Assembly (NCBI RefSeq): GCF_020745735.1
Contig: NC_083433.1
Span: forward strand, 12,721,363 to 12,785,362
Direction: 5' to 3'
Origin: Hemiscyllium ocellatum
Lineage: Eukaryota
Length of the DNA stretch: 64,000 bases
The position numbers were made by a program, and so were the translations under genes. Position 1 is the stretch's first letter. The number at the start of each line of letters is the position of its first letter. The notes under the pieces were generated by a model. That model was given only the letters and a program-made list of their open reading frames with translations, did no database searches and was not told where the DNA came from. Below are positions 1 through 64,000 of this stretch, piece after piece.

Positions 1-92
1 TTCTTTAATTATGTTCAAGTTATTCAACATAGCCACTTTTGACATTATCCAGAGAAAGAGGAAGTGGGACACTAACAGTATTCAATGCCCCA

Positions 93-1426
<1,334 letters not shown>

Positions 1427-1607
1427 CTGAAAAGAAGAATTTCTATCCTGTTAACACATCACACACAATGACCCAAGTAATCCCAGACTTCTGGGTGATT
1501 CAGTGACAGAATTAAGGGTCTTTACTTGAGCAGTGTTGTTCCTCAGGACAAACTAGCTCAGCTAGCTTCACAACTATGCAGCAACTCTAGGGATAGAAAG
1601 GAGCTAC

Positions 1608-2342
1608 AGTCATAGTCAAAGATGTACAGCATGGAAACAGACCCTCCGGTTCAACCTGTCCATGCCAACCAGATATCTCAACACAATCTAGTCCTACCTG
1701 CCAGCCTGTATTCCACCAAACCCTTCCTATACATATACCCATCCAGATGCCTTTTAAAATGTTCCAATTTTACCCACCTCCACCACTTCCCCAGCAGTTC
1801 ATTCCATACTCGTACCAGCCTCAGCGTGAAAAAAAATGCCCCTTGGGTCTCATCTTTCCCCTCTCACCCTAAACCTGTGCCCTCTAGTTCTGGACTTCCA
1901 GACCCCAGGGAAAAGGCTGTGTATTTATCTGATCCATGCCCATCATGATTTTGTAAACCTCGGACGCTCCAGGGAAAACAGCTGCAGCCTGTTCAGCCTC
2001 TCCTTGTTGCTCAGATCCTCCAACCCTGGCAACATCCTTGTAAATCTTTTCTGAACCCTTTCGAGTTTCACAATATTTTTCCAATAGGAAGGAGACCAGA
2101 ATTGCATGCAATATTCCAACGGTGGCCTACCCAATTTCCTGTACAGCCACATCATGACCTGACTCCTCCCCCCCCACCCCTCCTGTACTCAATACTCCTG
2201 ACTAATAAAGCATACTAAACATCTTCACTATCCTATCTACCTGCAACTCCACTTTCAAGGAGCTATGAACCTGCACTCCAAGGTTTCTTTGGAGAGACAC
2301 ACTCCTTAGGACCTTACCATTAAGGTGTAACAGTCCTGCTAA
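1608..2342 (-). mobile_element. CR1-clade (HER1-like) LINE 3' fragment
   Basis: Decayed ORF2 C-terminus LYRKLGRPPLEYCMQFWSP...LERVQKRFTRMLPGL and tail ...CTGTTTCCATGCTGTACATC..ACTATGAC. Confidence 0.85.
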
Positions 2343-2910
2343 CATTTGAACACCTGCACTGAACACCCTGAGTTCACCTCCTAACCAGTAATATTTAGTC
2401 CTTGCCCAACATTAGAAAAAGAGCGCGATGACCAAAAAAGTGTGAATATATTGTTTTCAAGCTGGGACAGGTGCAAAAACATGAGACACAGACTTTATTC
2501 AGGTTGAAGTACAAACATGTCCTAAAATAGCTCTGTATTGTCTTTGCAGACAGACAAGCATCACATTGGAATCAAAGTTTCCCTGTAGTTAAGGGACAAA
2601 AGGACATTATATTCAGACAGGTGTGAATTTACTTTCAGAGTAAAGGAGGGAGTCTGACAACTGAATAGACTTATTACACTCCATCAGGAAGAGTTTAGAT
2701 AGTGGACACCGCCCACTACTCTTCAGCAAAACATCACCACATCCTTCAGCCAGATTCAGTTATTTTCAGCATCAAATATACTTTAATCATTAAATTAAAT
2801 ACATAGTCACTAAAACAGCTTGGATCTATGTAGGAACATAGAACAAAAACAAACAAACACTGGAGCTTGAATCTTTTGGATAGAGTCAGTCTTAACCCCA
2901 CAGAGACTCC

Positions 2911-3010
2911 CAAAGACTGAGAGATAGGAGGCAGTCAGCTCTATGTTAATCTGTTTGTTAACAGCAGCTTCACAATCCTGGTGATAGTTTTGACAAACCT
3001 GGGAGGCCAT
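2911..3010 (-). pseudogene. Disabled ferritin exon 1 (exon 1a, proximal to copy 1)
   Basis: Reads [30 protein letters not shown], then a 2-nt deletion (CTCTCAGTCTTTG vs CTCTATCAGTCTTTG). The donor is destroyed (TTG/GGAGT instead of TTG/GTGAGT or GTAAGT). Confidence 0.85.
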
Positions 3011-3074
3011 TTTGTTAATACAATTCCTAAATAACAAACTCCCTCTCTTAAAAACCCACTATCATGGAAATTGG

Positions 3075-3225
3075 ATTTATACTCTAGGAGCAGGCCCACA
3101 ATTTATTAAACAGGAAATGACATCAGTGATGCCAATCACTCTTGCTAATCACGCAAAAAGCTAGCATGTCCGATCGGATTCCAGTCAGCACAATATGGGA
3201 TCTTGGGTCTCATGAGCCAATCAGA
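3075..3225 (-). promoter_or_regulatory. Promoter of exon 1a (TATA, ETS/CRE-like, CCAAT)
   Basis: TATAAAT at 3075-3081 (minus). CAGGAAATGACATCA and two CCAAT boxes, homologous to the other copies. Confidence 0.6.
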
Positions 3226-3659
3226 ATGTTAAAGGTCTCCTTCGATGGCAACTCAATGTTCATGTCATTGTTCATTAATCTGTGACAATCTTCACACGCC
3301 AAATGCAAACTCAGTAAGTGTCTATAAATGCTTATGAAATATTCATCAGAACCTTGTCCTTAATGGGCTGTGTACATAAGTTGATCAACCAGAAACACCA
3401 GTGATTTATTGGTGGTAGTTAAGAGATGACAATTGCCTCAGGTGATTTGATGTTGGGTAAAACTGTTCAGTTGTGTATGGTAGCAGTTCGGGATATTAAA
3501 AAAAAACACTAGAACTGCATTTGGTCAGCTGAGAGCAGATGTTATGATAAGCTTGACCAAACCAGAGGAGCTGAGTTAATTTATTTCCTTGGAGGACTCT
3601 TCTTCCTGACTCCTGGCTGACAGTATTGAAACACTGACAAAATAATAGGTCCAGGGATG

Positions 3660-4315
3660 GCAAGAATGGTATTACCACTCAATTATTCATACAGTGACCC
3701 AGGCAATGTTCAGTGGAACTGGGTTCAAATCCGACCATGGCAAGTGTGGAATTTGAATTCAACAAAAATAAAAATCTGGAATTAGGAGTCTAATAATGCG
3801 GTGTGCAGCATGGCAGCTCAGTGGTTAGCACTGTTGCCTCACTGCACCAGGGTCCCAGGTTCAATTCCAGCCTCATGACTGTGAAGTTTGCACATTCTCC
3901 CCGTGTCTGTGTGGGTTTTCTCTGGGTGCTCCGGTTTCCTTCCACAGTCCAAAGATGTGCGGACCAGGTGAATTGGCCATGCTAAATTGCCCGTAGTGTT
4001 CAGGGATGTGTAGGTTATATGCATTAGTTAGGGGGAGTGGGTCTGGATGGTTTCCCTTTGGAGGGTGGGTGTGAACTTGTTTGGCTGAAGGGCCCATTTC
4101 CACACTGTAGGGATTCTATGACCGTGAAGCCGTTGTTTATGGGCAGGAAAAACTCATCTCGTTCACTAATGTCCTTTAGGGAAGGAAATATCCCATCCTT
4201 ACCTGATCTGGCCTACATGTGACTCCAGACCAACAGGAATGTGGTTGACTCAAAACTGTCCTCTGGGTAATTAGCCATGGGCAATAAATGCAGTGACACC
4301 CACACCCTGTGAAGG
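3660..4315 (+). mobile_element. Second tRNA-derived SINE family, split by the nested SINE (parts ~3660-3800 and ~4122-4315)
   Basis: B box GGTTCAAATCC at ~3722; body resumes with GTTCACTAATGTCCTTTAGGGAAGGAAAT...GGCCTACATGTGACTCCAGAC. A decayed relative is at ~8030-8225. Confidence 0.65.
3805..4121 (+). mobile_element. HE1-like tRNA-derived SINE, nested in another SINE
   Basis: A box GCTCAGTGG and B box GGTTCAATTCC, conserved body, tail CACACTGTAGGGATTCTATGA resembling the LINE 3' end. Confidence 0.85.
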
Positions 4316-4340
4316 GGTTAAAGGCCTCGTTTCTGAAGCT

Positions 4341-4652
4341 AGAACCATACAATCCCTATAGTGTGGAAGCAGGCCATTCACCCATTGAGACCACACGGAC
4401 CTTCTGAAGAGCATCACACCCATACCTACCCCATCAGCCTGCATTTCTCATGGCTAACTCACCTAGCCTGCCTGTTCTGGGATACTATGGACAGTTTGGC
4501 CAATTCACCCTAACCGGCACACCTTTGGAGTGTGGGAGGAAACCCATCAGACAGAGGGAGAATATGCCAACTCTACACAGGCACAGTCGCTCGAGGATGG
4601 CATTGAACCTGGTCCCTGGTGCCATGAGGCAGCAATGCTAATCACTGAGTCA
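4341..4652 (-). mobile_element. HE1-like SINE, degraded
   Basis: Reverse complement of the same head, body and tail. Confidence 0.75.
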
Positions 4653-5639
4653 GTGTCACCACTTGGCATATGTTCTCAAAGAGAGCCCTCACTCCATGGA
4701 ACCTGCAGTGTGCCCCTTCTACAGGATGAGCTGCAGCAACTTGTAAATATTTCTTTTGACAGCCTCTCCCGAACCTACATCCTCCATCCAGACAAAGGAA
4801 GCAAACGCAAGTGACTAACACAACCTCTAGATTTCTCCTGTGAGACCCCACCCCCATGACACACTAGGTCCATCGTCGTCACTGAGTCGGAATCCTGGAA
4901 CTCCCTACGTCCCAGTGCAGATCAAGGTGACAGTCCAGCGTTCCCCCTAAATACTGGCTTCACCAGCCAATCTCCCATCACCAGAATAAAGTGAATGGAA
5001 GACTTAAGGACTGAAATTTGGAACATTTACTTTATTTCTTATTTACTACTTTATAGTGAGAAGAACTGTAATGTTGAACTTTTAACTTTTATTTTATCTT
5101 TCTACTTTTTACATCAGGTTTTGTACCTGTGTCCCTTGTATCTAAGATGGTGCTGTAAATGGCCACATTGTAAACTTTTCACTGTATTCCTGTATCTCTG
5201 CACTTGCGTACATTAGGCAATCAAATCTAATTCTAATATTAGAGTGTTATTTCCAGGCCATCAGTGAAAAAAAAAGGAACAAGAAGCTTACAGGTTGAAA
5301 TTAGCAGGGCAGAAAGAGTTAGAGAGAGAGCCTGTTTTCACATAGCTTACTGTTGAATTCCCAACTAGTTCTGAACTGCACTGATCAACTAAAGAGCTGA
5401 CCACTCCATTTTCATTATACAGGTCACTTCTAAAACATGACCACTTTGGCCTGAAGTCTCATCTGTTTACATATAAACAAAAGGCCTCAAAATCCTTTTT
5501 GTCTCTGTACCAAACCAGACTGATCAGAGCCCAGTGTGGTTTATGACCCATCCGTCAAAAAAATCAAGTACACAATATCCTTGAGAAAAGGAACAGCTTT
5601 TAGAGAAAAGGGTGCAGCTTTGTGACCTGCAATACAGTA

Positions 5640-5915
5640 AACAATCTTCAACTAAAACTTTCATCTTTTATAATGGGATGTACTGGTTTCTATTCTTTGA
5701 GATGTAAATCCCAGAATTTCTTTTAAACTACATTCTTAAGATAACACCTAGCCTTTAAAAGGCTGAGCTAACTCTGTCTGTGCCTCAATTCTACGTCAGA
5801 CTGACAAACCCTCTGTACAGTTCTACAGAGATTTACATGGATTCATGCAGTTAGAGCAAAATAAAGCATCATTCTGCAAAAAACAAATTCACTCCATAAG
5901 CTTACATGTGTGCAT
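5640..5915 (-). mobile_element. Fragment related to the Penelope-like 3' region
   Basis: Reverse complement resembles 11745-12040 (GGAGTGAATTTG..TGCAGA; CTGGGATTTACAT). Confidence 0.5.
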
Positions 5916-6359
5916 GGCAGATTGAGTTTCCTTTTGCCTTGGGCAAAATTTGTAATCCTACACTGTTCCGGTCAGAATCAATGAAAGTGGATTTTTCTTT
6001 CACGTCAGGCGTTCCTGGGATATTGCTGTTGGGAAATGGTGAGTGGAATTTCTCCAGCTCTGTGTGGGGAAGGTTCCAGAAAAATAGCGAAGGGGTTGTG
6101 TCATGGAGGGCTGTCCTGTGTATTCCAGTGACCGAATGATTGAGAGGTGCGTCAGATACCCACTGAATAAAGAAGGACAACCAACTTAAATAGTTAAGGC
6201 CCTAATAGAGGACTCAGAGGTAACAGAAGGAAAACTGTGTCTAATTCAGGTAGGTGCACTTTACCATCTGGGTGCAAATTATGATTTATGATTTTCATTT
6301 CAAAGCTATGTAGTCTGATACTGAAGATACTTCCCTTAGCTCCCTAATCATCTGGTTAA

Positions 6360-6585
6360 GTACATGTACGAACAGATTCAAAATCAGCTGCTTCCCTGCT
6401 GTTATCAGACATTTGAAGAGACCTCTCAAATGTTATGTTGATCTCTGTGGGGCTGTAACACTACATTCTGCACTCTGTTCTGCCACCCTGATGCACTTTG
6501 TATGTATGAGCTGCCTGGTAGAACACAAAACAACACCTTTCACGGTATCTCGGTACATGTGACAACAATAAATTAAATCTTAAAT
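6360..6585 (+). mobile_element. LINE 3' end (Rex1/L2-like)
   Basis: TNRFK.S.FPAVIR-like terminal coding remnant, followed by a 3' UTR with AATAAA and an AAAT-rich tail. Confidence 0.55.
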
Positions 6586-6655
6586 ACACAGAGGGATGTG
6601 GAACCCAACATAGAGGTGTGTTTCCAGATTATAAACAGATGGATATGTCCTAATG

Positions 6656-6984
6656 TGGAGCAAAGGGCTCAGTGGTTAGCATTGCTGCTTCACAGCACCA
6701 GGGTCCTGGGTTAAATTCCAGCCTCAGGTGATTGTCTGTGTGGAGTTTGCACATTCTTCCCAGTGTCTGCGTGGGTTTCCTCCGGGCGCTCCGGTTTCCT
6801 CCCACAATCCAAAGATATGCAGGTTAGGTGAATTGGCCATGCTAAATTGCCCGTGGTGTTAGATGCATTAGTCAGGGGTAAATATAGGGTAGGGGAATGG
6901 GTCTGGTTGGGTTAGTCTTCGGAAGGGCGGTGTGGACTTGATGGGCCGAAGGGCCTGTTTCCATACTGTAGAGAATCTAATCTA
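6656..6984 (+). mobile_element. HE1-like SINE
   Basis: tRNA head, full body, AATCT-repeat tail. Confidence 0.88.
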
Positions 6985-7311
6985 AAAAAACCCCTGAGAT
7001 TGCTGGAAAAGCTCAGCAGGACTGGCAGCATGTATGGAGAGAAATCAGAGTTAATACTTCAGGTCCAATGACCCTTCTAATGTGTGTTCCTTGGGTCTTC
7101 ACACCAGTTCAGGCCAGATTTCTAGGGTACTTTTAAGCAACATTTCTTACATGATACCATGACCATAGAGCCATAAGTTCAGGTTCTGACCTCCCAGCAG
7201 AGTATGAGTACATGATCAGGGGAAATCACAGTGACATCACAACTTACCTCAGAAGCACATGACCCTCATCACTTAACCCTATCCCTAAAAGATGGCCCCA
7301 ACCTAACGTTA

Positions 7312-7542
7312 GAGCTGAAAATGTGTTGCTGTAAAAGTGCAGCAGGTCAGGCAGCATCCAAGGAGCAGGAGATTCAATGTTTCGGGCATGAGCCCTTCAG
7401 GAATGAGCCGTTCTTCATTCCTGAAGGGCTCAAGCCCGAAACTTCGATTCTCCTGCTCCTTGGATGCTGCCTGACCTGCTGCGCTTTTCCAGCAACACAT
7501 TTTCAGCTCTAATCTCCAGCATCTGCAGTCCTCACTTTCTCC
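7312..7542. mobile_element. Palindromic insertion (inverted Penelope-type pseudo-LTR) with target-site duplication
   Basis: 96-bp inverted arms 7311-7406 and 7415-7510. Direct repeat CCCCAACCTAACGTTA at 7296-7311 and 7541-7556. Confidence 0.85.
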
Positions 7543-8369
7543 CCAACCTAACGTTACCCAAACATCTCCTTATGGAAGAATTCCTACTGAACATCGAGGA
7601 GCAGGAGCACGTGAGAAGAAAGCCACATGAGGGGGCAGAGAATGACTGTTTTTTGTAGCTTTCCAATGTCAGGGAAAAACACCTTATAGTGTCAACTTGG
7701 AGTTTTTTAATCCCCCATCATGTCTTTATCATAAGTACATCAACATTTATAACATGGCTGTGAATGACTCCAAACACTGGTCCCCTCAGTCTGAAGAGGA
7801 ACAGGGAGTGTCGCTGGGAGATAGAAACCTTCTCATCTGTTCTCCATCCTCCAGTTATCTGAAGGGAGGGTCAGAGTAATAATAGCAAAGTCCTAGCGTT
7901 CTCCTTTATATGTTTCATACAAGATTCCCAGTCCAATGTTCGGGGGCCAATGAGTTCAAATTTCTCCACGTCGTTGGCAGGTTTACCCAACACCATCTAA
8001 TTTAGATCACACAACCTTTGACAGGTATTAAAAAAAATCCAGCTGGTTCACCAAATCCTTTTGTGAAAGGTATTGCCAGTTCTTACCCAGTTTGGTCTAG
8101 GTGGCTTCAGTACTTCGTTCATATGGATGGCATATTTGACCCTGAACTGGGCTAGTAAACAAATCATTTCAATGGATATTGACATGGGGGGTAAAAATGT
8201 TGGTTTTCTTAATCCTATCCTGTGAATTAGCAGAGCACTATGGATGCATGGAAGAATCCTTGCTGATTTTTCAGTATTTTTCTGTCAATTTTGGTTTGGA
8301 GCTGAAGAGAACTTGACTTTCTTTTTTGAAGCTGCGAGTGGTTTAAAAAAAAAGAGAACAAATCATACA

Positions 8370-9860
8370 CAGTCAGAGATGGAAACAGACCATTCGGTCC
8401 AACTCGTCCGTACCGACCAGAAATCCTCACATATTCCAGTCCCATTTAGACTCAGTCAGAGATGTGCAACATGGAAACAGACCCTTCGGTCCAAACTGTC
8501 CATGCTGACCAGATATCCCAACCTCATCTAGTCCCACCTGCCAGCTCCCGGCCCATATCCCTCCAAACCCTTCCTATTCATATACCCCTCCAGATGCCTT
8601 TTAAATGTTGCAATTGTACCACTTCCCCTGGCAGCTCATTCCATATGCATACCACCGTCTGCATGAAAAGGTTGCCACTTCAGTCCCTTTTATATCTTTC
8701 CCCTTTCACCCTCAACCTATGCCCTCTAGTTCTGGACTCCTCCACCTCAGGGAAAAGACCTTGTCTATTTACCCTTTCCATGCCCCTCATGATTTTGTAA
8801 ACCTCTATCAGGTCACCCCTCAGCCTCCGATGCACCAGGGAATACAACCCTAGCCTGTTCAGCCTCTCCCTATAGCTCAAATCCTCCAACCCTGGCAATA
8901 TCCTTGTAAATCTTTTCTGAACCTTTTCACGTCTCACAACATCTTTGCAATAGGAGGAGACTGGAATTGCATATAATATGCCAAAAGTGGCCTGACCAAG
9001 GTCCTGTACAGCTGCAACATGACCTCCCAACTCCTGTACTCAATACTATGACCATTAAAGAAAAGCCTAACAAACACCTTCATGATCATATCTACCTGTA
9101 ACTCCACTTTAATGGAGCTATGAACCTGCACTCCAAGGTTCCTTTGTTCAGCAATACTCACTAGGACCTTACCTTTAAGTGTATAAGTCCTGCTAAGATT
9201 TGCTTTTCCAAAATGCAATACCTCAATTTATCTAAATTAAACTCCATCTGCCACTTCTCAGCCCATTGGCCCATCTGGTCAAGATCCTGTTCTAATCTGG
9301 GGAACCTTCTCTACTGTCCACTACACCTCCAATTTTGGTGTCATCTGCAAACTTAAACTATACCTCTTATGCTCACATCCAAATCATTTATATAAATGAT
9401 AAAAAGTAATAGACCCAGCACTGATCCTGGTGGCACTCCACTGGTCACAGGCCTCCAGTCTGAAAAACAACCCTCCATCACCACCCTCTGTCTTCTACCT
9501 TTGAGCCAGTTCTGTATCCAAATGGCTAGTTCTCCCTGTATTCCATGAGATCTAACCTTGCTAACCACTCTCCTATGGGGGAACCTTGTCAAACGCCTTA
9601 CTGAAGTCCATATAGATCACACCTACTGCTCTGCCCTCATTAATCCTCTTTGTTACTTCTTCAAAAAAACTCAATCAAATTTGAGAGACTTGATTTCCCA
9701 TGCACAAAGCCATGTTGACTATCCCTAATCAGTCCTTTCCAAATACATGTACATCTTGTCCCTCAGGATTCCCTTCAACAACTTGCCCACCACTGATGTC
9801 AAACTCACCTGTCTATAGTTCTCTGGCTTGTCCCTGCCACCTTTCTTAAATAGTGGCTAA
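8370..9860 (-). mobile_element. CR1-clade (HER1-like) LINE fragment with RT domain; tail present twice (~8370-8445 and from ~8452)
   Basis: RT motifs [24 protein letters not shown] and KFADDTKI (9331-9354), C-terminal VQKRFTRILPGL...RRLRGDLIEVYKIM; frameshifted. Confidence 0.92.
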
Positions 9861-10119
9861 TCTGGTGTCAATCTTCAGTCTTCTGGCACTTTCAGGCCAG
9901 GATATGACTAGCATTCACTTCAATACTTCTACTCAAGCCAAAATATCATTGATAAAACACAGCCATAATCCCTATTGCAGTCTCAAAGTTAGTATGTTTG
10001 TTTAGGATGACCACAAAAAAAAACCAATGCTAGCAAGAGATTTAAAAGTAGCCAAACAGAGGATGATTAACCATTGGTACATCAATTCCCACAATATGGT
10101 TGGCCCAGCTATCTAAAAG

Positions 10120-10432
10120 GAGAATCAGAATCACCATGGGAAAGGTCATTTAGCCCATCAAGTCAACACCAACCCTCCCAAAGAGCATCCCACCCAGATC
10201 CACACCATTACCTTATGTATATAACTTGCATTTTACATGGCAAGCAGACCTATCCTGCACATGACTAGAACTATGACATACTAGACTACCCAATCTACCT
10301 AACCAACACATCTTTGGACTGCAGGCAGAAAGAAAGAGGAGAGTCTGTGTGGAGTTTACACATTTGCCCAAATTAAATCCAGGGCCCTGACAGTGAGGTA
10401 GCAGTGCTAACCACTGAACCACCATGCCACCC
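10120..10432 (-). mobile_element. HE1-like SINE, degraded
   Basis: Reverse head GCAGTGCTAACCACTGAACCACC and tail AGAATCAGAATC. Confidence 0.75.
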
Positions 10433-10743
10433 TAAGAGTATCCAGTTTTCACAAACTTCGAGGCAGGGGTGGGGTAGGAAATGACAGTTACTAGTCAGTC
10501 ACAACCCAATAAGATTGTAAAGTAACCCCAAGAACACTTCACCCACCATACATCACTTGAAGACCAACTGGGACATCAGTTATTTTACATCACAGACACA
10601 TATTCCATTGTTACAATAACATTTATCTTGACTCTTTCAGTAAAAGCAACAAAAGTCAAGAGTATCAAGTTAATTAGAAACAAGGAAAACAGTTTAATTC
10701 ACATAATAGTTTTAATATTAATCCCCACTGAGACAACACTTAC

Positions 10744-10845
10744 CAAAGACTGATAGAGATAGGAGGCAGTGAGCTCCAGGTTAATCTGTTTGTTGATAGC
10801 AGCTTCACAATCCTGGTGATAGTTTTGACAAATTTGGGAGGCCAT
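10744..10845 (-). CDS. Intact orphan ferritin exon 1 (exon 1b), [34 protein letters not shown]
   Basis: 102 nt, ATG at 10845, donor GTAAGT at 10743-10738, own TATA/CCAAT promoter. No ferritin exons 2-4 are seen between 3010 and 10744. Confidence 0.8.
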
Positions 10846-10954
10846 TTTTTTTGATGAAAACAATGCTACTTTCCTCCTCAAACCAATTCAAAGCCCAACC
10901 ATAAACTTAGGACAAACACCAACAATATCTAGAACAGTACTACCTTTGAATTTT

Positions 10955-11100
10955 TATTTATACCCAAGGTGCAGACTCTTAGTTTTATTAAACAGGAAAT
11001 GACCTAATCAGTGATAGCCAATCACTCTTGTTAATCAGTTGATCAGCTGCCATGTCCAATCAGCGCAGGATGGGAATTGGATCCAGCAGCCAATCAGAAT
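10955..11100 (-). promoter_or_regulatory. Promoter of orphan exon 1b
   Basis: TATAAATA at 10955-10962 (minus), CAGGAAATGAC, three CCAAT boxes. Confidence 0.65.
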
Positions 11101-11239
11101 TGATAACTGGTCGGTGATGGAATTGCTGATTGACCTTTAACCACCTGCACAAGTGCAAATTCTGTAAGTATATCTACCTGAAAATGACACTAAAACATAT
11201 TCTAAAACTTCACTATTGTATCTGAGGTTGTGAGTTAAG

Positions 11240-12272
11240 ACATGGGAGGGAAGCCTTCATGGTACACTGACAAGACCAAGCAGATGCTACGACAATGATG
11301 AATAGACACCGCGCAACAGTCAGCAAACAGGGGTGTTCCCTCCCAGTCCAAGGAACATTCAGTGGCCACGGACATTCGGCCTCGGATATTCAAGTGACCA
11401 GCCTCCAAGGCGGACTTCAGGCTACACAGCAACGCAGAGTGGCTGAGCAAAGGCTGATAGCCAAGTTCTGAACCCATGAGGATGGCCTTAACTAGGACCT
11501 TGGCTTCATGTCACACTACAGGTGACCCAACTACACTATACACTCTCTCACAAACACACTCACTCACGCAGACCCTTTCGCATACACACAGCCTCTCTCA
11601 TACACACACACACATACACCCCACACTCACATACCCTCTCACAGGGTTACACTCCATCACACCCACACACACTTTACCAAGCATGCACACATGCAAACAC
11701 GCACTCTCCCATGCGCACACTCATACTCTCTCTCTGTCTCATGTATGCACACAAACATACAAGTCTTTGGAGTGAATTTGCATTTGCAGATACATTCTAT
11801 TTTGCTCAAAAACCTGCAGGCAGTCAATGCAGGCAATCAATCCATGTAATATTTTTTAAATTCCAACTTTGAAAATAGAACCAGTCTGACTCAAGATTGG
11901 GATACAGACAGACTCTAACCTCATACCTTTAATGCATTGTCTGAGCTGAGATGTCACCTTTTTTAATAAAACCTTAAGTTAAGTCAAGAAGGTAACTTAA
12001 AAGTAGTTCTGGGATTTACATATTAATGAACCAAAACCTGCAACCTAAGACCTAACAGCAATCTAGGTTTGTTCAATATAGCATTTCAGTTGCATGACAC
12101 TATAATCTCTTGCTATAAATTGTGTCTTTTGATCCTGTTCCACAACTACTTGATGAAGGAGCAGCGCACCGAAAGCTAGTGCTTCCAAATAAACCTGTTG
12201 GACTATAACCTGGTGTGGTGTGATTTTTAACTTTGTCCACCCCAGTCCAACACCTGCTCCTCCACAACATGG
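11240..12272 (+). mobile_element. Penelope-like element 3' fragment: GIY-YIG endonuclease C-terminus, CA-rich tract (~11530-11760), pseudo-LTR with decayed hammerhead
   Basis: Decayed frame ..KQMLRQ.MNRHRAT..LPV.EH.SGHGHSASD..QQRRVAEQRLIAKF.THEDGLN.DLGFMSHYR*, the HF...GLN signature of PLE endonucleases. TGATGA..GAAA motif at 12150-12174. Confidence 0.8.
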
Positions 12273-13139
12273 CCTTAGTGACTTCAACACTAGAGGGGAT
12301 AGGTTTAAGGCAAGAGGTGAAAGATTTAAAAGGGGACCTGAGTAGCAACTTTTTCAGAGGGAGGGTGCTGCGTACATGGAATGAGCTGCCAGAGGAAGTG
12401 GAGGAGGTGGGTACAAATACAGCATTTCAAAGACGTTTGGAGAGATACATGAATAGGAAGGTTTTACAGGAATATGGGCTGTATGCAGGCAAGTGTGTCT
12501 AGTTCAGTTTTGGAAACCCAGGCAGCATGGACAGGTTGGGCTGAAAGGAATGTAAGACTCTGACTCTAATGGTGTACAACAGCATGTTCCTTTAGGGTGG
12601 CACGGTGGTTAGCACTGCTGTCTCACAGCACCAGGGGCCTGGGTTTGATTCCAGCCTTGGGTGACTGTGTGGAGTTTGCATGTTCTCCCCATATCTGTGT
12701 GGGTTTCCTCCCTGTGCAGGTTCTGTGGATCAGCCATGGGAAATGCAGGGTTAAGGGGATGGAGTGGGCCTGAACAGGAAGCTGTTCACATGGTTGGTGC
12801 AGACTCAATGGGTTGAACAGTCTCAGAGGGAGTCTGTCGGCATAACTTGATTGTTTACGATAAAAGGTGTTATGTTGTGGAACACCTCCCTAAAGGCTGC
12901 AGTGTATGCTCACTGCAAAATTCACTCAAAACTATCACCAGGAGAGTCCCCTCCCTAACCCACGATCCCTGAAACCCCAAAGATAAAGGAGCAGTTGTAC
13001 AGGAGAGTCAGCATCTCCAGGTTTCCTTTCAGAAGGACAGCACTCCCCAACTTGGAGAGAAATCACTGCTCCTTCAACATCACTGGGTCAAATCAAACTG
13101 CATCAGGAGAACCCTCCACCCTATGGGAAGCTAAGATTG

Positions 13140-14200
13140 CAAACTGCTGACTTAAGCAGCAAGAATAAATCAGATGGAAGCATCTAACCTCAAGCATTGC
13201 TGTTAATCCCAGATCACTGTCATCCTGCTCATTTCAGCAGTGGGTGACGATGAGAGCATGCGTATTAATTCAATACAGCTCAGGAGAGTGCCTTGAGCCG
13301 ACTCCCTGGAATGCATCTGCTGGGAATGTTTGCAGTGAATTATCCCAGCTCTGAGCTAGCAGACTTGAAGTTTATTGAAAGGGCAGTAGTGGTGTTAGGA
13401 GTAAGACCTCAGATAGGGAGGAACAGTGGGACAACATTACTACTTCAGAGAAACATCTCCCCTACTCTGGATTGACTCCTGGCAGAAATGGAATAGGTAT
13501 TTAAATTAAAGTTTCCTATCAGGAGCTACATGTTTGACTCAGACTATGGAGAAATGGACTGGTCATTGTGCCCGACTGCTAATGGCTGTAGCAAGAGGTG
13601 AAGATCACAGGCCCCTGTGCTGGTTCTGGTCTGAATCCCAACTGGCTCCTGAGGCTAAAAGGAGAGGGAAGTAAAACCACAATATTTAGAATATCCTGAT
13701 CATGTCAGAGCTCCAGTGGGCATCTGGATCAGACAAGTTGAGATCATATCATGAACAGCTAAGCTGGTTCCTCCATCCAGCCTGATGGACCCTATCCAAG
13801 GCCTACAGGAAGAGATGAACAGATCCGGTCAACCAGATCATGTAGTTGTTTATGGAGTACTGCCAAAGTGAATAAAGACATTGATGTCAAGGTTAACATG
13901 TGATGGGCAAATCTGGAAGTGAACGTGGAATTAAAGATGTGGGATGGCTATGGAAATGGATGCCTGGACTTGATCTTCTGAGGTGGTATGGAAACTTCCT
14001 TGTACAAGTGTTCATGGCTACAATTGTACCCATCAAGTCCAGGAAAGTATAATTCTTGGACAAAAGAAAGGTTTGACGCCACAGACTGCTATCCAGAACC
14101 TCATTCAAGTCTTGGTCAGGGGAAACTTGAGTTTTAGTCATTTTGCAGAACTCCCATCTAGTTATCCTGTCCAATGGGGTATGGGAAGAGAGAAGAGGAG
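13140..14200 (-). mobile_element. Possible ancient RTE-like LINE relic in the spacer downstream of each gene
   Basis: Homologous units translate to ..SQSGFKTGPAQGPVIFT.., reminiscent of the RT motif PESQCGFR..R.T.DMIF. Heavily decayed. Confidence 0.35.
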
Positions 14201-14334
14201 ACATTTAGTGTGGTGATTAGTCCAGTGAGGAACCAAATTGCAAAGTGTTTGTCAAGCTCTCCAGAGATGCAAACAAATTCAAGTGAAGTACCAGTGGACT
14301 GAATGATGGACAATAAGCAAGATCAATACAAGAT

Positions 14335-14340
14335 TTTATT
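14335..14340 (-). terminator. Polyadenylation signal AATAAA of copy 2. Homologs at 23608-23613, 32453-32458, 37444-37449, 46175-46180, 54968-54973, 63607-63612
   Basis: Conserved AATAAA ~120-135 nt downstream of the stop codon in copies 2-8. Confidence 0.75.
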
Positions 14341-14472
14341 CATTTCCATTCAGGTGGTACAGCCATTACATTCTTGCCAACATGCTCCTTCTCCCTGGGT
14401 GGGGGAAGCCAGATTGTCCAAGTGAAGTCAGTAATGCATTCAGACAAAGAGCAGACAGTCCCCCAGGCCCCA

Positions 14473-19611
<5,139 letters not shown>

Positions 19612-19714
19612 TTTGTGACAAATTATGGCACTACTTACCCACTCAAGTCAAAGGCCAACCACAAACTTAGAATTGCCACCAATTCTACCTAAATCATCAG
19701 AGCCTTTGTACTTT

Positions 19715-19860
19715 TATTTATACTAGAGGAGCAGACCTGATTTTATTAAGCAGGAAATGACATCATCAGTGATGGCCAATCACTCTTGTTAATCAATCGA
19801 TCAGCTGCCATGTCCATTCAGCGCAGAATGGGAATTGGATCCAGAAGCCAAACAGAATTG
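19715..19860 (-). promoter_or_regulatory. Promoter of copy 2
   Basis: TATAAATA at 19715-19722 (minus), CAGGAAATGACATCA at 19751-19765, CCAAT at 19776-19780. Confidence 0.65.
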
Positions 19861-20042
19861 ACAACTGGTGGATGATGAAATTAGTGATTGACCTCTGACA
19901 CAAGTGCAAATTCTCTAAGTATATCTACCTAAAAATGAGATTAAAACATACTCTGAAACTTCACTATCGTATTTGAGCTTGTGTATTAAGACAGGCTGAA
20001 AACAGATTTGAAGAATTTTGTCAGTTTGTTACTCCGAGGGAT

Positions 20043-20365
20043 TTAGATTAGATTAGATTAGATTACTTACAGTGTGGAAACAGGCCCTTCGGCCCAACAA
20101 GTCCACACCGACCCGCTGAAGCGCAACCCACCCATACCCCTACATTTACCCCTTACCTAACACTACAGGCAATTTAGCATGGCCAATTCACCTGACCCGC
20201 ACAGCTTTGGACTGTGGGAGGAAACCGGAGCATCCGGAGGAAACCCACGCAGACACAGGGAGAACGTGCAAACTCCACACAGTCAGTCGCCTGAGTCGGG
20301 AACTGAACCCGGGTCTCAGGCGCTGTGAGGCAGCAGTGCTAACCACTGTGCCACCGTGCACACGG
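20043..20365 (-). mobile_element. Young HE1-like SINE upstream of copy 2 only
   Basis: CpG-rich, with a (TAATC)n tail. Interrupts GAGGGATTTGTCTTCC, which is intact in the other units. Confidence 0.9.
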
Positions 20366-21099
20366 TTGTCTTCCTACCTTTTGAATGACAGTGTTGAGAG
20401 TCCATTGAAAAATGGCTAGATTTTGTTGACAGTAAACATTTGCCTATTGCTTGACTGTGACAGAAATGCAGTGCTTTTGGGTCCTATTGCAGGCAACTGA
20501 TGTACTTTGTGGATCCATTCTGAATCTGCTGTGATCTCTTTGATCTTAGGTCTCAGGAAGCCCAGTTTAAAACCAAAACACTAAATGTGCTGAGTGTGTT
20601 AGCCATGGAGTAGGCCTCAGGCCTCCATGTTTAAATTGTTGTTGGAAACATACTGCATGATCAACTTTTCAACTCCATGTTCAGTTTCTAATTGTTTCAA
20701 GATGAACTGGCCCTCAACTCAAGGATGTTTCCAAGTGGAGAGATTCTGATTCTGTTTACATTGTATTCTGTCGAACGTACAGCTCAGAAAGTGGTCTCCC
20801 AACCCGATGTGGTCCATACGCACATCTATATGGACATGAGAGTATCTCAACCTAAAGTTGAATGTGTTGAACTGAGCAGCCTCCAGTGGAATGGTGGGCT
20901 GTGAGAGTTTGGGGATTGAAGGTGCCCACTCAATGTTAGGGTATGATCACAGCCTTGACGGATGGATTGGTGGAAGCAAGTTACTTTGACCCAGTATCTG
21001 ATTCAAATACCAGGTTACAGTCTAGCCATTACTTGTCAGATTGAGTTACAAGTTTGAGTATTATACATGGAACCACGGTCAGAGTCAACCCTGATAAAT

Positions 21100-21480
21100 A
21101 TTCATGGCGATGAGAGTAAGTCAGATGCTGGGAATTCTGTTGTGAATTTCTCAACTCCTGACTTTCCAAAGCCTCTCCAAAATCTACAAGACCAAAGTTA
21201 GGAAAAGTGGTGGGATATTTTCCAATTTTCTGGCTGAATACATCCCTAAGAACACTGACGGAGCCCCAGGGAAATCTCTCACCATCCTGAATTGGAACAA
21301 TATCACTGTTTCTGAATCCAAGTCCCAGACGCCCCCCCTCAGCAGCAGCAGCAGCATCTGGTCTCTCCCACACCAGGTGGGCTGTAATAACCAGCTCATC
21401 ACCACCTCCTGAAGGGTAACTGCGGCTGGGCACGAAACGGAATCTTCTGATTGGCATACTGAGGATTCACCAATAAAAAC
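21100..21480 (+). mobile_element. Ancient decayed LINE 3' portion with an internal (CAG)n, repeated per unit
   Basis: Plus strand resembles the LGIL..LLT.QSLSTIYKT.VR..V.Y.P..W motif of CR1/L2-group ORF2 C-termini. Confidence 0.55.
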
Positions 21481-21489
21481 CACCCTGTG

Positions 21490-21788
21490 ATGGTGCCAGA
21501 GGAAGTGGTGGAGGCGGGTACAATTATAACCTTTAAAAGACATTTGGACGGATACTTGAATGGGAAGGTTTTAGAGGGACATAGGCCAAATGCAGGAAAG
21601 GGCAACTGGTACAGTTTCGGAAATCTGATCGGCATGGACAGGTTGGACCTAAGGGTTTGCTTCTGTGATGTCTGACTCTATGTCACTACTGGTGTGCAAC
21701 AGCATGTTTCGTTAGGATGGTGTAGTGGCTCAGTGGTTAGCACTGCCACCTCACAGCGCCAAGGACCTGGGTTTGATTCCAGCCGCGG

Positions 21789-21847
<59 letters not shown>

Positions 21848-22050
21848 GAGTGTGCATGCTCTCCATGTGTCTGTGTGGGTTTCCTAGGAGTGCTCCAGTT
21901 TCCTTCCACAGTCCAAAGATGTGCAGGATCAGTGAATTGGCCTTGGGAAATGTAGGGTTAAGGGGATTGGGTGGGTCTGAACAGGATGCTGTTCAGATAA
22001 TTGGTGCAGACTCAATGGGCTGAATGGCCTCAGCCTGCACTGTAGGGAGT
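21490..22050 (+). mobile_element. Spacer LINE 3' end followed by an HE1-like SINE, repeated per unit (~12290-12830, 30270-30905, partial 35707-35885, 43985-44630, 52760-53405, 61430-62080)
   Basis: WNELPEEVVEAGTIITFKRHLDGYMN-type CR1 C-terminus, then a SINE head. Confidence 0.85.
21793..21842. repeat. (GT)25 microsatellite inside the spacer SINE
   Basis: Direct reading. Confidence 0.95.
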
Positions 22051-23746
22051 CTGTCAGCATGACCTGATTATTTACAATAAAAGATTTTACATTGTGGAAT
22101 GCATATGTTAAGGACCTAAACCCTCCCTGAAGGCTGCAGTGTATGCTCATTACAAAATTCACTCAAACAATCACCAGGACAGCCCCCTCCCTAACCCACG
22201 ATCCCTGAAACCCCAAAGATAAAGGAGCAGCTATACAGGAGAGTCAGCAGCTCCAGGTTTCCTTTCAGAAGGACAGCACTCCCCAACTTGGAGAGAAATC
22301 ACTGCTCCTTCAACATCACTGGGTCAAATCAAACTGCAGCAGGAGAATCCTTCAGCACATGGGAAGCTGGGAGGAAGCTAGGATCAGCTTGGACTGCTGA
22401 CTTTAGCAGCAAGAGTAAATCAGATGGAAGCATCTAACCTCAAGCATTGCTGTGTTATTCCCAGATCACAGTCATCCTGCCCATTTCAGCTGTAGGTGAT
22501 GATGAGAGCATGTGTATGAATTCAATGCAGCTCAGGAGAATTTCTTTAGCTGATTCCCAAAAATGTGTCTGCAGGGAAGGTTTGCAGTGAATGATCCCAG
22601 CTCTAGGTGGGCAGGCTTGAGGTTTATTGAAAGTGCTGGAGTGATGTTAGGGGTGCATCTTCAGATAAGGAGGTACACAAAAGTGGGGGAAAAGATACAG
22701 TGGGATAACATTGGTACTGCTGGAAAAACTCCCCCCTGGTGTGGATTGATTCCTTGTTGTGCTAGAATGGGTATTTAATCAAGGTGCTCATTGGGAGCTG
22801 CATGTTTGACTCAGACTACAGAGAAATGAACCAGTCTACATACCCCACTGCTAATGGCTGCAACAAGGCAAGGGGTGAAGATCACAGGGCCCCTGCTGGT
22901 CCTGGTCTGAAGCCCAACTCAAAGGTGAAAGAAAACAGTAGCATTTAGAATATCCTGGTCATGTTGAGTTCGATTGGGAAGCTATACCAGATGAACAGAT
23001 CATATCATTCCACCATCTGGATAGAAACCAGATGGTCATGGACCTCAGGCAGAAACCTGTAAGAGGTGAGTAGATATAGGCACCCAGCTCATGCCGTTTG
23101 ATTTGAAATTGCATAGTCCTTTCCAAAAGGAAAAGGAAGACATTGACGTGGAGGTGAACAGTCGATGGGCAAATCTGGAAGCAAACTTGGAATCAAAGAT
23201 TTAGGGTGTCTAGGGAAATGGATGTTTGGTCTTGGGAGGTATGGAAACTTCCCTGCCCACTGTTTGCCTAAGACTGTAGGCATTGGTCCAAAAAAAAAGT
23301 ATAATGCATTTTTTGTCCAAGAATTAAAAAAAGTTTTATCCTCCAGATTGTGAAATACCCAACCTCAAGTGTGGGGCATGATAGCTTGAATTTTAGTTAC
23401 AACAACTCCATCTAGTTATTCCTGTCCAGTGGGGTGTGGAGTGTCAGCTGAGGTGTAAGTGAAGAGGAGACATTTGGTGAGGTGTTTTAGTCCAGTGATT
23501 GAGCCAAGCTGCAGGATGATTACTAACATCAAGCACCTCACATAGCAAACAAATTTGAGAGAAGGATCAGTGGTCCAGATGGACAAAAAGCAAGATCAAT
23601 AGAAGATTTTATTCATTTCCATTTCAGGTGGTACAGCTATTACATTCTTGCCAACATACTCCTTCTCCCTGGGTGGGGGAAGCCAGATTGTCCAAGTGAA
23701 GTCAGTAATGCATTCAGACAAAAGCAGACAGCCCCCCCATGTCCCA

Positions 23747-28705
<4,959 letters not shown>

Positions 28706-28816
28706 TTTCTCTCAAGTATTGCACTACCTGCCCACCCAAGACAAATCACAGAACAAGAACAACAAACTTAGAATTAACCACCAACACTACCTAAATCATC
28801 ACAGCCTTTGGACTTT

Positions 28817-28960
28817 TATTTATACTCCAGCAGCAGACCCTCATTTTTATTAAGCAGGAAATGACATCATCAGTGATGGCCAATCACTCTTGTTAATCAT
28901 TCGATCAGCTACCATGTCCATTGAGTGCAGAATGGGAATTGGATCCAGAAGCCAATTAGA
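28817..28960 (-). promoter_or_regulatory. Promoter of copy 3
   Basis: TATAAATA at 28817-28824 plus the same conserved module. Confidence 0.6.
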
Positions 28961-31900
28961 ATTGACAACTGTTCGATGATGAAATTAGTGATTGACCTCT
29001 TATACAAGTGCAAATTCTCTCAGTATATCTACCTGAAAATGAGATTAAAACATACTCTGAAACTTCACTATTGTATTTGAGCTTGTGTATTAAGACATGC
29101 TGAAAATGATTTGCAGAATTTTGTCAGTTTGTTACGCTGAGGGATTTGTCTTCCTACCTTTTGAATGACAATGTTGGAAGTCCATTGAAAAATGGCTAGA
29201 TGTTGTTGACATTAAACATTTGCCTATTGATTGACTGTGACAGAAATACAGTGCTTTTGGGTCATCTAGTGCAGGTAACTGATGTACTTTGTGGATCCAT
29301 TCTGAATCTGCTGTGATCTCTTTGACCTTAGGTCTCAGGAAGCCCAGTTTAAAACCAAAACACTAAATGCGCTGAGTGTGTCAGCCATGTAGTAGGCCTC
29401 AGGCCTCCATGTTTCAATTGTTGTTGGAAACATACTGCATGATCAACTTTTCAACTCCATGTTCAGTTTTTAATTGTTTCAAGACGAACTGGCCCTCAAC
29501 TCAAGGATGTTTCCAAGTGGAGAGATTCTGGTTGTGTTTACATTGTATTCTGTCGAACGTACAGCTCAGAAACTGGCCTCCCAACCCGATGTGGTCCATA
29601 CGCACATCTTTATGGACATGAAAGTATCTCAACCTAAAGTTGAATGTGTTGAACCGAGCAGCCTCCAGTGGAATGGTGAGCTGTGAGAGTTTGGGGATTG
29701 AAGGTCCCCACTCAATGTTAGGGTATGATCACAGCCTTGATGGATGGATTGGTGGAAGCAAGTTACTTTGACCCAGTATCTGATTCAAATATTAGGTTAC
29801 AGTCTTAGCAATTACTTGTCAGATTGAGTTACACGTTTGAGTATTATACATGGAACCACGGTCAGAAGTCAACCCTGATAAATATTCATGGCGATGAGAG
29901 TAAGTCAGATGCTGGGAATTCTGTTGTGAATTTCTCAACTCCTGACTTTCCAAAGCGTCTCCACCATCTACAAGACCAAAGTTAGGAAAAGTGGTGGGAT
30001 ACTTTCCAATTTTCTGGCTGAATACAGCCCCAAGAACACTGACGGAGCCCCAGCGAAATCTCTCGCCATCCTGAGTTGGAACAATATCACTGTTTCTGAA
30101 TCCAAGTCCCAGAAGCCCCCCCCTCAGCAGCAGCAGCAGCATCTGGTCTCTCCCACACCAGGTGGGCTGTAATAACCAGCTCATCACCACCTCCTGAAGG
30201 GTAACTGCGGCTGGGCACGAAACGGAGCCTTCTGATTGGCACACTGAAGATTGAACAATAAAAATCACCCTGTGACAGGGTGGGGGGGTACAACACTAGA
30301 GGGGCATAGGCTTAAGGTGAGAGGAGAAAGATTAAAAATAGGGATGTGAGGGGCAACCCTTACAGAGAGAGTGTGCTGTGTACATGGAACGAGCTGCCAG
30401 AGGAAGTGGTGGAGGCGGGTACAATTATAACATTTAAAAGAAATTTGAATGGATACATGAATGGGAAGGTTTTAGAGGGACATGGGCCAAATGCAGGCAA
30501 GGGCAACTGGTACAGTTTTGGAAAGCTGGTCGGCATGGACAGGTTAGACCAAAGGGTCTGCTTCTGTGATGTATGACTCTAATACTCTACTGGTTTGCAA
30601 CAGCATGTTTCTTTAGGATGGTGTGGTGGCTCAGTGGTTAGCACTGCTGCCTCACAGCGCCAGGGACCTGGGTTTGATTCCAGCTGCGGGTGAGTGTTCG
30701 TGTATAGAGTGTGCATGCTCTCCCTGTGTCTGTGTGAGTTTCCTATGAGTGCTCCAGTTTCCTTCCACAGTCCAAAGATGTGCAGGATCAGTGAATCGTC
30801 CATGGGAAATGCAGTGTTCAGAGGATTGGGTGGGTCTGAACAGGATGCTGTTCAGATAACTGGTGCAGACTCAATGGGCTGAATGGCCTCAGCCTGCTCT
30901 TTAGGGATCTGTCAGCATGACTTGATTGTTTACAATAAAAGGTTTTACGTTGTGGAATAAATATGTTAAGGACCTAAATCCTCCCTGAAGGCCGCAGTGT
31001 ATGCTCACTACAAAATTCACTCCAACAATCACCAGGACAGCCCCCTCCCTTAACCCACGATCCCTGAAACCCCAAACATAAAGGAGCAGCTGTAGAGGAG
31101 AGTCAGCATCTCCAGGTTTCCTTTCAGAAGGACAGCACTCCCCAACTTGGAGAGAAATCACTGCTCCTTCAACATCACTGGGTCAAATCAAACTACATCA
31201 GGAGAATCCTTCAGCACATGGGAAGCTGGGAGGAAGCTAGGATCAGCTTGGACTGCAAACTGCTGACTTTAGCAGCAAGAGTAAATCAGATGGAAGCATC
31301 TAACCTCAAGCATTGCTGTTATTCCCAGATCACAGTCATCCTGCTCATTTCAGCTGTAGGTGATGATGAGAGCAGGTGTATTAATTCAATGCAGCTCAGG
31401 AGACTTTCTTCAGCTGACTCCCAGGAATGTGCATCTGCAGGGAAGGTTTGCAGTGAATGATCCCAGCTCTGGGCAGGCATGCATGAAGTTTATTGAAAAT
31501 GCAGGAGCGATGTTAGGAGTGAGTCTTCAGAGAGGGAGGTAGATACAATCGAATAACATTGCTACTGTTAGGAAAAGCTCCCCCTGGTGTGGATTGACTC
31601 CTTGTTGTGCTAGAATGAGTATTTAATCAGAACACAGGAGCTGCATATTTGACTCACTACAGATGAATGAACTGGTTGACATTCCCAACTGCTAATGGGT
31701 GTAACAAGGCAAAGGGTGAAGATCACAGGCCCCTGTGCTGCTCCTGTTTTGAACCCTGACTGGCTCCAGAGGCTGGGCTCAGGTAAAGAAAACAGCACCA
31801 TTTAGAATATCCAGGTCATGTTAGATGTTCATTGGGAGTTATACCAGACAGGTTGAGATCATATCCTTCCCAGGTTAGCTGGTTCCTCCATAGAGTCAAA

Positions 31901-32579
31901 TAGACTTCACCCAAGGCCTACAGGAATAGGTGAACAGATCTGGTCACCCAGATCATGCAGTTTGACTCCAAATTGTGGAGTACTTCTAAAGACATTGATG
32001 TTGGGGGTGAACTCTTCATGGGCAAATCTGGAAGTGAACATGGAATCAAAGATGTGGGGGATCTAGGGAAATTGATCTCTTGAAGAGGAACACAAACTTC
32101 CTTGCACACTGTTTGATATAAGCTACAACTGTAGGCATTAGCTCAGAAGAGTATAATTCTTGGACAAGAGAATCATTAGATGGAGTATAAAACCTGAGTG
32201 TGAAACACCCAACCTCACAGGCTGGGCAGGATAGTCTGCATTTTAGTTACAAAAACTCCATCTACTTATTCCTATCCAATTGGGTGTGGAGTGTTGGTCG
32301 AGGGGTGGGAGAGGGGAAAGAGTGATGAGGATACGTTCAGGGAGGTGTTTTAGTCCGGTATGAGCCAAATTGGCATCAAGCTCTCCAGAAATCACTAACA
32401 AGTGAGTGAAGGATCAGTGGTCTGAATGATGGACAATCAGCAAGTACAAGGTTTTATTCACTTCCATTCAGGTGGTACAGCCATTACATTCTTGCCAACA
32501 TGCTCCTTCTCCCTGGGAGGGGGAAGCCAGATTGTCCAAGTGAAGTCAGTAATGCATTCAGACAGTCCCCCATGTCCCA

Positions 32580-34342
<1,763 letters not shown>

Positions 34343-37300
34343 CTGAAAGAGAACCATTTCCATCCCATTAACACATCACTGACCCCAATTCTAGTGGTCA
34401 GAAGTAGAGACTAATTTAGTCCTCAAATCAGATTGACTATTCAAGCAGTTATTAATCCTCTGCATTCTCAACCAGGGTTTAATATCCCAGTGTTGCCCAG
34501 TGAGCCAGCAGCTCTTAACCCCAGCTTCCTCCTGGGGACATGCAACATCCATGTTTTAATTTGGATTAAACAGCTGGAGTTGCTCAGCAGGTCGGGTACA
34601 GATCAGAGGAGAGAAACACTAAATTCATGTTTCTGCTCATTAAACACCATTAGAATTGGAAGATATTAGACATTTATTGAAGAGTTTCAATCAAGGGAGG
34701 TATCTAGAGAGAGTGATATGTGCCAAATGGGACTAGATTAATGCAAGATATCTAGCTGGCATGGAAGAGTGGCTTAGATGGTCTGTTTCTATGGAGACCA
34801 GGTCTAGGATGGTAGATGTCAAATATTCTGCATGAAACCAACTGAAGTTGTAACCTTTAACAAGGTGAGGGTTCAGTTGGATGAACAAGGAAAACCACTG
34901 GAGTACTAAGTGCAGTCTACTCCATTCAACATTAACCAGAGGGTAATACCCAGTCACCAGGACATTCTGAATGAAAGTAGATACAAGATGGATATCAGAA
35001 CACTGGGACAGTAGACCATTCAGCCCCTCAAGCTTGTCCTGCCATTCAATGAGAAAGTAGCCCTGCAGCAGCCTCATGGTATTACATTGTTCCTTTGGGG
35101 CTAAACTGGAAAAATGGATGTTGGACACTGCTGGCACTAGAAAGCCTGTGCAAGGAACCTTTGAATTGTAAGCAAGCAACTGAGTGATTAGAAAAGTGTA
35201 ACTTGATCATGGAAGAGCCCGATACAGGGAAACCTCATGCGACCCAGATTAACCATTACATCAAGCTGGTGACACCATCTGCAGGTAAATGGAAAAGCAC
35301 TGTGCTTGGTTTGACTTGAGCAGTTCCAACCATTAGATTTACACCCATATTTGACACAAACAAACATTGAACATTCCCTTGTGAGCATGATGGTTATGTT
35401 AATGCTACTCCTTCAAGCAGTTGTTTCATCCTTGGTTTGTGTCCCCCTCAAGATGGGTCATAAAGGCAGAGGTGCTGCCATGTCTGGAAATAGCTTCTTC
35501 AAACAATGGCAAGGGAGTGGCCAGTTCAGTTATTCTCCAATCTTGGTTTGTGTTAACAGGCAGAAGCTGCTGGGAGCAGAGAAGCTGTTACTCTGAAACT
35601 AAGTTCCATGCTTCAACAGATGTTTCTTACTTGAACGCTCCAAAAACTCCTGCCAGCAAGTGGAGTTTGTATTTACCATTTGCTGAAGGGGGTGTTTCTG
35701 GGCTGTTGTGTGAGTTTCCTAGGATTGCTCCAGTTTCCTTCCACAGTCCAAAGATGTGCAGGATCAGTGAATCGGCCATGGGAAATGCAGTGTTCAGAGG
35801 ATTGGGTGGGTCTGAACAGGATGCTGTTCAGATAATTGATGCAGACACAATGGGCTGAATGGCCTCAGCCTGCTCTTTAGGGATCTGTCAGCATGACTTG
35901 ATTGTTTACAATAAAAGGTTTTACGTTGTGGAATAAATATGTTAAGGACCCAAACCCTCCCTGAAGGCCGCAGTGTATGCTCACTACAAAATTCACTCCA
36001 ACAATCACCAGGAGAGCCCCCTCCCTAACCCACGATCCCTGAAACCCCAAAGATAAAGGAGCAGCTGTACAGGAGAGTCAGCATCTCCAGGTTTCCTTTC
36101 AGAAGGACAGCACTCCCCAACTTGGAGAGAAATCATTGCTCCTTCAACATCACTGGGTCAAATCAAACTGCATCAGGAGAATCCTTCACCCTATGGGAAG
36201 CTGGGAGGAAGCTCTGATCAGCTTGGACTGCAAACTGCTGACTTTAGCAGCAAGAGTAAATCAGATGGAAGCATCTAACCTCAAGCATTGCTGTTATTCC
36301 CACATCACAGTCATCCTGCCCATTTCAGCTGTAGGTGACGATGAGAGAATGTGTATTAATTCAATGCAGCTCAGGAGAATTTCTTCAGCTGACTCCCAGG
36401 AATGTGTGTCTGCAGGGAAGGTTTGCAGTGAATAATCCCAGCTCTGGGCAGGCATGCATGAAGTTTATTGAAAGTGCAGGAGCGACATTAGGAGTGAGTC
36501 TTCAGACAGGGAGGTAGATGAAAGTGAGGGAGATACAGTCGAATAACATTGCTACTGTTAGGAAAAGCTCCCCCTGGTGTGGATTGACTCCTTGTTGTGC
36601 TAGAATGGGTATTTAATCAGAACACAGGAGCTGCATGTTTGACTCACTACAGATAAGTGAACTGGTCGACATTCCCAACTGCTAATGGCTGCAATAAGGC
36701 AAGGGGTGAAGATCACAGGCCCCTGTGCTGGTCCTGTTTTGAACCCTGACTGGCTCCAGAGGCTAGGCTCAGGTAAAGAAAACAGCAGCATTTAGAATAT
36801 CCAGGTCATGTTAGAGGTCCATTGGGAGTTATACCAGACAGGTTGAGATCATATCATTGGCAGGTTAGCTGGTTCCTCCATACAGCCCAACAGACCTCAC
36901 CCAAGGCCTGCAGGAATAGGTGAGCAGATGTGGTCACCCAGATCATGCAGTTGGACTCCAAATTGTGGAGTACTTCTAAAGACATTGATGTTGGGGGTGA
37001 ACTCTTCATGGGCAAATCTGGAAGTGAACATGGAATCAAAGATATGGGGTAATCTAGGGAAATTGATCTTTTGATGAGGAACACAAACTTCCTTGCACAC
37101 TGTTTGATATAAGCTACAACTGTAGGCATTAGCTCAGAAGAGTATAATTCTTGGACAAGAGAATCATTAGATGGAGTATAAAACCTGAGTGTGAAACACC
37201 CAACCTCACAGGCTGGGCAGGATAATCTGCATTTTAGTTACAAAAACTCCATCTACTTATTCCTATCCAATTGGGTGTGGAGTGTTGGTCGAGGGGTGGG

Positions 37301-37580
37301 AGAGGGGAAAGAGTGATGAGGATACGTTCAGGGAGGTGTTTTAGTCCGGTATGAGCCAAATTGGCATCAAGCTCTCCAGAAATCACTAACAAGTGAGTGA
37401 AGGATCAGTGGTCTGAATGACAGACAATCAGCAAGTACAAGGTTTTATTCACTTCCATTCAGGTGGTACAGCCATTACATTCTTGCCAACATGCTCCTTC
37501 TCCGTGGGAGGGGGAAGCCAGATTGTCCAAGTGAAGTCAGTAATGCATTCAGACAAAAGCAGACAGTCCCCCATGTCCCA

Positions 37581-40500
37581 CTAACTGCTGTCCTCCAGTG
37601 AGAGCCTGTCAAACAGGTACTCTCCCAGCCCATTCTCAGCAGCTCCCAGGCGCTTCAGGTTGGTGATGTAGTCCCCAAGTCGCTTGATGATCTCAACCTC
37701 CTCATCCAAATAGTGGGTCTCCAGGAAGTCACACAGCTGGAACACAGGAATATTACAGCTCATTACATTAGCACAATCCAAGACAGTTTGGAGAATCCCC
37801 ACTGCAAAACAGACAGGACAGTACTAGTTCTAGACAACCGTGAAACATCCAGCAAACAGCTAGAGCTTTTGTACTGGTGAATATATTAGCCTCTCAGCTG
37901 GCACATCTTGCCATTTAAGTGGAGCTGAGTTGGATTGTGGTGTATGGTGATCATTCCACTGCAATGGTCCTGAAAGGGGATTCAGTGGATAATATCACTT
38001 CAGCACTCCCACCAGATTACAATCCAAGTTCCTCCTTGACCTTATTGCTGAGCAGTTGTAACATGGATCATTCCAGATCCACACTGGGTTGTTATAATAT
38101 TATATCTGGACAAAGTTAAAAATCACAACACCAGGTTATAGTTCACCAAATTTATGCAGAAGCACTGCTCCTTCAGGTGGTTGTGGAGTATTAGTTTGGA
38201 AGCTAGTGCTTTGAATAAGCCTGTTGGACTATAACCTGGTGTGGTGTTAGTTTTAAACTTTGTCCACCCCAGTTTGACACCAGCATCTCCAAATCACATC
38301 CCCCCCCAAACATTGCATTACTGAATTTCAAACCCACAAAGACCAACCAGTGAGGTGTTGCCCTGAGGGTCAGGCAGTGATGAGAATGAGAAGGTGGTGA
38401 AGCTTACATGAGGGTCAGTCTGGGCAGTGGCGAGTTGGTGTAGATCCAGCAAGCTCTGGTTCACATTCTTCTCCAGATCCAGGGCAACCTGCATTGCCTG
38501 CAGCCCGTTACCCCACTCATCCCTCTCTGGCTTCTGAAACATGGAAACAAAAGGATAGTTAAGGATCAGAATCAGAATCCTGACAGTGGGATGAAGCAGG
38601 GCATTTAGCCCATTTGTCCACATCAACCCTCTAGAGGGTCCCACACTGACCCAACCCATCCCAGTAATCCCATTGAGGGAAAAATGTATGCTGTGTATCC
38701 CTGGAAACTGGGTAGCCTAGCATGACCAAACTGACTAGCACATCTTTGTGCCATGTGCAAACTGAGCAGTTCCCAGAGGCTGGAATTGGACCTGGCTCCC
38801 TGGCACTGAGACACTGCAGTGCCAGTACCATCCTCAATGAAGAGAAGGGTTTGAGGAGGAAGGGGTTTAGTGGGATCTCAGGAAACTGGAGAAATATGGA
38901 ATGCACCACCTGAGGAGAGTGGGGGAGGCTGCTAGTCCAGTGACATTGCAGCAACATCTGGACAAATACTAGGGCACAGTGGGCTAACGACTCAGTGCAG
39001 GTAGATGGGATTGGTGTAGTTTGGTCAGCATAGATTATGGTAGACCACAGGGCCTGTTTCTACGCAGTGACTGGGAGATGGAAGAGATCATATGGGAAAA
39101 TCCAACAACAGCTCTTCAATTCCCCCCACCCCTTCAGGATGAGCAAACCCTGTTACCGATGGCTTGATGCCACATCACGAGAGCAGCCATTCCCCTCCCC
39201 AACATTCCCACCTTCACATCCTGGAGGAGGACTCTGCCTCCACGCTGATTCTGGAATTTCAGCAGCTTCTCTGCATGTTCCTGCTTCTCCTGGGACTGAG
39301 CTTTGAAGAACTGGGAGAAATGGTGCAGGGCAACATCATCCCGGTCAAAGTACGACATCTGAAAGAGAACCATTTCCATCCCATTAACACATCACTGACC
39401 CCAATTCTAGTGGTCAGAAGTAGAGACTAATTTAGTCCTCAAATCAGATTGACTATTCAAGCAGTTATTAGTCCTCTGCATTCTCAACCAGGGTTTAATA
39501 TCCCAGTGTTGTCCAGTGAGCCAGCAGCTCTTAACCCCAGCTTCCTCCTGGGGACATGCAACAGCCATGTTTTAATTTGGATTAAACAGCTGGAGAGTTG
39601 CTCAGCAGGTCTGGTACAGATCAGAGGAGAGAAACACTAAATTCATGTTTCTGCTCATTAAACACCATTAGAATTGGAAGATATTAGACATGGACTGAAA
39701 CTCTTCAATGAAAGGAAACTAGAGTGCAGGATGTATTCATGGTGGGATGGGGGTCCAAAGCTAGACAGCACTGGGTTAACATGAGGGATGGACATCAATG
39801 GACCCAAGAGGCAGCTTTTTCCAGAAGGTGGTGTATGAATGAGCTGCCAAAGGAATTAGTGGAGGCTGGTACAGTTACCCCATTTCAAAGGCATCTGGAT
39901 GGGAGGTATTTAGAGTGATGTGTTCCAAATGGGACTAGATTAATGCAGGATATCTGGCTGGCAGGGAAGAGTGGCTTAGAGGGTCTGTTTCTGTGCAGAC
40001 CAGGTCTAGGATGGTAGATTTCATATATTCTGCATGAAACCAACTGAAGTTGTAATCTTTAACAAGGTGAGGGTTCAGTTGGATGAACAAGGAAAACCAC
40101 TGGAGTACTAAGTGCAGTCTACTCCAGTCAACATTAACCAGAGGGTAACACCCAGTCACCAGCGTCATGGAGATACAAAACTGATATCAGGACATAGGGA
40201 CAGGAGGCCATTCAATGGGGAAGTAACCATGAGGCTGCTGCAAGACACTACATTGTTCCTTTGGGGCTAAACTGGGAAAATGGATGTTGGACACTGCTGG
40301 CACTAATTTAGTCAGGAGAGGACTTTGTGCAGCTTGTAGATCATTGATCTTGTCTGGACCATACATTTGATCAGTATGAATGTGCTCATATCTGAATATG
40401 GGAGGGAATGAGAGAAAGGGGACCCGGGGTTTGTTAGGAAAGCTTGTACAAGGAGCTTTTGAATTGTAAGCAAGCAACTGAGCAATTAGAAAAGTGTAAC

Positions 40501-42443
40501 TTGATCAGGGAAGAGTCCAATCCAGAGAAAACCTCATGCGACCCAGATTAACCATTACATCAAGCTGGTGACACCATCTGCAGGTAAATGGAAAGGCACT
40601 GTGCTTGGTTTGACTTGCGCAGTTCCAACCATTAGATTTACACCCATATTTGACACAAACATTGAACATTCCCTTGTGAGCATTATGGTTATGTTAATGC
40701 TACTCCTTCAAGCAGCTGGTTTCATCCTTGGTTTGTGTCCCCCTCAAGATGGGTCATAAAGGCAGAGGTGCTGCCATGTCTGGAAATAGCTTCATCAAAC
40801 AATGGCAAGGGAGTGGCCAATTCAGTTATTCTCCAATCTTGGTTTGTGTTAACAGGCAGAAGCTGCTGGTGGCAGAGAAGCTGTTACTCTGAAACTAAGT
40901 TCCATGCTTCAACAGATGTTTCTTACTTGAACGCTCTGAAAGCTCTCCTGCCAGCAAGTGCAGTTTGTATTTACCATTTGCTAAAGGGAGTGTTTCTGGG
41001 CTGTTGCGAGTATGGGAACAGCTCCTTTGTTATGTTGCAATTGAGTCCATTGGGTTCCACGCAGTTGGATCGTCTTAAAGTCTGTTTCCTTCTGTTGGTG
41101 CTTCTACCATAGAATGTAGACAGTTGTTTTTATAAAGCAGAGTGATATGACCATCTGCATCACCCCTGGATTATACACTGTACAACTGCCTTTAATAGTG
41201 AGGAAAGGTTAGGGTCTGGACAACCTTAGTGGTTTTGACAGATCCAGACTGGTCCCTAACAGTTGGTGGAGGATTACAAAGGGGCACGACTCAAGTCAGA
41301 GCAGAAGTGAATGATCCATCCTTATTAAGAGCTAACTGGTTCACCAATGAAAGCTATTCCCACCTCCAAACAGATCTCTTGGGATTTCATCCTCATCTCA
41401 TGAGAGAGGACCTGTAATAGTGTAGCCCAGAGTGTGATGAACACTCTGATGTCTGGATGAGTGTACCTACAACATTCAAGCAGACACCATCCAGGATAAA
41501 ACAGCCCACTCCATTGGTACTGCATTCTCCACCTCCCTTCAGTGTCCATTATCTACCAGGTACCCTGCAGCACTCACGTAACACCTTCCAAATAGGACAT
41601 TCTAACACTTCAGAAGGGCATAGGCAAATTACTGGGAAAAAAAAGGGCCACTTTAATTCTCATACCATCCTGATTTGAATGTCTCAATTTCTTCAGTCAG
41701 TGTTGAATTTCAGACTACTCCAGCAAATTGACTCTTCCTCCAGGTGAAGGGATGGAAGAACAAATGGCTACCTGACCACCCCCACAAAGTGGATAATACA
41801 GAAAGCTAAATAGGCCTCAACTGGAGCCTACTTAAGTGCAGGCCAGTCACAGCCTGACATTAAATACCTCTGCTCAGATAAGCCAAGTATCATTGACAAA
41901 CACTGCCATAACTCCCTTTTACAGTATCAAAGCTAGTATGATGCATATTCAGCATTAGCAGAAAAAGAAATCAAAACATACTCACTCAAACATTAAAGCA
42001 GCAGAAAGGCAACTAGTCAATGGATACCTCCATATGGTTGGCCTAAATTGTTTCTAAGCTATTCCTGTAAATTATCTTGTTTTGACAACCCTAGGGAAAT
42101 GACAGTTCCCACCTGTTACAGTCATATCTGGGAATTATACACTAACCAAGAACACTTCACCTTACATACATTATTGTACATCAGTATCATACCCCATTGT
42201 TGCTGTAACACCACATTTAGCTTGAATTGTGAAACTGGTAAGAGCTGCAAAAGTCAGTCTACAGGAGCATCAAGTTAATTAGAAATAAGGAAAATTTTAC
42301 TTCACATAATAGAAGCAATTATAAATAGAGACAACACTCACCAAGGACTGATAGAGATATGAGGCAGCGAGCTCCAGGTTAACCTGCTTGTTGACAGCAG
42401 CTTCACAATCCTGGTGATAGTTTTGACAAACCTGGGAAGCCAT
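37581..42443 (-). CDS. Ferritin subunit (L/M-type), copy 5, intact, 176 aa. Exons 42342-42443, 39212-39358, 38408-38533, 37581-37736
   Basis: Open frame, GT-AG sites. Variants [11 protein letters not shown] and GAAENG. AATAAA at 37444-37449. Confidence 0.95.
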
Positions 42444-42535
42444 TTTGCAACAAATATTGCACTACTTGCCTCCACAGGAGGACCACAAACTTAGACTTAC
42501 CACCAACTCTACCTAAATCATCACAAACTTTGGAC

Positions 42536-42680
42536 TTTTAATTATACTCCAGGAGCAGATTTCATTTTATTAAGCAGGAAATGACATCATCAGTGATGGC
42601 TAATCACTCTTGTTAATCAATCGATCAGCTGCCATGTCCATTCAGCGCAGAATGGGAATTGGATCCAGAAGCCAATTAGA
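42536..42680 (-). promoter_or_regulatory. Promoter of copy 5
   Basis: TATAATTA variant plus the same conserved module. Confidence 0.6.
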
Positions 42681-45600
42681 TTTGACAACTGTTCGATGAT
42701 GAAATTAGTGATTGACCTCTTACACAAGTGCAAATTCTCTCAGTATATCTACCTGAAAATGAGATTAAAACATACTCTGAAACTTCACTATCGTATTTGA
42801 GCTTGTGTATTAAGACATGCTGAAAACAGATTTGCAGAATTTTGTTAGTTTGTTACTCTGAGGGATTTGTCTTCCTACCTTTTGAATGGCAGTGTTGAGA
42901 GTCCATTGAAAAATGGCTAGATTTTGTTGACAGTAAATATTTGCCTATTGATTGACTGTGACAGAAATACAGTGCTTTTGGGTCATCCAGTGCAGGCAAC
43001 TGATGTACTTTGTGGATCCATTCTGAATCTGCTGTGATCTCTTTGACCTTAGGTCTCAGGAAGCCCAGTTTAAAACCAAAACACTAAATGTACTGAGTGT
43101 GTCAGCCATGTAGTAGGCCTCAGGCCTCCATGTCTAAATTGTTGTTAGAAACATACTGCATGATTAACTTTTCAACTCCATGTTCAGTTTCTAATTGTTT
43201 CAAGAAGAACTAGCCCTCAACTTAAGGATATTTCCAAGTGGAGAGATTCTGGTTATGTTTACATTGTAATCTGTCGAACGTCCAGCTCAGAAAGTGGTCT
43301 CCCAACCCAATGTGGTCCATACGCACATCTTTATGGACATGAGAGTATCTCAACCTAAAGTTGAATGTGTTGAACTGAGCAGCCTCCAGTGGAATGGTGC
43401 GCTGTGAGAGTTTGGGGATTGAAGGTGCCCACTCAATGTCACAGCCTTGACGGATGGATTGGTGGAAGCAAGTTACTTTGACCCAGTATCTGATTCAAAT
43501 ACCAGGTTACAGTCTAGCCATTACTTGTCGGATTGAGTTACAAGTTTGAGTATTATACATGGAACCACGGTCAGAGGTCAACCCCGATAAATATTCATGG
43601 CGATGAGAGTAAGTCAGAGGCTGGGAATTCTGTTGTGAATTTCTCAACTCCTGACTTTCCAAAGCCTCTCCACCATCTACAAGACCAAAGTTAGGAAAGG
43701 TGGTGGGATACTTTCCAATTTTCTGGCTGAATCCAGCCCCAACAACACTGACGGATCCCCAGGGAAATCTCTTGCCATCCTGAGTTGGAACAATATCACT
43801 GTTTCTGAATCCAAGTCCCAGACGCCCCCCCTCTGCAGCAGCAGCAGCAGCATCTGGTCTCTCCCACACCAGGTGGGCTGTAATAACCAGCTCATCACCA
43901 CCTCCTGAAGGGTAACTGCGGCTGGGCACGAAACGCAGCCTTCTGATTGGTACACTGAAGATTGACGAAATAAAAAAACCACTCTGTGACAGGATGGGGG
44001 AGTGCAACACTAGAGGGGCATAGGCTTAAGATGAGAGGGGAAAGATTAAAAATAAGGATGTGAGGGGCAACCTTTTCAAAGAGCGTGTGCTGCATTCATG
44101 GGAACGAGCTGCCAGAGGAAGTGGTGGAGGCAGATACATTTATATCATTTAAAAGATATTTGGACGGATACATGAATGGGAAGGTTTTCGAGGGACATCG
44201 ACCAAATGCAGGCGAGGGCAACTGGTACAGTTTTGGAAATCTGGGTGGCATGGACAGGTTGGACTGAAGGGACTGGTTCTGGGATGTATGACTCTATGAC
44301 TCTACTGGTGTGCAACAGCATGTTTCTTTAGGATGGTGTGGTGGCTCAGTGGTTAGCACTGCTGCCTCACAGCGCCAGGGACCTGGGTTTGATTCCAGCC
44401 TCCAGTGAATGTGTGTGTGTGTATATAGAGTGTGCATGCTTTCCGTGTCTGTGTGGGTTTCGTATCAGTGCTCCACTTTCCTTCCACAGTCCAAATATGT
44501 GCAGGATCAGTGAATCGGCCATGGGAAATGCAGGGTTAAGAGTATTGGGTGGGTCTGAACAGGATGCTGTTCAGATAATTGGTGCAGACACAATAGACTG
44601 AATGGCCTCAGCCTACACTGTAGGGAGTCTGTCAGCATGACTTGATTGTTTACAATAAAAGGTTTTACGTTGTGGAATAAATATGTTAAGGACGCACTCC
44701 CTCCCTGAAGGCTGCAGTGTATGCTCACTACAAAATTCACTCAAACAATCACCAGGAGAGCCCCCTCCCTAACCCACGATCCCTGAAACCCCAAAGATAA
44801 AGGAGCAGCTATACAGGAGAGTCAGCATCTCCAGGTTTCCTTTCAGAAGGACAGCACTCCCCAACTTGGAGAGAAATCATTGCTCCTTCAACATCACTGG
44901 GTCAAATCAAACTGCATCAGGAGAATCCTTCAGTACATGGGAAGCTGGGAGGAAGCTCTGATCAGCTTGGACTGCAAACTGCTGACTTTAGCAGCAAGAG
45001 TAAATCAGATGGAAGCATCTAACCTCAAGCATTGCTGTTATTCCCAGATCACAGTCATCCTGCTCATTTCAGCTGTAGGTGATGATGAGAGCAGGTGTAT
45101 TAATTCAATGCAGCTCAGGAGAATTTCTTCAGCTGACTCCCAGGAATGTGTGTCTGCAGGGAAGGTTTGCAGTAAATGATCCCAACTCTGGGTGGGCAGG
45201 CTTGAAGTTTATTGAAAGTGCTGGAGCGCTGTTAGGAGGGAGTCTTCAGATGGGGAGGTACACAAAAGTGAGAGAAATACAGCAGGATAACATTGCTACT
45301 GTTAGGAAAAGCTCCCCCTGTTATGGATTGACTCCTTGTTGCGCTAGAATGGGTATTTAAATCAAGGTGCTCATTAGGAAGCTGCATGTTTGACTCACTA
45401 CAGATAAATGAACTGGTTGACATGCCTTGTTACAGCCATTAGTAGTTGGGTAAGGGGTGATGATCACAGGCCTCTGTGCTGGCCCTGTTTTGAACCCTGA
45501 CTGGCTCCAGTAAAGAAAACAGTAGCATTTAGAATATCCAGGTCATGTTAGAGGTCCATTGGGAGTTATACCAGACAGGCTAAGATCATATCCTTCCCAG

Positions 45601-46311
45601 GTTAGGTGGTTCCTCCATACAGCCCAGTAGACCTCACCCAAGGCCTGCAGGAATAGGTGAACAGATCTGGTCACCCAGATCATGCAGTTTGACTCCAAAT
45701 TGTGGAGTACTTCTAAAGACATTGATGTTGGGGGGTGAACTCTTCATGGGCAAACATGGAATCAAAGATATGGGGTAATCTAGGGAAATTGATCTTTTGA
45801 TGAGGAACACAAACTTCCTTGCACACTTTGATATACCCACAACTGTAGGCATTAGCTCAGCAGAGTATAATTCTTGGACATGACAATCATTAGATGGAGT
45901 ATAAAACCTGAGTGTAAAACACCCAACCTCATATGCTGGGCAGGATAGTTTGTATTTTAGTTACAACAACTCCATCTAATTATTACTGTCCAATCGGGTG
46001 TGGAGTGTTGGGAGAGGGGAAAAGAGAGTGGCGAGGATACATTTAGTGAGGTGTTTTAGTCCAGTATATAAGCCAAGTTAAAAGTGATTTACTGGCATCA
46101 AGCTCTCCAGAAATCACTAACAAGTGAGTGAAGGATCAGTGGTCTGAATGATGGACAATCAGCAAGTACAAGGTTTTATTCACTTCCATTCAGGTGGTAC
46201 AGCCATTACATTCTTGCCAACATACTCCTTCTCCCTGGGTGGGGGAAGCCAGATTGTCCAAGTGAAGCCAGTAATGCATTCAGACAAAAGCAGACAGTCC
46301 CCCAGGCCCCA

Positions 46312-51216
<4,905 letters not shown>

Positions 51217-51311
51217 TTTGCAACAAATATTGCACTACTTGCCTACACAGGGCAACCACAAACTTAGAATTACCACCAACTCTACCTAAATCATCACAGC
51301 CTTTGGACTTT

Positions 51312-51450
51312 TATTTATACTCCAGGAGCAGATTTCATTTTATTAAGCAGGAAATGACATCATCAGTGATGGCCAATCACTCTTGTTAATCAATCGATCA
51401 GCTGCCATGTCCATTCAGCGCAGAATGGGAATTGGATCCAGAAGCCAATT
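51312..51450 (-). promoter_or_regulatory. Promoter of copy 6
   Basis: TATAAATA at 51312-51319 plus the same conserved module. Confidence 0.65.
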
Positions 51451-54400
51451 AGAATTGACAACTGTTCAATGATGAAATTAGTGATTGACCTCTTACACAA
51501 GTGCAAATTCTCTCAGTATATCTATCTGAAAATGAGATTAAAACATACTCTGAAACTTCACTATCGCATTTGAGCTTGTGTATTAAGACATGCTGAAAAC
51601 AGATTTGCAGAATTTTGTTAGTTTGTTACTCTGAGGGATTTGTCTTCCTACCTTTTGAATGACAGTGTTGGGAGTCCATTGAAAAATGGTTAGATTTTGT
51701 TGACATTAAACATTTGCCTATTGATTGACTGTGACAGAAATGCAGTGCTTTTGGGTCCTAGTGCAGGCAACTGATGTACATTGTGGATCCATTCTGAATC
51801 TGCTGTGATCTCTTTGACCTTAGGTCTCAGGAAGCCCAGTTTAAAACCAAAACACTAAATGTGCTGAGTGTGTCAGCCATATAGTAGGCCTCAGGCCTCC
51901 ATGTTTAAATTGTTGTTAGAAACATACTGCATGATTAACTTTTCAACTCCATGTTCAGTTTCTAATTGTTTCAAGAAGAACTAGCCCTCAACTCAAGGAT
52001 GTTTCCAAGTGGAGAGATTCTGATTCTGTTTACATTGTATTCTGTCGAATGTCCAGCTCAGAAAGTGGTCTCCCAACCCAATGTGGTCCATACGCACATC
52101 TATATGGACATGAGAGTATCTCAACCTAAAGTTGAATGTGTTGAACTGAGCAGCCTCCAGTGGAATGGTGGGCTGTGAGAGTTTGGGGATTGAAGGTGCC
52201 CACTCAATGTCACAGCCTTGACGGATGGATTGGTGGAAGTAAGTTACTTTGACCCAGTATCTGATTCAAATACCAGGTTACAGTGTAGCCATTACTTGTC
52301 GGATTGAGTTACAAGTTTGAGTATTATACATGGAACCACGGTCAGAGGTCAACCCTGATAAATATTCATGGTGATGAGAGTAAGTCAGAGGCTGGGAATT
52401 CTGTTGTGAATTTCTCAACTCCTGACTTTCCAAAGCATCTCCACCATCTACAAGACCAAAGTTAGGAAAAGTGGTGGGATACATTCCAATTTTCTGGCTG
52501 AATACAGCCCCAAGAACACTGACGGAGCCCTAGGGAAATCTCTCACCATCCTGAGTTGGAACAATATCACTGTTTCTGAATCCAAGTCCTGGACGCCCCC
52601 CCCTCAGCAGCAGCAGCAGCAGCAGCAGCATCTGGTCTCTCCCACACCAGGTGGGTTGTAATAACCAGCTCATCACCATCTTCGGTAGGGTAACTGCGGC
52701 TGGGCACGAAACGCAGTCTTCTGATTGGCACACTGAAGATTGACCAATAAAAACCACACTGTGATGGGGGAGTGCAACACTCGAGCAGCATAGTCTTAAA
52801 GTGGGAGGGGAAAGATTAAAAATAGGGATGTGAGGGGCAACCGTTTCAGAGAGAGGGTGCTGTGTACATGGATTGAGCTGCCAGAGGAAGTGGTGGAGGC
52901 GGGTACAATTATAACATTTAAAAGACATTTGGACGGAGACATGAATGGGAAGGTTTTAGAGGGACATGGGCCAAATGCAGGCAAGGGCAACTGGTACAGT
53001 TTTGGAAATCTGATCGGCATGGACAGGTTAGACCAAAGGGTCTGCTTCTGTGATGTATGACTCTATGACTCTACTGGTGTGCAACAGCATGTTTCATTAG
53101 GATGGTGTGGTGGCTCAGTGGTTAGCACTGCTGCCTCACAGCGCCAGGGACCTGGGTTTGATTCCAGCCTCGAGTGAGTGAGTGTGTGTGTGTGCGCGCG
53201 TGTGTGTATGTGGTGCTCTCCCTGTGCCTGTGGGGGTTTCCTATGAGTGCTCCAGTTTCCTTCCACAGTCCAAAGATGTGCAGGATCAGTGAATCGTCCA
53301 TAGGAAATGCAGGGTTAAGAGGATTGGGTGGGTCTGAACAGGATGCTGTTCAGATAATTGGTGCAGACTCAATGGGCTGAATGGCCTCAGCCTGCACTGT
53401 AGAGAGTTTGTCAGCATGACCTGATTGTTTACAATAAAAGGTTTTACATTGTGGAATAAATATGTTAAGGACCTAAACCCTCCATAAAGGCCGCAGTGTA
53501 TGCTCACTACAAAATTCACTCAAACAATCACCAGGACAGCCCCCTCCCTTAACCCACGCTCCCTGAAACCCCAAAGATAAAGGAGCAGCTGTAGAGGAGA
53601 GTCAGTATCTCCAGGTTTCCTTTCAGAAGGACAGCACTCTCCAACTTGGAGAGAAATCACTGCTCCTTCAACATCACTGGGTCAAATCAAACTGCAGCAG
53701 GAGAATCCTTCAGCACATGGGAAGCTGGGAGGAAGCTAGGATCAGCTTGGACTGTAAACTACTGACTTTAGCAGCAAGAGTAAATCAGATGGAAGCATCT
53801 AACCTCAAGCATTGCTGTTGTTCCCAGATCACAGTCATTCTGCTCTTTCAGCTGTAGGTGACGATGAGAGCATGTGTATTAATTCAGTGCAGCTCAGGAG
53901 AATTTCTTCAGCTGCCTCCCAGGAATGTGTGTCTACAGGGAAGGTTTGCAGTGAATGATCCCAGCTCTGGGTGGGCAGGTATGAAGATTATTGAAAGTGC
54001 TGGAGCGGTGTTAGGAGTGAGTCTTCAGACAGGGAGGTACACAAAATTGAGGGAGATACAGTAAGATAGCATTGTTACTGCTAGGAAAAGCTCCCCCCTG
54101 GTGTGGATTGACTCCTTGTGGTGGTAGAATGGGTATTTAATCAAGGTACTCATTGGGAGCTGCATGTTTGACTCAGACTGCAGAGAAATGAACCAGTCTA
54201 CATACCCCACTGTTAATGGCTGCAACAAGGCAAGGTGTGAAGGTCACAGGCCCCCTGCTGGTCTGAACCCCAATGGGCTCCTAAGGCTGGGCTCAGAGGT
54301 AAAAGAAAACAGTAGAATTTAGAATATCCTGGTCATGTTAGAATTCCCTGAGTAGCTATACCAGGGAAATTGAGATCGTATCATTAGCTGGTTCCACTAG

Positions 54401-55104
54401 CTGAGTAGAAACCAGAACCTCACCCAAAGCCTATAAGAGGTGAACAGATCTGGTCACCCAAACAATTTTTTTTGATTCCAAATGGTGGAGTCCTTCCAAA
54501 GTGAAGGAAGGCATTGATGTGGAGGTGAACACTTGATGGGCAAATCTGGAAATGAACTAGGAATCAAAGATTTAGGGTGTCTAGGGAAATGAATATTTAG
54601 TCTGAGAGGTATGGAAACTTCCCTGACCACTGTTTGCCCAAAACTGTACAGATTAGTCTGAAAAAGTATAATTCTTGGACAGAAGAATCATTAAAAAGGT
54701 TTTATCCTCCAGATTGTGAAATACCCAGCCTCAAGTGTGGGGCATGATAGCTTGAATTTTAGTTACATCAACTCCATCTAGTTATTCCTGTCCCGTGGGG
54801 GGTGGAGTGTCGGCTGAGGTGTAAGAGTGAAGAGACATTTAGTGAGGTGTTTTAGTCCAGTGATTGAGCCAAACTGCAGGATGATTACTGACATCAAGTA
54901 CCTCAGATAGCAAATGAGAGAAGGATCAGTGGTCCGAATGGACAACAAAGCAAGATCAATACAAGGTTTTATTCATTTCTATTCAGGTGGTACAGCCATT
55001 ACATTCTTGCCAACATGCTCCTTCTCCCTGGGAGGGGGAAGCCAGATTGTCCAAGTGAAGTCAGTAATGCATTCAGACAAAAGCAGACAGTCCCCCAGGC
55101 CCCA

Positions 55105-59846
<4,742 letters not shown>

Positions 59847-59953
59847 TTTGTGACAAATATTGCACTACTTGCCCACCCAAGACAAGCCACAGGCCAACCA
59901 CAAACTTAGAATTATCACCAACTCTACCTAAATCATCACAGCCTGTGGACTTT

Positions 59954-60092
59954 TATTTATTCTCCAGGAGCAGATTTGATTTTATTAGGCAGGAAATGAC
60001 ATCATCAGTGATGGCCAATCACTCTTGTTAATCAATCGATCAGCTGCCATGTCCATTGAGTGCAGAATGGGAATTGGATCCAGAAGCCAATT
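59954..60092 (-). promoter_or_regulatory. Promoter of copy 7 (TATA box mutated)
   Basis: AATAAATA in place of TATAAATA; rest of the module conserved. Confidence 0.55.
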
Positions 60093-61848
60093 AGAATTGA
60101 CAACTGTTCGAAAATGAAATTAGTGATTGACCTCTTACACAAGTGCAAATTCTCTAAGTATATCTACCTGAAAATGAGATTAAAACATACTCTGAAACTT
60201 CACTATCGTATTTGAGCTTGTGTATTAAGACAGGCTGAAAATAGATTTGCAGAATTTTGTTAGTTTGTTACTCTGAGGGATTTGTCTTCCTACCTTTTGA
60301 ATGACAGTGTTGAGAGTCCATTGAAAAATGGCTAGATTTTGTTGACATTAAACATTTGCCTATTGATTGACTGGAACAGAAAAGCAGTGCTTTTGGGTCA
60401 TCCAGTGCAGGCAACTGATGTACTTTGTGGATCCATTCTGAATCTGCTGTGATCTCTTTGACCTTAGGTCTCAGGAAGCCCAGTTTACAACTAAAACATT
60501 AAATGTGCTGAGTGTGTCAGCCATGGAGTAGGCCTCAGGACTCCATGTTTAAATTGTTGTTAGAAACATACTGCATGATCAACTTTTCAACTCCATGTTC
60601 AGTTTCTAATTGTTTCCAGATGAACTGGCCCTCAACTCAAAGATGTTTCCAAGTGGAGAGATTCTGGTTGTGTTTACATTTGTATTCTGTCGAACGTATA
60701 GTTCAGAAACTGGCCTACCAACCCGATGTGGTCCAAACGCACATCTTTATGGACATGATGGCCTCTCAACCTAAAGTTGAATGTGTTGAACTGAGCAGCC
60801 TCCAGTGGAATGGTGCGCTGTGAGAGTTTGGGGATTGAAGGTCCCCACTCAATGTCACAGCCTTGTACGGATGGATTGGTGGAAGCAAGTTACTTTGACC
60901 CAGTATCTGATTCAAATATTAGGTTACAGTCTAGCCATTACTTGTCAGATTGAGTTACAAGTTTGAGTATTATACATGGAACCACGGTCAGAGGTCAACC
61001 CTGATAAATATTCATGGCGATGAGAGTAAGTCAGAGGCTGGGAATTCTGTTGTGAATTTCTCAACTCCTGACTTTCCAAAGCATCTCCACCATCTACAAG
61101 ACCAAAGTTAGGAAAAGTGGTGGGATACTTTCCAATCTTCTGTCGGAATGCAGCTCCAACAACACTGACGGAGCTCCAGGGAAATCTCTCGCCATCCTGA
61201 GTTGGAACAATATCACTGTTTCTGAATCCAAGTCCCGGATGCCCCCCCCCTCCCCTCCCCTCCCCTCCCCTCCCCCTCAGCAGCAGCAGCAGCAGCATCT
61301 GGTCTCTCCCACACCAGGTGGGCTGTAATAACCAGCTCATCACCACCTCCTGAAGGGTAACTGCGGCTGGGCACGAAACACAGCCTTCTGATTGGCACAC
61401 TGAAGATTGAACAATAAAAACCGCCCTGCGATAGGGTGGGGGAGTGCAAAGCTTGAGGGGCATAGGCTGAAGGTGAGAGGGGAAAGATTAAAATAGGGAT
61501 GTGAGGGGCAACCTTTTCAGAGAGAGTGTGCTGTGTACATGGAACGAGCTGCCAGAGGAAGTGGTGGAGGCGGGTACAATTATAACATTTAAAAGAGATT
61601 TGGATGGATACATGAATGGGAAGGTTTTAGAGGGACATGGGCCAAATGCAGGCAAGGGCAACTGGTACAGTTTTGGAAAGCTGGTCAGCATGGACAGGTT
61701 GGGCCAAAGGGTCTGCTTCTGTGATGTATGACTCTATGACTTCACTGGTGTGCAACAGCATGTTTCTTTTGGATGGTGTGGTGGTTCAGTGGTTAGCACT
61801 GCTGCCTCACAGCGCCAGGGACCTGGGTTTGATTGAAGCCTCGAGTGA

Positions 61849-61880
<32 letters not shown>

Positions 61881-63743
61881 GTATGTGGTGCTCTCCCTGT
61901 GTCTGTGTGGGTTTCCTATGTGTGCTCCTGTTTCCTCCCACAGTCAAAAGATGTGCAGGATCAGTGAATCGGCCATGGGAAATGCAGGGTTTAGAGGATT
62001 GGTGGGTCTGAACAGGATGCTTTTCAGATAATTGGTGCAGACTCAATGGGCTGAATGGCTTCAGCCTGCACTGGAGGGAGTCTGTCAGCATGACTTGATT
62101 GTTCACAATAAAAGGTTTTATGTTGTGGAATAAATATGTTGAGGACCCAAACCCTCTCTGAAGGCTGCAGTGTATGCTCACTACAAAATTCACACAATCA
62201 CCAGGACAGCCCCCTCCCTAACCCACGATCCCTGAAACCCCAAAGATGAAGGAGCAGCTATACAGGAGAGTCAGCAGCTCTAGGTTTCCTTTCAGAAGGA
62301 CAGCACTCCCCAACTTGGAGAGAAATCACTGCTCCTTCAACATCACTGGGTCAAATCAAACTGCATCAGGAGAATCCTTCACCCTATGGGAAGCTGGGAG
62401 GAAGCTTGGATCAGCTTCGATTGCAAACTACTGACTTTAGCAGCAAGAGTAAATCAGATGGAAGCATCTAACCTCAAGCATTGCTGTTATTCCCAGATCA
62501 CTGTCATCCTGCCCATTTCAGCTGTAGGTGATGATGAGAGCATGTGTATTAACTCAATGCAGCTCAGGAGAATTTCTTCAGCTGCCTCCCAGGAATGTGC
62601 ATCTGTAGGGAAGGTTTGCAGTGAATGATCCCAGCTCTGGGTGGGCAGGCATGAAGATTATTGAAAGTGCTGGAGCAGTGTTAGGAGTGAGTCTTCAGAT
62701 AGGGAGGTACACAAAATTGAGGGAGATACAGTAGGATAGCATTGCTACTGCTAGGAAAAGCTCCCCCCTGGTGTGGATTGACTCTTTGTTGTGCTAGAAT
62801 GGGTATTTAATCAAGGTGCTTATCATCAGGAGGTGCATGTTTGACTCACTACAGACAAATGAACTGGTTGACATACCCAACTGCTAATGGCTGCAACAAG
62901 GCAAGGGGTGAAGATCACAGGCCTCTGTGCTGGCCCTGTTTTGAACCCTGACTGGCTCCAGAGGCTGGGCTCAGGTAAAGAAAACAGCACCATCTAGAAT
63001 ATCCAGGTCATGTTAGAGCTCCATTGGGAGTTATACCAGACAGGTTGAGATCATATCCTTCCCAGGTTAGCTGGTTCCTCCATACAGCCCAATAGACCTT
63101 ACCCAAGGCCAGCAGGAATAGGTGAACAGATCAGGTCACCCAGATCATGCAGTTTGACTCCAAATTGTGGAGTACTTCTAAACACATTGATGTTGGGGGT
63201 GAACTCTTCATGGGCAAACCTGGAAGTGAACATGGAATCAAAGATGTGGGGCATCTAGGGAAATTGATCTCTCAAGTTGATCTTTTGAAGAGGAACACAC
63301 ACTTCCTTGCACACGGTTTGATATAACGCACAACTGTAGGCATTGAGCCAGAAGAGTATAATTCTTGGACAAAAGAATCATTAGATGGAGTATAAAACCT
63401 GAGTGTAAAACATTCTGGGGAGGATAGCTTGCATTTTAGTTACAACAACTCCATCTAGTTATTCCTGTCCAATGGGGTGTGGAGTGTTGGCCGAGGGGAA
63501 AGAGTGATGAGGATACATTTAGTGAGGTGTTTTAGTCCGGTATATGAGCCAAATTGCAGAGTGATTTACTGGCATCAAGCTCTCCAGAAATCAGCAAGTA
63601 CAAGGTTTTATTCATTTCCATTCAGGTGGTACAGCCATTACATTCTTGCCAACATGCTCCTTCTCCCTGGGTGGGGGAAGCCAGATTGTCCAAGTGAAGT
63701 CAGTAATGCATTCAGACAAAAGCAGACAGTCCCCCATGTCCCA

Positions 63744-63897
63744 CTAACTGCTGTCCTCCAGTGAGAGCCTGTCAAACAGGTACTCTCCCAGCCCATTCTC
63801 AGCAGCTCCCAGATGCTTCAGGTTGGTGATGTAGTCCCCAGGTTGTTTGATTATCTCAATCTCCTCATCCAAGTAGTGGGTCTCCAGGAAGTCACAG
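63744..63897 (-). pseudogene. Ferritin copy 8, exon 4 only (rest lies beyond the window), frameshifted
   Basis: Exon is 154 nt instead of 156. A 2-nt deletion in CTGTGTGAC gives CTG TGA. Further changes in the ancestral frame ([17 protein letters not shown]). Confidence 0.85.
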
Positions 63898-64000
63898 CTG
63901 GAACACAGGAATAGCACAACATTACATTAGCACAATCCAAGACAGTTTGGAGAATTCCAACTGCAAAATACACTGGGCAGTACTAGCTCTGGACAACCCC

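Follow-up and report, generated by a model that had tools for sequence, protein, structure and literature searches.

The window analysed here, the whole 64,000-nt stretch of the epaulette shark (Hemiscyllium ocellatum) genome, contains seven copies of a ferritin exon 1, all on the minus strand, as determined by BLAST of the copy 3 exon against the window. Their initiation codons are located at 3010, 10845, 19611, 28705, 42443, 51216 and 59846 (copies 1–7). Mapping of the exon peptides defined the repeat unit as a four-exon ferritin gene with a period of ~8.7 kb. Exon 1 of copy 3 opens with ATG ACT TCC CAG, and the coding parts of this gene are as follows:

19510..19611, minus strand: copy 3 exon 1, 34 codons, closing at a GT donor
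16255-16109, 15422-15297 and 14628-14473, minus strand: copy 3 exons 2–4, same four-exon gene as exon 1

The protein predicted from gene 3 matches XP_060705501.1 (‘ferritin, middle subunit-like’, Hemiscyllium ocellatum) at every residue, and a PF00210 ferritin domain is precomputed for this protein and its relatives. Intact 176-codon frames with consensus splice sites (GT/AG) are found in the genes that start at 19611, 42443, 51216 and 59846, i.e. for four of the seven exon-1 copies. No complete copy has lost any of its three introns; hence the array is neither intronless nor derived from retrocopies. Exon 1 of copy 3 lies between two copies of a SINE-like shark repeat (18900-19190 and ~20040-20360).

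The other three exon-1 copies (3010, 10845 and 28705) belong to damaged or incomplete units. Exon 1 of copy 1 (3010-2921) has suffered a 2-bp deletion which breaks the frame and a 6-bp deletion which takes out the GT donor. That of copy 2 (10845-10744) is intact but orphan; it lies, with its promoter, 7.8 kb upstream of copy 1 exon 1 and could in principle be spliced to exons 2–4 at 1426-93, a combination predicted to give an open frame of 176 codons. Copy 4 (ATG 28705) has an in-frame TGA in exon 4 (23899-23897) in place of the Cys codon of the LCDF motif, and other unusual replacements (FDWDD, LYQL) were noticed in the same copy. Judged by its sequence, copy 4 is a pseudogene, yet its promoter and leader resemble those of the other copies. 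Finally, one set of exons 2–4 (34339-32583) is complete but has no exon 1 before the next gene and thus constitutes a partial repeat unit.

The ferroxidase centre of the array product is incomplete: E62 is replaced by Lys (in SQEKQEH) and Q141 by Glu (in DEEVE), while the other five residues (E27, Y34, E61, H65 and E107) are kept. Because of Lys62 and Glu141 in this site, the array subunit is neither a classical H chain nor a classical L chain. No signal peptide and no 42-aa insertion were found in the product (176 aa, MASQVCQNY... start) upon alignment to H ferritins.

Search for iron-responsive elements upstream of the array genes

IRPs repress ferritin translation by binding to a cap-proximal iron-responsive element (IRE) in the 5' leader. 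The initial annotation of this locus had placed a TATA box ~65–115 nt upstream of the ATG and had reported that no exon-1 leader contains CAGUGN, the loop sequence of the IRE. Both observations were borne out: the TATA-like boxes start 71–119 nt upstream of the ATG, and the 400 nt preceding each of the seven initiation codons contain no CAGTG on the gene strand. The stretches are:

3011..3081, minus strand: copy 1 TATA-to-ATG stretch, TATAAAT at -71, no IRE
10846..10962, minus strand: copy 2 TATA-to-ATG stretch, TATA at -117, no IRE
19612..19722, minus strand: copy 3 TATA-to-ATG stretch, TATAAAT at -111 (first base 19722), predicted leader of ~80 nt, no IRE
28706..28824, minus strand: copy 4 TATA-to-ATG stretch, TATA at -119, no IRE
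42444..42546, minus strand: copy 5 TATA-to-ATG stretch, TATAATT at -103, no IRE
51217..51319, minus strand: copy 6 TATA-to-ATG stretch, TATA at -103, no IRE
59847..59961, minus strand: copy 7 TATA-to-ATG stretch, AATAAAT at -115, no IRE

The nearest CAGTG sequences on the gene strand were found at -424, -626 and -737, then at -1305 or further, and none of them is in an IRE-like context. The absence of CAGTG from ~770 nt of leaders is by itself statistically unremarkable; on the basis of 5-mer frequency, ~1.8 occurrences are expected by chance in 7 × 110 nt, and the copies, being related, do not count as independent.

The accepted features of an IRE are a CAGUGN hexaloop, with a C14-G18 cross-loop pair and an A15 G16 U17 triad, and a bulged C8 located exactly five base pairs below the loop, followed by a lower helix (PMC8466369). 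Two types of search were carried out, one with the Rfam 15 covariance models RF00037 (IRE_I, gathering threshold of 34 bits) and RF02253 (IRE_II), the other with our own hairpin scan, in which a CAGUGN or UAGUAN loop, a 5-bp upper stem (one mismatch allowed), a bulged C and at least three of five lower pairs were required. Neither IRE_I nor IRE_II was detected by Rfam anywhere in the 64-kb window, whether at the gathering score or at E ≤ 10, and rescanning 19480-20200 (copy 3) and 51100-51650 (copy 6) alone with laxer filters did not reveal any IRE either. The hairpin scan gave zero IRE matches on the gene strand over the 64 kb, the UAGUAN alternative being also absent, and with relaxed loop classes it returned nothing within 400 nt of any ATG.

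Two candidates were considered and rejected. The first was AAGTAGTGC, which has the look of a decayed CAGUGC loop and could have been the vestige of an IRE; it has no flanking stem, and alignment of the leader with the canonical 5' UTR scored no better than the shuffle mean. The second was an IRE-like CAGTGA hairpin (GCTGC TAGTC CAGTGA CATTG CAGC) which occurs in intron 2 at six plus-strand positions (15830, 25185, 33922, 38938, 47668 and 56448). It lies antisense to the genes, its closing pair is mismatched and its stem is rich in G-U pairs; Rfam does not call it at E ≤ 10, and the whale shark does not have it. It is probably a chance motif that was copied along with the repeat unit.

The start codons of the array are in a good context, with A at -3, and with G at +4 in six of the seven copies. 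A minimal upstream reading frame (ATG ATT TAG; 19683-19696 in copy 3, and equivalents) was noticed in copies 3–7, where its ATG is 26–34 nt past the first T of the TATA box; it would therefore sit at or before the predicted transcription start.

Iron-responsive elements of the ordinary shark ferritin H gene

The absence of an IRE from the array is meaningful only by comparison with the canonical ferritin H gene, in which the same tools detect this element. The ordinary ferritin H of sharks, annotated as ‘ferritin heavy chain-like’ and bearing a HEEREH motif, was recovered by a full-length protein search. The H. ocellatum protein, XP_060705664.1, is identical to Chiloscyllium plagiosum (bamboo shark) XP_043535518.1 at 175 of 177 positions, and its gene and the array share one 50-Mb sequence. 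Exactly the bamboo-shark protein is encoded by four intron-less, cDNA-like ENA contigs, each of which displays an IRE_I match (42–42.6 bits) ~23 nt from the contig 5' end and ~88 nt before the ATG. In the genomic copy of the canonical gene from the whale shark, IRE_I (42 bits) lies 100 nt upstream of the ATG and is preceded by CCAAT and AATAAATA. The cDNA is colinear with the genome along the whole canonical leader; this places the ferritin IRE within exon 1 rather than in an exon further upstream.

The highest score, 46.6 bits for IRE_I, came from an unrelated ferritin represented by a Logan transcript contig, and all the control IREs were also detected by our hairpin scan. Rfam found no IRE match in two other contigs, one from Logan (L002) and one from ENA (L007) that encodes a lungfish-like protein and starts within the apparent 3' half of an IRE; L007 is thus truncated and carries no weight as a negative. 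The premise of the initial annotation, that vertebrate ferritin mRNAs usually carry a 5' IRE, thus holds for bamboo- and whale-shark ferritin H, both above threshold, and the scan with Rfam IRE models which it had suggested as a check left the window without IRE_I or IRE_II where the controls scored 42–46.6 bits. In sharks, the ordinary ferritin H has retained its IRE; the lack of this element is a peculiarity of the array.

One oddity surfaced among the matches to shark ferritin H: a 125-aa protein, MBS2599738.1, recorded as ‘ferritin, partial [Salmonella enterica]’ and encoded on a 405-nt contig, clusters with it at 90% or more. The bacterial assembly behind this record seems to have been contaminated with vertebrate sequence.

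Conservation of promoters and leaders

Sequence conservation upstream of the ATG was analysed within the window and between species. The elements of the conserved block are:

19723..19990, minus strand: copy 3 promoter block, with CCAAT at 19838, inverted CCAAT at 19780 and TGATGTCA at 19765
19765, 28869, 42589, 51362, 60004 and 3125, minus strand: TGATGATGTCAT, ~40 nt upstream of the TATA box

The promoter block of copy 3 is 90–95% identical among the copies and 76–92% identical to the whale shark. Among window copies 2–7, the region from -350 to -151 displays 90–95% identity, matching that of exon 1 (95%), whereas the TATA-to-ATG stretch is only 74–85% identical and the level falls below 65% beyond -400. 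The comparison of epaulette with whale shark yields the same picture: identity is 88–92% for the promoter (-230 to -131), 92% for exon 1 and 68% for intron 1, and in the leader it drops from 72 to 48% toward the ATG.

The conserved block contains CCAAT, one or two inverted CCAATs, TGATGTCA, TTCCTG and the TATA box. The near-invariant TGATGATGTCAT is present in the whale shark and in a second family of shark ferritins (the E62 family, see below) as well. Its reverse complement contains TGACATCA, which we take to be a Jun/ATF-type site, and TGATGATGTCAT is a candidate for a key element of the promoter.

No conserved structure came to light in the leaders, another possibility that was considered besides the IRE. 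They fold no better than shuffled sequences (MFE z-scores from -0.15 to -1.1), and folding of the leader alignment revealed no compensatory pair and a consensus energy of only -5.6 kcal/mol. Local alignment of every leader with the canonical 5' UTR scored at or below the shuffle mean, so that no residual similarity could be detected. Since the promoter is conserved like exon 1 while the leader diverges, the pattern has the signature expected of a functional promoter directly upstream of a leader without a conserved RNA element.

Related ferritin genes in other sharks

Whale-shark orthologues of the array family were found as three tandem genes on one genomic sequence and a single gene on another. 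All four have a TATA box at -99 to -114 and none has a CAGTG within 400 nt upstream of the ATG. In the 31 kb of the whale-shark array, no IRE was detected by Rfam and no hairpin by the pattern scan. The initial annotation had singled out an upstream exon bearing an IRE as the observation that would speak against its proposal; no IRE-like hairpin was encountered on the gene strand of either the 64-kb window or this 31-kb array.

It appears that the K62 lineage, defined by Lys62 and Glu141, is a shark one: all 72 of the 72 K62 proteins fetched are from sharks, and they are distributed over Orectolobiformes, Carcharhiniformes, Lamniformes, Heterodontus and Heptranchias, i.e. five shark orders. 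Tandem arrays of K62 genes are present in both the epaulette window and the whale shark.

A second amplified family of shark ferritins keeps E62. Its whale-shark representatives are three tandem copies (NC_063368.1:16845658-16864180), with a TATA box at -75 and, in one copy, a stop in exon 3; no IRE was found in any of the three. The promoter core ATTGG...TGATGATGTCAT...GGAGTATAAATA is common to the K62 array and one of these E62 copies (best pair z = 9.6), and the remaining two align more weakly to the K62 promoter (z = 1.3–4.3). Neither the K62 nor the E62 promoter resembles the canonical ferritin H promoter by alignment. Because the E62 array is also devoid of an IRE and shares its promoter core with K62, these data suggest, short of proof, a single loss of the IRE that preceded the divergence of the two subunit types.

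Interpretation of the ferritin array

The reading we favour, with a probability of about 0.8, is that these tandem K62 ferritins, peculiar to sharks, are expressed from their own compact promoters through short leaders without an IRE and thereby escape IRP control. The array would represent a tandemly amplified, intron-containing ferritin lineage, restricted to sharks and marked by Lys62, in which each gene is presumably transcribed from its own CCAAT/TGATGTCA/TATA promoter. With a transcription start predicted ~30 nt past the TATA box, the leader would be ~70–90 nt long, weakly structured, fast-evolving and IRE-less. No IRE in the leader means that IRPs would have nothing to bind; the cap-proximal translational block would then be inoperative and repression by IRPs could not take place. 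The output of the array would be set by promoter activity and gene number, in keeping with a specialised role, probably in the ovary or the oocyte. That the copies are expressed is suggested by the existence of RefSeq models and, by analogy, by what a preprint reports for a Greenland shark cluster.

The initial annotation went further and proposed that translation is uncoupled from iron status. Uncoupling from IRP control is well supported by the sequences, and we would call translation of the array IRP-independent; ‘iron-independent’ is too strong because iron could still act on the promoter. Its other proposal, that the family is controlled mainly by transcription and has a non-housekeeping role, is of an inferential nature and fits the unconstrained leader, the conserved promoter and the ovary expression given for the Greenland shark in the ferritin passage of the preprint (10.1101/2024.09.09.611499).

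The alternative that fares best modifies this explanation more than it opposes it. The genes could escape IRP control and nevertheless respond to iron or oxidants through their promoters, for example via the conserved TGATGTCA, a putative bZIP-type site. Mammalian ferritin genes do respond to oxidants through bZIP elements, and TGATGATGTCAT, the inverted CCAAT and GGAGTATAAATA form a core that is invariant in most copies and, at least for the best pair mentioned above, common to the K62 and whale-shark E62 arrays. However, the site differs from the consensus of the antioxidant-response element (TGACnnnGC), and strong alignment is limited to one of the three E62 copies. We consider such a promoter response unlikely, albeit with a real chance of applying.

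It could also be argued that the array is mostly decaying DNA, in which case the missing IRE would reflect erosion of pseudogenes and have no regulatory meaning. The broken copy 1, the orphan exon of copy 2, the premature stop of copy 4 and the exon 2–4 set devoid of exon 1 are all in line with decay. Against it, four genes have retained 176-codon frames and consensus splice sites, exon 1 is conserved at 92–95% when intron 1 is at 68–88%, and between species the promoter is conserved at the level of coding sequence. Moreover, the lineage persists in five shark orders, RefSeq models exist, and the preprint, in the part that deals with ferritin, reports ovary expression of the equivalent cluster in the Greenland shark. 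Erosion as the general explanation is thus improbable.

Slightly lower still is the credence that we give to a non-canonical IRP-binding site, or some other iron-sensing RNA element, missed by the scans. From sequence alone, IRPs may conceivably bind to the leaders in a non-canonical manner: AAGTAGTGC is kept in copies 3, 5, 6 and 7, with AGGTAGTGC in copy 4, and a small cap-proximal hairpin (8 bp with a GGUG loop) recurs in several copies. But no C8 bulge, 5-bp upper stem or AGU pseudo-triloop is present in the right context (features as in PMC8466369), and the absence of compensatory changes, the consensus energy and the shuffle-level MFE described above all speak against a constrained fold. 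The motifs are not retained in the whale shark, where the leader is 48–72% identical, and no leader has similarity to the canonical 5' UTR. An element of this kind is therefore highly improbable.

Last, an upstream non-coding exon carrying an IRE, or a true mRNA start located further upstream, which would make the TATA-proximal stretch just a portion of the leader or the end of an intron, is very unlikely: although the TATA-based transcription start is only predicted and a TTTAG|G readable as an acceptor occurs ~30 nt past the TATA box in copies 3–7, the gene strand of the 64-kb window is free of IRE hairpins of either the canonical or the UAGUAN type, Rfam is negative in 31 kb of the whale-shark array, CAGTG is absent up to -400, beyond which the copies lose similarity, the CCAAT/TATA block adjoining the leader has the hallmarks of a promoter and is conserved across species, and the canonical gene holds its IRE in the exon 1 that contains the ATG.

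A broader reading can also be put forward, tentatively and with somewhat less than even odds. Beside the ordinary ferritin, sharks would possess a second ferritin system that is independent of IRPs, with hundreds of genes devoid of an IRE. These would encode subunits of two types: E62, which is H-like and catalytic, and K62, which is L-like and non-catalytic. Both would stem from one ancestral gene in which a compact CCAAT/TGATGTCA/TATA promoter already stood in place of the IRE-containing leader and its promoter, and the system would allow large-scale production of ferritin in the ovary or oocyte, making it the vertebrate equivalent of the yolk ferritin of invertebrates. This proposal is supported by the lack of an IRE in the whale-shark E62 array, by the shared promoter core and by the ovary expression related in the ferritin passage of the preprint.

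The ferritin 5' IRE is among the most conserved post-transcriptional switches in animals. Here, an intron-containing family of dozens or hundreds of copies, present in several shark orders, has dropped this switch, and the ordinary gene on the same chromosome retains it. The array thus offers a natural experiment on the purpose of IRP control; it suggests how sharks may supply iron to large yolky eggs and, together with the K62 change, points to an independently evolved ‘light-chain-like’ subunit. There is also a consequence for annotation, since array genes labelled ‘heavy/middle subunit-like’ could be wrongly assumed to be iron-regulated.

Comparison with other ferritins

The canonical ferritin H gene (XP_043535518.1, Rhincodon typus XP_020377123.1 and XP_060705664.1) resembles those of the array in having four exons, with the ATG in exon 1, and in encoding a Pfam ferritin fold; the proteins are ~68% identical, both types of gene have a proximal promoter of the TATA/CCAAT type and they share a chromosome. 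They differ in that the canonical leader, of ~146 nt, contains a textbook IRE_I, whereas those of the array are ~70–90 nt long and IRE-less. Furthermore, the array genes have no similarity to the canonical one in leader or promoter sequence, specify Lys62 and Glu141 and exist in many copies.

Few vertebrate ferritins are known to be without an IRE, FTMT and FTHL17 being examples, and FTHL17 is intronless, as is FTMT. FTMT is a retrocopy-like, intronless gene that is not under IRE/IRP regulation; FTHL17 has the Glu62->Lys change, lacks ferroxidase activity, is expressed in germ cells and is multi-copy in mouse (PMC7760355). The shark array has in common with FTHL17 both E62K and the lack of an IRE, and a gonad bias is apparent for sharks from the ferritin passage of the preprint. 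In contrast to FTMT and FTHL17, the shark genes keep three introns, arose by tandem duplication of DNA and have reached a far higher copy number, and their products are without a mitochondrial presequence.

Outside vertebrates, the yolk ferritins of the snails Lymnaea and Biomphalaria have a 5' UTR without an IRE, which was read as a lack of iron control, and serve in yolk provisioning (PMC10799875). These proteins possess a signal peptide and a 42-aa insertion, whereas the shark ones have neither. The snail ferritin is reproductive; for sharks, an ovarian role is reported, as far as the preprint's ferritin passage goes, only for the cluster of another species, the Greenland shark. In a chiton, ferritin isoform 2 is IRE-less, exists beside an IRE-bearing form and was read as constitutively translated (PMC7850002). 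The IRE-less chiton form results from an alternative transcription start of one gene, whereas the shark genes constitute a separate amplified family.

A further parallel comes from sharks themselves. According to the ferritin passage of the Greenland shark genome preprint, that genome contains 155 copies of ‘FTL’ and 179 of ‘FTH1’, the majority of them grouped in three clusters, which are conserved with the great white shark, are at least 250 My old and display ovary-specific expression (10.1101/2024.09.09.611499). That passage is silent on leaders, promoters and IREs, and our targeted literature searches on shark ferritin leaders and IREs found nothing specific. The epaulette shark is outside the analysis as presented there; at the gene level, the Greenland and great white shark clusters are the same phenomenon as the array described here. 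The array thus consists of IRE-less ferritin paralogues, a kind of gene already known; its unusual features are the presence of introns, the massive amplification and the great age.
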